From: an uncultured Bacteriovoracaceae bacterium
GTDB taxonomy: Bacteria > Bdellovibrionota > UBA2394
Direction: 5' to 3'
Length of the DNA stretch: 64,000 nucleotides
NCBI GenBank assembly: GCA_964655245.1
Contig: CAZZLQ010000001.1
Span: 2,537-66,536 of the forward strand
How positions within the stretch are numbered: position 1 is the first letter of the stretch; the number at the start of each line of letters is the position of its first letter. Positions 1 to 64,000 of this stretch are shown here, piece by piece. Made by a program: the position numbers and the translations under genes. The notes below the pieces were generated by a model that was given only the letters and a program-made list of their open reading frames with translations, did no database searches and was not told the origin of the DNA.

Positions 1-2584
1 AGCTGAGGAAGTGGGTCTGAACTCACGAATTTTCTGCCGAATTGAAGGCAAGAAAGAAGCTACGACTTGCGGTCGGGTTCTAGTTCGATCAGTTGTTCCG
101 GAAGAAGTGCCCTTTGCCTTGGTGAACAAGGAAATGGACAAGAAGACTTTGGCCAAGCTCGTTGAGGTCTCTTTCAAAAAAGCCGGTCAGAAGAAAACTG
201 TTTTGATGGCCGATCGATTGAAAAACCTTGGGTTTGAATTTGCGACCCGATTCGGAATTTCAATCGCGATGAAAGACATGACTATTCCGTCGACTAAGCA
301 AAATCTTTTGGATTCTGCGAAGAAAGAAGTGAAGGAAATCGAGACGCAGTATGCCGAAGGTATTATTACCGACGGTGAGCGCTCAAACAAAGTCATCGAT
401 ATCTGGACGAACCTCGCAGATCGTATCGCCAAAGACATGATGGGTGGTTTGGGTCAGCAGGAATTCTTGGCAAAGCCAGAGACTAAGAAGAAGGCCTTTG
501 CTGATCGAACTGGCGAGCCTGTGAAGTCGAAGTCTTTTAATACGATCTTTATGATGGCGGACTCCGGCGCTCGGGGTTCAAACGCTCAGATTCGACAGCT
601 CGCTGGTATGCGGGGCCTAATGGCTAAGCCATCAGGAGAGATCATTGAGACCCCGATTTTGTCAAACTTCCGAGAAGGTTTGACGGTGTTGGAATACTTC
701 ATTTCAACCCACGGTGCTCGTAAGGGTCTTGCCGATACCGCCTTGAAGACTGCTAACGCTGGTTACTTGACTCGACGTCTTGTGGACGTTGCTCAGGACC
801 TCGTCGTTTATGAATTGGATTGCGGTACTCTGGAGGGCGTTGATACTGAAGCGCTTGTCGAAGGCGGCGAAGTGATTGAGCCTTTGAGCGAGCGAGTCTT
901 GGGTCGAGTTGCTTTGTTTGACATCAAAGATCCAGTGACGAAAAAGCCAATTGTTAAAGCCAATGAAGAAATCGATGAAGAAGTCATTGAGAAGCTCGAG
1001 AAGTATCAGATCTCAAAGATTACTATTCGAAGTCCTCTTACCTGTAAGAGCCGACGAGGAATCTGTATTCTTTGCTACGGCCGAGATCTGGCGCGAGGCC
1101 ATATGGTGAACGTTGGTGAGGCTGTCGGTATCATTGCTGCTCAGTCCATTGGTGAACCTGGAACTCAGTTGACGATGCGTACGTTCCACATCGGGGGAAC
1201 GGCTTCTGCGATGGCAGAGCAAAGTACGATTGAGTCTCGTAATGAAGGTAAGATTTCATTTGCGACACTTGAATCGATCAAGAACAAAGCTGGAGACGTC
1301 ATTGTTCTCAACCGAAGCGCTGAGGTGATCATTTCGGATGCTGAAGGTCGAGAGCTTGAGCGACATCGCTTGACCTCAGGATGCCGACTGAAAGTGACTG
1401 AAGGATCCAAAGTTAAGCCGGGTCAGGTTTTGGCTGATTGGGATCCTTATACAACGCCGATTTTGACTGAGTTCAAAGGTCGAGTGAAGTTTGAGGATCT
1501 TGTCGAAGGTGCGACGTACAAAGAGCAGCGAGATGCCGCAACTGGTCTCTCACGAAAGATTGTGATTGAGAACAAGGGCTCTGGAGATATGCGTCCACGA
1601 ATTCTGATTGTTGATCCAGCAACTGGCGCGACTCTGATCAATCCTAAAACCAATACGGAAGTTCGATACTGGTTGCCTCTCAACTCAACCATTGGGGTTG
1701 CTGATGGTCAGGAAGTTGCTGCAGGGGATATTTTGGCCAAGATCGCCAAAGAAACAGCGAAGTCGAAGGATATTACCGGGGGTCTTCCTCGAGTAGCCGA
1801 ATTGTTCGAAGCGCGAGCTCCGAAAGAGCAGACGGCGATCATTGCGGATGTCGACGGTTATGTGACCTTCGGTAAAGACACCAAAGGCAAGCGAAAGCTT
1901 GTGGTGACCCCAGAGAAGGGTGAGCCAGTCGAGTTCCTCGTTCCTAAATCTCGTCACATTACGATGAGAGAGGGGGACTTTGTACGAGCTGGTGAAGCTT
2001 TAGTCGATGGAGCTGTGAATCCTCATGATATTCTTCGCGTTTTGGGTGTTAAAGCCTTGGCGAAGTACTTGGTCGATGAGATTCAGGAAGTCTATCGACT
2101 TCAGGGAGTGAAGATTAACGACAAACATATGGAGGCCATTGTTCGCCAAATGTTGAGGAAGGTCCGAATCGTTAACGCTAATGATTCAAACTTCCTTGAG
2201 GGTGAGCCAGTCAGCCGCAGGGTGTTTGAAGAAGCCAATGAGGCGCTCATTGCAGAGGGTAAAAAGCCCGCAACGGCGGAGCCAATGCTTTTGGGTATTA
2301 CCAAGGCATCTTTGAATACGGATTCAGTGCTTTCGGCTGCTTCCTTCCAGGAAACAACCAAGGTCTTTACTGAGGCTGCGATTTCAAGCCGAGTGGATAA
2401 TCTCTACGGATTGAAGGAAAACATCATTATGGGCCGTCTATTGCCTGCTGGAACGGGTCTAGAGGAGTATCGCTCCGAGGACATCGTTGTAGAGGGCGGT
2501 GACGACGAATTCCTTAAAGACGTGGATGTTAACACGACAAACGCTGGGAGCGGGGATTCCGGTCCTAAGGCTGCTCAGAGCTGA
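1..2584 (+). CDS. rpoC: DNA-directed RNA polymerase beta' subunit, C-terminal ~860 aa (5' end lies upstream of the window)
   Basis: Open frame from the window edge. The translation matches the conserved beta' C-terminal region ([54 protein letters not shown]). Lies immediately upstream of rpsL as in the rpoBC-str arrangement. Confidence 0.95.
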
Positions 2585-2603
2585 GAAAGGTAAGTCTTTT
2601 TGT

Positions 2604-2632
2604 TGACATAGGGCCCCGCGGGGCCCTAATCA
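2604..2632 (+). promoter_or_regulatory. Candidate sigma70-type promoter for the str operon: TTGACA, 17 nt, TAATCA, with a perfect GC palindrome (GGGCCCCGCGGGGCCC) filling the spacer
   Basis: TTGACA at 2604-2609, a TAATCA -10-like hexamer at 2627-2632, and the 16-nt perfect palindrome at 2611-2626 between them. Located in the rpoC-rpsL intergenic region. Confidence 0.3.
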
Positions 2633-2749
2633 ATGGCCTTATTCGATCTTTCCTGCGTTTCAAAGCGCAGTGATGGGCTTTCCTGTGTGTCCCCCCAAAA
2701 GGACGCGAGAGGAAAGAGCGATATAAACAATTTTAGTTGGAGTGTGAGA

Positions 2750-3124
2750 ATGCCGACGATTAACCAATTGGTTCGCAAGGGCCGACAAAAGCCCACTTAT
2801 AAATCAAAGTCCCCCGCTCTTCGGGGTGCGCCTCAGAAGCGTGGAGTCTGTACTCGGGTGTATACAATGACCCCGAAGAAGCCGAACTCAGCGCTACGAA
2901 AGGTGGCTCGGGTCCGTCTGACCAACAAGCAGGAAGTCACTGCGTACATCATGGGAATTGGTCACAACCTTCAAGAACACTCCGTTGTTCTGATTCGAGG
3001 TGGCCGGGTGAAGGATTTGCCAGGGGTACGATATCACATCGTTCGAGGAACTCTCGATGCGACCGGAGTTGCAAACCGTAAGCGAAGCCGTTCCAAGTAC
3101 GGCGCTAAGAAGCCCAAGTCTTAA
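2750..3124 (+). CDS. rpsL: 30S ribosomal protein S12
   Basis: [13 protein letters not shown]...[11 protein letters not shown]...[17 protein letters not shown] is canonical S12. Start chosen at the internal ATG at 2750 rather than the upstream ORF-track start at 2633, giving the usual ~124 aa. Confidence 0.95.
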
Positions 3125-3133
3125 GGAGATTTT

Positions 3134-3604
3134 ATGCCTAGAAGAAAAAGAGTTTTGAAACGACCTTCTTTGGTTCCTGATTTTCAGTTTGGTGATTCTA
3201 CAGTAGCCAAATTTATAAACATGATCATGTGGAGCGGCAAAAAAACAATCGCTACAAAAATTGTTTATGGCGCCTTGGAAGATTTGAAGAGTAAGGGTGA
3301 AGATTCCCTTAAGACCTTTAAGAAGGCAGTTGATAATTGTAAGCCTGAGATTGAAGTCCGATCACGGCGAGTCGGTGGTGCGAACTATCAAGTTCCTATG
3401 GATGTTCGACCTGAGCGCAAGTTGACTCTGGCCATTCGATGGTTGATTGCCAGTGCGCGTGAGCGAGCCGGCCGATCGATGGTTGAAAAGCTGTCCGCTG
3501 AGCTTTATGAAGCTTCTCAGGGGCGCGGTGGAGCAATCAAAAAACGAGAAGATGTTCACAAAATGGCTGAAGCCAATAGAGCGTTTGCCCACTTCCGTTG
3601 GTAA
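3134..3604 (+). CDS. rpsG: 30S ribosomal protein S7
   Basis: MPRRKRV...[14 protein letters not shown]...AHFRW, a typical 156-aa S7; follows rpsL. Confidence 0.95.
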
Positions 3605-3618
3605 TTGAGAGGGGAATT

Positions 3619-5715
3619 GTGTCAGTGGCGCTTAAAAAAGCAGTGGTAGAAAATCTCGATCATATTCGAAATATCGGGATCATTGCGCACATCGATGCAG
3701 GCAAGACCACGACTACTGAGCGAATTCTCTACTATTCCGGCCGTACTCATAAGCTGGGAAATGTTGATGAGGGTAACACTCAGATGGATTGGATGGTTCA
3801 GGAGCAGGAGCGGGGAATCACTATTACCTCTGCGGCAACAACCTGCTCGTGGAAGGATCATCAAATCAACATCATCGACACTCCCGGCCACGTTGATTTT
3901 ACCATTGAAGTGGAGCGCTCTTTGCGGGTGCTTGATGGAGCGGTGGGTGTTTTTTGTGCAGTCAGTGGTGTTCAGCCTCAGTCGGAAACTGTCTGGCGTC
4001 AGGCTGATAAGTATCGAGTGCCGCGAATTGCTTTTGTTAACAAAATGGACCGCCTCGGCGCGAATTTTTCGCGAGTTGTTGAAATGATGAGATCCAAGCT
4101 TCATGCCAACGCTATTCCTGTGCAGATGCCAATTGGGGCTGAAGACGGCTTTCGTGGATGCTTGGACTTGATCAATCAGAAGGCTTTGATTTGGTCTGAA
4201 TCAAATGACGGAGCCGATTTTTCCCAGGAGGCCATTCCCGCGGAACTGCAAAGTGAGTTCAAGCGTGCTCGCGAAGCCATGATCGAGGCGATTGCTGAAC
4301 TGGATGATTCGATCGCGGATTTGTTCCTGAACGGAAAGCCTATTTCCGCCGATCAATTGATTTCTTCTTTGCGCAATCTCTGTGTTTCAATGAAGGCTAC
4401 CCCTGTTCTCTGTGGAGCGAGCTTTCGCAATATGGGGGTTCAACCTCTGCTGGATGCGATCGTGTCATTTTTACCATCACCCTCAGATGTGCCGGCTGTG
4501 GAGGGATCGGATCCAGTCGACGTGTCGAAAAAGATCTCTAGAAGCGCCAGTCGTTCGGAGCCGCTTTCGGCGCTTGTTTTTAAGATTCAATCGAATTCTT
4601 TCATGGGTCCGATGGCTTATGTTCGGGTTTATTCGGGTGTGTTGGAAAAGAGTCAGGCTCTACAGAATGCGTCCAAGCAGAAGAAAGAGAAGATTAATCG
4701 TCTGCTGAAAGTCCATGCCAATCAGACGGAAGATGTTGATGTTTTGGGTCCAGGGGAGATCGGCGCTATCGTTGGGCTTAAGTTTTCAACGACTGGTGAC
4801 ACTCTCACTGATTCCGCTCAGCAGATTGTTCTTGAGTCCATCGTGTTCCCGGAACCCGTGATTTCTGTTGCGATTGAGCCCAAAACAAAGGCCGACGAGG
4901 AAAAGCTGGGTTCCTCTCTGCAGAGACTGGCGCTCGAAGATCCTAGTTTTAAGGTCTCCGCGAATGAAGAAACCGGTCAGACCTTGATTTCTGGGATGGG
5001 TGAGCTGCACTTGGACATTATTGTGGATCGACTGACCCGTGAGTTCAATGTCAGCGCCAATGTTGGTAAGCCCCAAGTTTCTTACAAGGAAAGCGTACTG
5101 GCTGAGTCTTCGGGCGAATGTGTGTTTCAGCGCCAGGTCGGTGGTAAGAACGTTTTTGCAAAAGTTGTTTTGAATGTTGTCCCTGCAGAGCGTGGAACTG
5201 GATCTTCTTTTGTGAACAGAATGACTCCTGCGCAGATGCCGGAGCTGTGGGTTAATGCCATTCGCTCTGGAGTGACTGAATCATTGTCCAACGGTGTGCT
5301 GGGAAGCTACCCAGTGGTTGATGTGACTGTAAGTTTGGTGGGCGGAGCATTTGAGCAGGATGCTTCAACAGATGTGGCTTTTAAGTTAGCCGCTGGAATG
5401 TCCTTCAAGGACGCTTGTCGAAAGGCGAAGCCGGCTTTGTTAGAGCCGATTATGTCGATTGAAATTGTTGTCCCGGATGAATATATGAGTCAGATTATCG
5501 GGGACTTGAACTCAAGGCGAGGGCGCGTTTTGTCGATGGATGAGCGCGTTGGCAACCGAGTAATCCACGGTGAAGTTCCTCTCGCTGAAACGTTTGGTTA
5601 CGCTACGGTTTTGCGATCTTTGTCGCAGGGTCGGGCAACGTACTCATTGGAGCCGCTCCGATACGAAGAGGTTCCTCAACAATTAACGGAAGGTATCTTA
5701 GGAAGATTTAACTAG
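3619..5715 (+). CDS. fusA: Elongation factor G
   Basis: [20 protein letters not shown]...DTPGHVDF G-domain motifs and full-length EF-G homology. The ORF-track TTG at 3598 overlaps rpsG; a GTG at 3619 or 3625 downstream of a GAGAGGGG Shine-Dalgarno is the more likely start. Confidence 0.93.
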
Positions 5716-5737
5716 AACGCAAGGTTCAGGAGGCAAT

Positions 5738-6943
5738 ATGGCAAAGGCTAAATTCGAAAGAAGTAAACCACACGTGAACGTCGGAACTATTGGTCACGTC
5801 GATCACGGCAAGACAACTTTGACGGCTGCGCTGACGAAAGTTTGTGCGGATATGGGAATGAGTGACTACATCGCTTACGACCAGGTCGCCAAAGCATCAG
5901 AAAAACAAGGACGTCGAGATGATTCAAAAATCATCACAATCGCGACATCACACGTAGAGTATGCGACAGCAAAGCGACACTATGCGCACGTTGATTGTCC
6001 GGGTCACGCTGACTACGTCAAAAACATGATTACCGGTGCCGCTCAAATGGACGGCGCGATCTTGGTGGTTTCGGCCGCTGACGGTCCCATGCCTCAAACT
6101 CGAGAGCACATCCTTTTGGCTCGTCAGGTCGGCGTGCCTTATATCGTGGTGTTCCTCAATAAATGTGATTTAGTCGATGACCCTGAGTTGTTGGAACTCG
6201 TCGAAGTTGAACTTCGTGATCTTTTGAACAGCTACAAGTTCCCTGGTGATACAACCCCGATTATTCGTGGTTCCGCAACCAAAGCTTTGGCTGGAGACCA
6301 AGATGAGCTGGGAGTTCCTGCTTTGAAGAAGCTCCTTGATACGCTCGACACCTACATTCCTGAACCTACCCGAGACATTGACAAGCCTTTGTTGATGCCA
6401 ATCGAAGATGTGTTCTCGATTTCTGGTCGGGGAACTGTCGTTACCGGCCGTATTGAAAAGGGCAAGGTTAATGTCGGTCAGGAAGTGGAAATCGTCGGAA
6501 TTCGACCTACCCAAGCAACTGTCGTTACTGGAATCGAAATGTTCCGTAAGAGCCTTGACGAAGGTTTGGCTGGTGACAACGCAGGTCTTCTGCTTCGAGG
6601 AACGAAGAAAGAAGATGTTGAGCGTGGTCAGGTTATCGCCGCCAAAGGTACTGCGAAGCCTCACACCAAGTTCAAGTGCGAAGTGTATATTTTGAACAAA
6701 GATGAAGGTGGACGACATACTCCTTTCTTCAAAGGATATCGCCCCCAATTCTATTTCAGAACAACCGATGTGACTGGAAACGTTCAGCTTCCAGAAAACG
6801 TCGAAATGGTCATGCCTGGTGACAATATTTCTATGTTGGTCGAGTTGATTACTCCGATCGCTATGGAAAAGTCACAGCGATTCGCTATCCGAGAGGGTGG
6901 ACGAACCGTTGGAGCTGGCGTTGTTGCTGAGATTCTTGACTAA
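5738..6943 (+). CDS. tuf: Elongation factor Tu (401 aa), with an atypical switch-I region
   Basis: [30 protein letters not shown] and the conserved C-terminal domains ([23 protein letters not shown]) are present. The segment between G1 and HVEY reads ...[22 protein letters not shown] instead of the near-universal ...[16 protein letters not shown]. Confidence 0.95.
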
Positions 6944-6963
6944 CGATTGATAAGGAGAGCGCT

Positions 6964-7278
6964 GTGCAAGGTGAAAAAATACGAATCAAGCTGAAAGCAT
7001 ACGAGTCGACGCTCTTGGACAGCGCGATCCAAGAAATCGTAGCCACGGCAAAGAGAACGGGTGCGGATGTGGCTGGGCCAATTCCGCTTCCCACTAATAT
7101 TTCTCGATACTGTGTGTTGCGATCTCCCCACGTAGATAAAAAATCTCGGGAGCATTTTGAGATTAGAACTCACAAAAGATTGCTTGATATTTTGCGTCCG
7201 AATCAACAAACGATCGACGCTCTCATGAAACTGGATCTTTCAGCCGGTGTTCATGTGGAGATTAAGCAAGGAGTATAA
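6964..7278 (+). CDS. rpsJ: 30S ribosomal protein S10
   Basis: [14 protein letters not shown]...[14 protein letters not shown] is the S10 signature. GTG start with an upstream AAGGAGAG Shine-Dalgarno. Confidence 0.95.
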
Positions 7279-7280
7279 AA

Positions 7281-7922
7281 ATGGGTGTTATTCTTGGACG
7301 AAAAATTGGAATGACCCAAGGCTTTGGCCCTGATGGAGAGCTAATCCCAGTCACGGTCATCAAAGCGGGTCCCTGCAAAGTGGTTTCCACTCGCAAAGAT
7401 GATGGTGATGGCTACTCTGCTGCTATCGTAGGCTTCGAAGAAATCGAAGGCGCTAAACTTGGTTCGAAGAGCTTGCTGGGCTTTTTCAAAAAGATGAACA
7501 CTGCATGCTTTAAGGTTTTGCGAGAATTCCGCGGCATTGCAGCCCAGGCTGGTGACGATCTGACAGTCGCTCAGTTTTCGCCAGGTGAGACGGTTATCAT
7601 CACTGGAACTTCTAAGGGTAAAGGGATGACTTCTGTGATTAAGAAGTGGAACTTTAGCCGAGGTCGGATGTCTCACGGTGGAAATTGCAAACGGAAAGTC
7701 GGTTCCATCGGTATGCACACTTGGCCCGCGCACGTCATTAAGGGCAAAAAGATGGCCGGTCGATGGGGGAATGAGCAAGTCACGCTAAGAACAGTGGAAG
7801 TCGTGAAGGCTATCCCAGAAGACAATTTGTTGTTGCTTAAGGGCCCGGTTCCAGGATCACCGGACTCTTTGGTTGTGATTAGAACGAATGAGAGCCTGGG
7901 TAAAAAGAAGACTGCTGCTTAG
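7281..7922 (+). CDS. rplC: 50S ribosomal protein L3
   Basis: MGVILGRKIGMTQGFGPDGELIPVTVI is an L3 N-terminus; position in the S10 operon. Confidence 0.95.
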   Translation: MGVILGRKIGMTQGFGPDGELIPVTVIKAGPCKVVSTRKDDGDGYSAAIVGFEEIEGAKLGSKSLLGFFKKMNTACFKVLREFRGIAAQAGDDLTVAQFSPGETVIITGTSKGKGMTSVIKKWNFSRGRMSHGGNCKRKVGSIGMHTWPAHVIKGKKMAGRWGNEQVTLRTVEVVKAIPEDNLLLLKGPVPGSPDSLVVIRTNESLGKKKTAA

Positions 7923-7941
7923 TTAAAGAGGTTGAATAGTC

Positions 7942-8574
7942 ATGGCACAAATTAAGGTTCTGAATTTAAAGAACCAGGTCGTCGGAGAAGAGAATATCAA
8001 TGACGGCTTGGTGGCTGCGAAAAATCGCCCATACTTGATGCACGATTACGTGGTGATGCAGCGACGCGCGATGCGGCAGGGCACTCACTCCACAAAGACT
8101 CGTGCCGAGGTCAGCGGATCGGGTAAGAAGCCGTTCCGTCAAAAGGGAACAGGTCAAGCTCGGCAGGGGACTTTGATTGGTCCTCATCAGCCCGGCGGAG
8201 GTATTCAGTTCGGTCCAAAACCTCGCGACTATTCAACGAAGATGAATAAGCGGGCTCGGCTGGAGGCGCTCAAGCTGGCTCTTTCTCAGAAAAAGTATGA
8301 GGGCCGATTAGCTCTGGTTGAAGACTTCAATATTACGTCCGGAAAGACGAAGGATGCGACAAAAGCGATTACCGCTCTGAAGGCTGGGACCTCAGCGTTG
8401 ATTGTCGGTGAGCTGTCAGCGGAAACGAAGCGAGCGATTCGAAACATTCAAGGCTGCGACAGTCTTCCTCCAGCAGGGGTTAATGTTTACGATGTGCTTC
8501 GTCACCAGTTTCTGATTGTGACTAAGGCTGGAATTAAGGCTTTGGAAAAGAGACTTTGTGAGGTGGCTGAATGA
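7942..8574 (+). CDS. rplD: 50S ribosomal protein L4
   Basis: L4-like (KKPFRQKGTGQARQGT) and in the expected operon position. Confidence 0.93.
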   Translation: MAQIKVLNLKNQVVGEENINDGLVAAKNRPYLMHDYVVMQRRAMRQGTHSTKTRAEVSGSGKKPFRQKGTGQARQGTLIGPHQPGGGIQFGPKPRDYSTKMNKRARLEALKLALSQKKYEGRLALVEDFNITSGKTKDATKAITALKAGTSALIVGELSAETKRAIRNIQGCDSLPPAGVNVYDVLRHQFLIVTKAGIKALEKRLCEVAE

Positions 8575-8855
8575 GACAAATTTTGAAATATCCATTGATT
8601 ACGGAGAAGAGCTCAACCCTCCAAGGTAGCTCCAACCAGTATGTTTTTGTTGTGGATAGTAGCGCGAACAAGATCGAAATCAAAGATGCTGTGGAAGCCT
8701 TGAAAAAGGGCATCGAAGTGACGAGCGTTCAGACCTTGATCAATAGAGGCAAGGTTAAGCGAATCGGTCGATCCATGGGTAAGCGATCAAATGTTAAAAA
8801 GGCCATCGTTCGTTTGAAGGCCGGACAAACTTTAGAGCTGTTTGAGGCAGCCTAA
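8571..8855 (+). CDS. rplW: 50S ribosomal protein L23
   Basis: L23-like (PLITEKS...YVFVVD...IKDAVEAL); ATGA overlap with rplD. Confidence 0.93.
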
Positions 8856-8869
8856 TAGAAGGGGTTAGT

Positions 8870-9706
8870 ATGGGATTTTATAAGCCAGTAACACCTGCCA
8901 GACGTTTTTATACTCGGAGAGATTTCAGTCTTTTGACCCCAGGGGTTCAACCGACTAAGTCACTTCTTGAGCCATTGAAGTCGAGTGGCGGAAGAAACAA
9001 TCACGGACGGGTTACGTCCCGCTTCCGAGGTGGTGGACATAAAAAACTTTATCGAGTGATTGATTTTCGCCGCGATAAGATTGGTATTCCTGGACGAGTA
9101 TCAAGCTTGGAGTACGATCCAAATCGAAACGTTTGGATCGCGTTGATTAACTACGCGGATGGGGAAAAGCGTTATATTTTGGCGCCGCTGTCGCTGAATG
9201 TGAACGACGCTGTTTCATCGGGACCAGAGGCGGAGATCCGCCCTGGATGTGCTTTGCCGCTTAAGTCGATTCCAGTGGGTACTTTTATTCACAATATTGA
9301 ACTGAAGCGCGGCAAAGGTGGTGCCTTGGCTCGATCGGCTGGAACTTTTGCTCAGCTGATTGCTAAGGAAGGTGACTTTGCTTTGTTGCGATTGCCCTCG
9401 AGCGAGATCCGAAAGGTCAGCGTTGAGAATTTCGCTTCGATTGGCCAGTTGAGTAACCCGGATCACATGAACGTGAGTTGGGGTAAAGCCGGTCGTATTC
9501 GCTGGTTGGGACGAACTCCTCATAACCGAGGAACTTCTATGAACCCGATCGATCACCCGCACGGTGGTGGTCAAGGAAAGACAAAGGGTGGTCGTCATCC
9601 GGTTACTCCTTGGGGTCAGCCAACAAAGGGTTATCGAACAAGAAATTCGAAGCGAACTGATAGTATGCGTGTTCAGCGTCGAAATACCAAAACGGTGGTG
9701 AGCTAA
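8870..9706 (+). CDS. rplB: 50S ribosomal protein L2
   Basis: Canonical L2 motifs ([36 protein letters not shown]); 278 aa. Confidence 0.96.
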
Positions 9707-9708
9707 TT

Positions 9709-9990
9709 ATGGGAAGAAGTTTGAAGAAGGGTCCTTTCGTTGATTTTCATCTCTTGGATAAAGTGATGGGCCAGCGTGAGACCACTAGCAAAAAAATGAT
9801 CAAGACCTGGTCGCGTCGTTCAACAATTATTCCTGAGATGGTGGGAATCACCTTCGCTGTTCATAATGGCAAGGCTTTTATTCCTGTCTACGTGACGGAG
9901 AATATGGTTGGTCACAAACTTGGAGAGTTCTCTCCCACTAGAACTTTCAAGCAGCACTCTGGCGATCGTAAAGCTGGTGCGGAAGGCTAA
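9709..9990 (+). CDS. rpsS: 30S ribosomal protein S19
   Basis: [12 protein letters not shown]...[10 protein letters not shown]...GHKLGEF is an S19 signature. Confidence 0.95.
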
Positions 9991-10003
9991 TTGAGGTTGC
10001 ATC

Positions 10004-10330
10004 ATGGAAGCGAAAGCAAAATTAAAATTCACAAGAATATCGGGTAAGAAGCTGCAGCCAATTGCGAAAATGGTTCGTGGAATGGCTTTGCAGGAAGCTA
10101 TTGCGACCCTTCAATTCGTTCCCAAAAAAGGGGCAGTATTGATTCGTAAGGTGATTGAGTCTGCGCGAGCAAATGCCCACGAGAAGCAAATGGACATCGA
10201 TAACTTGAAGATCAAGACGGTTGTCGTTGATCGCGGACCAATCATGTATCGAATTATGACACGGCAACGAGGTATGGCGCACCGTCTGCGTAAGCGTCTG
10301 TCTCACATTTCGGTAACTTTAGGAGAATAA
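10004..10330 (+). CDS. rplV: 50S ribosomal protein L22
   Basis: L22-like (RISGKKLQP...VRGM...A...LQF) in operon position. Confidence 0.93.
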
Positions 10331-10332
10331 AG

Positions 10333-11001
10333 ATGGGACAGAAGGTAAATCCAACAGGTTTACGTGTAAAAGTTATTCGAGGATGGGATTCCGTATGGTT
10401 TTCTGAGCGTAAGTACAGCGAGCTGTTGAAAGAAGATCTCAAAATTCGAAATTTTTTGAACGAAAAGGTCGGACACGCGGGGATTTCAAAAGTTGTCATT
10501 GAAAGATCGACATCAAAAGTTCGCGTGACGATTCACACATCCCGACCCGGTATCATTATTGGAAAGAAGGGCGCTGGGATCGATGTCTTGAAGGCTCAGC
10601 TGCAGGCTTTGACTTCAACTGAACTTCTTTTGAATATCAAGGAAGTGCGCAAGGCTGAGATTGACTCGAAGTTGGTAGCGGAGAATATCGCGACTCAACT
10701 CGAGCGACGAGTTGCTTTCCGAAGAGCGATGAAGAAAGCGATTCAATCAGCGATGAAGTTTGGTGCTGAAGGAATCAAGGTTCAGCTAGGTGGTCGATTG
10801 GCAGGAGCTGAGATGGCTCGAGTGGAGCGCTATATGGAAGGGCGAGTGCCTTTGCATACGCTGCGAGCAGATATCGACTACGGTACGGCAACTGCGCGAA
10901 CTACCTACGGCGCTATTGGTGTTAAAGTTTGGATTTTCAAAGGCGAGATTCTGGAAAAGGGTAAGCGCCAGAACCAGGATGAGGCGGCATTGGTCGCTTA
11001 G
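10333..11001 (+). CDS. rpsC: 30S ribosomal protein S3
   Basis: [21 protein letters not shown] contains the S3 KH-domain motifs; 222 aa. Confidence 0.95.
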
Positions 11002-11022
11002 TGAGGCATTGGAGATAGAATC

Positions 11023-11436
11023 ATGTTACAGCCAGCACGTCAGAAATGGCGAAAGCAATCAAAAGGTCGAAATCGAGGAGACGCTACCAGAGGTCAGTTT
11101 CTATCGGTGGGTGACTTTGGACTTCAGGCAATGGATCGTGGTCGTTTAACCGCGCGGCAGATCGAGGCGGGTCGGATTACGATTAGCCGACATATGAAAC
11201 GTGGCGGAAAGTTACTCATCAGAGTGTTTCCAGATAAGCCGGTTTCAAAGAAACCCCTGGAAGTGCGTATGGGTAAGGGTAAGGGAGCCCCGGAGTTCTA
11301 TGTGGCGGTTATCAAGCCAGGTCGAATTCTTTATGAAATTGAAGGGGTTACGACGGAGATAGCAAAAGAGGCTATGCGATTGGCAGCCTCGAAGCTTCCT
11401 CTAAAAACAAGATTTGTTTCGCGAAAGATGGCCTAA
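11023..11436 (+). CDS. rplP: 50S ribosomal protein L16
   Basis: [22 protein letters not shown] and [13 protein letters not shown] are L16 signatures. Confidence 0.95.
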
Positions 11437-11444
11437 GGTGATAT

Positions 11445-11651
11445 ATGGCAAAAGCTAAAACGGTGAATTTTAAGGAAATGAGCAATACGGATTTGGTGAA
11501 CCGAATCCAGGAGTTTTCGGGTGAGCTGATTGCGGCCCGTCAGAAGGCTCGATTGGGACAGTTTAAGAAGACCTCTGATTTCCCGAGACTTCGTAAAGAG
11601 GTAGCTCGAATCAAGACTGAGCTTCGTAAGCGCGAATTGGCCGGTAAATAG
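11445..11651 (+). CDS. rpmC: 50S ribosomal protein L29
   Basis: A 68-aa helical protein at the L29 position (EL.....EL...LR.Q). Confidence 0.88.
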   Translation: MAKAKTVNFKEMSNTDLVNRIQEFSGELIAARQKARLGQFKKTSDFPRLRKEVARIKTELRKRELAGK

Positions 11652-11674
11652 ATTTAGTTGAGAAAAGGTGAAGT

Positions 11675-11980
11675 ATGGCAGCTGTTGCAACACAAGTAGG
11701 AACAAAATCGCTAAGGAAGATTCAGGGAACCGTCAGATCCAACAAAATGGATAAGACTGTTGTTGTGGAAGCTTCTCGGTTGGTTCGACATCCAAAGTAC
11801 GGCAAGTACTACAAAGTTTATAAAAAATACAAAGCGCATGATGAAAAAAACTCGTGCGGCATGGGTGATATTGTCGAGATCATTGAGTGCCGACCAGTAT
11901 CCAAAGACAAGCGATTCTGTCTTTTGAGAATTGTTGAGCGCGCGAAACGAGCTGAAATCGAAGACGCCGTTGCGGTGTAA
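11675..11980 (+). CDS. rpsQ: 30S ribosomal protein S17
   Basis: GTVRSNKMDKTVVVEASRLVRHPKYGKYYK...HDEKNSCGMGDIVEIIECRP is an S17 signature; short N-terminal extension. Confidence 0.93.
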   Translation: MAAVATQVGTKSLRKIQGTVRSNKMDKTVVVEASRLVRHPKYGKYYKVYKKYKAHDEKNSCGMGDIVEIIECRPVSKDKRFCLLRIVERAKRAEIEDAVAV

Positions 11981-11996
11981 TTGAAAGGTTTTATTT

Positions 11997-12365
11997 ATGG
12001 TTAGAACTCATACAAGACTAACAGTTGCTGACAATACTGGGGCGAAAGAGGTCGAGTGCATCAAGGTCCTTGGTGGCTCCAAACGAAGATATGCAAGCGT
12101 CGGTGATGTCATTGTTGTTGCGGTAAAGGATGCTATCCCTTTTGGTAAAGTAAAAAAGGGGGAAGTAAAGAAGGCTGTGGTTGTGAGAGTATTGAAAGAG
12201 TACAACCGAGCTGACGGCACTTACATTCGTTTTGACGATAACGCTGCCGTATTGATCTCACAGGAGTTGGAGCCAATTGGAACTCGGATTTTCGGGCCTG
12301 TTGCTCGAGAGCTCCGTGCGAAGCGTTTTATGAAAATTATCTCACTCGCTCCGGAGGTACTATAA
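11997..12365 (+). CDS. rplN: 50S ribosomal protein L14
   Basis: L14 motifs ([28 protein letters not shown]); 122 aa. Confidence 0.95.
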
Positions 12366-12665
12366 ATGTTGGCTCGTGTTAAAAAAGGTGACACCGTTTT
12401 TGTGATTTCTGGCAAGGACAAGGGTCGAACTGGTAAGGTCTTGCAGGTTTTTCCGAAGCAGGCTCAATGCATTGTTGAGAAGATTTCTGTGGTCAAACGA
12501 CACCAGAAGGCAAAGCCAGGTCAGCCGGCGGGAATTGTGGAAAAGAGTCTTCCAATTCATCTTTCGAAGGTTATGCCGGTGGATAGCGCTTCCAATAAGC
12601 ATGGAAGAGTGAGATCCCAGCTTCAGGGTGGAAAAAAAGAGAGAAAGATTGTCTCTGTTAAATAG
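12366..12665 (+). CDS. rplX: 50S ribosomal protein L24
   Basis: KOW-domain L24 ([21 protein letters not shown]); in operon position. Confidence 0.92.
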
Positions 12666-12678
12666 TAGGAATTGAGTC

Positions 12679-13368
12679 ATGGCTGATACAAAAGATACAA
12701 AGAAAAAAGCAAAGGGATCTGAAAAATCGGGCTCTAGCGTGAAGTCGAAAGCGACAAGAACAAAGGGCGCTGAGTCGATCGCTCCCGCTGAGTTGGTAGC
12801 TCCTCGGTACAAGGATAAATATAAATCTGAGATTGTTCCGGCTCTGATGAAAGAGTTTGGATTCCGATCTGTGATGCAAGTCCCACGACTGTCGAAAATC
12901 GTGATCAATGCGGGCTTGGGAAAGTCGACTCAGAATATCAAGATTATTGATCAAGCGATGAAGGACATCGCTGCCATTGCTGGTCAAAAGCCTGTGGCTT
13001 GTAAGTCAAAGAAAGCTATTTCAAACTTTAAGTTAAGAGCCGGCCTTCCTATCGGGGTTATGGTTACCTTGCGTGGCGCTCAGATGTTTGAGTTTTTGGA
13101 TCGTTTGATCAACTTGGCTCTGCCTCGAATTCGAGATTTTCGAGGTGTTTCGGAACGCGGATTCGATGGACGTGGGAACTTTACCATGGGTTTGAAAGAC
13201 CAGCTGGTTTTCCCTGAGGTTGATTTCGATTCTGTTGATAACACGTTCGGGATGAACATTAGCTTCGTAACGACTGCGCGAACCGACGATGAAGGCCGCG
13301 CGCTTCTAAACAAGTTTGGGGTGCCTTTCAGAAAACGACCTCAGGCTCAAACTACGAAGGCTGCTTAG
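12679..13368 (+). CDS. rplE: 50S ribosomal protein L5 with a ~48-aa lysine-rich N-terminal extension
   Basis: The L5 core starts at [19 protein letters not shown]...QVPRL and ends with a conserved C-terminus. It is preceded by [42 protein letters not shown]. Confidence 0.92.
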
Positions 13369-13378
13369 GAAGGTTTTT

Positions 13379-13684
13379 ATGGCAAAGACGAGTTCAATTG
13401 TTAAATACAGAAAATCGGTCGCTCTTGTGGAGCGATATCGAGAAAAGCGCTTGAAGTTGAAAGAAGTTATTCAAAGTCCGAAGTCTACGATGGAAGAAAA
13501 GCTGGCAGCTCAGAGAAAGCTAGCCAAGATTCCGCGCAGGGCGTTGCCTGTCCAGCTCAAGACACGTTGTGAACTGACCGGTCGGACTCGAGCTGTTTAT
13601 CGCAAGTTTAAGCTATCACGATTGAAGTTTCGTGAGTTGGCTCATCAGGGAATTTTGCCCGGTGTTTCGAAAGCAAGTTGGTAA
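13379..13684 (+). CDS. rpsN: 30S ribosomal protein S14 (101-aa long form)
   Basis: [12 protein letters not shown]...[35 protein letters not shown] is an S14 signature. Start taken at the internal ATG at 13379; the ORF-track start at 13316 would overlap rplE. Confidence 0.93.
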
Positions 13685-13701
13685 GGAACAAGGAGTAGCA
13701 G

Positions 13702-14100
13702 ATGCTAACAGATCCTATTGGTGATTGTTTTGGAAGATTGAGAAACGCCGCGAAGGCGGGACAAGAAGAGGTCAAGATCCCTCACTCGCAAATGAAAGAG
13801 GGGATTGTGCGTCTTCTCCAGAATGAAGGTTATTTGATTGGTTTTGAGGTAGAAGAAGCCTCCAAGTCGAAGAAAACCATTATCGCTCGGATTAAATATA
13901 ACAGAGATGGTCGAGCGGTTTTGGAAAGTATTAAGAGGGTAAGTCGCCCGGGACATCGAGTGTATGCCGGTGTTCCAAGTCAGCCAAAGGTTCGCAGAGG
14001 AATTGGTCTTCAGATTTTGTCGACCAACCAAGGAATTGTGTCTGACAAGCAGGCCATCGAGAAAAAGGTCGGCGGCGAAGTTTTAGGCGAAGTTTATTAA
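13702..14100 (+). CDS. rpsH: 30S ribosomal protein S8
   Basis: MLTDPIGD...RN...GYL..F is S8-like; 132 aa. Confidence 0.94.
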   Translation: MLTDPIGDCFGRLRNAAKAGQEEVKIPHSQMKEGIVRLLQNEGYLIGFEVEEASKSKKTIIARIKYNRDGRAVLESIKRVSRPGHRVYAGVPSQPKVRRGIGLQILSTNQGIVSDKQAIEKKVGGEVLGEVY

Positions 14101-14125
14101 TAGGTTTTGAAGTCAGAGGTTTGTT

Positions 14126-14674
14126 ATGTCTCGTTTAGGTCGCATTCCAGTTCAGATTCCAAAGGGTGTTAAGGTCAGCTTGACGGGTACTTTGTTGTCC
14201 GTTGAAGGTCCAAAAGGCAAGCTGGCTAGAAACGTTCCAGTAGGAATCGTTTTAAAAGTAGAAGGTGAGAAGGCAGTGATTAGTAGGACTGACGATTTGA
14301 AGCCTACGAAAGCAGCTCATGGATTAGTTCGCTCCCTATTGAATGGAATGGTGAAGGGTGTTTCTGAGGGCTTCACCAAAACCCTGGTGAGTGTTGGGGT
14401 CGGATACCGAATGGCGTTGACCGGGAACAAGCTCAACATCAGCGCGGGCTTGTCTCATCCAGTTGTGTTCACTTTGCCCACCGGAATTCAAGGTAAGGTT
14501 GAAGATCAAACTCGTTTAGTTCTTACGGGAATTGATAAGGAACTCATCGGACTTGTTGCTGATCGGATTCGGTCCGTACGTCCTCCTGAGCCCTACAAAG
14601 GGAAGGGAATTCGATATGACAAAGAAGTTATTCAATTGAAGGAAGGTAAGGCTGCCGGTAAGGGTGCCAAGTAA
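14126..14674 (+). CDS. rplF: 50S ribosomal protein L6
   Basis: MSRLGRIPVQIPKGVKV...GPKG is L6-like; 182 aa. Confidence 0.94.
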   Translation: MSRLGRIPVQIPKGVKVSLTGTLLSVEGPKGKLARNVPVGIVLKVEGEKAVISRTDDLKPTKAAHGLVRSLLNGMVKGVSEGFTKTLVSVGVGYRMALTGNKLNISAGLSHPVVFTLPTGIQGKVEDQTRLVLTGIDKELIGLVADRIRSVRPPEPYKGKGIRYDKEVIQLKEGKAAGKGAK

Positions 14675-14688
14675 AGTTTAGGTGATTT

Positions 14689-15054
14689 ATGGCATTAGAA
14701 AAGAAATCAGACGCTAGAAAAATTCGAAAAGCTCGTATTCGAAAAAACATCACTGGAAAGACGACTCGTCCTAGGCTGAGTGTGTTTCGATCAGCTGGTT
14801 ATACATACGCTCAAATCATTGATGACAAAGCGGGTAAGACCCTTGTTTCATGTTCCTCGGCTGAAAAAGATTTGCGTAAGTCTTTGAAGAGCCCTCGAAA
14901 CTTAGAGGCTGCCAAATTGGTTGGCGCCACATTGGCCAAACGAGCCCTTAGCAAAAGCATTGCTGAGGTTGTGTTTGATCGAAACGGATTTTTCTTTCAC
15001 GGCAGAATCAAGGCAATCGCCGAGGGTGCGCGTGAAGGTGGACTTAAATTTTAG
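14689..15054 (+). CDS. rplR: 50S ribosomal protein L18
   Basis: L18-like ([16 protein letters not shown]...[14 protein letters not shown]). Confidence 0.93.
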
Positions 15055-15062
15055 GAATTAAT

Positions 15063-15551
15063 ATGCCAGTATCAAGAGACATTGTTGCAACTTTAGATCT
15101 TAAGGAAAGAATCATTAACGTCGCGCGTGTTGCCAAAGTGGTAACCGGAGGGCGGCGATTTTCCTTCAGCGCGCTCGTCGCGGTTGGAGATGAAAAAGGC
15201 TTTGTAGGCTTTGGTTTGGGTAAGGCAAATGAGGTTCCTGAGGCAATCGCAAAGGCGACCCAGCAGGCAAAAAAGAATATGGTTCAGGTTCCTTTGTCGG
15301 GAAGTTCTATTCCCCACGAAGTGGTTGGAACTTTTGGAGCTGCCGAGGTCATTTTAAGACCAGCCAGTGAAGGAACAGGCGTCATTGCCGGCGGAGCTGC
15401 TCGGGTTATGCTTGAGTTGGCTGGAGTGAAAGACGTTTTGTCTAAGAGCTTAGGAACAACGAATCCTCACAATCTTGCACGAGCCACTGTTGATGCTCTT
15501 ATGCGATTGAGAGATCCTGAGGAACGCGCCCAGATTTTGAAGGCCATGTAG
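15063..15551 (+). CDS. rpsE: 30S ribosomal protein S5
   Basis: S5 motifs ([36 protein letters not shown]). Confidence 0.95.
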
Positions 15552-15571
15552 TAGTATAAGAGGTCGAAGAG

Positions 15572-15817
15572 ATGGAAAAAGTGATTTATATAAAGCAGGT
15601 CAAAGGAATTTCCAGAACCACACCGAAGCAGAAGGCTGTTTTGAAGTCTTTAGGTGTGCATGGAATTGGAACTAAAGTTTTTAGAAAAGACACTCGTGCG
15701 TTGCGTGGGATGTTGAACTTGGTTCAACATCTTGTCGACGCCCAACTAGTAGACGCCTCTGTTCAGAAATCTATTGAAGGTAAAAAGGTTGCGAACAGCG
15801 GATATTCGATCGGATAG
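15572..15817 (+). CDS. rpmD: 50S ribosomal protein L30 with a C-terminal extension (81 aa)
   Basis: N-terminal ~55 aa are L30-like (IKQVKGISRTTPKQKAVLKSLGV); the protein sits between rpsE and rplO. Confidence 0.85.
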   Translation: MEKVIYIKQVKGISRTTPKQKAVLKSLGVHGIGTKVFRKDTRALRGMLNLVQHLVDAQLVDASVQKSIEGKKVANSGYSIG

Positions 15818-15824
15818 GTGATTT

Positions 15825-16289
15825 ATGGCATTACTTTCTCAACTTAGACCGTCTCGAGGTTCAAAAAAACCGATGAAACGACTTGGACGTGGTGATGGTT
15901 CAGGCCACGGAGGAACTTCGACTCGTGGACATAAAGGTCAAAAGGCTCGAAGCTCGGTTCATATTCCGCGCGGTTTTGAGGGTGGTCAAATGCCCTTGCA
16001 TCGACGGTCTCCCAAGTGGGGTTTCACTAATTTTACTCAGGTGGTCTATATGCCAGTGAATTTGGACGCCTTGGGTCAGTTCTTCAAAAGCGGTGAAGAA
16101 GTTACCGCAGCTACTTTGAAGTCCAAAGGTCTCGTCAAGAGTTCCAATGGTAAAGTGAAGATTCTGGGTCGAGGCAAGATCGCGATTGCGCTGAAGGTGA
16201 AGGTTCACGCTGCTTCTGAGAGTGCGAAAAAGGCGATTGAAGCTGCCAAAGGAACCATCGAGATCATTCAAGCAAAAAAAGCTGCCTAA
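15825..16289 (+). CDS. rplO: 50S ribosomal protein L15
   Basis: L15-like (RGSKKPMKRLGRGDGSGHGGTSTRGHKGQKARS). Confidence 0.93.
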   Translation: MALLSQLRPSRGSKKPMKRLGRGDGSGHGGTSTRGHKGQKARSSVHIPRGFEGGQMPLHRRSPKWGFTNFTQVVYMPVNLDALGQFFKSGEEVTAATLKSKGLVKSSNGKVKILGRGKIAIALKVKVHAASESAKKAIEAAKGTIEIIQAKKAA

Positions 16290-16321
16290 GCAGCATCAAA
16301 AAAAATTGAGGGATAGCAATT

Positions 16322-17635
16322 TTGAGACCCACTCTTGTTAATGCGGCAAAGGCTCCGGAACTAATCAAAAAACTTTTTGTAACTTTCGGTCTCTTGGCCG
16401 TTTATCGAATGGGTGTCTTTGTTCCAACCCCAGGAGTCAATTCCGCGGCTCTCAAAGATTTTATCGGTAACGGTGGTAATATCTTTGGAATCTTTAACTC
16501 GTTCACCGGTGGGGCTTTGGAGCGCTTCTCTGTCTTTGCGTTGGGGATCATGCCTTATATCAGCGCCTCAATTATTATGAGTTTGCTACCTTCCGTTTTT
16601 GAGTATTTTGCAAACCTGAAGAAAGAGGGCGAGTTGGGTCGAAGGAAACTCAATCAGTACTCTCGATATTTAACCATAGTGATTGCTGTGATTCAGGCAT
16701 GGGGTATCGCGTCCTGGCTCCAGTCAAATCCAGGGGTAGTCATCAATCCTGGTATTGGTTTTAAGCTTTTAACTGTTTTAACTTTGACTGCCGGAACCGT
16801 GGTGGTGATGTGGTTAGGGGAGCAGATCACTCAGCGGGGGATTGGTCAGGGCTCTTCCTTGATCATTTTTGCAGGTATCGTCGCGGGCTTTCCCAGTGTG
16901 GTATCGAATGTTTGGTCTAATTTTCAAGCCGGGGATTTAAGAGGTTCTCAGTTGTTGACCATTGTTTTGTTGGTCGTGGCTTCAACAGTATTTGTTGTTT
17001 TTGTTGAGAGGGCTCAGCGCCGGATTCCCATTCATCACGCTAAGCGGGTGGTTGGCCGAAAGGTTTATGGAGCTTCGATGCAGTTTCTTCCCTTTAAGGT
17101 TAATGCTGCCGGAGTCATTCCTCCTATTTTTGCATCAGCTTTGATCACTTTTCCTTCGATGATATCTCAGATGTTTAAGAGCCAGAATGCTTGGTTGAAC
17201 GAAATTGCAGGCTGGCTGGCTCCCGGCGGAACTTTTTATGATGCACTTTACGTCGGATTGATCGTATTTTTCTCGTATTTCACCACATCGATCTTTATTA
17301 ACTCCAACGATGTCGCTGAAAATCTGAAAGAACATGGTGGTTTTGTTCCTGGCATTCGGCCTGGCAAGCATACTGCGGACTATTTGGACCATGTTTTGAC
17401 TCGCTTAACGACTCTTGGAGCAGTTTACCTCTCATTCATTTGTGTTGCGCCCTTTTTCTTCTTTGACAGTTTCCAGGTGCGCCTGGGCGGAACAGCGGTT
17501 CTGATTATTGTTGGAGTTGCTATTAATTTTGCCGAGCAGATTCAAACCTATTTGATGACTCAGCAGTATGAGCGCTTCCTGGGTGATGAAGGCGCCTCTG
17601 GTAACCGTCGATTTAAGGGGCGGGGTCCCGAGTAA
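16322..17635 (+). CDS. secY: Preprotein translocase subunit SecY
   Basis: 437-aa polytopic membrane protein with SecY motifs (LGIMPYISASIIM, GEQITQRGIGQGSSLIIFAGIVA), located between rplO and adk. The annotated TTG start is approximate. Confidence 0.93.
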   Translation: MRPTLVNAAKAPELIKKLFVTFGLLAVYRMGVFVPTPGVNSAALKDFIGNGGNIFGIFNSFTGGALERFSVFALGIMPYISASIIMSLLPSVFEYFANLKKEGELGRRKLNQYSRYLTIVIAVIQAWGIASWLQSNPGVVINPGIGFKLLTVLTLTAGTVVVMWLGEQITQRGIGQGSSLIIFAGIVAGFPSVVSNVWSNFQAGDLRGSQLLTIVLLVVASTVFVVFVERAQRRIPIHHAKRVVGRKVYGASMQFLPFKVNAAGVIPPIFASALITFPSMISQMFKSQNAWLNEIAGWLAPGGTFYDALYVGLIVFFSYFTTSIFINSNDVAENLKEHGGFVPGIRPGKHTADYLDHVLTRLTTLGAVYLSFICVAPFFFFDSFQVRLGGTAVLIIVGVAINFAEQIQTYLMTQQYERFLGDEGASGNRRFKGRGPE

Positions 17636-17638
17636 CCT

Positions 17639-18301
17639 ATGGGTGCAAGTCCCAACAGAAACTGTATTTTTGTCGGGGCTCCGGGAAGTGGCAAAGGGAC
17701 TCAGGCAAAGAAAATCCAAGAGTCTCTCAAGATTCCTCATATTTCAACGGGAGACATTCTTCGATCAGAGGTTAGTAGGGGATCTGCGCTCGGATTGGAA
17801 GTGAAAGAAGTTCTGGCTGCCGGAAAGCTTGTCGACGATGAGCTGATGCTCAAAATTATCAAGGCTCGATTTCAAAAAGAGGACGTCAAGGCGGGATTCA
17901 TTTTGGACGGTTATCCTAGGAATCTGGCTCAGGCAAAAGCTCTCGCTCAGGTGTTTTCCGAGCTAGATATTAAGAGTCCGGTGGTTTTCTTTTTTGATGT
18001 GACCAAATCCTTGTTGGTCTCTCGGTTGACGGGCCGACTTTCATGCTCAAAGTGTGGAAGTGTGTTTCATTCTGAGTTTAACAAGCCACGTCTCGCTGGT
18101 GTCTGCGACAGCTGTGGGAGTTCGCCTTTGATTCAAAGGGCTGATGATACAGAAGAGACTGCGATAAAGCGCCTCGATGTGTTTGAGAGCCAAACCCGGC
18201 CGATGCTCGATTTCTATCAGGCTGCGCAGCAGCTAGAGCAACTTGATGCCAGCGCCTCTTTGAGTGCTGTGACAGAGAGAATTTTGAAGGTTCTGAAGTA
18301 G
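17639..18301 (+). CDS. adk: Adenylate kinase with a zinc-binding lid
   Basis: P-loop GAPGSGKGTQA and a lid with two cysteine pairs (CSKCG...CDSCG). Confidence 0.93.
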   Translation: MGASPNRNCIFVGAPGSGKGTQAKKIQESLKIPHISTGDILRSEVSRGSALGLEVKEVLAAGKLVDDELMLKIIKARFQKEDVKAGFILDGYPRNLAQAKALAQVFSELDIKSPVVFFFDVTKSLLVSRLTGRLSCSKCGSVFHSEFNKPRLAGVCDSCGSSPLIQRADDTEETAIKRLDVFESQTRPMLDFYQAAQQLEQLDASASLSAVTERILKVLK

Positions 18302-18306
18302 TTTGT

Positions 18307-19056
18307 ATGATTGTCATTCGTAATCCAGATGAGATTGAGAAGATTCGGCGTGCTGCCCAGATCGTTAGGGCAAGTCTAGATGAGGTTGAGGCTGCCATTC
18401 GACCGGGGTTAACGACTTGGCAGTTGAATGAGATCGCTGAGCAAGCGACCTTGAAGATGGGGGCAAAGCCAGCCTTTAAGGGGTATCGCGGATTTCCTGC
18501 TTGTCTTTGCGTTTCTGTGAACGAGGAAGTGGTCCATGGAATACCTCGCAAAGACCGGATCATCAAAGAGGGCGACATTGTAGGTATTGATTATGGCGCG
18601 ACTCTTGAGGGTTATTATGGTGATAGCGCCCGTACGGTTCCGGTTGGGTTTAAGCCATCCGGCAAGATTCAGGATTTGTTGGAATCCACGAAGCTATCGC
18701 TTCAAAAAGGCATTGAAGCGATTCGCCCGGGAAGGCACGTTCAGGATATTTCAAAGGCGATTGAAGCCATTATTGCTCCCAAGGGCTTTGGAATTGTTCG
18801 TGATTATGTCGGGCATGGAATTGGGACCAAGCCGCATGAAGATCCCCCGATACCGCATTACGATACAGGGGAAAAGGGGCCTAGACTTCGGGAAGGAATG
18901 GTCATTTGCATTGAGCCCATGATCAATATCGGATCCCATGATGTTAAGGTTCTTAAGGATGGATGGACTGTAGTGACCACCGATGGCTCTTGGTCTGCCC
19001 ATTTTGAGCATACGGTGGCTATTACAGCCTCTGGAGCTGAGGTCCTGTCGGCCTAG
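18307..19056 (+). CDS. map: Methionine aminopeptidase type I
   Basis: MetAP-I metal-binding context (VHGIP, DIV.IDYGA, HGIG, MVICIEPMI). Confidence 0.92.
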   Translation: MIVIRNPDEIEKIRRAAQIVRASLDEVEAAIRPGLTTWQLNEIAEQATLKMGAKPAFKGYRGFPACLCVSVNEEVVHGIPRKDRIIKEGDIVGIDYGATLEGYYGDSARTVPVGFKPSGKIQDLLESTKLSLQKGIEAIRPGRHVQDISKAIEAIIAPKGFGIVRDYVGHGIGTKPHEDPPIPHYDTGEKGPRLREGMVICIEPMINIGSHDVKVLKDGWTVVTTDGSWSAHFEHTVAITASGAEVLSA

Positions 19057-19191
19057 GCGGGTTCGATAAATCGAGTATTTCCTTGTTTGACAAGGAGGGG
19101 TGGAAACTCCTAATTCTTGTCAAGCTAAGATTAAATCTCATAATGAGACCTTTGCCCCTTTTGGGGCAGGTAGAGGTGTTTGGAGTTTTGT

Positions 19192-19305
19192 ATGAAAGTG
19201 AGATGTTCAGTTAAACCTCGTTGCGAAAAATGCAAAGTCGTTCGTCGTCAGCGAGTGCTTCGAGTCATTTGTGTAAATGCTCGTCATAAACAACGCCAAA
19301 AATAA
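19192..19305 (+). CDS. rpmJ: 50S ribosomal protein L36 (37 aa; absent from the ORF track because it is <60 aa)
   Basis: Hand-translated as [37 protein letters not shown], matching the L36 C-x2-C...C...H zinc-ribbon pattern. Sits directly upstream of rpsM. Confidence 0.88.
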
Positions 19306-19321
19306 AGAAGGATATTTTTAG

Positions 19322-19699
19322 ATGGCTCGTATTGCAGGTATTGATCTTCCGGGTAACAAGCACATTCGAATTGCTTTAACTTATTTGTACGGTATCGGAC
19401 AAAAAACCGCCGACAAGATTTGTGAAGAGCTGAAGATTGAGAAGACGATCAAGGCCAAAGATCTTCCGGATGGCGATGTCAATCGTATCAGAGAGTACAT
19501 TGAAAAAGATTTGCGAGTGGAAGGAGATCTTAAGCGCCAAGTCAGTTTGAATATTAAGCGCTTGATGGATCTGGGTACCTACAGAGGTTTGCGACATCGA
19601 AAGGGACTTCCTGTTCGTGGTCAAAGAACTCACACAAATGCTCGAACACGAAAAGGTCCTCGACGAAACGCGGTCGCCCTCGTGAAGAAGGCTGTTTAA
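19322..19699 (+). CDS. rpsM: 30S ribosomal protein S13
   Basis: [26 protein letters not shown]...GLRHR is an S13 signature. Confidence 0.95.
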
Positions 19700-19735
19700 T
19701 TACAGTCCTGAGAATCTGAAGGAGATTTTAATTTT

Positions 19736-20152
19736 ATGTCAGAAAAAACTGCAGCAGGCACTGAAACTGAAACAAAAGTTGTTAAGAAGAAGAAAGATCG
19801 TCGTTCTGTTCCAACGGGAGTTGCTCACATCGATGCATCATTTAACAACACAATCATTACTTTTACTGACACCGCTGGAAATGCAGTAGCCTGGGGCTCA
19901 TGTGGGGCTGCCGGTTTTAAGGGTTCACGAAAGAGCACGCCTTTCGCTGCTCAAGTCGCCGCTGAATCGGCATCAAAGAAGGCCGTTGAAAATGGGATGC
20001 GTTCCGTAAGCATTTTGGTATCTGGCCCAGGAGCAGGACGCGAGTCCGCGATTCGAGCTATTGCGCAGGCTGGAATTCGAGTGACAGGAATCAAAGATAT
20101 TACTCCGATTCCTCACAACGGATGTCGACCCCGCAAAAAGCGAAGAGTTTAG
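19736..20152 (+). CDS. rpsK: 30S ribosomal protein S11
   Basis: [20 protein letters not shown]...[18 protein letters not shown]...GPG.GRE is an S11 signature. Confidence 0.95.
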
Positions 20153-20193
20153 TTTTTGATTAAGTAAGAAAATACACGAGGAGATTCCCCTTT

Positions 20194-21300
20194 ATGGCAA
20201 TGAGCGAAGTTGTTTATCGAAATTGGCGAGACTTGATTAAACCCAAGCGAGTGGACGTGGATCCCACGACACTTGGTGATACCTATGGAAAGTTTGTCGC
20301 CAAGCCTCTCGAGCGAGGGTTCGGGATCACTTTGGGTAACGCTCTTCGAAGAATTTTGCTCTCATCAATCCAGGGAACGGCTGTTACTGGAATCAAGATT
20401 GAGGGCATTCTGCATGAATTCTCCGCTGTGCGTGGTTGCATGGAAGATGTGGGAGATATCATTTTGAATTTGAAGGGTCTTTGCCTTCGAATGAACACCG
20501 CAGAAACAAAGGTGATTCGTCTTAAGGCTAAGGGTGCTGGCGATGTTTTGGCATCTCAGATTGATACGGGCGGAGTCGTTGAGATTCTGAACCCCGATCA
20601 TAAGATTTGCACATTGGGCGAGAACGCTGAAATCAACATGGAGATCCACGTCAAAATGGGACGCGGATACGTCTCTGCTGAGAGCTACGAAAAAGAAGCG
20701 AAAGAAGTGGGATTCATCCCAGTGGACTCGTTCTTCTCACCCGTAAAGCGAGTCACTTATTTCGTCACCAACGCTCGGGTTGGTCAACGGACAGATTATG
20801 ATCGATTGACGATGGAAGTGACCACCGATGGTACCGTGAAGCCTCAGGACGCTCTGGCTTATGCGGCGAAAATTTTGAAGGATCAGATTTCGATTTTCAT
20901 TAATTTCAATGAGGCTGAGGAGCCTGAAGCTCGTCCTGAATCTTTGGAAGCAACTCCTCGATTTAATGAGAATCTGAACCGCAGAGTTGATGAGCTTGAG
21001 TTAAGCGTTCGAAGTGCGAACTGTTTGGCGAACGCTAACATTCGTTACATCGGTGAGCTTGTTCAAAAGACGGAAGCGGAAATTCTAAAGACAAAGAATT
21101 TTGGACGTAAGTCTTTGAACGAGATTAAAGAGATTCTCGCCGAGATGGGTCTGTCTTTGGGAATGAAACTCGAAGGATGGGTACATCCTGACCAAATCGC
21201 TGCTTTGGCTCAGCCTGAAGAAGAAGTGGAAGAGCCAGAGTTCGGCGCTTCGGCCAGTGATTTTGACACTGGAGATGAGTCTGGAGACGAAGGAGTTTAA
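20194..21300 (+). CDS. rpoA: DNA-directed RNA polymerase alpha subunit with an acidic C-terminal tail
   Basis: Alpha N-terminal domain ([19 protein letters not shown]) and an alpha-CTD ([12 protein letters not shown]....I..IGELV). Ends [27 protein letters not shown]. Confidence 0.94.
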
Positions 21301-21302
21301 TT

Positions 21303-21797
21303 ATGAGGCATGCTAAGCCATATCGAAAACTGAGCCGTCAAAGAAGTCATTACAATGCTTTGATGCGAAACTTGGCTCTTTCCTTGATTGAAAAGGAGAG
21401 AATCCGAACGACTCTTACGAAGGCCAAAGAAATGCGGGGCTTTGTTGAGGGGATTATTGAGCTGGGTAAATCCGGTGGTTTGCATAACCGCCGACGCGCC
21501 TTTGCTTTAATGGGCAATAAGACGATTGCCACCGGAACTGGTGAGCGACGTGATCCTCTTGTTAAGGTCTTTGGTGAATTGGCTACGCGTTATGCTTCTC
21601 GCAAGGGTGGCTATACTCGGATCTACAAACTGGGAAATCGTCCTGGCGATGCGGCTCCCATGGCATTGATCGAGCTTGTTGATGCAAAGCTTGAAGTGAT
21701 TGCGGGCAAGCCCGAAGTCGCTGAAAAAGCAGAGTCAAAGCCTAAGAAAGAAACGAAGGCTAAGGCTAAAAAGGCTTCAGCAAAAGACGCCGCTTGA
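21303..21797 (+). CDS. rplQ: 50S ribosomal protein L17 with a Lys/Ala-rich C-terminal extension
   Basis: L17 core (MRHAKPYRKLSR...HYNALMRNLA.SL) followed by ...KPEVAEKAESKPKKETKAKAKKASAKDAA; 164 aa. Confidence 0.93.
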   Translation: MRHAKPYRKLSRQRSHYNALMRNLALSLIEKERIRTTLTKAKEMRGFVEGIIELGKSGGLHNRRRAFALMGNKTIATGTGERRDPLVKVFGELATRYASRKGGYTRIYKLGNRPGDAAPMALIELVDAKLEVIAGKPEVAEKAESKPKKETKAKAKKASAKDAA

Positions 21798-21811
21798 GCT
21801 AACTTTGGCTC

Positions 21812-22384
21812 ATGATGAGCCGAAAACTCTTTTTAAAAAGGCCCCTAGGTTTCCTAGTGGGCCTTTTTTGTTGGACGAGCCCATTACTCGCAGACAAGCC
21901 GTCGAAGCCTGATGCGCACGACGTTTTGCGGGTTGGACAAGTGGCTCCAACCTTTTCACTGAAAGATCGTTTAGGAAAGTCATTCACCTTGGATCAGTTT
22001 CGGGGAAATCTGGTTTTCATCAATTTTTGGGCGACATGGTGTCCACCGTGTGTGAAGGAGCTGCCTTCTATGGAGCTTCTCAACCAGCATTTGAAGGCCA
22101 AAAATTTTGTGATGATCGCTGTTTCAATTGATGATTCGTGGCCCATTATTGAGCAGTTCTTTTCAGAGGACCCCTTCTTCTCCAAGCAAGGCAAATGGCC
22201 CAGCTTTCTAGTTTTGCGAGATCCCGACAAGTCGGTTGCTGAGCGGCTTTACGGCTGCACGGGATGGCCTGAGACCTATATCGTCTCTGCCAAGGGAGAT
22301 TTGATTCAGAAGTTTGAGGGAGATGTAAATTGGGCGGATCCTAAGATGATCCAGCAGATGGAGAACTGGCTGAAAATCAAGTGA
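21812..22384 (+). CDS. Periplasmic thiol:disulfide oxidoreductase, TlpA/ResA-like thioredoxin fold
   Basis: N-terminal signal peptide and a WATWCPPC active-site motif; FINFWA context typical of TlpA-family redoxins. Confidence 0.8.
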   Translation: MMSRKLFLKRPLGFLVGLFCWTSPLLADKPSKPDAHDVLRVGQVAPTFSLKDRLGKSFTLDQFRGNLVFINFWATWCPPCVKELPSMELLNQHLKAKNFVMIAVSIDDSWPIIEQFFSEDPFFSKQGKWPSFLVLRDPDKSVAERLYGCTGWPETYIVSAKGDLIQKFEGDVNWADPKMIQQMENWLKIK

Positions 22385-22446
22385 TATCAATAATTTCTCT
22401 CGTCAACGTTCGTTTCGTTGTGTTAATTCAGGATGGTTGTGTTTGA

Positions 22447-22902
22447 ATGACAAAGGCCAAGGGGAAGAAATCAGGGAAGAAACTCAACCCACAAGGGGGG
22501 GATGCATTGAAAGCGGAAAATGCCGTATCGGCCGAATCGGTGGCATTGCAGTCCAATAAAATTGTGATCTGCAAGGCCCAGGGGTGCCATGACATTGCAA
22601 CCACGCAGAGTCATTGCCGGTTTCACTATCTCGCTGGCTGGCGTAAATCTAAGACCAAAGAGGCAAGAAAGAAGGGCAAAGAGCTCGAAGTCTACTTGTC
22701 GGATCTCAGTAGGAAGTTTCCTGAGGAGTTCCTCGAGAAGATCAGAGCAGAAGTCGATGAGTTGATCGATCGCGAAAGCCGCTCAGAAGAGGCCTCAGAA
22801 GACACCACAGAGCGATCTGGGGGCTTTTTTGATGGGATTGAGGGTGGTGGTGACGACGATATGGATACCATCATCAAGGGTCTAAAAGTCGAAGATTATT
22901 AG
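22447..22902 (+). CDS. Hypothetical small protein: Lys-rich N-terminus, putative Cys/His metal-binding knuckle, acidic C-terminal tail
   Basis: 151-aa ORF with MTKAKGKKSGKK at the start, C-x4-C-H ... H-C-x2-H in the middle (ICKAQGCHD...SHCRFH), and a D/E/G-rich end (GGGDDDMDT). Confidence 0.5.
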   Translation: MTKAKGKKSGKKLNPQGGDALKAENAVSAESVALQSNKIVICKAQGCHDIATTQSHCRFHYLAGWRKSKTKEARKKGKELEVYLSDLSRKFPEEFLEKIRAEVDELIDRESRSEEASEDTTERSGGFFDGIEGGGDDDMDTIIKGLKVEDY

Positions 22903-22950
22903 AGAAACCCACCTTCCCGGAAGGTCGAAACTCTGGTACGACACCCGTCC

Positions 22951-23706
22951 ATGGAAACCCAGGGTCTACGAATTCATGCATATTTAGCGCAAATGGGGCT
23001 GGCTTCTCGCCGTAAGGTCGAGGACTACATTCAGAAGGGCTATATTCAAGTCAACGGAAAGCCAGCTCGTCTGGGTCAGATTGTTCAGCCCGGCAAGGAC
23101 GCTCTAACGTTCAAAGGCAAGCAGCTGAACTTCCCCAAAATGAAAAAGATTGTCGTTGTGGCAGTAAACAAGCCACGAGGGGTTGTTAGCACCTCTGACG
23201 ATCCAGAACGGCGAGCTAAAGTTGTTGATATGGTTCCCAAGAGTTTTGGACGACTCTACCCCGTGGGTCGGCTCGATCTTATGTCCGAGGGGCTGATTCT
23301 GCTCACCAATGATGGCGATCTTTCTTACCGTTTGACTCATCCAAAGTTTGAGATTCCCAAAACCTACGAAGTGAAGATTCGGGGACGATGGGATGCAGGT
23401 AAGCAGGAGTATCTTGAAAAGGGTATTCGAATTGGAAAAGAAAAGTTCGAGCCTGCAAAGATTCTTTCGGTTCGTGAGGCCGCACGTCGTGAGGGCGTGG
23501 AGAAAACAATCATTACGATCCAGATTCACGAAGGTAAATATCACCATATTCGACGGCTCTTTGAGGCGCTCAAATGTCATGTCATTCGATTGAAGCGAGT
23601 TTCGATGGGTCCCGTGACAATTAAGGGCATCCCCCTGGGCGGTTACCGAGTTCTCTCGAAGGCGAGAGTCGAGGAGCTCCACCAGTTCGTGGGTAATGAA
23701 GCATGA
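22951..23706 (+). CDS. 23S/16S rRNA pseudouridine synthase, RsuA/RluB family (S4 domain plus catalytic domain)
   Basis: S4-like N-terminus (RIHAYLAQMGLASRRKVEDYI..G.I.VNG) and the catalytic YPVGRLDLMSEGLILLTNDG motif. Confidence 0.85.
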   Translation: METQGLRIHAYLAQMGLASRRKVEDYIQKGYIQVNGKPARLGQIVQPGKDALTFKGKQLNFPKMKKIVVVAVNKPRGVVSTSDDPERRAKVVDMVPKSFGRLYPVGRLDLMSEGLILLTNDGDLSYRLTHPKFEIPKTYEVKIRGRWDAGKQEYLEKGIRIGKEKFEPAKILSVREAARREGVEKTIITIQIHEGKYHHIRRLFEALKCHVIRLKRVSMGPVTIKGIPLGGYRVLSKARVEELHQFVGNEA

Positions 23707-24767
23707 GCTTTCCTTGGCAGGCGCTCAATGTCGTGTTCAATGGGGTTTCACCTCTTGATATCGACCATCTCGAGCTGAAGTCCGAGGCGGAGGCGCACCA
23801 GTTTATTTTGAGCTATGGATTTGATTTGTTTGAATCCAGCCATGTTAGCTATTTGGAGAAGGTTTATTCTGAAACGATCGACTTTATTGACGCGTACCTC
23901 TGCACAGACGAGGTGAAGATCCCCGCTCCACTACGCAAACTAAACGTTGCCTCTGAGCTGAAGTCCTTGCTGCTTTTGAGTTCAGGTTTGGAGCAGCTGC
24001 CCACGGGATGGAATCCCGAATGGAGACCTTGGGCCTGCGCTATTTTGAGGGTGATCCATGTCTCCTTGCACTTAAAAAGCGACCTTCGATTAAAGTATCT
24101 GCCCAAGATTAAACGGCAAACCGTTGATCGTTTTTCAGCTCATGTTCAAGAAGGCGCAGAGGGAATGTTTCTTGGCTTTGAGTCCGATAAAGTGAAGCTG
24201 GCTCGGTTTGAAAAGAAGCAGGCTAAGGTGAGAGACTCGGTGTTGCTTAAGCTTCTTCATAAGCCATCGGCCATTGCGCAGGAGATTCACGATCATATCG
24301 GTGTGAGATTTGTCACTGAAGGGCGCGTAGATGCTGTAAGAGTTGTACAATACTTGATTGCTCACCATCTACTTTCGTTTCCAAACGTGATGGCTGCTCG
24401 TTGCAGGAACACTTTGATTGATCTGCAGGAGTTTAAAAAGGTCGTTGAGTCTGTGCCTGCCGAAGGGCTGAACGAAAAAACGATCGATTCGGTACTTTCT
24501 TATCCAAAGCTCGAAGATCGACAGAATCAGTTTAGTTCGGAGCGCTACCGCTCATTGCAGTTTACAACCCGACAGTTGATCAGAATCCCCGTAGTGAGGA
24601 GAGGGGTGAAATCGGAAATGACCTTTTTCTTCCCGCTTGAGATTCAGATTATGGATTTGGCTTCCTATGAAGAATCTCTGACTGGAAAATCGGGTCATGC
24701 TGAGTACAAACAAAAGCAATTGGAGGCCGTCCGGCAGCGAGTCTTGAAAGGATTGAGATTGGTATGA
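23703..24767 (+). CDS. RelA/SpoT-domain (small-alarmone-synthetase-like nucleotidyltransferase) protein with a ~170-aa N-terminal domain of unknown function
   Basis: C-terminal half carries the ordered (p)ppGpp-synthetase-fold motifs: HKPSAIAQEI (cf. VKPVASILEK), DHIGVRFV (DxxGxR), ERYRSLQF (YRS.H) and LEIQIMDLASYEE...HAEYKQK (EIQIRT...H..YK). ATGA overlaps with rluB upstream and rimO downstream. Confidence 0.6.
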   Translation: MSFPWQALNVVFNGVSPLDIDHLELKSEAEAHQFILSYGFDLFESSHVSYLEKVYSETIDFIDAYLCTDEVKIPAPLRKLNVASELKSLLLLSSGLEQLPTGWNPEWRPWACAILRVIHVSLHLKSDLRLKYLPKIKRQTVDRFSAHVQEGAEGMFLGFESDKVKLARFEKKQAKVRDSVLLKLLHKPSAIAQEIHDHIGVRFVTEGRVDAVRVVQYLIAHHLLSFPNVMAARCRNTLIDLQEFKKVVESVPAEGLNEKTIDSVLSYPKLEDRQNQFSSERYRSLQFTTRQLIRIPVVRRGVKSEMTFFFPLEIQIMDLASYEESLTGKSGHAEYKQKQLEAVRQRVLKGLRLV

Positions 24768-26176
24768 GATGTCGAGTGGGTTTTGTGAGTCTAGGTTGTC
24801 CGAAAAACTTGGTTGATACTGAGAATATGATGCATTTGTTGGGCCAAAATGGAGCGCTGCTGACCGGAGATCAAAATCAGGCTGACATTGTCGTCATCAA
24901 TACCTGCGGTTTTTTGGAAGCGGCCAAGAATGAATCAATGTCAACGATTGGAGAGTTTATTGCGCTCAAAAAAAAGAAGAAGCTCAAGGGAGTTGTTGTC
25001 GCGGGATGCATGACCGAGCGGTATCTCGGTGTGATGAATGAGAAGTATCCCGAAGTGGATGCATTCATTCAGACTCGTGAGTTCTCCAAGATTGTTGATG
25101 TCGTTCATGCGATTGAGAATGGTGACGATGAGGCTCTGCGACGTCGAAGAGATTTGATCGGTGAGGTGGAGAGTCTTAAAGGGCATAGTGAGCTGACGGA
25201 TTTTGTTGAGCGGATACCTGGAGCGCGTTCCTATGCCTATGTCAAAATCGCTGAGGGCTGTAATCGAACCTGCAGCTTCTGCATTATTCCCAAGTTGAGA
25301 GGGAAGCTGCATAGCCGTTCTGTGGAAGGAATTGTGGATGAAGTTCGAAAGCTTGTTGAGCAGGGGGTCCACGAGGTTATTTTGATTGCTCAGGATCTAA
25401 CCTCATATGGTCGAGATCGTGCAGATGGAGCCAATTTGCTGGGACTAATGCGTGAGTTAGAGACGATTGAAGGTCTGAAATGGGTACGACTTCACTACAA
25501 CTATCCACGTTTCTTCACAGATGAGCTGATTGAGTTTCTTTCTACCTCGAGAGTTTTTTCAGGCTATCTCGATATTCCCTTTCAGCACATTTCGGACCGC
25601 GTGCTGAAGCAAATGCGCCGGCCCGAGACATCAGCTGAGATCAAATCGTTGGTGGAAAAGTTACGCTCAAAAATTCCCAACTTATCTCTACGATCGACAT
25701 TCATGGTTGGTTTTCCCGGAGAAACAGAACAGGACTTTGAGGAGCTTCTAGAGTTTGTGAAGTGGGCAGACTTGGATCACTTGGGGACGTTTAAGTATTG
25801 CCCTGAAGAGGGGACTCCTTCGGCAGGGTTTGAAAATCAAGTCCCTGAAGTGGTCAAGGAAGCCCGTTTTCATAAACTGATGATGCTTCAAAAGGGCATT
25901 CAAAAAAGAAAGCTTAAGGCTCAGTTAGAAAGTCATCGGACCGTTGTTGTTGATGCCTTCTCCGAAAAAACCAAACAGGGGCTGGTTTACGTGGGGAGGC
26001 ATTCAGGTCAATCGCCAGAGATTGATGGCGTGACTTATGTTTTGTCGGATTCCGAGCTCAAAACGGGCCAGTTTGTGGACGTTCAGCTCATTAAAATCAT
26101 GGGCGATTATGATCTGTTTGGAATGCCTAAAGTCGAGTTTGACTCTTTGGCCCAACCTCGGCGAAATCAAAGATAG
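24764..26176 (+). CDS. rimO: Ribosomal protein S12 methylthiotransferase (radical-SAM MiaB/RimO family)
   Basis: RVGFVSLGCPKNLVDTE N-terminal MTTase domain, CNRTCSFC radical-SAM cysteine triad and a C-terminal TRAM-like region. RimO-like rather than MiaB by the N-terminal sequence. Confidence 0.82.
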   Translation: MRCRVGFVSLGCPKNLVDTENMMHLLGQNGALLTGDQNQADIVVINTCGFLEAAKNESMSTIGEFIALKKKKKLKGVVVAGCMTERYLGVMNEKYPEVDAFIQTREFSKIVDVVHAIENGDDEALRRRRDLIGEVESLKGHSELTDFVERIPGARSYAYVKIAEGCNRTCSFCIIPKLRGKLHSRSVEGIVDEVRKLVEQGVHEVILIAQDLTSYGRDRADGANLLGLMRELETIEGLKWVRLHYNYPRFFTDELIEFLSTSRVFSGYLDIPFQHISDRVLKQMRRPETSAEIKSLVEKLRSKIPNLSLRSTFMVGFPGETEQDFEELLEFVKWADLDHLGTFKYCPEEGTPSAGFENQVPEVVKEARFHKLMMLQKGIQKRKLKAQLESHRTVVVDAFSEKTKQGLVYVGRHSGQSPEIDGVTYVLSDSELKTGQFVDVQLIKIMGDYDLFGMPKVEFDSLAQPRRNQR

Positions 26177-26184
26177 TCATCTGC

Positions 26185-26257
<73 letters not shown>

Positions 26258-26314
26258 TGTCTTTCTAAATTTCAAAGCATTGATCCTTTGTAATGTCTTT
26301 ATTTTATCGGCGTT

Positions 26315-26959
26315 TTGGGCAAGATTTTCGTTGTGCTGGCGAAATTGCGATCCACATTTGTCATTGGCATTTTTGCATCGGCCCCGCTTGCGATCACGGG
26401 GTACGTTTTCTTTATTTTGTTCACTTGGTTCGACGGTTTTTTTCAGCCCCTGGTGATTAGACTTCTCGACACGCTCGGAGTTTATGACAAGCCGGTCCCA
26501 GGCTTAGGAATACTGCTTGGAATCATCTTTGTTTTTGTCATTGGCCTGTTAGCCCCCAGTCTGATTGGAAAGCAGCTTTTGGTCATTATGGAGCGAATCG
26601 TTGAGAGACTGCCGTTGGTAAAGTTGATTTATTCGGGGACTCGCCAAATCTTCGAGTCATTCTCCGGAGCGCAGTTGTCAAAATTCAATAGAGTCGTTGC
26701 AGTTCCATTTCCAAGCGAAAACTCTCTCGCCATCGGCTTGGTGACGTCTGAGGTAAAGGGTGGACTTGTCGCTGATAAAGCGAATCATAAAGTGGCGGTT
26801 TTTATTCCAACGACTCCAAACCCAACCAGCGGCTATTTGATTTATGTCGAGCCTCAGAAGGCGATGTCTATCAATATGAGTGTCGAGGATGCTCTTAAGT
26901 TGGTTATTTCTGGCGGTCTAGTGCAGCCCAAAATTGTCGATCGAGTTGATGCCAATTGA
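26315..26959 (+). CDS. DUF502-family membrane protein
   Basis: Two N-terminal TM helices followed by the conserved DUF502 core (PGLGILLGIIFVFVIG...VKLIYSGTRQI). Confidence 0.7.
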   Translation: MGKIFVVLAKLRSTFVIGIFASAPLAITGYVFFILFTWFDGFFQPLVIRLLDTLGVYDKPVPGLGILLGIIFVFVIGLLAPSLIGKQLLVIMERIVERLPLVKLIYSGTRQIFESFSGAQLSKFNRVVAVPFPSENSLAIGLVTSEVKGGLVADKANHKVAVFIPTTPNPTSGYLIYVEPQKAMSINMSVEDALKLVISGGLVQPKIVDRVDAN

Positions 26960-27036
26960 AAAATTGAAGAATTTCGGGTGCCTGCTTTTACCTGCTGCCT
27001 GGCGTTATAATTGTTGAAGGCAGGGAGTCACGGGAG

Positions 27037-27837
27037 ATGGTTCGGCGAACACTAGTTTATGATGCAGCATCACTACTGCGCGTAAAGCGAGAGAAGGCGC
27101 GTGAGGAAGCGGCCAAGCTGGATCCTAAAGGTCTGGAGGCGGCGCCTTCAACGCAGCCGGACTCAAGCTTAGAGCCCGACTCTCCTATGCGTGTCTTCGA
27201 TCATGCGGATGAATTCGTGGAGGTGAATAAGCCTAAAGTGTCGCAAATGATTGGAATCATTGGGGAAATGAAGAAAATGGCTGAGGCCTCGACGAATTCG
27301 GCTCTTTCCGATGAGGACCGCAAGCAGCTCAACATTAGGTTTGTAGAGAAGCGATCGAGTATCGATCGAATGGCAACTGAAACCGAGTTTCTCGGAAGGA
27401 AACTTTTTAACGGAGATCTCATGCGTGGATCTTTAAAGATTCCTGTAGGGAAGGGGCCCCTTGATGTTGTGGAAGTGCGTTTTGAGTCACTGAAAAATGA
27501 TATGACAGGCCTTGAGGGGCAAAAGATCGATACGTTGGTGAACGCTCGTAACGCCCTGAGGGAGATGGATAACGTCTACGCCCGATTTCAGCTTGTTGGG
27601 ATGATGTTCAAAGCAAAAGAAGATGAAATCAACGTGAAGCGTAAGCAGTTCATCGATGAGAATCGTATTCCTGAGGAAGTGGCAAATGCTCGAAAGCTGA
27701 AAGCCATTCAGGAGGTCGCCAATAAGCGACAGGAAGTGCAGCGAATGACTCTGCATATTGAGTTGAAAGAAGAGCAAGAGAGAATCGCTGAGTTCGAGGG
27801 GAGAGAGCGGGCACTTCTCATCAATCGAAAAATCTAA
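27037..27837 (+). CDS. Divergent flagellin-fold (D0/D1-only) protein lacking the canonical N-terminal secretion/D0 segment
   Basis: The central region aligns motif-for-motif with flagellin N-domain D1 (ASTNSALSDEDRKQL..IDRMATETEFLGRKLFNG...IPVGKGPLD...GLE versus TNSQSDLDSIQ..IDRVSGQTQFNGVKVL...IQVGANDGE...GLD). The C-terminus resembles the flagellin C-terminal D1/D0 (KIDTLVNARNALREMDNVYARFQ...IDEN..EEVAN...KAIQE). The conserved GLRINSAKDDAAG block is absent. Confidence 0.5.
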   Translation: MVRRTLVYDAASLLRVKREKAREEAAKLDPKGLEAAPSTQPDSSLEPDSPMRVFDHADEFVEVNKPKVSQMIGIIGEMKKMAEASTNSALSDEDRKQLNIRFVEKRSSIDRMATETEFLGRKLFNGDLMRGSLKIPVGKGPLDVVEVRFESLKNDMTGLEGQKIDTLVNARNALREMDNVYARFQLVGMMFKAKEDEINVKRKQFIDENRIPEEVANARKLKAIQEVANKRQEVQRMTLHIELKEEQERIAEFEGRERALLINRKI

Positions 27838-27838
27838 G

Positions 27839-30235
27839 CTAATGACTCATGGAGATTTCGGCTGCAGTATGCTTCCTCAAGCTCTTGAGGGGCGTCACAA
27901 ATGTCTCCATCAGATTCGGGGGTAAATCAAAAACGTGAAGCAGTACTTCATCCATATCAACGACTGGATGAAACTTAAAACTCTTAAGGATAGAAGAGTC
28001 GATTTCAGAAAGTTCTCTGAGATTGTCCATGGGGTAGACAATTGTATCAACACCCGCTCGCTTTGCCCCCAAAAGCTTTTCCTTGAGTCCTCCAATAGGC
28101 AAGACTCGACCTCGCAAACTGACTTCACCGGTGAGGCCCACTCTACGATTTACTTTCCAGCCTTTGATGGCGGAGAGAATGGCCACCGTTAAAGCTGTTC
28201 CCGCTGAAGGGCCATCCTTTGGCGTAGCGCCTTCGGGAACGTGGATGTGCAGATCGTGTTTTGAAAAAAAATCTGGCTCAATTTCAAACAGGGTGGCTTT
28301 CGATCGGATGTAGCTAATTGCTGCTCGAGCAGACTCTTGCATCACTGAGCCCAGTTGGCCCGTGATTTGGACGTCACCTTTGCCTATCAGAGAGACGGCT
28401 TCGATTCGAAGAACTTCGCCACCCACTGGAGTCCATGCCAAACCAGTTGAAACGCCTACATCATCGATGGGGCCAAGCTCACTTCGTTTGAAACGGGGCG
28501 CACCAAGATATCTCTCCACAGCCTCCTCGGACCATGCTCGAGGGCTTGGATGCGGGATCCCTGAGCTCTCCTCCCGAACGATCTTGCGACAAATTTTAGA
28601 AATCTGCTTCTCAAGGTCTCTAACGCCAGCTTCGCGCGTGAACCGACGAACAATGTAGGCGATGTCCTTTTCTGCAAGAGCTAGATCAGTTTCAGAGAGC
28701 CCATGGTTTCTGAGAACCTTTGGAACAATATAGTTTTTAGCTATTTGAATCTTTTCATCTTCAGAGTAGCCACTCAGTTGGATGATCTCCATTCTATCCT
28801 TGAGGGGTTGTGATATGGAGTCTGTGAAGTTTGCTGTGCAGATAAAGAGAACTTTGGAGAGATCATACTCGAGTTCCAAATAGTGATCTGAAAAGTGTTT
28901 GTTTTGTTCAGGATCGAGAATCTCAAGCAATGCTGATGCGGGATCCCCTCGAAAATCAGATCCCATCTTGTCGATTTCATCTAGCAAGATCACCGGATTA
29001 CTCACTGAAGCCTTTCGAATTGCAGAGATCACGCGTCCAGGAAGAGCGCCGATGTAGGTTCTCCGGTGACCTCGAAGCTCAGCTTCATCTCGTACTCCAC
29101 CCAAAGAAATCTTTTCGAACTTTCTATTCAAGGATCGAGCAACCGAGCGAGCCAAAGATGTCTTTCCAACCCCAGGAGGTCCCATCAGGCACAGAATGGG
29201 CGATTTGTGCTGAGTCACTCGGGCCCTGACGGAGAGGAACTCTAGAATGCGATCTTTGGCATCTTGGATGCCGTAGTGGTCCTCATTAAGAATTCGCTCT
29301 GCCTGCAGAAGATCTTTGGAATCCTCTGATAGTTCATCCCACGGAAGATCAAGAATGAGGTCGACATAGGCCCTGACCATCTGAGCTTCGGCTGCGTGCC
29401 CACCTGCTTTCAAACGCTTGATTTCCTTCAGAGCTTTTTCCCTAGCGTAGGCTGGCATCTTCTTGGACTCTAACTTCTTTTCGAGTTCAACGGCTTCAGA
29501 GCGGGGGTCTAGATTTTCCTGTCCAAGCTCCTTCTGGATGGCGGCCATTTGCTCGTGGAGATAGTAATCACGATGAGATTTTTCAATCTGCTCCTTTACC
29601 TTGCCTCTGATTTTTCGATCCAGTTTCAGAATCTCAATCTCAGCCAAGATGAGCAGGCTCAAGGCTTCTAGGCGTTCGGGAGCGGGCAGAGTATCTAAAA
29701 TTTTCTGCTTATCTCTCAGTTTCACGGAGATTTGAGAGGCAATGACATTACAAAGGCGATGCGGAGATTCAAGACTGTCGAGGCTTCGGAAAACCTCGTC
29801 TAAGGGGCGGCCACTGTTTTTGAGATATGCCTCATAATGAGTCAACAGCGTTCTCATGAGAATACGTTCCGCACTTGTCGCCGTATGATCTTCATCAGGT
29901 AGACGCTCGACCGATGAAACCAGAAAGCCATCCGTGTCTCGGAGACTGTTGATCTTGGCTCGGAAAAGGCCCTCAACCACAACCTTGAGATTGCCTTCGG
30001 GCATTTTGGTCATGTGCTTGATTCTCGCAATCGTTCCAATGGAGTGGAGATGTTGAATGGCGGGATCTTGAACCTGCGGCTCGCTTTGAGTCACAAGAAA
30101 GACAATTCGGTCATTTCCATCGGCGACATCAATGGCTCTGAGTGATCGACTGCGACCCACATACAGAGAGACACTGGTGTTTGGAAAAACAACAACGTCA
30201 CGAAGTGGAAGTACGGGAAGAGCGCTTAGATTCAT
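27839..30235 (-). CDS. lon: ATP-dependent Lon protease
   Basis: 798 aa with a Lon N-domain, AAA+ Walker A (GPPGVGKTSL) and a C-terminal serine protease domain (PKDGPSAGTALT). Confidence 0.95.
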   Translation of the reverse strand: MNLSALPVLPLRDVVVFPNTSVSLYVGRSRSLRAIDVADGNDRIVFLVTQSEPQVQDPAIQHLHSIGTIARIKHMTKMPEGNLKVVVEGLFRAKINSLRDTDGFLVSSVERLPDEDHTATSAERILMRTLLTHYEAYLKNSGRPLDEVFRSLDSLESPHRLCNVIASQISVKLRDKQKILDTLPAPERLEALSLLILAEIEILKLDRKIRGKVKEQIEKSHRDYYLHEQMAAIQKELGQENLDPRSEAVELEKKLESKKMPAYAREKALKEIKRLKAGGHAAEAQMVRAYVDLILDLPWDELSEDSKDLLQAERILNEDHYGIQDAKDRILEFLSVRARVTQHKSPILCLMGPPGVGKTSLARSVARSLNRKFEKISLGGVRDEAELRGHRRTYIGALPGRVISAIRKASVSNPVILLDEIDKMGSDFRGDPASALLEILDPEQNKHFSDHYLELEYDLSKVLFICTANFTDSISQPLKDRMEIIQLSGYSEDEKIQIAKNYIVPKVLRNHGLSETDLALAEKDIAYIVRRFTREAGVRDLEKQISKICRKIVREESSGIPHPSPRAWSEEAVERYLGAPRFKRSELGPIDDVGVSTGLAWTPVGGEVLRIEAVSLIGKGDVQITGQLGSVMQESARAAISYIRSKATLFEIEPDFFSKHDLHIHVPEGATPKDGPSAGTALTVAILSAIKGWKVNRRVGLTGEVSLRGRVLPIGGLKEKLLGAKRAGVDTIVYPMDNLRELSEIDSSILKSFKFHPVVDMDEVLLHVFDLPPNLMETFVTPLKSLRKHTAAEISMSH

Positions 30236-30284
30236 ACTTCTATGAACATAAGCACATCCAAAGCGATGTCGAGGGCTTTAAGTC

Positions 30285-31544
30285 TTAGGCCGTTTCAGCC
30301 GCTTGTTTTTCCATCAAAAGAATGGGCTTTTCCTTCTTGAGGATCACGTCTTCATTGATGATCACCTCTTTAACGTCCGTTCGAGAGGGTATCTCATACA
30401 TAATGTCGACCATGGCATCCTCGAGAATGGCTCTTAAGCCCCTAGCTCCTGATTTACGCTCCAACGCCATCCGAGCGACCGCTCTTAGAGCATCTTCGGT
30501 GAACTTGAGTTTGACGTTCTCAAAGCCAAAAAGCTTTTGGTACTGACGTACAATCGCATTCTTGGGTTTTCTGAGAATATCGATCAGGGCCTCTTCATCG
30601 AGTTCTCGCAAAGTCGCAATCACGGGGATACGGCCAATGAACTCGGGGATCATTCCAAACTTCAGGAGATCCTGAGGTTCGATTTTCTCCAAGAGGTCGC
30701 CGACTTTTCGGTCTTTCTTCGAGGTTACAGTTCCACCGAAACCGATCGAGTTCTTACCCAATCGACGGGCGATGATTTCATCAAGGCCCACAAAGGCCCC
30801 ACCGCAGATAAAGAGAATATTGGTGGTATCGACTTTGAGAAACTCCTGTTGGGGATGCTTTCGTCCGCCTTTAGGGGGGACGTTGGCCATTGTTCCCTCA
30901 ACAATCTTGAGGAGGGCCTGCTGAACACCTTCTCCACTGACATCACGAGTGATGCTGGGGTTTTCGCCTTTTCTCGAAATCTTATCGATCTCATCGATAT
31001 AAACGATCCCACGCTGAGTCTTTTCAATATCGTAATCAGCGTTTTGCAGAAGGTTGAGAATGATATTTTCAACATCTTCACCAACATACCCAGCTTCTGT
31101 CAGGGTGGTGGCATCAACCATGGTGAAGGGCACTTTGAGAAGACGGGCCAAAGTTTGGGCTAAAAGTGTCTTTCCCGATCCAGTGGGGCCAATCAAGAGG
31201 ATGTTGGATTTCTGTAACTCGACATCATCCTTTGAACCTGTTTTGGCATTAATTCTTTTGTAATGGTTATGAACGGCAACCGAGAGAGTTCTCTTAGCTC
31301 TGTCTTGGCCGATTACATAGTCATCGAGAACTTTTTTGATTTCCGCAGGTTTTGGAACCTTAGCGGTTTCGGAGGGCAAGTCGTTGCTGTCGTATTCCTC
31401 GGCAATGATGTCATTACAGAGCTCAATACATTCATCGCAGATATAGACACTGGGTCCAGCAATGAGCTTTTTAACTTCGCTTTGATGCTTTCCACAGAAA
31501 GAACAACAAAGATCCCCGCCTCGATCTTCTTCTTTACGACTCAT
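30285..31544 (-). CDS. clpX: ATP-dependent Clp protease ATP-binding subunit ClpX
   Basis: N-terminal C4 zinc finger (CSFCGK...CDEC), Walker A GPTGSGKT and an IGF-like loop. Start chosen at the internal ATG at 31544 (AGGAGG Shine-Dalgarno upstream); the ORF-track start at 31595 would overlap clpP. Confidence 0.93.
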
Positions 31545-31557
31545 CCACCCCTCCTTG

Positions 31558-32202
31558 TTATTTCTTAGAAGTCGTCTCTGCGACTTGCGCAGCACGGCTT
31601 TCTACGATCTTATCCACAATTCCATAGCCTAAGGCGTCCTGAGCACTCATCCAGCGATCCCGGTCCGTATGGACCAGTATATCATCCATTCGCTGACCTG
31701 TATGCTTGGCCAAGATCTGATTCAGCTGCTCTCGCAGTCTCAAGATCTCTTTAGCTTGAATCTCGATGTCAGAGGCTTGGCCCTGAGCACCACCCAAAGG
31801 TTGGTGAATCATGACTCGAGAGTGGGGGAGAATAAACCTTTTGCCCTTGGTTCCCGCGGCCAACAAAACCGCTCCCATCGACGCTGCCATTCCCAGACAG
31901 ATCGTGGTTACAGGAGGCCTGATGTACTGAATGGTGTCGTAGATGGCCATTCCAGCGCTCACCGAGCCGCCAGGGCTGTTGATATACAGGTAGATATCCT
32001 GATCGGGATCCTCAGACTCCAAGAACAGCAGTTGAGCCACGATCAAATTGGCGATCTGATCGTCAATCGGAGTTCCTAGAAGAATAATCCGATCTCTGAG
32101 GAGTCGTGAGTAGATATCATAAGCTCGTTCGCCTCGGTTGGTTTGCTCAATAACGATTGGAACCATCGAGTTTGTAACGACTGACCTGCTATTTGCTTCC
32201 AT
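31558..32202 (-). CDS. clpP: ATP-dependent Clp protease proteolytic subunit ClpP
   Basis: ClpP catalytic context (GMAASMGA...H) and a 214-aa length. Confidence 0.94.
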
Positions 32203-32208
32203 AAAGAA

Positions 32209-33522
32209 CTAATCCTTTAATTTTATGGTAGCCTTCGAAAGCGCATAATCAAGGGATTTCTCATCTAGGATGTCGATCTTCAAGCGATCCATTCTCGAAA
32301 GTGATTCGTTGTCTTCTTTTGCAGAGTAGTAGGCCTTAATCTGTGCTACACTGTAGCCAGTTTTCGCGGCTGTTTCGGCCATTCTCTTTTCAAGATCGTC
32401 ACTCGAGACTTCAAAGTTTTGCTGCTTTGCGATGGCTTCCAAAATGTAGCTCAGTCGAATGTCGCGTTCAGCTTTTTTCATCGAGGAAGCGAGAAGAGCC
32501 TTTTCGTTTTCCTCGTTTTCTTCGTGAGGCACTCCCATTTGATGCATCATTTGATGAGCCTCTTGAGCAAGTCGACCTGCGAATTGCTGGACTTGTCTTT
32601 GGCTCACTTCAAATTGATTGTTGCTCACGAGCACATCGCCAACGGCATCACGTTTCGTTTTGCCAAGGTTGGCCTCGTTTCTTTGCTCCAACGTCGTGCG
32701 GATTTTTTGTTTGAGCTCGGTGATTCCAGAAACTTTTTCATCAATGAGTTTTGCAAACTCATCGTTGAGTTCAGGGAGTTTTCGCTCCTTCACGCCGGAA
32801 ACGGACACTGTGAAAGTGGCTGTCTTGCCCGCCAAAGTCTTTTCCCGATAGTCCTCGGGAAACTTGACTTCGAAGCTCTTCGTTTCATCCTTTTTCATTC
32901 CGACAATGCCGGCTTCAAAGTCAGGGAGATAGCGGTTCTCGCCAAGAATGATCGTATGGGATTCGGACTTGAGCATGGGATTATCCACGCCATCAACGGT
33001 TCCCGAAAAACTAGCGACAGCGCAGTCATTCGTGCCCACTTTGTGGTTTTCGGCGGCGTCAGCAAAGGTGACTTCTGCCTTTTGAATGGCCTCAAGCTCT
33101 TGAGCGACTTCGCTGTCTGAAACAGATTTGGCTTTTTGAACTTCAACGGATAGGCCGTCGAGCTTGAGATTGCTAATCTTGGGTTTCAAATGCAATTCAA
33201 CCTCAAAGGTAAAATCCTTGGCTTCGCTAGGGAGATCCGTTGCAAGCAACGAAGGAGGGAGAGCGAGATCCAATTTGTGTTCCTCAATAGCCTTGCCCAA
33301 AAACTCGGCAATCAATCGTTCAGAAAGATCAGCCAACGCTTCATCGCCATACATTTGTTTGACGACATTCGTAGGAGCTTTGCCGGGACGAAATCCAGGA
33401 ACCTTGGCTCGTTTGGCTAGGGTTGCAAAGAAACTGTTCATGCGCTCGGAGACAACGGGCTTTGGAACAGAAACTTTGATGGTCGCTTCGACTGAACTTT
33501 TGTGCTGGATGTTTGAATTCAT
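32209..33522 (-). CDS. tig: Trigger factor
   Basis: 437 aa with an N-terminal ribosome-binding GFRPGKAP motif and a central FKBP-like PPIase region; classic tig-clpP-clpX-lon order. Confidence 0.9.
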   Translation of the reverse strand: MNSNIQHKSSVEATIKVSVPKPVVSERMNSFFATLAKRAKVPGFRPGKAPTNVVKQMYGDEALADLSERLIAEFLGKAIEEHKLDLALPPSLLATDLPSEAKDFTFEVELHLKPKISNLKLDGLSVEVQKAKSVSDSEVAQELEAIQKAEVTFADAAENHKVGTNDCAVASFSGTVDGVDNPMLKSESHTIILGENRYLPDFEAGIVGMKKDETKSFEVKFPEDYREKTLAGKTATFTVSVSGVKERKLPELNDEFAKLIDEKVSGITELKQKIRTTLEQRNEANLGKTKRDAVGDVLVSNNQFEVSQRQVQQFAGRLAQEAHQMMHQMGVPHEENEENEKALLASSMKKAERDIRLSYILEAIAKQQNFEVSSDDLEKRMAETAAKTGYSVAQIKAYYSAKEDNESLSRMDRLKIDILDEKSLDYALSKATIKLKD

Positions 33523-33663
33523 TTGCTTTTTTCACAGCATTTGACGGTTAAAGACAAGCCCCTCAAAGCTGTTCTTAAGGGTCTTGGGGGCACTCAGCAC
33601 GAGCGCAATGATGGGTCCTAAGTATTTGATTTAACTCATTTAATCGGCGACCCTGTTTCGTCC

Positions 33664-35145
33664 TTACAGCAGAAGCTTCCTGATGCGCTGGAGCAAAACG
33701 GGGGGAGGTTCTATTTGCTTCAGCTGCAAGTACCGACGAATCGCGAGTGCTGTGCTGCCGTGAAATCGATCAGAAACGCGAGCCATGGAAATGGGCAGAG
33801 ACAGCTCTTCAATCTGATCCATCAAATGTGTTCGAAAGAGCTCAATTTGATTAGTACGAAGGATGAGCTTGTGAATATCTCCCTGGTACTTTGTTTTTAA
33901 AAGCTGATCGATTTTTTTCACCAGAACTTCATCTACAACATCTCTCTTGAACCATGTTCCTTTTGAAGAGTAGCCAAGATGGTAGGTTCGAAGTTGCTCG
34001 GCGATTTCCGGACGTCCCTTGAGATTCAGATATTCTTTGAGCGCTCGGTAGGGGCTGTTGCCATAGTTGTGGCCTATGTTTCCCATCGAGATGGTGAGAC
34101 GAAGTCCTGCGACTTCCTCTTCGAGCGGGGTCTTGAAGAGTTCCTGGCAGTTTGTTTCACCGATGAGCATCGCCAAGTCGCCGAGGTATCGTGATCGAAG
34201 TAGGTAGTCGATTTTTCTCACCAAGATCTCTTGTCTGATCTCTTTCTGAGACCAGATACCTCGTTGAGTTTGAAGGAGGTGGTAGGGTTTTACAGCTGCC
34301 GCAAGTTCGTTGAGTCCCTTGAGTTTCATATAGTCTTTGAGAGCGGCATACACACTGCCTCGATAGATCTGTCCGATTCGCCCCATCGACACCTCAAGTT
34401 TCAATCCGGAAATGTTCTCAATCAAGGGCTCTTGAAATAGTTCCCTTTTGTTTGTCTGCGATAGTAGTGCATCAACTTTGCCATGGTACTTTTCCTCGAG
34501 GAGCTGATCGATTTTTTTGATGAGAATCGCATGAAGAGTTTCTTCATCGGTCCAAGTATTCGTTGGGGATTGACGAAAGTGATAGGGGCGAATCTGTCCT
34601 GCCAGCTGATTCCAACCTTTGAGATGGAGATAGTGTTTGATGGTGAGGTAAGGGCTTCCCTTAAAGAACTCACGAATAGACTTCATAGAGACCGAAAGCT
34701 TTTTTGTCCCAATCGTTTCTTCGAAACGAGTCGGAAACAATTCATCTTGGCCCGTTTCCATAATCATTCTTGCAAGATTCTGCCGGTATTTTGTTTCAAG
34801 AAGCCGATCGACTTGTTTCAAAAGAACTTCATTGCGAGTTTCCTCGTTCCAGACATCGATGACGAATCGCGCGTGATAGGGACGCACACTTGTCGGAAGT
34901 CCCAAGGCTTGTGCAGAAGTCATAGCGGCAATCAAAGTGGAGATTGGAATGTTGCGCTTGAGGGGGTGCACTCGGCCTTGAGCGTCAGGGCCTCGGTTTC
35001 GCAGAAGAAACTGCGTGATCTCGGAGATCAAATCTCGGCAGGCTGCCGGAGCTTCATAGGCTGAGGAATTGGCCTCCAGTCGACCAAGGAAAAATGCGAT
35101 GAGAACAGACAAAAGCACATGATGGACAAAAAATCGGCGGCTCAT
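33664..35145 (-). CDS. Secreted protein of unknown function composed of four tandem ~100-aa repeats
   Basis: Signal-peptide-like N-terminus (MSRRFFVHHVLLSVLIAFFLGRLEA) then four repeats sharing PYH..(6-7)..W..(8)..L..KID.LL..KY.G.....L...TN..ELF...L......L.L..SM..I...Y..S.Y.ALK.YL.LKG. Start taken at the internal ATG at 35145. Confidence 0.7.
   Translation of the reverse strand: MSRRFFVHHVLLSVLIAFFLGRLEANSSAYEAPAACRDLISEITQFLLRNRGPDAQGRVHPLKRNIPISTLIAAMTSAQALGLPTSVRPYHARFVIDVWNEETRNEVLLKQVDRLLETKYRQNLARMIMETGQDELFPTRFEETIGTKKLSVSMKSIREFFKGSPYLTIKHYLHLKGWNQLAGQIRPYHFRQSPTNTWTDEETLHAILIKKIDQLLEEKYHGKVDALLSQTNKRELFQEPLIENISGLKLEVSMGRIGQIYRGSVYAALKDYMKLKGLNELAAAVKPYHLLQTQRGIWSQKEIRQEILVRKIDYLLRSRYLGDLAMLIGETNCQELFKTPLEEEVAGLRLTISMGNIGHNYGNSPYRALKEYLNLKGRPEIAEQLRTYHLGYSSKGTWFKRDVVDEVLVKKIDQLLKTKYQGDIHKLILRTNQIELFRTHLMDQIEELSLPISMARVSDRFHGSTALAIRRYLQLKQIEPPPVLLQRIRKLLL
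33712..34884 (-). repeat. Four tandem, diverged ~300-bp in-frame coding repeats (about 98, 100, 100 and 93 codons)
   Basis: Repeat units begin at protein residues about 104, 202, 302 and 402 (RPYH / RPYH / KPYH / RTYH) and share roughly 30-40% amino-acid identity with conserved spacing. Confidence 0.7.
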
Positions 35146-35200
35146 TTCGGATGAGCAACTGCCAGATTCAGGGCTGTAAGTGAATAGCCCCAAAGAACAA

Positions 35201-35282
35201 TGCGGGATGAGGGACTTGAACCCCCACGAGTTACCTCACTAGGTTCTAAGCCTAGCGCGTCTGCCAATTCCGCCAATCCCGC
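35201..35282 (-). tRNA. tRNA-Leu (anticodon TAG), type II with a long variable arm
   Basis: The reverse complement folds as GCGGGAT-TG-GCG-GAATTGGCAGA-CGC..CTAGG-CTTAGAA-CCTAG-(variable TGAGGTAACTCGT)-GGGGG-TTCAAGT-CCCTC-ATCCCGC-A, close to canonical bacterial tRNA-Leu. Confidence 0.85.
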
Positions 35283-35442
35283 GAGAATCGAACACTGCGG
35301 AGACAATATATCCCGATTTTAAGGAGTGCACTTATTTTTTTGAGGATACCCCCCCAAATCTGACTTTTCCTATACAGGGCGAAGCTGGCGTCATTATTCT
35401 GCAGCTAGAGCATCAGGGGATGGCCCAGAGAGGAAGTGGCAT

Positions 35443-36735
35443 GTGATTCATGGAGCAATTGAAGAGCAGGTGAGCTGGAAGAAGGAGATTGTGGGGGGGG
35501 TCACGACCTTCTTAACGATGTCCTACATCATCGTAGTGAATCCTCGAATTCTATCCGCAGCGGGGATGGAGTTCTCCGGCGTTATGACGGCAACAGTGCT
35601 TGTGACCTTGCTTATGACCCTCCTCATGGGACTGTATGCTAAGTTACCGTTCGCTGTTGCACCTGGCATGGGTCTCAATGCTTTTTTTGCCTATACGCTT
35701 GTGTTGGGAATGAATGTGCCCTGGCAGATTGCCTTAGGAATTGTGTTTTGGTCTGGAGTTCTTTTCATCCTGATCTCTGGCACTCGACTTCGAGAGATGA
35801 TTGCTCAAGCAATGCCAGGAAACATCCGCGTTGCCGTTGCTGTTGGAATTGGTTTTTTTCTGACATTTATTGGGCTTAAGAATCTAGGCTTAGTGGTGGG
35901 TGATCCTGTGACGTTGGTGAAGTTTGGCGCGCTCAACGTCAAGACTGTAACGGCCCTTGTGGGGTTATTGTTCATGACTTGGCTGATGATTCACAAATCT
36001 CCATTTGCCTTCATCAATGGGATCGTTGCGATCGCGATTGTCTCTTGGGTTTTGGGTTGGGCCCCGATGCCTGAAAAAATTTTGAGCGCTCCAGATTTTT
36101 CTTCTGTCCTTTTGAAGTTGGATATTGTGAATGCCCTCCAGTGGAGTCTGATTCCAGCCATCATCACTGTGGTTCTGACAATCTTGTTTGATTCCCTTTC
36201 AACATTCATGGGAGTTTCGAAGGCCGCCAATCTACTCGATGCACAAGGGCAGCCGCGAAATTTGCGTCAGGGCCTGATCGTTGATTCCGTTGCTTCAATT
36301 ACTTCAGGATTGGCCGGAACTTCCCCCGCAGTTCCCTACATAGAAAGTGCGGCAGGCATTGAAATGGGAGGGCGAACCGGACGAGCTTCTATTGTGACAG
36401 CGCTTTGTTTTTTACCCTGTTTGTTCATCGCTCCGTTAGCGATTGCCATTCCTGAGTACGCAACAGCCCCCGTTTTGATTTTGGTTGGGGCGCTGATGTT
36501 TCGACATGTGAAAGATTTTGATTTCAGTGGGCGATTTGAGGATTTGATTCCCGCGTTTTTAACTGTGATTCTTGTGCCACTGACCTTTTCGATTACTCAG
36601 GGGATTCTTTGGGGCTTTATCGCGCACTCGCTGATGTATGTCCTTGTTGGTCGAGCTCGCGAGGTCAAACCCACGATGTATGGGCTTTCGCTTGTTTCAG
36701 TTGTGTTGCTCTTGGTGGAGAATGTCTTCGTTTGA
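35443..36735 (+). CDS. Purine (guanine/hypoxanthine/adenine) permease, AzgA/PbuG subfamily of NCS2
   Basis: 430-aa polytopic membrane protein with AzgA-family conservation (GGVTTFLTMSYIIVVNP, GLNAFFAYT, SAAGIEMGGRTG). Confidence 0.85.
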   Translation: MIHGAIEEQVSWKKEIVGGVTTFLTMSYIIVVNPRILSAAGMEFSGVMTATVLVTLLMTLLMGLYAKLPFAVAPGMGLNAFFAYTLVLGMNVPWQIALGIVFWSGVLFILISGTRLREMIAQAMPGNIRVAVAVGIGFFLTFIGLKNLGLVVGDPVTLVKFGALNVKTVTALVGLLFMTWLMIHKSPFAFINGIVAIAIVSWVLGWAPMPEKILSAPDFSSVLLKLDIVNALQWSLIPAIITVVLTILFDSLSTFMGVSKAANLLDAQGQPRNLRQGLIVDSVASITSGLAGTSPAVPYIESAAGIEMGGRTGRASIVTALCFLPCLFIAPLAIAIPEYATAPVLILVGALMFRHVKDFDFSGRFEDLIPAFLTVILVPLTFSITQGILWGFIAHSLMYVLVGRAREVKPTMYGLSLVSVVLLLVENVFV

Positions 36736-36739
36736 AATT

Positions 36740-36813
36740 TCGGAATGAGTGGATTCGAACCACCGACCTCTTGTTCCCGAAACAAGCGCTCTACCAGGCT
36801 GAGCTACATTCCG
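36740..36813 (-). tRNA. tRNA-Pro (anticodon CGG)
   Basis: The reverse complement folds as CGGAATG-TA-GCTC-AGCCTGGTA-GAGC-G-CTTGT-TTCGGGA-ACAAG-AGGTC-GGTGG-TTCGAAT-CCACT-CATTCCG-A. Confidence 0.85.
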
Positions 36814-36865
36814 ATCTCTGTTTGAATATCATAAAGGCCAAGCTTTGCAACGAGAGGATAGCTTC

Positions 36866-38656
36866 TTAAAAGCCAATATTAAGGCCAGCGGGGCGCAGAT
36901 AGCTTAGCATCCGGTCTAGCGATTCCCTCACTCGAGTCAGCACTTGAGCTTGCATTTCAGATTTGGGTCGCCCTTCGTATTTCTTTTGTCCCTTTCCGTG
37001 AGGAAAGGTCTCCACCTTGAGCATTTCACCAGTGGGTGAATACTTCACGACAATCGTGCCTTCATCCTTGAGGGTAATGGATTGGGGCTTTCCATACTCC
37101 CAATAGGTGAACGCGATTTCATCGCCTTTGAGTTGATCTCTCAAGAACAAGAGCTTTCCGTTCTTGTTGTATTGTAACTTGAGATGCATCGTGGGTTTAC
37201 TCGCGGCAAGCTCTTTGGCTTCAACGAGATTGCATCGTGGGTCAAAAGTGAAGTTGAGAGAAGATTCCTTTCCTTGAGCAGTTTTGAGAGCAATCATCTT
37301 CACTTGGCTGCATCGTGCTTCATAGTCAAAAGTCATCAGGTCGCCTGAGGGAACTGACTGCCGACTGATCATGTTTCCTGTATTGGGATCATAGACGTAT
37401 TTGTCCCCTTGTCCTCGGGCATCTAAGACAGACGCGGGATAGCCTGTTTCCTTGGAAAATGTCTTCGTCTCTCGAGATGTTTCTTTGTCGGAGGAGTCAT
37501 GTTTGCTCACCCGCTCAAACTCTTTGAGTTTGAACTCATGAATCTCTTTCCCGACGTAGCGATCACCCTCGTACTTGGAAATTTCGGTAATGCTGTGACT
37601 GCTGTTGTTCCCTGGAAAGCTGCGAGAGTACTTAGACACCTTTGTTCCGGGCCCGGACTGCTTGGCGACTTCGTACTTGGCATTGTACTCGAATCGAATC
37701 TCTTCTTTGTCCTTCCCGGGAGCGGAGGTGATCATTTTGGTCATATTGCCTACTTTGTCGTACTCAAACTCCATTTTCTTTCCAGAGACATCGGTGAAGG
37801 ATTTTAAGCGGCGAGAGGGCAGCATTTCATAGGTTGCCTTCCGACCGAGTGAGTCAGTGATTTCTCGAACGAGTCCCTTGAGCGCTGAATCCGCTTGATA
37901 GGCTAAGTTCACGGATCGACCGCACATATCATTAATTCGAATCAGATTTTCGTCAGCGTAAGCATAGTCAATTGCGTTTCCGTTTCGATCCTCAGATCGA
38001 ATGAGTCGGCCCGATGAATTGAAAAACTCCTGGGAGGAATTCTGGAACCGCCTTACAAAAGTACCATCGGGTCGAAGCTCGATGGTCGAAGGTCCTCTGG
38101 CAAAGCTATAGTACGTCCCGGGACCTGCCATCGGTTGAGTCGCAAGGAGCTTGCTCGCCAGCTGTTCTCGGAAGCGCTCTTCGTTGATGAGTTTGCGACG
38201 AAGTTCCTCATACGCCGTTGGCGATTTGATTCCTCCCGCCTGCACATCGACTTTCTTTTGAGCGACAAGAATCTTTTCAATCTGAGCGGTCTTTGCTTCC
38301 TCGAGATTCCGCTCCTTGGTGTAAACGTTAGTGAAGCCGTCTCCCTCCAAAACCTCGATTCTGGCTGGCGCTCTCTTCACACGAATATTGTGATTGAATG
38401 TCCACTTATCTCCAAAGATGCTCGAGTTTCCCGAGTAGGAGTTGTAGGCCATTTTGAGTTCAATCGGAGCATAACAAGGTAGTGCGAAGTGATCTTCAAT
38501 CGGTAGAAAAAAGTTTAAGGTGCGTACATTCACAGGATCAGGAGGATAGTGATAGAAAAATGTTGTGCCTTGCGGGCCGTACCCAAGTGACTCCTCATGA
38601 GACGCGCTGGCTGTGACAGACAGGCTGAAGATCAGTCCAAAGCAGAAGAATTTCAT
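36866..38656 (-). CDS. Secreted YD-repeat (RHS-like repeat) protein, no recognisable C-terminal toxin domain
   Basis: Signal peptide MKFFCFGLIFSLSVTASA, then multiple YD-type repeats (NAIDYAYADENLIRIND..GRSVNLAYQ..., GRKATYEM..., KMEFEYDKVGNMTKM, IRFEYNAKYEV, KYVYDPNTGNMIS, MTFDYE). Confidence 0.7.
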   Translation of the reverse strand: MKFFCFGLIFSLSVTASASHEESLGYGPQGTTFFYHYPPDPVNVRTLNFFLPIEDHFALPCYAPIELKMAYNSYSGNSSIFGDKWTFNHNIRVKRAPARIEVLEGDGFTNVYTKERNLEEAKTAQIEKILVAQKKVDVQAGGIKSPTAYEELRRKLINEERFREQLASKLLATQPMAGPGTYYSFARGPSTIELRPDGTFVRRFQNSSQEFFNSSGRLIRSEDRNGNAIDYAYADENLIRINDMCGRSVNLAYQADSALKGLVREITDSLGRKATYEMLPSRRLKSFTDVSGKKMEFEYDKVGNMTKMITSAPGKDKEEIRFEYNAKYEVAKQSGPGTKVSKYSRSFPGNNSSHSITEISKYEGDRYVGKEIHEFKLKEFERVSKHDSSDKETSRETKTFSKETGYPASVLDARGQGDKYVYDPNTGNMISRQSVPSGDLMTFDYEARCSQVKMIALKTAQGKESSLNFTFDPRCNLVEAKELAASKPTMHLKLQYNKNGKLLFLRDQLKGDEIAFTYWEYGKPQSITLKDEGTIVVKYSPTGEMLKVETFPHGKGQKKYEGRPKSEMQAQVLTRVRESLDRMLSYLRPAGLNIGF

Positions 38657-38767
38657 TATGTTAAGAACGGAAAGCACTTCTTCAATGATAACTGAAGCTG
38701 GGGATTTTCAGGCAGAATTTCCTTTAGGGAAAGCGTTGGAAATGGTGCGAAGCGTCGATGATTTAGC

Positions 38768-40420
38768 TCATTCGGATTTCGATTTTTGCAAGGCAGTGAT
38801 GAGAAGCGCAAAAATCGACAGCATGGCACCGCCCCAAAGAGCCAGGCCCCATCGATCATCGGGTCGATAGGCATTCATCAAAACGGCTGAAACAAGGAAT
38901 CCGCTGCTGAGATATCCAAAGGCATGAAGTCTCATCGAGCGTTCAAATGTCTTTTTGAACTCGTCGGCTTGTTTTCCACCAAGGAACAGATCGCCTTGAT
39001 CGAGACGTTGAACCAGAGTCTGCATTTGAACAGGAAGCTCAGTACCCAGAGTACGAAAACCTTCGAACGTCTTTACGACATCTCGCCAAATCTCATCATA
39101 CGAGAATCGTCGTCTCATCAATGTTTTTGCAAACATTTGACCATAGCCCACGAACTCAAAATCTGGATCAAGTTTTCGACCGAGAGATTCAAGAGTCATG
39201 ATTGATCGATAAAAGAGCACGAGATCCTGAGGCACTCGAACCTGATACTTTCGAGCAATTCGAGTTGAATCGAGCATGACTTGTCCAAGATGAATATCCT
39301 TCAAGGGCTTTCCCAGTTGAGGGCCCAAGAAGTTGGCTATATCGCGTTGAAACTCTCGAACGCTAAAGCGTCGACCAAAGTCACCAATTTCAACGTAGGT
39401 TTGAGAGAGGCCCTGAAAGTCTCTGGCAACAAGAGAGAGAAAGATCTTCGAAAGCTTCTTTTTGAGCTCGGGCTGAAGATTGCCAACGAGGCCAAAATCA
39501 AGAATCACTAATCGTCCGCCGTCCTCAGTTTGGAGGAGAACGTTCCCTGCATGCGCGTCGGCGTGAAAGACGCCGTGCTGAAAGATGCTTTCAAAAAAGA
39601 AAGACACCAGAGCTTCGGCGAGCTTGCGACGATCAACTTCGGGCGGAAACTCTTTGATTTGTGAAAGAGGAGTGCCTTTCATCTCAGTCATTGTGAGCAC
39701 TCGTTTCGTTGTCGCCGGCCAAATCACATCAGGAACTCGAATTCGATCATCGGCTTCGACTTGTTTGCCAAAGTACTCGAGATTCTTGGCTTCGAGAGTG
39801 AAGTCGAGCTCTTCGTTGATGCTTCTTTGGAACTCCTTCACGATTCCCGTCGGGTTGAGCAAACGAAGGTCCTCAATCCTTTCAAGGGCTGAGGCCAATC
39901 GGTAGAGTACTTGGATGTCATTTTGAATCACTCGTGTGATATTGGGTCGCTGGACCTTGATGACAACAGCTGTGTTCGTTTCTCGCCAGACCGCTCGATG
40001 CACTTGAGCGATACTCGCTGCCGCCATGGGCTCCTTTTCGATGGATTGAAAAAGTTCTTCCAGTTTAGCGCCAAACTCCTCCTCCAAGATCGCTTCCACT
40101 TCGCTGAAGTCAAAAGCTGGCACGGAATCTGTGAGCTTGGAAAACTCCTCAATATATTCCTCAGACAAGAGGTCCGGTCGGGTCGAAAGTAGTTGCCCTA
40201 ACTTGATAAAAGTCGGCCCCAACTCCTCAAAGGCCATTCTTAGTCGAGCAGCGACGGAAGTAGTGGTGGATGAATCCGAACTCGTCCTTTGGTACAAGCC
40301 CAGTTCGGCCATGATTCCAGAGAAGCCGTGCTTCACTAGAACGCGAACGATCGTTTGAAACCGCGAAAGGTTATCAAGTCTGCTTTTGAAGGAAAATTTT
40401 ACGTCATTTATGACCGACAT
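38768..40420 (-). CDS. ubiB: ABC1/UbiB-family atypical protein kinase (ubiquinone biosynthesis-associated)
   Basis: 550 aa with the ABC1 kinase-like core (AAASIAQVHRA, VIKVQRP, VFHADAHAGNVLL, DFG) and a C-terminal TM segment. Confidence 0.8.
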   Translation of the reverse strand: MSVINDVKFSFKSRLDNLSRFQTIVRVLVKHGFSGIMAELGLYQRTSSDSSTTTSVAARLRMAFEELGPTFIKLGQLLSTRPDLLSEEYIEEFSKLTDSVPAFDFSEVEAILEEEFGAKLEELFQSIEKEPMAAASIAQVHRAVWRETNTAVVIKVQRPNITRVIQNDIQVLYRLASALERIEDLRLLNPTGIVKEFQRSINEELDFTLEAKNLEYFGKQVEADDRIRVPDVIWPATTKRVLTMTEMKGTPLSQIKEFPPEVDRRKLAEALVSFFFESIFQHGVFHADAHAGNVLLQTEDGGRLVILDFGLVGNLQPELKKKLSKIFLSLVARDFQGLSQTYVEIGDFGRRFSVREFQRDIANFLGPQLGKPLKDIHLGQVMLDSTRIARKYQVRVPQDLVLFYRSIMTLESLGRKLDPDFEFVGYGQMFAKTLMRRRFSYDEIWRDVVKTFEGFRTLGTELPVQMQTLVQRLDQGDLFLGGKQADEFKKTFERSMRLHAFGYLSSGFLVSAVLMNAYRPDDRWGLALWGGAMLSIFALLITALQKSKSE

Positions 40421-42251
40421 GTTTCAAGTACCGGAAAGTCACCTGTCGCTTGAAACGGTCCGCATCCACCAGTTGGACTTGAACAATGTCTCCAAGCCAG
40501 AATGTACCTTTATTTCTACTCCCTTTGAGGCAAATCTCAAGCTCATCTGTATGCCAGCCATCGACCGGGAGATAACGGAGTGGGATAAGCCCCTGAACTG
40601 GATAGTCCTCAAGCTCAACGAACAATCCAAACTCTTTGACCGAGACAATGATCGCTTTGAACGTCTTTCCAACGAAGGAGGCCATAAAGCGGGTTTGTTT
40701 GATATCCTCCATGGCACGCTCCGCGAGAAAGGCTCGTCGCTCAGTCTCGGAACATCGCCGTGAAATGGCCTCGAGTTGTTCCATAGAGTAGGGTGGTTTA
40801 TTAGATTTCAAAAAGTCTGAGTCTCGCAGAATTCGATGGACCATGAGATCGGGATATCGACGGATGGGGCTTGTGAAATGAGTGTAGGATTCAGATCCCA
40901 AACCAAAGTGACCCAAGTTCTTGGCTGAGTACTGTGCTTGTTTGAGAGAGCGAAGAAGTGAGGTGACTAAGATCTTCTCATCTTTGTGTCCTCGCACTGT
41001 ATCGAGGAAGCCCTGCAAGGACTCAACGGGGTTGTCTTTCTTTGAGAGGCTAAAGCCAAAGCGCTTAAGTACCTTGTCGAGTCGATCAAGTTTCTCGGGG
41101 TCCGGATCCTCGTGCACTCTATATATAGAAGGGAATCCCTTAAACTCGATTGCCTCTGAAACAGCCTCATTGGCTAGAATCATGAAGTCCTCAATCAGTT
41201 TATGGGCTTCGTTTCGGTCTGATTTCTTGAATCCGATGACGTCCCCAAAATCATTTACATCGATCTGTGCCTCGGGAAGGTCAAGATCAAGAGCGCCACG
41301 ATCAGTTCGATTCTTTCGAACAATCAGTGAAAGTTTCAAGGCGCTTTCAAGCATGCGCGCTAAGGCTGGACTTACTAGTTCCGACTGTCCCTTCTCGATG
41401 ACCTTGGAAACAGTGGTGTAAGTGAGCCGAGCAACTGACCGAATCGTTGAGGGGTAGATCTTTGTTTCGATGATCTCACCTTCGGGGCTTAAAACCATAT
41501 CGCAAGAAAGACACAGCCGAGGCTGGTGGGGCACCAAGCTACACAAATCATTGGAGAGTTCTTCGGGTAACATCGGGATGCAATCGCCCGGGAAATAGAC
41601 TGACGTCCCTCGGTTGAATGCTTCATTGTCTAACGCATTGCGTGGTCTTACATAGTGGGAGACATCTGCAATGGATACGATCAAATGAAATGTGCCATCT
41701 TTCTTCTCTTCAACGCAGATGGCATCGTCAAAGTCCTTCGCAGTTTCCCCGTCGATTGTGACAAAGGGCATATGAGTGAGATCAGTGCGGCGTCCTGGCT
41801 TTAACTCGCGAGATGTTTGTGCCGCAGACTTCACATCATCAGTGAAGTGATCGGGAATTCCATTCGACTCAACAACGATTGATTTCTCCAACTCGGGATC
41901 ATCGATGGATGGAAAGACTTCGACGATCGTTCCGTCCAAAAGAGAGCCTTTTGTTTTGCGCAGTGCGGCGCGCACAATCGTGTGCATTTTGCAGTCATGG
42001 TTCTTCAGATCGGATCTTTTCAGGACAATGGAGGAATGAAATTCTTTGTCAAAGGGACGGAGAACAAAGGTGTGTCTTGTGCTTCGATCGATCCAACCCA
42101 GGACAGTTATTTGATTTTTCTGGGTTTTTTTGCTCGACGCGGGGTGCACTTTTAATGTTTTATTGTTGTTGGAGGTGTTTTCACTTATGAAACTTGGTTT
42201 TCGTTTTTTCATGGCCTCAGCTGGTGTAACAGCTTTGGCTCTTTTTGCCAC
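40404..42251 (-). CDS. rnr: Ribonuclease R / RNase II family exoribonuclease
   Basis: N-terminal OB/cold-shock-like region, RNB catalytic domain (FVTIDGETAKDFDDAI, HYVRP) and a C-terminal S1 domain; 615 aa. Confidence 0.88.
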   Translation of the reverse strand: MAKRAKAVTPAEAMKKRKPSFISENTSNNNKTLKVHPASSKKTQKNQITVLGWIDRSTRHTFVLRPFDKEFHSSIVLKRSDLKNHDCKMHTIVRAALRKTKGSLLDGTIVEVFPSIDDPELEKSIVVESNGIPDHFTDDVKSAAQTSRELKPGRRTDLTHMPFVTIDGETAKDFDDAICVEEKKDGTFHLIVSIADVSHYVRPRNALDNEAFNRGTSVYFPGDCIPMLPEELSNDLCSLVPHQPRLCLSCDMVLSPEGEIIETKIYPSTIRSVARLTYTTVSKVIEKGQSELVSPALARMLESALKLSLIVRKNRTDRGALDLDLPEAQIDVNDFGDVIGFKKSDRNEAHKLIEDFMILANEAVSEAIEFKGFPSIYRVHEDPDPEKLDRLDKVLKRFGFSLSKKDNPVESLQGFLDTVRGHKDEKILVTSLLRSLKQAQYSAKNLGHFGLGSESYTHFTSPIRRYPDLMVHRILRDSDFLKSNKPPYSMEQLEAISRRCSETERRAFLAERAMEDIKQTRFMASFVGKTFKAIIVSVKEFGLFVELEDYPVQGLIPLRYLPVDGWHTDELEICLKGSRNKGTFWLGDIVQVQLVDADRFKRQVTFRYLKHVGHK

Positions 42252-43359
42252 AGAAGTTTCAGCTCAAGTTAAACAGGAGCTGTCTGGGCATGCACGTACA
42301 AGAATGGTTTTTAACAAGAACACAACGGCTGGCGATTCGCCTAGCACTGAGTCATGGCAAAACCGTGTCAGACTTAACATTGATGTGGCGCCGAGCAGCT
42401 CACTCAAAGTGCGAATGGCTCCTCAGTTCAGAAATACTTGGGGTGATGGCGCGACTGATACCTTTACTGCAAAAGAAGCATGGATGTCGTATAGCCCAAA
42501 CAAGGACATGTCCTTGGCTTTGGGTCGACAAGCGATTGCTTTGGGAAATAATCGTCACTTCGGTACTGATGGCTGGAATGAAGATTCAATTGTTCACGAT
42601 GCGGCCAGACTTAACTTTGGCTTTGGATCGGGCAACGGAAGCTTGATTTACGTCAAGAACACCGAAGCTGGCACTCCTGGTGGCGAAAATGAGGATCGTG
42701 ATCTCTACATCCTCTACACCACTTGGAACAAAGTTGGATTCACCAATACTTTGGACCTGTGGGCTGCTTGGGATGATCAAAAAGCTCCTCTTGCGGCTGA
42801 CCGATCCCGTTTCGGAACCGTTGGTGTTCGCTTCACTGTTGCCTCAGGCAATGCTGATGCGGATGTCGAAGCTGTTTATCAGCACGGCAAAGAAGGCGGC
42901 GATGACAAACGTGGTTACTCCGTTGACGCTCAAGTGGGCTGGTCATTTGATGGCCACCGAGTTGGCGTTTTGGGCTACTACTCCAATGACGAGAAGTCCT
43001 CTGAGTTCGGCGACAAACATCGTTTGACCGCTCGTGGACGACGAGTTCTTGGTGATGCTCAAGTGTTTGGTAATCAAAGCAACCTGATGGTTGGTGCTTT
43101 GACCACAAACTTTGGCGTTTCCAAAGAGTTTGATTTGAGCGCTGACGCTTATTTGATGATGGCTGCTGACGACACCAAAGATGCCGGTGGTTTGGCCATT
43201 ACTGGTAAGAACGTTGGTATGGAATTTGACTTCGTTGGAACATACAAAGCTACCGATATGTTCTCATACGATGCTGGATATGCGCTCTTTAAGCCAGGCG
43301 ATATGGCTTCTAGCGACATGGTCCACAGATTCTATCTGCAAGCTGGCATGACCTTCTAA
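42187..43359 (+). CDS. Outer-membrane beta-barrel protein (porin-like), uncharacterised
   Basis: Signal peptide MKLGFRFFMASAGVTALALFATEVSA, alternating amphipathic Gly/aromatic-rich strands and a C-terminal ...GMTF with terminal Phe. Start at the internal ATG at 42187; the ORF-track TTG at 42130 overlaps rnr. Confidence 0.65.
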   Translation: MKLGFRFFMASAGVTALALFATEVSAQVKQELSGHARTRMVFNKNTTAGDSPSTESWQNRVRLNIDVAPSSSLKVRMAPQFRNTWGDGATDTFTAKEAWMSYSPNKDMSLALGRQAIALGNNRHFGTDGWNEDSIVHDAARLNFGFGSGNGSLIYVKNTEAGTPGGENEDRDLYILYTTWNKVGFTNTLDLWAAWDDQKAPLAADRSRFGTVGVRFTVASGNADADVEAVYQHGKEGGDDKRGYSVDAQVGWSFDGHRVGVLGYYSNDEKSSEFGDKHRLTARGRRVLGDAQVFGNQSNLMVGALTTNFGVSKEFDLSADAYLMMAADDTKDAGGLAITGKNVGMEFDFVGTYKATDMFSYDAGYALFKPGDMASSDMVHRFYLQAGMTF

Positions 43360-43392
43360 TTAGGTTTGCACAGTTTAACGTTGTTAGACGTC

Positions 43393-43426
43393 GGGGGTTC
43401 CAATACGGAACCCCCGATTTTTTTTG
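43393..43426 (+). terminator. Rho-independent terminator after the OMP gene
   Basis: GGGGGTTCC-aatac-GGAACCCCC (perfect 9-bp GC-rich stem) followed by GATTTTTTTT. Confidence 0.8.
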
Positions 43427-43497
43427 GCTCGAAAAGTCACGAAGGTAGCCTCTTGATTTCTTTTTGGGCAAAGGGCTAGATAAAAAGACTCTCAAGT

Positions 43498-43582
43498 GCC
43501 CAGGTGGCGGAATTGGCAGACGCACCAGCTTGAGGGGCTGGCGTGGCGACACGTGCGAGTTCGACCCTCGCCCTGGGCACCA
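43498..43582 (+). tRNA. tRNA-Leu (anticodon GAG), type II, with encoded 3' CCA
   Basis: Folds as GCCCAGG-TG-GCG-GAATTGGCAGA-CGC-A-CCAGC-TTGAGGG-GCTGG-(variable CGTGGCGACACGT)-GCGAG-TTCGACC-CTCGC-CCTGGGC-A-CCA. Confidence 0.85.
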
Positions 43583-43665
43583 ATCTCATTCAAAAAAAGT
43601 CATAAAAATCTGCTACTTAAGGGGCCTAGACGTATTAGAATGCGCCTGGTAGCAGAAGGGCGTTC

Positions 43666-44634
43666 ATGAGGGCTATTTTAACGAGTTTTGCTTTGTTTTG
43701 CGGCGTATTCACAGGCGTGATGGCGTCTTCTGAACCGGGCGTAGCCTTAAATACGAAGTGGTCGCAAAGAGATCTGAGGATTTTTGAGGATTTCTTTTTT
43801 GAGATCGGTGAAGACGGTCATCTGAATTCTCGCGAGCTTGGTCAGTTGCCTGAGGAGAGGCTGGGGGCTCTTCGAAAGCTCTCATTAGATAGTCAACTGA
43901 AGGATTTCATAGAAGAGAAACAGGATGATCGATGGCGTATGGCTCTCGGTCGGTTGCTGGCATTGGATTCTTTACTGAAGGCGAGCATCGCAGGAGGTTT
44001 TTGGTTTTGGGACTTGCGGGTCAGAAGAACAGCAGCACAGTCTAATTCATCGGGACCCCAGTCACCTCAGCTGCCTAAGAACGAAATGAGTGAGGGCGAA
44101 GTCTCGAATGGTTGCAAAGATCAAGTCATTGAGTTGGCCAGCAGCTCTGGAGGCAGGCCAGGTCATAATGGCAAGCGCCATCCATCGTTGGTGGCAACGA
44201 TTCTTCGTTTGGGCATCGCTGGCAGTTTTGGAGCTTGGTTGAGTTGGGATCTCTATCAAGCCTCTCAGTATCAAGGGGTGGATCTCTCCATGCAGTGGAT
44301 TCAAGATCAATCTCAAGAAGTGGATATGAAGAAGAATTTGGGGGATCAGTTGAGCTCGTTGCAAACCTCGAGTTTGTTTGAGGATCTCAAAGCTCATCTC
44401 AAACAGAAGGGTTTGAATGACGTCTATCTTGCTCGAGTGATTGCTCCTTTTTCAGAGAGTGATCTTTGGTCAGGCGCAGCCAAAAAGGCCTTCGTAGTGA
44501 TCAATCACGAAGGTGACAAATCAATTCCCACTGTGACTGTTGAGTTATCGTGGAATCAGAGCAGGGGCTCTTGGACTTACAGCAATTCCTGGTTCGGAAC
44601 AGTGGAGAATCCACTGAATGAAAAGCCCTTTTGA
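43666..44634 (+). CDS. Hypothetical secreted protein
   Basis: 322-aa ORF with an N-terminal signal-like segment (MRAILTSFALFCGVFTGVMA); no recognisable domain. Bounded by a tRNA upstream and a bidirectional terminator downstream. Confidence 0.5.
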   Translation: MRAILTSFALFCGVFTGVMASSEPGVALNTKWSQRDLRIFEDFFFEIGEDGHLNSRELGQLPEERLGALRKLSLDSQLKDFIEEKQDDRWRMALGRLLALDSLLKASIAGGFWFWDLRVRRTAAQSNSSGPQSPQLPKNEMSEGEVSNGCKDQVIELASSSGGRPGHNGKRHPSLVATILRLGIAGSFGAWLSWDLYQASQYQGVDLSMQWIQDQSQEVDMKKNLGDQLSSLQTSSLFEDLKAHLKQKGLNDVYLARVIAPFSESDLWSGAAKKAFVVINHEGDKSIPTVTVELSWNQSRGSWTYSNSWFGTVENPLNEKPF

Positions 44635-44640
44635 TAAAAA

Positions 44641-44673
44641 AAGAGGGGCTCTGTTTCCAGAACCCCTCTTTTC
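44641..44673. terminator. Bidirectional rho-independent terminator between convergent genes
   Basis: AAGAGGGGCTCTG-tttcc-AGAACCCCTCTT hairpin flanked by an A-run (5') and a T-run (3'). Sits between the stop at 44634 (+) and the stop at 44699 (-). Confidence 0.7.
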
Positions 44674-44698
44674 AAAGGTCAGCAAATTCAAGAAAATA

Positions 44699-46147
44699 TC
44701 AAAGTTTCACAATTCGAGAATCTTTGAATTCTTTGAGCGCATTTCGTGTATCGACGATCTTCTTTGAATTCTCGAGAAGAGCTTTGTAATCCACTGATGT
44801 GTGATCAGTCGTAATCACAACCACATCGTAGGCTTTGCTCAGTTGGGGCGACCATTTGACCGACTTGGCATGGTGACCTTCCCACTCGTACTCTGGAACA
44901 AAGGGATCATAATAGTCCACCGTTGCTCCTCGCTGAGTCAGATGGTGAATGACATCCAAAGCTGGAGATTCACGCATATCGTCGATGTCTTTCTTGTAGG
45001 CGACGCCCATGATGAGCACTTTGGAGTTTTTCACTGACTTGCCTTCATCATTCAGAGCCAGAGCAACTTTATCAGCCACGATGCCGGGCATTGAAGAGTT
45101 GATGGCCGTGGCAAGTTCAATGAAACGAGCGGTATAGTTGAGGGATCGCAATTTCCAGCTGAGATAACTGGGATCGATGGGAATACAGTGACCGCCGAGC
45201 CCTGGGCCTGGGTAGAAGCTCATGAATCCAAACGGCTTAGATGAAGCCGCTTCAATCACTTCCCAAACGTCAATTCCAAGCTTTTCGCACATAATGGCCA
45301 CTTCATTCACCAGGCCAATGTTCACTGCTCGGAAAGTGTTTTCGAGTAGCTTCACCATTTCAGCAGACTCAGGCGAGCTAACGCGAACGACTTTTTGCAT
45401 TGTTTGGGAGTAAAAAATCGCGGACAAGTCACTGCAAGCAGGAGTGATACCGCCAACAACTTTGGGAGTGTTGTAGACATTGAATTTGGGATTCCCCGGA
45501 TCCACCCGTTCCGGTGAGAAGGCGAGGAAGAAGTCTTTGCCACATTCAAAGGATCCAAACTTTTGAGTTCCTGCAGCTCGAATGGCTTCTAACATATACT
45601 CTCGAGTTGTGCCTGGATAGGTCGTGCTCTCGAGGATGATCAGCTGCCCTCTTCGCAAATGCGCAATGATTTTTTCGACAGAAGAAACAATGTACGACAT
45701 GTCTGGATCTTTGGTTTTACTGAGCGGTGTCGGAACACAAATCACGATGACATCGCTTGTGTTCAACTGAGCAAAGTCCGTCGATGCGAAAAACTTTTTG
45801 GCTTTGACGTTCTTTTCGACGTCTGAGCTTTCCACGTCAGGAATATACGAAACACCTTTATTCAAGGATTGAACCTTGGATGTGCTCAAATCGAGGCCTT
45901 GAACGGTAAAACCTGAGTTGGAAAAAGCCATTGAGAGGGGAAGTCCCACATAGCCGAGTCCAATAACGCCTACGGTTGCCTTCTTGTTGAGAAGTGCTGC
46001 ACGAAGGTTGTCATAAACAGGACCCGTTGAATTCGAGGACGCCTCTTTTGGCGCAGAAAATTGAGCGACTTTGGTTGAGACTACGTTTTCTGGTAAAGCA
46101 GCTGATAACATGGACAAAGAGTATGCCCGGCAGGCCTGCTTTGCCAA
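44699..46147 (-). CDS. Nucleotide-sugar dehydrogenase (UDP-N-acetylhexosamine / UDP-glucose 6-dehydrogenase family, WecC/WbpA-like)
   Basis: Rossmann fold GVIGLGYVGLP, catalytic-cysteine region (GGHCIPIDP) and a C-terminal UDP-binding domain. The ORF has ~45 extra N-terminal residues, so the true start may be an internal ATG. Confidence 0.8.
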   Translation of the reverse strand: MAKQACRAYSLSMLSAALPENVVSTKVAQFSAPKEASSNSTGPVYDNLRAALLNKKATVGVIGLGYVGLPLSMAFSNSGFTVQGLDLSTSKVQSLNKGVSYIPDVESSDVEKNVKAKKFFASTDFAQLNTSDVIVICVPTPLSKTKDPDMSYIVSSVEKIIAHLRRGQLIILESTTYPGTTREYMLEAIRAAGTQKFGSFECGKDFFLAFSPERVDPGNPKFNVYNTPKVVGGITPACSDLSAIFYSQTMQKVVRVSSPESAEMVKLLENTFRAVNIGLVNEVAIMCEKLGIDVWEVIEAASSKPFGFMSFYPGPGLGGHCIPIDPSYLSWKLRSLNYTARFIELATAINSSMPGIVADKVALALNDEGKSVKNSKVLIMGVAYKKDIDDMRESPALDVIHHLTQRGATVDYYDPFVPEYEWEGHHAKSVKWSPQLSKAYDVVVITTDHTSVDYKALLENSKKIVDTRNALKEFKDSRIVKL

Positions 46148-46206
46148 GATTTTAAGCGAGAACGGGAGTTCCGGGGACTCCCTAAAAGCCAGTCACCATG
46201 GTTGTT

Positions 46207-47352
46207 TCAGCGATTTTGGCCTTGAAGTGCTGAGCGCTGCTGTCTTTGAATCGAAAGGTTGCGGCGAGTCCATTTGACGATGATATCCACCATCCGGTGA
46301 TAGTGGAAAATGCCACAGTGGTCGTCATTCTTGATTAAAATCAGCCTATTGCCTGGAAGCGAGCCCAGCTCAACCGTGTCCTGAGGATCGACGATCGTAT
46401 CCTGATCCCCATTCATGGCAAGAATGGGCCCCGAGGCACAGTGAATGAGCTCCTCCGCGCGGCGGCTCATTTTTTTTATAATGGGCAACAGTAAGAGAGG
46501 GTGGCTTACCCCAAAAATCCTAATCAAAGCCTCGGCGATGATGGGGTTGAGCCCAATTCCTTGGCCTGAATTGAGAGTTTTCTGCAGAGGGATTCCATTG
46601 CAGATAGCGAATTTGATTCGAGGGTCGGTCTTTGCCGTGATGAGGGTCCAAAATGCTCCCATGCTAAAACCAACTAGGCCGATTTCTTGGCTGTCCACCC
46701 ACGGTAGCTTGATGATGTCATCAATCACTTGATGAAGAACTCGATCCGAGAAAGCCGTCATGGGCTTTTCATAGTCAGCTGATCCGGGAACGGAAAGAAC
46801 TGCATATCCAGGGCCTTCGTGAAGATAGTGCTGGAGCGAGAACGCAATCTCTTCGGCGGACCCTTCGAGTCCATTGATAAAAATCGTGACGGGTGCCTTT
46901 CCGTTGAGATTTGAGGGAGGTGAAAGGTAATAAAAAACATCTCCCTCTGTGGTGCGAACGCGACGAGGCGCAAAGCTGAGACCTCTTTGTTGATTCCACT
47001 TCAAAAACGAAGCTCGTTTGAGATCATTGATCTCTTCTTTCCACGGCTTATCATCTTTGGGAAACACGCCCATGATGTAACTCATGCAGGCCGCTCGGTA
47101 GTTTTCAGCTCTTTCAAATTCAAGACCCTTGTCTCGCCAAAAATAAGTCCAGTCTTTGGATGCAAGCGAGGGAACTTCCGAAAGAATCCGCTTCGCCTCA
47201 TCCATGGGGAGTTCGGCGCCAAAGCCGTAACGAGCAACAGTGATCTTAGGTAAGAAGCTTTTGACATCAATGAAGCGGGAAAACAGACCCTGGGAATTGG
47301 TCATACTGACCAACGAATAGAGTAAGTCTTGTGCAAATTTGTAGAAACCCAT
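46207..47352 (-). CDS. Alpha/beta-hydrolase fold protein (FrsA/DUF1100-like esterase)
   Basis: Nucleophile elbow GFSMG, downstream Asp and His candidates (GDQD, DDHCG); 381 aa. Confidence 0.65.
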   Translation of the reverse strand: MGFYKFAQDLLYSLVSMTNSQGLFSRFIDVKSFLPKITVARYGFGAELPMDEAKRILSEVPSLASKDWTYFWRDKGLEFERAENYRAACMSYIMGVFPKDDKPWKEEINDLKRASFLKWNQQRGLSFAPRRVRTTEGDVFYYLSPPSNLNGKAPVTIFINGLEGSAEEIAFSLQHYLHEGPGYAVLSVPGSADYEKPMTAFSDRVLHQVIDDIIKLPWVDSQEIGLVGFSMGAFWTLITAKTDPRIKFAICNGIPLQKTLNSGQGIGLNPIIAEALIRIFGVSHPLLLLPIIKKMSRRAEELIHCASGPILAMNGDQDTIVDPQDTVELGSLPGNRLILIKNDDHCGIFHYHRMVDIIVKWTRRNLSIQRQQRSALQGQNR

Positions 47353-47362
47353 GAGGATTTCT

Positions 47363-49099
47363 TCATTCTATATCAGTTCTCAGAATCCACCAGGTGCCTA
47401 GAAAAGCGGCGAGGATTAGCAGCAGAGCAGCAAACTCAGACTTCGGAACAAACAACAGAAGTGCAATGAAGGCTATTGCAAACACAAGACTCATGCGCCG
47501 TGCGGATTTGAACCATCGTGAGGCCGAAAACGGAGCAGCAATGTCTTCCACTCGGTCGCTGTAAACATGAAAGCCCGTATTCGATAGGTCAGTGGATGTC
47601 GTTTCAAGAGGAGATATCAAAACCTTCTTCCAAAGGGGATGCGAGTTTGATGCAGATGTCTTGAGGTCCCAGGCTGCAACGATTTCAGCAGCAACAGGGT
47701 CTTGTTGGTATTGATATTGATGAAAGCGATCCTCAGCCTGCATTCTTAGCATTTCCCGTTCCACAGGAAAGAGATCGAAATCAAGAGTGGAAGGACATTG
47801 GGCGGGTGCCCATTTCATTGACGCTGAGCTCAGAAGTCCCCACTTAAACTGGGATGACAAAACGGCAGCACCTTGTTCGGCATCCGCCTTCAGATTCGAC
47901 TCCAGAGCAATCGCAGCTACAATATTTTCATTCAGGGAGAGCAAGACAACAATCAAGTTGCTGTCGATGGCCTGCTTGAGAAACTGACGTCCTTCATTGC
48001 TCATTGAGGTTTGCAAAATGCGATGCCACCCGAGAGATCCGAGAACAAATTGAAAGAGCCCTCCTTGAACATCACGAACGCTTCCTTGAATTCCCAAATG
48101 TTGCTGAAGAGCCGTCTCTTTGACTTGAATCAAATCCGTCTTCGGTGATGAGAGATGATCCACGATCGCTTTACAAACTGGATGTTCGCTTGTGAGCGCA
48201 ACTTTATACAGAACTTCTTCGATCGACTTGTCGGGCCACTCGTGAATGGATTCGAGCCACACATTACGTACCTTCAGTTCGGGTTGAGTGAATACTCCCT
48301 GAAAGTGGCTGAGCAGGATTCGAACGGAACGAGCGCCTTTGAAAAAACTCCAGTCCAAACATCGCCAGAGTTGAGATTCTGATTTCTTGAAGAGCTGGTT
48401 CAAAATCGCGAGGTGGAACGGCCAGCAGGCAACAGCGAGAGCAAGTGGCAGAATGCTAAGAGGAAGGGGTCCGCGTGTTATCCACAGAAGGCCGAATCCT
48501 GCAATCGTCAGCACAATAAGAAGCGATCTCAGTGAAGAGTTGCCCACAGCCTGGTGCCAGAGCTTATCTTGTGTCTGAAAATTTTTGTGAAGGCTCTGCC
48601 GCCATGATTTGGCTTCAAAAAGTCGAAACCAAATCCAAAGGCTGCTGAATGAAAACGAAAACAACGGCTTCCAAAGGACACCCTGAGGAAAATCCTCAAG
48701 TAAGAAAGTCACCGTGAAAACAGAAATCCAGAAGTCCGATGAAATGAAAAACTTCGCTTTATTTTTGGAGGCCGACAGCCAGGCTGAGCGCCACAGCGAT
48801 GGAAGTGAAAAGACAGCAAGGCCAAAGATACTCACGAGTTCCTGCCAGAGGTTGAGCTCAGATGGAAACCAAAAGGCTGCAATCATGAGGCCCAGAGCCA
48901 CGATGAGGGTGGCTTTCATGGACCAGAAGAACCAGCCAAATCCGCGACCTCGTTCAAGCCTCCAAAGCAAATAGGCCCCAAGGCTCGAAAGTCTCGATCT
49001 ACTGTCGGGATTAAACCGATGAGTCATCCGACAAAACGAGGAGTCTGCGGGTCTATCAAACACGTTAACGTCCTGTACTTTTTTCTTTGGGACTTTCAT
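47363..49099 (-). CDS. Degenerate heavy-metal (P1B) P-type ATPase-like membrane protein lacking the actuator domain, the DKTGT phosphorylation motif and GDGxND
   Basis: Multi-TM N-terminal half with a CWP motif in a TM helix (cf. CPC), ~35 aa later SHFQGVFTQPELKV where DKTGTLTEGKPEV is expected, then a P1B N-domain-like stretch (SEHPVCKAIV, GIQGSVRDVQGG, IVAAIALESNLKADAEQGAAVL) and two C-terminal TM helices. No TGES or GDGIND. Confidence 0.55.
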   Translation of the reverse strand: MKVPKKKVQDVNVFDRPADSSFCRMTHRFNPDSRSRLSSLGAYLLWRLERGRGFGWFFWSMKATLIVALGLMIAAFWFPSELNLWQELVSIFGLAVFSLPSLWRSAWLSASKNKAKFFISSDFWISVFTVTFLLEDFPQGVLWKPLFSFSFSSLWIWFRLFEAKSWRQSLHKNFQTQDKLWHQAVGNSSLRSLLIVLTIAGFGLLWITRGPLPLSILPLALAVACWPFHLAILNQLFKKSESQLWRCLDWSFFKGARSVRILLSHFQGVFTQPELKVRNVWLESIHEWPDKSIEEVLYKVALTSEHPVCKAIVDHLSSPKTDLIQVKETALQQHLGIQGSVRDVQGGLFQFVLGSLGWHRILQTSMSNEGRQFLKQAIDSNLIVVLLSLNENIVAAIALESNLKADAEQGAAVLSSQFKWGLLSSASMKWAPAQCPSTLDFDLFPVEREMLRMQAEDRFHQYQYQQDPVAAEIVAAWDLKTSASNSHPLWKKVLISPLETTSTDLSNTGFHVYSDRVEDIAAPFSASRWFKSARRMSLVFAIAFIALLLFVPKSEFAALLLILAAFLGTWWILRTDIE

Positions 49100-49457
49100 T
49101 AGTCTCCTGCTTCAAAAGATCCTCGAGTGATTTCTTTCCTCGCCGCATTTCGGATTTGAGATATGAATCTTGTTCCTGCTCCAAGGCTCCACTAATCGCG
49201 GAAAGACTGTCTGGATGTGCGATCATCGAAAGCGCTCGAATGGCGGCAAAGCGGACCTGTGGATCTTCGTCCCTTAAACGTTCAGCAATGGACGAGATAG
49301 TGTCTGGATACTTGAGTTCAGACAATGTTTGTAGGGCGTTGATTCTCAGTTGAGCAGACGAGTTTGAAAGCTGCCCCATCCAATAGCTTTTGTTTTGCGA
49401 GGTCAGATCGGGACTGACGCTGACCAATAAGCCCAATAAAAAAGAAACCATCATCAC
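49065..49457 (-). CDS. Small HEAT/PBS-lyase-repeat protein with an N-terminal hydrophobic (signal-like) segment
   Basis: DPQVRFAAIRALSMIAHPDSL and NALQTLSELKYPDTISSIAERLRDE form HEAT-like repeat pairs; 130 aa. Overlaps the downstream membrane-protein gene by 35 nt. Confidence 0.55.
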   Translation of the reverse strand: MMMVSFLLGLLVSVSPDLTSQNKSYWMGQLSNSSAQLRINALQTLSELKYPDTISSIAERLRDEDPQVRFAAIRALSMIAHPDSLSAISGALEQEQDSYLKSEMRRGKKSLEDLLKQETNESPKEKSTGR

Positions 49458-49996
49458 AGACTAACCTCTCTGTCTTTGGTTAACTCACGACCGACTTTTA
49501 GACACTGTTCCAAACTCGAGCGAAGGTTCCTCTTCACCTCGTCAATGGAGCCTTTGATTCCCAAGGCTGAGGATCGATCAAGGGTGATTTTGAGAAGTGT
49601 CTTGGCCTCTTCAACCTTTTGAAGCTTGCCGCGTCCATCAACAGACTTTGTCTTGTGCTCGACTTCGACGAGCTCGAGTTTGAGCGCTTGGAGATCATCA
49701 AATTTTTGGAAGACCTCACGGGCTCCTTCGCCGATTTTTTCACCTCGACCAGAGAGGAGCCACTGATAGCCCGTACATTCGAGCCGCTCAGCACTGGGAT
49801 TGGGGGGGAGATCTCGCCAGACACTGATCGTGGCTATGCCATTCTCAATCCGAACGAAATCATAGGAAGTTCGAAAATCGGGCTTCAAGTAGATGATTTC
49901 AAGGGTCTTCAGGAGGCTTTCTTCCTTACTTGCCAAAACCGGAGCCAGCGTCCCGAGGAAGAATGACATAAGCAGTAGACGATTGGCTTTCATCAT
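49454..49996 (-). CDS. Hypothetical secreted/periplasmic protein
   Basis: Signal peptide MMKANRLLLMSFFLGTLAPVLASKE; 180 aa; 4-nt overlap with the HEAT-repeat gene. Confidence 0.5.
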   Translation of the reverse strand: MMKANRLLLMSFFLGTLAPVLASKEESLLKTLEIIYLKPDFRTSYDFVRIENGIATISVWRDLPPNPSAERLECTGYQWLLSGRGEKIGEGAREVFQKFDDLQALKLELVEVEHKTKSVDGRGKLQKVEEAKTLLKITLDRSSALGIKGSIDEVKRNLRSSLEQCLKVGRELTKDREVSL

Positions 49997-50006
49997 TATT
50001 AAAGTA

Positions 50007-51413
50007 ATGAGTCAGTCACTGGACGGCAAGGTGAAAGGAGCCTTCGTGAACTCTCAAATCCAACGATTTCAACACCCTCTGAGTGGCCGCTATGCGAGCC
50101 CGAGTATGCAGTACATTTTTTCAGACTTTTACAAGGCAGTGGCCTGGCGAAAGATTTGGGTGATCTTGGCCGAGGAGCAGCGACGATTGGGACTGCCCAT
50201 TTCAAAACTTCAAGTGCGGCAAATGGAGAAGGGGCTTGAGAAAGTCAAGTTGGAGCGAGTGGCCCACTGGGAATCGAAGCTTAAGCATGATGTGATGGCT
50301 CACCTCAAAGCCTTCGCCGAAGTTGCCCCTAAAGCTGAGCCCATCTTGCATCTTGGAGCAACGTCAGCCTTCGTCACCGATAATGCCGAAGCTCTCATCA
50401 TGAGGTCTGCCACTGAACTTCTTCAATCCAAACTCTTGGTGATTTTGAAGGCTCTCGATCAGTTGAGTCTTAAATACTCCGATCTTGAAATGACGGGCTA
50501 TACTCACTTTCAGCCCGCTCAACCTGTGACATTGGGCAAGCGTCTTGCGCTTTGGGCTCAGGATTTGATGTGGGACTACGAAGAGCTTTCGTTGGTTTTG
50601 CAACGATATCAACCTTTGGGGTGTAAGGGTACCACCGGGACTCAGGCTTCTTTCATGGTTTTGTTTGAGAACGATTTCAGGAAAGTGACTGCGCTTGATC
50701 GAGCGGTTGTCTCTAAAATGGGTTTTAAAAACCCAGTGGGCTTGAGCGGACAGACTCTCTCGCGGAAAATGGATGTTTGGTTTGTTCATGCATTGGCTAA
50801 CCTTGCCGCTTCAATTTCCAAAATGTCTTATGATTTGCGCTTGCTTCAACATCTCGGCGAGCTCAAGGAGCCCTTTGGATCAGACCAGGTTGGATCCTCC
50901 GCGATGCCTTACAAACAAAATCCCATGATGGCAGAGCGAATGACAGGGTTGGCTCGCCATATCATGACTTTGTCTCAAAACGCGATTTGGACTCACTCCG
51001 TTCAGTGGCTTGAAAGGTCCCTCGATGATTCAGCGAATCGTCGACTCACATTGCCGGAGGCATTCCTCACGGCCGACGCTCTGTTGGAGACTCTGCATCG
51101 TCTGGTGAAGGGAATGCGAGTTGAGGAAAGGAATATTCGCAATCACCTCGATAAACACCGCGCTGCGTTCGAAACTGAAGCGTTGATGATGGAGGAGACG
51201 CTCAAGGGGCGCTCTCGCCAGGAAATGCATGAGGAGATTCGAAAGCAGATGCTTCAAGGAGCGCTTAAGGCTCAAGGAAGTCGCTGGAAGTTGTCTGGAG
51301 CTTCAAGCCAGCAGGTCAGAGCTTTTTGCAGGTCGTCTCTCAATCCAATGCTGAAACGTGAATGGAAAAGATTAAAGCCCTCTGATGATTTGTTTGGAAG
51401 TCCTTCGGTGTAG
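50007..51413 (+). CDS. purB: Adenylosuccinate lyase
   Basis: Fumarate-lyase superfamily signature (GSSAMPYKQNP) plus ADSL-specific regions (YTHFQPAQPVTLGKR). Start taken at the internal ATG at 50007; the ORF-track start at 49893 is antisense-overlapping. Confidence 0.88.
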   Translation: MSQSLDGKVKGAFVNSQIQRFQHPLSGRYASPSMQYIFSDFYKAVAWRKIWVILAEEQRRLGLPISKLQVRQMEKGLEKVKLERVAHWESKLKHDVMAHLKAFAEVAPKAEPILHLGATSAFVTDNAEALIMRSATELLQSKLLVILKALDQLSLKYSDLEMTGYTHFQPAQPVTLGKRLALWAQDLMWDYEELSLVLQRYQPLGCKGTTGTQASFMVLFENDFRKVTALDRAVVSKMGFKNPVGLSGQTLSRKMDVWFVHALANLAASISKMSYDLRLLQHLGELKEPFGSDQVGSSAMPYKQNPMMAERMTGLARHIMTLSQNAIWTHSVQWLERSLDDSANRRLTLPEAFLTADALLETLHRLVKGMRVEERNIRNHLDKHRAAFETEALMMEETLKGRSRQEMHEEIRKQMLQGALKAQGSRWKLSGASSQQVRAFCRSSLNPMLKREWKRLKPSDDLFGSPSV

Positions 51414-51420
51414 TTAAAAA

Positions 51421-51493
51421 AGAGAGGCGATTTGAGTCTTGTTGCGAATATCGCAGCCTAGATCGGCATCCCTTACAACTCAAATCGCCCCTC
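51421..51493. terminator. Long inverted repeat (about 15-bp arms, ~40-nt loop) between purB and the minus-strand lipoprotein operon; terminator-like for the minus strand
   Basis: AGAGAGGCGATTTGAGT ... ACTCAAATCGCCCCTCT with an internal GCGAATATCGC mini-palindrome. Preceded on the + strand by AAAAA, which is a T-run on the minus strand. Confidence 0.5.
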
Positions 51494-51523
51494 TGCTAAG
51501 TACCCCCTAGGAAACTTTTCAGG

Positions 51524-52375
51524 TCATGGTCCAAAGCTAAACAGCACTCCTCGTTCGGAGTCGTACTCGCCGTCGAGACTATGTCCCGATGTGCTTCTGA
51601 GTTCCGCTGTTGGACGAATCTTGATCAAAAGCCATGGTGACCACTGCGGCCAGCCGTTGAGCGGCATGAAGCGCAGTGTATTGCAAACATTGCTAGGCGG
51701 TGGACAGCGCAAGCACACCTGTCCGCTCAGCGCTGGAATGGTGATGTTCCCCCCGGCAAATGAAAGTCCCGAAATCTGAAAGGCATCATTCCACATATTG
51801 GAACAATAGTTGTTAATGTTCGGGTAGATGGGTTTTGAAAACTGCACATCGATGGGATTGCCCGGCATAATCAAATAGGACTCGGGCTTGATCTTGCTCA
51901 CATGAAATGCCCCACCGCTTGCATTGGTTGCAAACTCTTCTGTTCTAAATTCGAATGAGTAAGGCGCAATGAGATAGCCTTCACTGTCTTTAAGATATTC
52001 AGTGTAAACGCGGTATGTAACGCCGGGATCCATCGCCATTGGTGAGCCGTTGATCATCCGTGTGAATTCTAATCGGCTGTTTCCGTTGGTGAGTTGAATT
52101 TGACCGGCAAGAGGATTGCCAGCTTCATCCTCGATTCTAAAACTAAAATAATCGATGGAGCGCTGATCCAGAGGTCCAGAGAACTGAATAAGAACTTCGG
52201 CGTCCATAGGAATCTCTTCATCGTTTTCAAAAGGGTAGTGTTCGACAACTGAAACAGTTGCCGAAAGATTCGCATTTCCTACTCGGTTCACCTTTGTGGC
52301 GGAGAGATCTGCCATGCAGCCGGACAGACCCCATGAGAGCGCAATCACAAGAGGGCTCAAGCTAAGCTTTTTCAT
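51524..52375 (-). CDS. Lipoprotein with an Ig-like (SbsA/Big_5-type) domain
   Basis: Lipobox LSGC after a signal peptide; the Ig-like-domain pattern (VLIQFSGPLDQRSI...FRIEDEAGNPLAGQIQLTNGNSRLEF...GVTYRVYTEYLKDSEGY). Confidence 0.6.
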   Translation of the reverse strand: MKKLSLSPLVIALSWGLSGCMADLSATKVNRVGNANLSATVSVVEHYPFENDEEIPMDAEVLIQFSGPLDQRSIDYFSFRIEDEAGNPLAGQIQLTNGNSRLEFTRMINGSPMAMDPGVTYRVYTEYLKDSEGYLIAPYSFEFRTEEFATNASGGAFHVSKIKPESYLIMPGNPIDVQFSKPIYPNINNYCSNMWNDAFQISGLSFAGGNITIPALSGQVCLRCPPPSNVCNTLRFMPLNGWPQWSPWLLIKIRPTAELRSTSGHSLDGEYDSERGVLFSFGP

Positions 52376-53610
52376 AAGCCACCGCCTCCTAAAAAGTTAA
52401 ACAGAAGGGCTCTAGGATCCTGAAAGCCTGTTGGCAAAGTCATTCCTGAGAAGTGCAAAAACGCTCCTGCTGCCATTCCATTGTTTTCGAGCGCTTTGGG
52501 CGTAGATGTTCCAAAGCTCTCGAGATCAAAAAATCCGCTGAGAACGACCACGACGGCTTGGGCAATATCGTCAGGATAGGTTTTTCCGGGATCCAACTCG
52601 AACACGAGAACGCGTCGGCCGTTTTCCGTTCGAACTTTACCCGAAAGTTGCTGATAAAAATTCTGCTGAACAAACTGGTTCCATGCAGCTGTATTGTTCA
52701 TGGCATTACTCATGTTTTGAAGGAGGTTGGATGTCATTGTTGAAGAGCTCAAGACTCCTACGACCATGCCTCCAAATTGGCTGATTGGGGTTGGCGGAAT
52801 TTCAGGACGCTGCACGAGGGCTGAGGTCGTCTCCGAAAAATGCCGAATCGGTTCAGTAAACAAAACACGAATCGGGGTGTTGGCCACCCAAGTGGTGTAA
52901 CTCGAGATCGCATCTCGCAACGATTCGGATCCAAAGCTTCCTCCGGAGATGAGTTTGCCCGGTGTGATCGCTCGAATTTTGAGAAACGCTTGAGATGAAT
53001 CTGAGTATTGATTGGATGTGATGAAAGTGGTGCTTCCGCTAATCAGGGGCACGGTGCCCGATTCGTCGCGGATTCCAGTGAGCTCTGCGGGGGCATTGGC
53101 AGATCCCTCGGGGCTGGCTCTCCACATCAAAAAGTATCGCCGCATGGGCAGGAAGAAGCGATTGGGAGGGCGCAGCTTCAGTTGAGAAACCAGGACGGGG
53201 TTTCCATTGGCATCCTTTGCTCCGGAAGGATCGGGAACAAAGCGTGCTGTCGGAGTAACATTTCCAGGAACTCGAGCTCCTTCATCAGTAAAGAGTTCAA
53301 AGTTTTCCGGACGAGCAGAGTAGGCATCAATTCGGCGATTGAATGTGATCCGAATCTCTTCATCGGGATTTACTCGCATCTGTTCGTTGATGGGAAGAAA
53401 GTTGACGACAGGCCGACCAGCGGAATCCTTGATTGCACGCCCCGATGCATCTCTTTGCACTCGCTCAACGCCAACTTGAGTGACTTCAAGTGTGCCTGCT
53501 AGGTTTTCGTAGTATTGAGGTGAGGGGCTTTGCACGCCGCCGACACAGGCACTGAGTAAAGTGCAGGCTGCAAAGAGAGGGCTTAGTTTTTGTTTTGAAA
53601 AAAATCTCAA
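52372..53610 (-). CDS. Lipoprotein with Ig-like domain(s), paralogous to its neighbours
   Basis: Lipobox LSAC; Ig-like domain pattern (EEIRITFNRRIDAYSARPENFELFTDEGARVPGNV...). ATGA overlap with the downstream gene. Confidence 0.6.
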   Translation of the reverse strand: MRFFSKQKLSPLFAACTLLSACVGGVQSPSPQYYENLAGTLEVTQVGVERVQRDASGRAIKDSAGRPVVNFLPINEQMRVNPDEEIRITFNRRIDAYSARPENFELFTDEGARVPGNVTPTARFVPDPSGAKDANGNPVLVSQLKLRPPNRFFLPMRRYFLMWRASPEGSANAPAELTGIRDESGTVPLISGSTTFITSNQYSDSSQAFLKIRAITPGKLISGGSFGSESLRDAISSYTTWVANTPIRVLFTEPIRHFSETTSALVQRPEIPPTPISQFGGMVVGVLSSSTMTSNLLQNMSNAMNNTAAWNQFVQQNFYQQLSGKVRTENGRRVLVFELDPGKTYPDDIAQAVVVVLSGFFDLESFGTSTPKALENNGMAAGAFLHFSGMTLPTGFQDPRALLFNFLGGGGL

Positions 53611-53642
53611 AAGAAAATCTCCCCTGGTTATCTTTCCAACAA

Positions 53643-53712
53643 CCTTTCAAAGCAAATCACTGCCTCTTGATTTGCTTTGAAAGGGGCTGAAAGCTTCAAC
53701 AGCGTTCAGCCC
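53643..53712 (-). terminator. Two stacked perfect hairpins (17-bp stem with 8-nt loop, then 8-bp stem) within the lipoprotein operon; candidate internal terminator or attenuator
   Basis: CCTTTCAAAGCAAATCA-ctgcctct-TGATTTGCTTTGAAAGG (perfect 17-bp arms, 53643-53684) immediately followed by GGGCTGAA-agcttcaacagcg-TTCAGCCC (53685-53712). On the minus strand the large hairpin is followed by a T-rich tract (TTGTTGG). Confidence 0.55.
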
Positions 53713-53739
53713 TTTCGAAGGTAAGATATTGATCGGGTC

Positions 53740-54708
53740 TTAGTTACCCGTTGTGAATGGCGAGAAGTACGAGCCATTCATATAAACTTCCGCATTGGAG
53801 CGTAAGCTTCTTGCAACAACCAACAAGTAGTTCTTGTTGGGAACGAAGCCGCTACCCCCAGCGCTAACAATCACTTGGTTGCCCTGAACCTGAGCTTGAA
53901 CGCCCGGGATCGGATTCAACAGAGGCATTCCAGGAACCCATCCCGATTGAAGTTCATAGATTCGAATCGAGCTCGCAACAGTCAATTGATCCACGGAATC
54001 ATTGAACTGAATGATGATACTGGTGTTCGGAGGAACGTTACCGATTCCTAGGAAATTTCCGAACAAGCCGCTCAAAATGCTCGTTCCAAAGGTTTGACCG
54101 AAGCTGGTCCAGTCGAACACAAAGTTTCCGGCCGCATCAACAGAGCCAAATTGATCGACGTTTGTTGACTTAAGCTGTCGGGGAATTCCCACAACGGCGT
54201 AAGGATAAAATTGCTCAGATTGTGCACAACTTGAGCCCAGGATGTCCCCAGTCGTAAAAGTCACAGAGTCTCTTTGAATGCCGACAGATCCAAAGGGAGT
54301 ATCGCGGAAGGACATTCCGTAATTGTGATTGGGGATGAGAGCTTTCTTGGGCTTAAAGATAAACTTACAGCCTTTAGAAACGTCTGCAGGATCGACCAAC
54401 ATAGGAGCCGCCATTGTGGTGTCTACGGGAACATCAGGACCCGTGTTCATTGAGAACAGCGTGAAAGCCGATGAAACATCGTTCCAGTTACAGGCACGAG
54501 CATCGCCCACGGACACAGTGAATGTGCTTCGTCGGCAGACGTTGGATTGTCCTTGAGTGGGGTTGATCCATGTGACGGAGTCGGGATCAGCATCGACGTT
54601 TTCATTTGGAAACGGTCGACCGCCAGATCCACCAGATCCACAAGCATTCAAAAGAAAGCCTGCGACAAAACTCAATACGAGAGTTTTGGTTTGAATTGAA
54701 GATTTCAT
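53740..54708 (-). CDS. Lipoprotein with Ig-like domain(s), first gene of a three-paralog cluster
   Basis: Start taken at the internal ATG at 54708 (MKSSIQTKTLVLSFVAGFLLNACGSGGSGG, lipobox LNAC); Ig-like pattern (TWINPTQGQSNV..STFTVSV...). The ORF-track start at 54777 adds 23 non-signal residues. Confidence 0.6.
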   Translation of the reverse strand: MKSSIQTKTLVLSFVAGFLLNACGSGGSGGRPFPNENVDADPDSVTWINPTQGQSNVCRRSTFTVSVGDARACNWNDVSSAFTLFSMNTGPDVPVDTTMAAPMLVDPADVSKGCKFIFKPKKALIPNHNYGMSFRDTPFGSVGIQRDSVTFTTGDILGSSCAQSEQFYPYAVVGIPRQLKSTNVDQFGSVDAAGNFVFDWTSFGQTFGTSILSGLFGNFLGIGNVPPNTSIIIQFNDSVDQLTVASSIRIYELQSGWVPGMPLLNPIPGVQAQVQGNQVIVSAGGSGFVPNKNYLLVVARSLRSNAEVYMNGSYFSPFTTGN

Positions 54709-54857
54709 AGTGTTCTTACCTTCCCTATTTTTTTGAAGTCGGATTCCCTTCTTAAAAGGCAAGAAATAGCGCCCCAACTTCTTGGCACTACTCCCATCAA
54801 AGGCCTATGATCGCAATCCTTGTGCCAGGTATGAAAAAGAGTGCGTGGTAGGCTAAG

Positions 54858-55229
54858 TCATTGAAGTCGTTGGTTTTTTGGAGGGGTCCGGAACCTGCCT
54901 CGAGGGGGGACGGTGGGGCATCGAGGTCTCAAGACCAGGTCTGAGAGCCCCTTGAGGCTTCCGCCGAAGTCCACGGCAATGATTCGGCACTCGCGTCCAG
55001 AGCCTGGTATTTTCCAAGATCGACTCCCCCTCTGTAGCTGTAAATGCATTTTGTTTATAGAGAGTTGAACATCTCGAAGGCTCGATGTGCGCTGAGTCAC
55101 GGTGGCAGTTCGGTAGTTGTGTATCAAAAACTGAAGGGCAATCACGCCACTGCTGATAAAAATACTTAGCCAGAGGCCAAGGCTAAGCGTCTCAAACCCT
55201 CGCTGTTTAGAGTGAGATGTCGTAATCAC
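54858..55229 (-). CDS. Hypothetical small membrane-anchored protein (weak pseudopilin-like N-terminus)
   Basis: N-terminal ...KQRGFETLSLGLWLSIFISSGVIAL resembles, but does not match, the prepilin G-F-T-L-x-E processing motif; 123 aa. Confidence 0.4.
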   Translation of the reverse strand: MITTSHSKQRGFETLSLGLWLSIFISSGVIALQFLIHNYRTATVTQRTSSLRDVQLSINKMHLQLQRGSRSWKIPGSGRECRIIAVDFGGSLKGLSDLVLRPRCPTVPPRGRFRTPPKNQRLQ

Positions 55230-55938
55230 TTTGATCCCTCAGTCGTTTTACGTTGTGATCCCATGGCACCTGACACTTGGATTGCAGTGAGCGATGCACG
55301 AGGATGCGAGTGGGTTCGAGATCCGAGATTGAGTCGCCTTTGCCCAGAACAGAGCGAAACGGTTTGAACGCGAGGCGGTAAGTATTTCGTTCATTGAATT
55401 GCTCACTCGGTACAAGCGCTAACGGAGGGGTGAACTTGTCCAGTGATGAGCCCTGTTGGACGGTTGGTCTGACAAGCTCGCGCTTCAGTCCGTCGCTCGT
55501 TTGAAGAGCTGTCTCCAAGACGCCAAAGTGCTCCCCAAGTTGATTCACATTTTTGAGAGCCATGAAACGTCGAAGCTGCTTTGCCATTTGAAGCCTTCTG
55601 AGATGATCTTGAGCCTGCATGATACGCTGGCCACGTCCTTGGAGGCGCTCAAGCTTCAACAGCGCACTGGGGCAGTATGCGGGATCGGCAATGCAAAGTG
55701 CGACCTCCCCGATCATCTGGACTTGAACGAGTCTAATCTGAGAATTCAGGGGTTTGATTTGCAGCTGGTAGAAAGCCTTTTGAGAGTGGCAGAGGCTCAA
55801 TGTGGTCGCATCTAATCTGATCTGTTCTGAGGCTGAATGCATCCAATGAGCGCTTAAAGTCATGGTAAAGGCGATGACCCCACTGAGGGGGGCCAGAAAA
55901 AGCAGGAAGAACAGAATCATGAAAGGGTCTGGATGCAA
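55207..55938 (-). CDS. Hypothetical membrane-anchored protein
   Basis: 243-aa ORF with a hydrophobic N-terminus (MILFFLLFLAPLSGVIAFTMTL); overlaps the downstream small gene by 23 nt, suggesting co-transcription. Confidence 0.45.
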   Translation of the reverse strand: MHPDPFMILFFLLFLAPLSGVIAFTMTLSAHWMHSASEQIRLDATTLSLCHSQKAFYQLQIKPLNSQIRLVQVQMIGEVALCIADPAYCPSALLKLERLQGRGQRIMQAQDHLRRLQMAKQLRRFMALKNVNQLGEHFGVLETALQTSDGLKRELVRPTVQQGSSLDKFTPPLALVPSEQFNERNTYRLAFKPFRSVLGKGDSISDLEPTRILVHRSLQSKCQVPWDHNVKRLRDQSDYDISL

Positions 55939-56121
55939 AACCCGTGAGGGGAGGGAGGTCTCGTTGAGAGAGATCCTCTCTGCTCCGTCGTCAATCGTAA
56001 GTTCTTACAGATTGATCGAGGACCGGAAAAGCAGGCTTAGGAAGTTGACAGAATGGAGACCCCTGGCGAAGTTTATGGAAGGAATTAGTTTCACAGTCTT
56101 TTTGAGAAAGAGAGGTTCGTT

Positions 56122-57213
56122 GTGATTATCGGTTGCCCTAAAGAGATTAAGGATAATGAATACCGAGTTGGTTTGACTCCTGCAGGTGCCGCTGTCTTGG
56201 TTCAAGATGGTCACGATGTCTTCATTCAAAAGGGTGCGGGCCTCGGTAGTGGGTTGACTGATGAGCAGTACACTCAGGTCGGAGCCAAGATTTTGGATAC
56301 AGCCGCTCAAGTTTTTGAAAAGGCTGAGATGATCATCAAGGTCAAAGAACCTCAAGCTGTTGAAGTGAAAATGATGCGCGAGGGACAGATCTTGTTCACT
56401 TATTTGCATCTCGCTCCTGCTCCTGAACTGACCAAGATGCTTCTCGATGCCAAGATCTCAGGGATTGCCTACGAGACTATTGAGCTCAATGACGGATCTC
56501 TTCCCTTGCTTCGTCCTATGTCTGAAGTCGCTGGTCGAGTCAGTGTTCAGATTGGCGCTCACTATCTGCAGAAAGATAGAGGCGGAAGCGGCGTTCTGTT
56601 GGGCGGAGTTCCCGGCGTGAAGCCTGCCAAGGTGACTATTCTGGGCGCGGGAGTTGTGGGAATTAACGCCTTGAAAATGGCTGTCGGCATGGGTGCTCAG
56701 GTCTCTGTTTTTGATATCAATCCGGTTCGTTTGGCATATCTCGATGATATCTACGGCGGTCGGATTTCAACCTTGGTCTCGAGTGCTGAGGCTATTGCAG
56801 ATGAAGTGGCTCACTCTGATCTTTTGATCGGGGGAGTTTTGATCACCGGAGCAAAAGCTCCTCGCTTGGTCACTCGCCAGATGTTGACCCGTATGCGACC
56901 AAACTCAGTTGCCGTTGATGTGGCGATTGATCAAGGTGGATGCTTCGAATCAAGCAAGGCTACCACGCACTCTCATCCCACTTATTTTGATTCAGGTGTT
57001 TTGCACTATTGTGTTTCAAACATTCCCGGCGCTGTTTCTCGAACGTCCACTTTTGCGCTGACCAACGTGACATTGCCATACGCTCGCAAACTTGCGGGAA
57101 TGGGCCTGCGAAAGGCCCTCAAAGAGGACTTGGCCTTGGCCAAGGGGCTCAATGTTCACGCAGGAGAGATCACTCAAAAGGCAGTCGCCGAGGCCTTCGA
57201 ATCATATCGATAA
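56122..57213 (+). CDS. ald: Alanine dehydrogenase
   Basis: [26 protein letters not shown]-binding GAGVVG and full-length AlaDH homology; GTG start. Confidence 0.9.
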
Positions 57214-57273
57214 GTTAGAGAGCTCACGGTCCTGCTGCGGCGCTTCAGGCTGAAGCAACGCTATAATAGGACC

Positions 57274-58107
57274 GTGGGCGTTTCTTCCCCAGGACGTATT
57301 CTTCTCTGTGACTTTGATGGAGCTTTTCAGTTTGCGGAAGAGCTTGCGTCGGTTGGCTTCCTTGTCGATCAGATTCGTCCCGATGCTTTGAGGCAAGTGG
57401 CTGTCGGGGATCATGATCTGTTTTTGTTTTCCTTTGAAACGTTGGATGGATTGAATCGGGCTCTCAAAACTTGTGACAAGCTAAAGGCTGCTCAATTGTC
57501 GACGCCGATTGGACTGTTGGCTCGTGCGCAGCTTGGTCCAGATTTTCTCAATCACCAGCAATCAAGTTCACCGGCGGATCTTTATGTTCATGCGCCTCGA
57601 TCGGTGTCGGTGTTACTTGATGAGCTCAGCGAGATTCTCGGCTGTCCCCTGCCGCCACACTTCAAGTCGAACAGTTTCTTCCTTGAGGGAGATGTTGAGT
57701 CTGAGAATCTGATTGAAGAGTATCGTGCTCATATTGCTCAGCTTGAGGAGGAAGTCAGAAATCTTCGCAGGCGAAATCTTGATGAGCCTCATTCAGAAGA
57801 TAAAGAGGATCTGCGACCCCGTCTTAAAGCTTTGTTGGAGGGCCAGAAGTTGCAGTTTCAAACGGAGTCGGAAAAAATCAAGATTCAGCTATCGGAAATG
57901 GAAGCTCAGCTTTTGGACCGTGAGGCAAAGACCCACGAGCTTGAGTCCCTCGTCGCTCAGCTCTACAAAAAAATGGATGAGATTTCTGAGTCACATGAAA
58001 AAGCTCAAAACACTCTGCGCGCCTTCTATATGCAAAAGCTCCAGTTGATGGAGAGCGAAAAGAAGGAGCTCGAGCAAAAAATGACTTCTCAATCTCCGCG
58101 CAGATGA
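57274..58107 (+). CDS. Hypothetical protein with a degenerate receiver-like N-terminal domain and a C-terminal coiled coil (FrzS-like architecture)
   Basis: N-terminus RILLCDFDGAFQ...VGDHDLFLFSFETLDG...K has receiver-like spacing; the C-terminal ~140 aa are heptad-rich (EEEVRNLRRRNL...KIKIQLSEMEAQLLDREAKTHELESLVAQLYKKM). Confidence 0.45.
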   Translation: MGVSSPGRILLCDFDGAFQFAEELASVGFLVDQIRPDALRQVAVGDHDLFLFSFETLDGLNRALKTCDKLKAAQLSTPIGLLARAQLGPDFLNHQQSSSPADLYVHAPRSVSVLLDELSEILGCPLPPHFKSNSFFLEGDVESENLIEEYRAHIAQLEEEVRNLRRRNLDEPHSEDKEDLRPRLKALLEGQKLQFQTESEKIKIQLSEMEAQLLDREAKTHELESLVAQLYKKMDEISESHEKAQNTLRAFYMQKLQLMESEKKELEQKMTSQSPRR

Positions 58108-58120
58108 TCTATGAGGCAGC

Positions 58121-59305
58121 ATGTTGTCTGTGCTGCCGAATTTGGTTCTTTCAGCTCTTGTCGGAGTTTCCTCAGCACCTCTTCATGAGATGACCAATGC
58201 CGCTCTTCTGAAGGGCCGAGATGCTTTTGTGTGGCAGTATCGTGGCTGTCCTCAAATGATGGTTCACTTTAAATCCTGGAACGAGTTGCAAATGCGTCCT
58301 CCTTTGATTGTCCATACGTCCATGTCCGATCGTGGCTTGCAAGTCGCAGAGATTCAGTGGGAAGCGCTCCAATCAATCGAGCGTTTGAGTCGCGATGTTT
58401 ATTTTTTGGTGAGCTGCGAAGACTTGGCCCTGGCCTCCTTGCTTCATGTGATGGGCAAGCCTATTGACAACTTTGAGCCGAAGTTCTCAGCGGTGGAGAA
58501 GGCGGAGCATTTGAAACTCAAGCGCACATTTCCACGATTTTCGGAGGCGAGTTTTGTGTGGGCAGAGGGGCCCTTTTTGGATGCTTTATCCGTTCGACCC
58601 TGGATTTGGGCGCCTCTGGGAATTAGTCAGAGAGGGGTTTGGGTAGTCAGTCTCGAGTCAGATAGCCCTCATTTGGAGCAGGAGGTGGGGCGAGTCCTTC
58701 AGTCACTTTCGGATCAAAATTCTGTGAGGAGGTGGTCGTGGTCTGAGCCTCATTTTGAGCATGAAAAACAGTTTGAGATTTTTGGCTTTCTTTTGCCGTG
58801 GATCCAGAGACTGAAGTCCATCTTGAATCCTCGGGAGTTCTTTTTTGAAAAAAATTGGCAGGAGGATTTAGTCGGACATTGGAAGTTTGCTGGCCGACGC
58901 GAAGACAGTGTGTTGATTCAGTACGAGTTTTTAGGGGGACGAGAGGTGAGTGAGTTGGAGTCTCAGCTGATCCTTGCTCTGGATAAAACGGGGCTGTCGA
59001 ATCATCTCAAGTATCGTCAGATTTACTTTAGGCCCTTTCTGCGCAGTCCTTTGTTTGGACATGAGGTGGAGGGAATCTTAGAGGCGCTCGAGGAGGTTCC
59101 TCAGGTGAAGCCAGCCCCTGTTATCTCAAGCGTTGAAAGCCCATCGTATCTGTTTCGCCAGCAAGGATTTCCAACGCTTGAGCTGAGCGCGCTTTACAGT
59201 TTGCATGCTCCAACGGAGAGGAGGGCACATGAAGATTTTCAGGAGGCGCGAGCAAAGGCCGTTGCTATCCACCGCGAGATCTTTCGCCAGATCATGCAAA
59301 GATAG
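58121..59305 (+). CDS. Hypothetical protein
   Basis: 394-aa ORF with good coding potential and no recognisable motif; its 3' end overlaps the ComF-like gene. Confidence 0.45.
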   Translation: MLSVLPNLVLSALVGVSSAPLHEMTNAALLKGRDAFVWQYRGCPQMMVHFKSWNELQMRPPLIVHTSMSDRGLQVAEIQWEALQSIERLSRDVYFLVSCEDLALASLLHVMGKPIDNFEPKFSAVEKAEHLKLKRTFPRFSEASFVWAEGPFLDALSVRPWIWAPLGISQRGVWVVSLESDSPHLEQEVGRVLQSLSDQNSVRRWSWSEPHFEHEKQFEIFGFLLPWIQRLKSILNPREFFFEKNWQEDLVGHWKFAGRREDSVLIQYEFLGGREVSELESQLILALDKTGLSNHLKYRQIYFRPFLRSPLFGHEVEGILEALEEVPQVKPAPVISSVESPSYLFRQQGFPTLELSALYSLHAPTERRAHEDFQEARAKAVAIHREIFRQIMQR

Positions 59306-59912
59306 CTTTCTCTCTCTTGCGCCCCCTTGTTGGGGATGTGAGGCCCCCTCTTGGAAAAGTGTTTGTTTAAAATGTTTAGACTCAGGTCGACTTTCAAAGG
59401 CTATCACGCCTCACGATTCTGAGGCGGGACTCAGCTTTTTGTCCGAGTTTTCGTATTCAAAATGGGGCGAGAAAGTTTTGTGGCACTATAAAGAGCGCTC
59501 CTCACCCGAAGTGATTTCCGAAATCATTCCACACCTACGAGTGCCCATCCAAAGGGATGAAGTTGATGCCTTGATCTATGTTGCATCAGATCCCGTATCG
59601 AATCGTAGGAGATTCTTTGATCCATCCGAGGAGCTTGCTCGCCAGTTATCTCGAGCCTGGAGCATCCCACTTGTTTCGAAGGTCTTTCATCGGATTCCTC
59701 AAATGTTCGCCCAGAAGGATCTTTCTCGCCAGCAGCGTCGCCTTTGGGCTTCGCGGTTGATCTCAATTCGAAGTGAGAAGCTCGCTGGGTATGAGAGAGT
59801 TTTGCTGGTCGATGATCTTGTCACAACAGGTGAGACGCTGAGAGCTCATATCGGGCTTTTAAAGGCCATTGGGGTGAAGGTTAAGGCCTGGACTTTGTTT
59901 CAAAAATTCTGA
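59229..59912 (+). CDS. ComF-family protein (phosphoribosyltransferase-like, N-terminal zinc finger)
   Basis: C-x2-C-x8-C-x2-C (CWGCEAPSWKSVCLKCLD) followed by the PRTase motif VLLVDDLVTTGETL. The start is uncertain (ATG 59229 or TTG 59262) and overlaps the upstream gene. Confidence 0.6.
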   Translation: MKIFRRREQRPLLSTARSFARSCKDSFLSLAPPCWGCEAPSWKSVCLKCLDSGRLSKAITPHDSEAGLSFLSEFSYSKWGEKVLWHYKERSSPEVISEIIPHLRVPIQRDEVDALIYVASDPVSNRRRFFDPSEELARQLSRAWSIPLVSKVFHRIPQMFAQKDLSRQQRRLWASRLISIRSEKLAGYERVLLVDDLVTTGETLRAHIGLLKAIGVKVKAWTLFQKF

Positions 59913-59982
59913 GCCGGCTGGCTATCTTTGGGTTTGGAAATTTTGCAAACTCCGGTCAATATGGCCCCGGAGGCCCCAACTT

Positions 59983-60300
59983 ATGGTTTCATTGCTCTTT
60001 AGCTTGTTAACACTTTCTTCCGATGGGGGGGGTGAGGTTGTTTTGGAGTTGGCGTATGAACCAAAGCACTGTGTAACAACCCCTTGCCCTCAGTTTCGAA
60101 TTCTTTCAGCCATCAAGGGGGAAATGCCCCGACAGGTCGCTGCTGATTTAGTGAACTTAGATCCTGCCAAGTCGGCCCTGTCTGCTTTTCGTCAGGTGCG
60201 AGTGACGGGCACCTACGTTGAGTTAGAAGGAGTCACTCAAATCAAAGTCTCTCGTTGGGAAGTCATGGTCCGAGAAAATCTTGAGGAGCAGGGTAAGTAA
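59983..60300 (+). CDS. Hypothetical small protein upstream of glmU
   Basis: 105-aa ORF with a hydrophobic N-terminus (MVSLLFSLLTLSS), ending 2 nt before the glmU start. Confidence 0.4.
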   Translation: MVSLLFSLLTLSSDGGGEVVLELAYEPKHCVTTPCPQFRILSAIKGEMPRQVAADLVNLDPAKSALSAFRQVRVTGTYVELEGVTQIKVSRWEVMVRENLEEQGK

Positions 60301-60302
60301 CA

Positions 60303-61712
60303 ATGTCTCGAGATCGAATCAGTTTGGTGTTGGCGGCTGGAGCAAGTACTCGGATGAAATCAAAGAAGTCCAAGCTGCTTCATCATGTTTTGGGTCGGCC
60401 CGCTATTTATTGGGCCCTTGATCAGGCTCGATGGTTCTCTGATCGAGTTGTTGTCGTGGTTGGGCATCAGCGTGATGAACTGATGAAAGTTGTGGCTGAT
60501 TATCATCTCGATGTGGATATCAAATTTGCAGTGCAGACTGAGCAAAAGGGGACGGCTCACGCAGTTCAATCGGCCTTCAGCGAGATTGAAAAATGGAAGC
60601 CCCAAGATGCCGATGTATTCATCATGGGTGGCGATGCGTTTTTGCTTCAGCGCGAGACTCTCGAGGAGTTTTCCAAAGTTCATCAGACAACGGGTTCAGT
60701 TCTTTCCTTGATGACGGCGGTTTTAGATGATGCTGGTGCGTATGGTCGGATCGTTCGAAATGACCGGGGCCAGATTGAAAAGATTGTTGAGGCAAAAGAG
60801 GCTTCACGTGCTGAGCTTGGTATTCGAGAAATGAATGCAGGGTTTTATTGTGCCGACTGGCATTTTCTTCAGGAAACGCTGCGTGGCGTCTCGAACACCA
60901 ATCGATCCAACGAATTTTATCTGACAGATCTTGTCAGTTTGGCTCGCTCTCAAAATCGACTGGTCCAGACACTCATGATTCCCTATCAGGAAAGTTTGGG
61001 AATCAATACTCAAGAGGATCTTGCGACCGTTGCATCGATCTTTCAAGGGCGAGTGAATTCATATTGGATGGGTATCGGTACTGAGATGATGTCTCCGTCG
61101 TCAGTTTGGATTGATGCTGATGTGGAATTGGGCCAGGGGGTTTGCTTGGAACCTGGAGTCATCCTGAAAGGGCAGACAAAGATTTTTGCTGACTCTCGAA
61201 TAGGGGCCTATTCGGTGATTGAAAATTCTGAGATTGGCCAAGGCTCGGTTGTGGAGGCTTATTCACACATCAAAGACGCACGAGTAGGCGTTCAAAATAA
61301 GATTGGACCCTACGCAAGATTGAGGCCTGGCGCTGTTTTGGATTCTGAAGTTCATGTGGGTAATTTTGTTGAGATTAAGAAGTCTCATCTGGGCGAAGGG
61401 TCGAAGGCCAATCACTTGAGTTACATTGGGGACTCGACGATTGGAAAGAGATGCAACGTAGGCGCTGGAACAATCACATGTAATTATGATGGATTTCACA
61501 AATACGAGACTGTCTTGGAAGACGGCGTGTTTATTGGCTCAAACTCATCTCTGGTTGCGCCCGTGACCATCGGGGCAGGCTCCATCGTGGGAGCTGGTTC
61601 TGTCATCACAAAGGATGTAGATCCGAATGCCATTGCACTTGAGCGATCTGATCAGCGCGAGTTAAAAGGAGCAGCTGAGAAGTTTCGTCAGCGAAAGAAA
61701 AGAGAGCATTAA
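60303..61712 (+). CDS. glmU: Bifunctional UDP-N-acetylglucosamine pyrophosphorylase / glucosamine-1-phosphate N-acetyltransferase
   Basis: N-terminal nucleotidyltransferase domain (LVLAAGASTRMKS..K.L) and C-terminal left-handed beta-helix hexapeptide repeats; 469 aa. Confidence 0.9.
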   Translation: MSRDRISLVLAAGASTRMKSKKSKLLHHVLGRPAIYWALDQARWFSDRVVVVVGHQRDELMKVVADYHLDVDIKFAVQTEQKGTAHAVQSAFSEIEKWKPQDADVFIMGGDAFLLQRETLEEFSKVHQTTGSVLSLMTAVLDDAGAYGRIVRNDRGQIEKIVEAKEASRAELGIREMNAGFYCADWHFLQETLRGVSNTNRSNEFYLTDLVSLARSQNRLVQTLMIPYQESLGINTQEDLATVASIFQGRVNSYWMGIGTEMMSPSSVWIDADVELGQGVCLEPGVILKGQTKIFADSRIGAYSVIENSEIGQGSVVEAYSHIKDARVGVQNKIGPYARLRPGAVLDSEVHVGNFVEIKKSHLGEGSKANHLSYIGDSTIGKRCNVGAGTITCNYDGFHKYETVLEDGVFIGSNSSLVAPVTIGAGSIVGAGSVITKDVDPNAIALERSDQRELKGAAEKFRQRKKREH

Positions 61713-61715
61713 AGA

Positions 61716-63560
61716 ATGTGTGGAATTGTTGGATATGTAGGTCATCGAGAAGCCACCGCGATTGTGATTTCGGGTCTGAGGCGGCTCGAGTATCGAGGCT
61801 ATGACTCAGCGGGGGTTGCTGCGATTGAAAATGGAGCACATCATCCTGCGCGTTTAAGGATCAAGCGTTGTGAGGGGAAGATCGAAAATCTCATGAAGTC
61901 GATTGAGAAGGATCCTATCTCGGGTTCTTCGGCGATCGGGCACACTCGTTGGGCGACGCATGGTCGGCCCTCGGAAAGAAATGCTCATCCTCATCGCTAT
62001 CAGGATGTTGTGATTGTGCACAATGGGATCATCGAGAATTACTCTGATCTCAAAGCTCAGCTTCAAAAGAAGGGACATGAGTTTTCATCGGAAACGGATT
62101 CGGAAGTGATTGCACATCTGCTTCAGGTAGCTCTGGATCAGACTAAGAATTTTGAATCAGCCTGTCAGAAGATGGTCGGCCAGTTGAAGGGGGCTTTTGC
62201 GATTACTGCCGTTTGGATTCATCAGCCGAAAACTCTCTTCGTGGCTAAGAATCAGTGTCCCATCGTTCTGGGTCTGGGAGAGCATGAAAAGTTTGTCGCT
62301 TCGGATATTCCTGCGCTCTTGGATTATACGAGAGAATTTATCTTTCTGGATGATCGTGAGATGGCCTTCATTGAGCCTGAGCGAGTCATCGTAAAGACAT
62401 TCGCGGGTAGCAAGATTCAAAAGAAGAGCAAAAAGATCGAGTGGTCTTTGGCGATGGCTGAGAAAGAGGGCTATCCGCATTTCATGCTCAAGGAGATTCA
62501 TGAGCAGCCCAGGGTGATTCAGGACTCTTTGCGTGGACGTATCTTGCCGAAGTTCGATGGGGTTCACTTTGAGAATGTGAAGTGGACCTCGGCTCAGTGG
62601 AAAAAGTTCAAGGCGTTGAACCTCGTGGCGTGCGGGACTGCTTGGCATGCCTCGTTACTGGGTAAGTATTGGATTGAGCAATTCGCCCGTATTCCAGTCG
62701 ATGTCGATTTGGCTTCAGAGTTTCGCTACCGAAATCCCGTTGTTCAAAAGGACTCGCTCTGTGTCGCCGTTTCTCAGTCAGGAGAAACAGCCGATACCTT
62801 GGCAGCAATTACTGAGGGCATGCGGCTGAAGCAATCAGCGCTCGCGATTACAAATACCGTCGAGAGTTCATTGGCTCGTAAAGCGAAGAATGTGATTTAT
62901 ACTCATGCTGGCCCTGAGATCTCTGTGGCCTCGACGAAGTGCTTCATTGCCCAGTTGACGGCTCTTTATCTGCTGGGAGTTCATCTTGCAAAGGTGAGGG
63001 GAACTCAATCTCAGAAGTGGATTAAGCAGGCCCTGATCGATCTCAACTCTGTTCCTGAAAAGCTTGAAGAGGTGCTTAAGCAAAACGATCGAATCAAGTC
63101 GATTGCTCAAAAGTACTCAAGTTTTGGGCAATATTTTTATTTGGGACGAGGTCTCTCCTATCCTTTGGCACTCGAAGGGGCGTTGAAGCTTAAAGAGATC
63201 GCGTATGTCAATACTCAGGCTTACTCAGCAGGTGAAATGAAGCATGGACCGATTGCTTTAATATCAGACGACTGGCCAGTTGTTTGCATTGCCCCGCAAG
63301 ATGGCATTCACGACAAAATGATCTCAAACGTTGAAGAAGTGAAGGCAAGAGGCGGTCGCGTGATCTTGATTGGGACCGAAGGAGACTCAAAAGCAGAGGC
63401 GCTGGCTTCTGAGTGGATTCCTTTGCCTGAGGTTCGAACCGAGCTTTATCCCTTTGTCGCTTCTGTGGTGTTGCAGCTGTATGCCTACCATATGGCCGTC
63501 CTTCGCGGTACTGACGTGGATAAGCCCAAGAATCTAGCTAAGTCTGTGACAGTCGAATAA
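61716..63560 (+). CDS. glmS: Glutamine--fructose-6-phosphate aminotransferase (isomerising)
   Basis: Class-II glutamine amidotransferase start MCGIVGY, two SIS domains and the conserved C-terminus (...DKPKNLAKSVTVE). Confidence 0.95.
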   Translation: MCGIVGYVGHREATAIVISGLRRLEYRGYDSAGVAAIENGAHHPARLRIKRCEGKIENLMKSIEKDPISGSSAIGHTRWATHGRPSERNAHPHRYQDVVIVHNGIIENYSDLKAQLQKKGHEFSSETDSEVIAHLLQVALDQTKNFESACQKMVGQLKGAFAITAVWIHQPKTLFVAKNQCPIVLGLGEHEKFVASDIPALLDYTREFIFLDDREMAFIEPERVIVKTFAGSKIQKKSKKIEWSLAMAEKEGYPHFMLKEIHEQPRVIQDSLRGRILPKFDGVHFENVKWTSAQWKKFKALNLVACGTAWHASLLGKYWIEQFARIPVDVDLASEFRYRNPVVQKDSLCVAVSQSGETADTLAAITEGMRLKQSALAITNTVESSLARKAKNVIYTHAGPEISVASTKCFIAQLTALYLLGVHLAKVRGTQSQKWIKQALIDLNSVPEKLEEVLKQNDRIKSIAQKYSSFGQYFYLGRGLSYPLALEGALKLKEIAYVNTQAYSAGEMKHGPIALISDDWPVVCIAPQDGIHDKMISNVEEVKARGGRVILIGTEGDSKAEALASEWIPLPEVRTELYPFVASVVLQLYAYHMAVLRGTDVDKPKNLAKSVTVE

Positions 63561-63565
63561 AAAAG

Positions 63566-63592
63566 GGGATCGAGTCTCGATCCCCTTTTTCA
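63566..63592. terminator. Rho-independent (bidirectional) terminator after glmS
   Basis: GGGGATCGAG-tct-CGATCCCC followed by TTTTTC and preceded by AAAAA. Confidence 0.85.
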
Positions 63593-63612
63593 ATCAGTCT
63601 TCTATCGAATTC

Positions 63613-64000
63613 TTAGGTAAACTTTTTTGGCCCTTCGTTGCCGAAGAACTCTTCAATGATCCGTTTGGAAACAGTAATGATTTGTTTGTTTCTCAAATAG
63701 ACAACATACGCATCTAAAATCTTTTTGATATTGGGCGAAACGTCTTCAAATCGAAGTCCCATACCCAAATGTTCGCGGCCCTTCTTGCGATTGACCGCCC
63801 AGTTAACTCGAACAACGGATGCGCCTACCTGCAATGACCCAAGGTCTCCTGGGAGTTGCAACTGAATCTCAATTTTCTTTTTTGGGCTTAAAATCTTTTC
63901 GGTTTTGATGAATAAACCATCATTCGTGATATCGCCGACATCGGCCTCGTGTTCAACCCCATCCAAAACATAACGAATTCTCTCTTCAAGAAGAGGAATT
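63613..64000 (-). CDS. PilZ-domain protein (c-di-GMP receptor-like), 5' end beyond the window
   Basis: The frame stays open to the window edge (...IPLLEERIRYVLDGVEHEADVGDITNDGLFIKT...). D-I-T-x-x-G fits the PilZ D/NxSxxG motif and an R-rich segment lies upstream. Confidence 0.55.
   Translation of the reverse strand, partial: IPLLEERIRYVLDGVEHEADVGDITNDGLFIKTEKILSPKKKIEIQLQLPGDLGSLQVGASVVRVNWAVNRKKGREHLGMGLRFEDVSPNIKKILDAYVVYLRNKQIITVSKRIIEEFFGNEGPKKFT

Follow-up and report, generated by a model that had tools for sequence, protein, structure and literature searches.

The locus and its three-gene cassette

In this study, we have examined a 64,000-nucleotide stretch of DNA (the window) from an uncultured Bacteriovoracaceae bacterium, which carries on its minus strand a gene for a membrane protein of 578 amino acids that we call ATPase-like. 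The genes of the locus are as follows.

46207..47352, minus strand: alpha/beta-hydrolase (FrsA-like), 381 aa, starting 10 nt downstream of the ATPase-like gene
47363..49099, minus strand: ATPase-like gene, encoding a P1B-ATPase-derived membrane protein of 578 aa (open reading frame, TIGR01525, hhalign, AF2/Foldseek and dN/dS)
49065..49457, minus strand: cassette gene 2, HEAT_2 repeat protein, 130 aa (Pfam HEAT_2, E=1.5e-14)
49454..49996, minus strand: cassette gene 1, here called X, 180 aa, with a Sec-type signal peptide
49893..51413, plus strand: purB, adenylosuccinate lyase (TIGR00928, 343.8 bits against a cut-off of 326.2)

The reading frame of the ATPase-like gene and the strings that a preliminary description had quoted from it (CWP at residues 225-227, SHFQGVFTQPELKV at 264-277, SEHP at 304-307 and IALESNLKADA at 397-407) were recovered as given, and DKTG, TGE and GDG are missing from the protein, as it had stated. 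An AGGAG Shine-Dalgarno sequence lies 4 nt 5' of the ATG, and none precedes the alternative start at Met25. A Pfam scan of the protein returned only noise (E>0.1) and no Pfam model, and the sequence databases annotate it as hypothetical throughout.

The preliminary description did not mention the conserved genes around the ATPase-like gene. In 11/11 loci the latter is the final gene of a tightly packed three-gene cassette, in the order X, HEAT_2 and ATPase-like gene, with a divergent purB (Lyase_1) adjoining. Neighbouring cassette genes overlap, X and the HEAT gene by 4 nt and the HEAT gene and the ATPase-like gene by 35 nt, and across the 8 loci measured the cassette junctions range from -35 to +9 nt. 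The TIGR00928 match in the purB frame begins only at residue 63; the true purB start probably lies near 50007, leaving about 10 nt between the purB and cassette start codons. The gene that follows the cassette is variable, some lineages having the alpha/beta-hydrolase and others TrkH-TrkA in its place. Promoter and terminator scans stayed at background level. The gene adjacency could partly reflect common descent and not function, the whole neighbourhood being syntenic across the lineage.

Protein X carries two invariant cysteines (C74 and C165) and has no relative in Pfam, NCBIfam or the PDB sequences. It forms 48 clusters, always as a standalone protein of about 120-215 aa, many of them on contigs size-matched to those of the ATPase-like gene. 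The HEAT protein begins, in an alignment of 8 orthologs, with a short, uncharged, hydrophobic N-terminus. PADLOC assigned neither the ATPase-like protein nor X nor the hydrolase to a defence system; the HEAT protein gave no more than a generic HEAT-repeat match.

Descent from P1B ATPases and loss of the actuator domain

Few membrane machines are as well understood as the P-type ATPases, whose defining features, by convention, are the phospho-aspartate and the actuator domain. The ATPase-like protein has neither, and its descent from the P1B heavy-metal ATPases is nevertheless clear from several lines of evidence, which rule out chance similarity. The NCBIfam model TIGR01525 (ATPase-IB_hvy) matches it with E=3.2e-8. 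By hhalign, the family aligns with one real P1B ATPase at 97.9% (E=5e-13) and with an 11-sequence P1B profile at 99.5% (E=2.9e-22), collinearly and at full length over 524 columns. An AF2 model of the protein (pLDDT 87.1, pTM 0.83), used in preference to one built from 5 close sequences that reached only pLDDT 53.8, was compared by Foldseek with the PDB; all 50 matches listed are P-type ATPases, P1B enzymes first, with CopA (E=4.6e-16), ZntA and ATP7B in the lead. A sequence search of the PDB was marginal (CopB, E about 0.3-1). These comparisons with CopA and ZntA, which the preliminary description had proposed, uphold its core reading of a P1B derivative without A-domain, phospho-Asp or GDGxND. 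Pipelines based on fold or profile would name such a protein a copper-exporting ATPase.

The collinear M-P-N-P-M architecture of the P-type superfamily is complete. Hydropathy gives four TM helices, a 22-residue loop, two more TM helices, a soluble stretch of some 290 aa and a last pair of TM helices, the two C-terminal ones as previously claimed. This is the P1B layout minus the A-domain, with eight helices that include MA and MB, and the hhalign alignment covers MA to M6; only a few short family members (P0030, P0036) do without MA and MB. The membrane-region features are listed below.

48590..48937, minus strand: four N-terminal TM helices corresponding to MA, MB, M1 and M2, residues ~55-170 (hydropathy, hhalign columns, column counts)
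48536..48589, minus strand: short M2-M3 loop in place of the actuator domain, residues ~171-188 (single large alignment gap)
48389..48535, minus strand: M3 and M4, residues ~189-237 (hydropathy, alignment, column counts)
47366..47509, minus strand: two C-terminal TM helices corresponding to M5 and M6, residues ~531-578 (hydropathy, hhalign, conservation counts)

Besides topology, the family shares with P1B ATPases (CopA, ZntA, ATP7A/B; TIGR01525) the "D" of M1 (D122 in 33/37 members), the "R/G..E.A" of M2 (seen here as R..EA, with R159 in 32/37 and E162 in 31/37), the M4 proline kink, the hinge, the HP motif and a HAD-type P-domain into which the N-domain is inserted. In contrast, the segment between M2 and M3, which in real P1B ATPases holds an actuator domain that is well over 100 residues long, is here a loop of about 22 residues: the actuator domain with its TGE loop is missing in 37/37 members, as one large gap in both the hhalign and MAFFT alignments.

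The metal-handling residues are gone as well. The cysteine positions of the CPx/xPC motif in M4 are held by W226 and F228. The proline of the CWP that the preliminary description had placed at the CPC site is indeed retained (Pro227, 35/37), the sole family-wide residue of the three, but C225 lies one residue ahead of the first CPC cysteine and is a cysteine in only 8/37 members (the clade of the window and three further members). The YN of M5 and MxxSS of M6, which are the ligand motifs of P1B-1 (Cu+) ATPases (motif roles as in PMC9433437), are absent from the family alignment; no position of M5-M6 reaches 80% conservation among the 37 members, and the aligned columns are variably hydrophobic. 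The N-terminal region comprises about 50 residues with one semi-conserved cysteine (Cys23), and no Pfam match to an HMA (CxxC) domain was found in the protein. The HMA domain is common in the P1B subfamily but not universal. Because the last two helices lack any conserved residue and the known metal ligands are all gone, a role as channel, which had been offered as an option, or as transporter is unlikely.

Structures of KdpB in the E1 state, the P1A subunit of KdpFABC, are also among the best Foldseek matches, over the full length (TMq 0.54-0.57). KdpA, the partner of the P-type ATPase KdpB, is a TrkH-superfamily subunit, and TrkH and TrkA follow the ATPase-like gene by 16-56 nt in 3/11 loci (L007, L008, L012). 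A regulatory partnership with Trk-type K+ uptake, echoing the KdpB-KdpA pairing, can thus be envisaged, but we consider it very unlikely. The TrkH linkage is not family-wide: the window and 7 other loci have no TrkH downstream, where we found instead the alpha/beta-hydrolase, a UDP-glucose dehydrogenase, an opposite-strand DUF4442 gene or, in the short contigs L001, L004 and L011, uncharacterised genes, and no trkH occurs among the window ORFs scanned. Furthermore, KdpB has 7 TM helices, with no MA or MB, and retains its A-domain as well as DKTGT and TGES, whereas the topology and HP motif of the ATPase-like protein, and its strongest profile matches, are those of P1B.

A conserved family with a rebuilt active site

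The family was assembled by exhaustive search, as a word-indexed profile search returned real ATPases and not the distant members. It holds 37 sequences, which diverge to below 20% identity and agree in their architecture and substitutions. Counting one cluster for each 50%-identity group, about 36 clusters, mostly of 410-585 aa, carry these changes. The dN/dS ratio is 0.05-0.09, lowest in the P/N domain. The family is therefore held under purifying selection and is not a remnant, as the preliminary description had suggested it might be. That the gene is a pseudogene in decay, or a normal copper ATPase distorted by an assembly error or a frameshift, has nothing in its favour beyond the missing canonical motifs and is extremely improbable: the frame is intact over 578 codons, the AF2 model is confident, 37 independent sequences agree, selection is strong, and no DKTGT is hidden in any other frame of the gene region or, as a DNA pattern, anywhere in the window, which also settles the earlier worry about a sequencing frameshift. 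Taking these data together, we put the probability that the protein is a maintained, non-pumping P1B-ATPase derivative at about 95%. The earlier alternative of a repurposed pseudoenzyme stands.

Conservation in the family peaks at the substituted residues. Of the 15 positions at or above 90% conservation, 12 fall at former signature motifs, and of the 30 at or above 80%, 25 lie within the P/N domains, a distribution which indicates that the headpiece is the part under selection. Its features are the following.

48287..48310, minus strand: former DKTGTLT phosphorylation loop, now SHFQGVFT, residues 264-271 (alignment and column counts)
47885..48244, minus strand: nucleotide-binding (N) domain, residues ~286-405 (TIGR01525 and CopB alignments, N-domain alignment, counts)
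47660..47884, minus strand: second half of the P-domain, residues ~406-480 (alignment, hhalign, counts)

In the phosphorylation loop, the phospho-Asp of DKTGT is absent from 37/37 members, its position being taken by His in 35 (H265 here) and by Gln in the two others, P0008 and P0015, which are otherwise intact. Only the glycine of the motif is invariant (G268, 37/37), and T271 is T or S in 30/37. Elsewhere in the P-domain, TGD has become S424-S425 (34/37 at each position), PxDK has become P445-x-E447-R448 (ER in 37/37) and GDGxND has become W477-D478 (36/37 and 35/37). In the N-domain, the P1B HP dipeptide is retained (H306 in 36/37, P307 in 37/37), as is G336 (36/37), and a motif specific to the family appears, W358-H-R-I-L-Q-x-x-M-S-x-E-G370. 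Of the P1B adenine pocket, which we take from the CopA and ATP7B literature to consist of E, H and GxG, only the H and the latter of the two glycines remain; E305 varies among members, and His mostly takes the place of the first glycine. The loss of this Glu and Gly counts against ligand binding.

Because the actuator domain, the phospho-Asp and GDGxND are lost, the protein, judged from its sequence, cannot run the canonical E1/E2 phosphoenzyme cycle or pump metal. The term "catalytically dead" used in the preliminary description holds in that P-type chemistry appears impossible, but it goes too far in that the pocket is conserved and ligand binding or some other chemistry is still conceivable. 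The old active site has been remodelled and kept under tight constraint and has not decayed; by homology, the substituted residues would cluster in one pocket.

The same residues bear on whether the protein could still be an enzyme, in which the N-domain would hold ATP, either for transfer to His265, giving a phosphohistidine intermediate, or for direct hydrolysis, and the phosphoryl group would pass to water or to a partner with no actuator phosphatase. In HAD and P-type sites, a motif II hydroxyl, a motif III positive charge and a motif IV acid hold the phosphoryl group, and the family retains S424, R448 and one motif IV acid, D478. With the HP motif kept, purifying selection strongest on the P/N domain and a His in place of the nucleophile in 35/37 members, such an activity has some appeal. 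We find it quite unlikely, however, since the Gln265 of P0008 and P0015 is incapable as a phospho-acceptor, the motif I Asp that coordinates Mg2+ is missing together with most of GDGxND, neither the Glu of the adenine pocket nor the initial Gly of GxG is conserved, and the literature searched yields no precedent. The interchange of His and Gln at position 265 fits hydrogen bonding better than nucleophilic attack. The likeness to HAD phosphatases is similarly partial: the P-domain has their fold and retains the hydroxyl of motif II and the basic residue of motif III, but the nucleophilic Asp is His or Gln, motif IV, an acidic pair in HAD proteins, is a single Asp, and the whole is an 8-TM protein with a P1B N-domain.

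Possible roles and precedents

Based on these results, we propose that the protein acts as a non-pumping, membrane-anchored ligand-binding switch or subunit, the likeliest of the mechanisms considered, for which we see the odds as evenly balanced. The membrane scaffold of eight helices has been retained together with the P+N headpiece in the cytoplasm, while the actuator domain, the N-terminal metal-binding domain, the intramembrane metal ligands and the phospho-accepting Asp were lost. The phosphorylation pocket has been rebuilt with residues capable of hydrogen bonds or salt bridges (H/Q265, G268, T271, S424, S425, E447, R448, W477 and D478) and the HP motif of the adenine pocket kept, so that the headpiece could bind a ligand, probably a nucleotide or a phosphate ester, without pumping, and serve as a switch or a scaffold subunit. 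It would be co-produced with the secreted X of about 180 aa and the small HEAT protein from a translationally coupled operon, and the three cassette proteins may form an envelope-associated module. A physical complex is not obvious, because X, and perhaps the HEAT protein too, seem to reside outside the cytoplasm, whereas the ATPase-like protein has its conserved portion in the cytoplasm and only very short loops in the periplasm. The data establish the P1B descent, the architecture, the loss of catalytic and transport residues, the purifying selection and the conserved cassette; that the protein binds a ligand, joins a complex and serves in regulation or as a scaffold is inferred.

The loss of all canonical catalytic and metal-binding residues, the poor conservation of the membrane helices, as for a generic anchor, and the tight operon linkage with two small proteins would also suit a pure scaffold or anchor that binds no small ligand, its conserved residues merely stabilising a fold that tethers partners at the inner membrane. 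This is somewhat unlikely, as the family-wide residues are mostly polar or charged (H265, S424, S425, E447, R448, D478, H306) and sit at the ATPase active site and adenine pocket and not in the hydrophobic core, as is usual for a binding site. Turning again to the ligand-binding switch, the head-to-head pairing with purB is invariant, and because of this one could imagine a conformational switch, gated by nucleotide, through which the secreted X and HEAT partners would sense from beyond the inner membrane the purine-nucleotide state of the cell. Independently of purB, one could also imagine phosphotransfer centred on His265 without an actuator domain, in a "phosphohistidine P-type" protein. 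We regard either as unlikely; if true, it would be a mode of action that the P-type ATPase fold is not known to have.

The only precedent in the literature searched for a retained P-type module with an altered DKTGT Asp is P4GC-beta, the degenerate P4-ATPase module of alveolate guanylate-cyclase chimeras (Cryptosporidium, gregarines, Tetrahymena), in which this Asp and the A-domain Glu are altered, the module is retained and a non-pumping regulatory role has been proposed (PMC13466520). There are clear differences between that system and our data. P4GC-beta is eukaryotic, of the P4 type and fused to a cyclase, with the A-domain fold kept and substitutions that vary between lineages, whereas the family described here is bacterial and stand-alone, with the A-domain deleted and a fixed new set of motifs. 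The searched literature held no relevant bacterial pseudo-P-type ATPase and no HAD fold with a replaced nucleophile. Very few P-type pseudo-ATPases are known, and the family contributes a bacterial one that stands alone. It also constitutes a natural experiment, in which a P/N headpiece and M-domain scaffold are strongly selected without the Post-Albers cycle.

The family appears to be lineage-restricted, within a group of predatory bacteria; a scan of a genome collection with narrow patterns derived from it gave one match, in a Bacteriovoracaceae MAG. Three "hypothetical" proteins gain a structural and evolutionary context, and the cassette may be specific to this poorly studied predatory lineage. 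Across the same genome pairs, the ATPase-like protein (24-29% identity) diverges faster than X, the HEAT protein and PurB, which counts against the proposed switch or subunit mechanism. MAGs labelled "Bradymonadales" and "Deltaproteobacteria" were also encountered.

Descent and reading frame of the ATPase-like gene

Our analyses clearly place the ATPase-like protein in the P-type ATPase superfamily by descent. It is encoded in a three-gene cassette that faces purB:

47363..49099 (-): ATPase-like gene, intact open reading frame of 578 codons
49065..49457 (-): HEAT_2 protein, 130 aa
49454..49996 (-): X, 180 aa
49893..51413 (+): purB, adenylosuccinate lyase

A Pfam profile search gave no match to the protein, and NCBIfam TIGR01525 (heavy-metal translocating P-type ATPase), collinear with residues 268-417 (E=3.2e-8), matches it far below that model's trusted cut-off. 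Using hhalign, the collected family matched the whole P+N region of P0040 (97.9%, E=5e-13), a single genuine P1B ATPase with HMA, TGE, CPC, DKTGT, SEHP and GDGSND. When the comparison was made with a profile built from 11 such ATPases, the match extended over 524 columns (99.5%, E=2.9e-22; family positions 20-557, ATPase positions 62-736), and its single large gap is exactly the actuator domain. An AlphaFold2 model, predicted from the 37-sequence family alignment without templates (pLDDT 87.1, pTM 0.83), was compared with the PDB by Foldseek; all 50 listed matches are P-type ATPases, the best seven being P1B members (AfCopA 7r0g at E=4.6e-16, LpCopA, ZntA, ATP7B), followed by KdpB. These hhalign and Foldseek values speak against a spurious similarity. 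TM-scores were higher for E1-type states (0.53-0.59) than for E2P states (0.35-0.40), which carries little weight for a predicted model. P1B-specific residues also survive: the M1 aspartate (D122, 33/37), the M2 R..EA facing G..lE.rAk of the ATPases (R159 in 32/37, E162 in 31/37), the M4 proline (35/37) and the HP dipeptide (H 36/37, P 37/37). Profiles, predicted structure and residues thus bear out the P1B skeleton proposed in the preliminary description.

The reading frame is sound. An AGGAG Shine-Dalgarno sequence lies 4 nt 5' of the ATG at 49099 and none precedes the alternative Met25; since residues 1-24 are kept in orthologs, the long 578-codon form is the likely product. Every sequence string quoted in the preliminary description was found, and DKTG, TGE and GDG are missing as it claimed. 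A frameshift hiding an intact DKTGT is excluded, because the gene and 300 nt of flank per side, translated in six frames, contained no DKTG and a degenerate DNA pattern for DKTGT, with one mismatch permitted, had 0 matches in the whole window. Hydropathy supports a topology of four TM helices (~55-165), a ~22-residue loop, two helices (~190-236, the second bearing CWP), a ~290-residue soluble region and two C-terminal helices. At the N-terminus, a conserved "F-C" motif (residues 22-29; Cys in 19/21 sequences having the column) is confidently predicted as a short hairpin before MA. Two family members, P0030 (locus L010, 5001-6320) and P0036 (locus L011, 4314-5621), have only ~435-439 aa and start at the M1 "D" motif, leaving a 6-TM core without the P1B-specific helices MA and MB; this short form is real, as the HEAT gene abuts both.

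A rebuilt active site under selection

Aligning the 37 family sequences together with 11 real P1B ATPases confirmed the missing A-domain, the replaced DKTGT and the missing GDGxND.

Pump motifs and their state in the family
A-domain with TGE: missing in 37/37
D-K-T-G-T-L-T: H(35)/Q(2)-x-x-G(37)-V/I-x-T/S
TGD: S-S, each S in 34/37
P-x-D-K: P-x-E-R, with invariant E and R
GDGxND: W-D, 36/37 and 35/37
CPC: Pro alone retained
M5 YN, M6 MxxSS: missing

A CWP motif had been described at the CPC site. The TM region is the same and the proline is kept, but the two cysteine positions are held by W226 and F228, and C225 lies one residue upstream, in only 8/37 sequences (the clade to which the window belongs, plus three further members). 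No position of M5-M6 is conserved at ≥80%, and Pfam detects no HMA domain in the protein; the roles of the CPC, YN and MxxSS ligands have been described for AfCopA (PMC9433437). As judged from sequence, the protein is not a P-type pump and fails every functional criterion for one: no aspartyl-phosphate is possible, there is no dephosphorylation domain, and no metal site is recognisable.

The preliminary description also considered an intact-looking gene remnant. Searched exhaustively with the family profile (E≤0.001), a set of 1.84 billion representative proteins gave 36 matches: 35 family members (153-584 aa, mostly 410-585 aa, two being fragments), none with an A-domain, and one real ATPase, the weakest match (E=5e-4). 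No intermediate form, such as an A-domain with the catalytic-position His, was seen among them. Compared with two orthologs, the window gene has a Nei-Gojobori dN/dS of 0.05-0.09 wherever dS is unsaturated, with its minimum in the P/N domain (0.045-0.06). Former signature-motif sites make up 12 of the 15 family positions conserved at ≥90% (P227, H265, G268, H306, P307, G336, S424, S425, E447, R448, W477, D478), and the P and N domains hold 25 of the 30 conserved at ≥80%. The N-domain has a strongly conserved family-specific motif, W-H-[KR]-[IV]-L-Q-x-E-[MI]-S-x-E-G, and a 5-residue insertion without counterpart in ATPases. The selection, the family size and the motif conservation, with substitutions and cassette synteny recurring in relatives, leave a pseudogene next to no probability. 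The pattern indicates that the former active site is rebuilt and fixed, not drifting. Across the same genome pairs, identity is 54-62% for PurB, 37-45% for X, 32-48% for HEAT and 24-29% for the ATPase-like protein, most of whose surface is, by this measure, free to change while motif residues are fixed.

The cassette and a proposed role

The ATPase-like gene is third in the cassette, after X (~150-207 aa) and the HEAT_2 protein (~118-145 aa), in each of the 11 loci analysed (the window, those of family member P0003, and L004-L012 from relatives). This order persists down to ~18-25% identity and where outer flanks differ. Part of this conservation of the neighbourhood is due to common descent, since wider gene order (Alginate_exp, RNB, ABC1, Big_5) is shared as well. 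A functional unit is better supported by the junctions, which overlap: across the 8 measured loci, X-HEAT spans -4 to 0 nt and HEAT-ATPase-like -35 to +9 nt, consistent with translational coupling. The latter overlap is 35 nt in the window's clade (49065-49099); other lineages have a 4-8 nt overlap or a 2-9 nt gap.

X, a secreted protein, carries a typical Sec signal peptide. Its invariant residues are W60, P64, P67, E73-C74, Y77, W79, G83-R84-G85, G89, G91 and C165; the two cysteines, C74 and C165, likely form a disulfide. Searches of Pfam, NCBIfam and PDB sequences detected no relatives. The homologs of X fall into 48 clusters of standalone, "hypothetical" proteins, many on contigs equal in size to those bearing the ATPase-like gene. 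The HEAT protein N-terminus is short, uncharged and hydrophobic in 8/8 loci.

From motif I the rebuilt pocket retains glycine and threonine, from motif II a hydroxyl, from motif III a positive charge and from motif IV a single acid; groups of this kind hold the phosphoryl group at the sites of HAD and P-type proteins. The adenine-pocket HP is likewise retained. Because of these groups, we favour, at a probability of roughly 0.5 for the class of function, a subunit that would bind a ligand without pumping and act as a switch or scaffold together with X and HEAT. A pure scaffold seems a good deal less likely. The pocket could instead belong to a phosphohistidine enzyme, with the His as nucleophile; however, Gln occupies the catalytic position in two otherwise intact members, so a nucleophilic role for the His is unlikely and such an enzyme improbable.

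Distribution and genomic surroundings

A genome-collection scan gave one match, a Bacteriovoracaceae MAG; "Bradymonadales" and "Deltaproteobacteria" MAGs were also met, the taxonomy thus coming from a few MAG labels. Family proteins are "hypothetical" in all sources, and the ATPase-like protein and X are covered by none of the families in Pfam, NCBIfam or PADLOC. The sole degenerate P-type ATPase modules in the literature searched are the flippase modules carried by certain alveolate guanylate-cyclase chimeras (PMC13466520), which are eukaryotic, P4, cyclase-fused and retain the A-domain fold, whereas the present family is bacterial, stand-alone and P1B-derived, lacks an A-domain and has a fixed set of replacement motifs. 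Its fold and ancestry are familiar; its architecture and presumed mode of action are not.

The cassette and purB are head-to-head in 11/11 loci. Start-to-start spacing is ~10 nt in the window if purB begins at Met39, and ~-15 to 121 nt elsewhere; with so little spacing, their promoters must lie in each other's coding regions. The pairing could reflect co-regulation with purine synthesis or simply genome compaction. The fourth gene varies: the window and several other loci have an FrsA-like alpha/beta-hydrolase there, and three have TrkH-TrkA (K+ uptake):

L007 7714-10126: TrkH-TrkA linkage
L008 7732-10066: TrkH-TrkA linkage
L012 6664-9028: TrkH-TrkA linkage

There, TrkH and TrkA follow the ATPase-like gene by 16-56 nt (3/11 loci; absent at this place in the window), an arrangement reminiscent of KdpB-KdpA pairing. 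That the protein is a Trk-linked regulator is very doubtful.

Three further features of the window were observed:

51524-54777 (-): three consecutive Big_5 Ig-like domain proteins (283, 412 and 345 aa); the N-termini of at least the first two resemble those of lipoproteins, and Big_5 genes adjoin purB in most related loci
36866-38677 (-): 603-aa protein with RHS repeats and DUF6531, a polymorphic-toxin architecture unrelated to the ATPase-like gene
~27800-28000: GC skew drop from ~+0.14 to ~0, where gene orientation turns from the + to the - strand; this may simply be coding-strand bias
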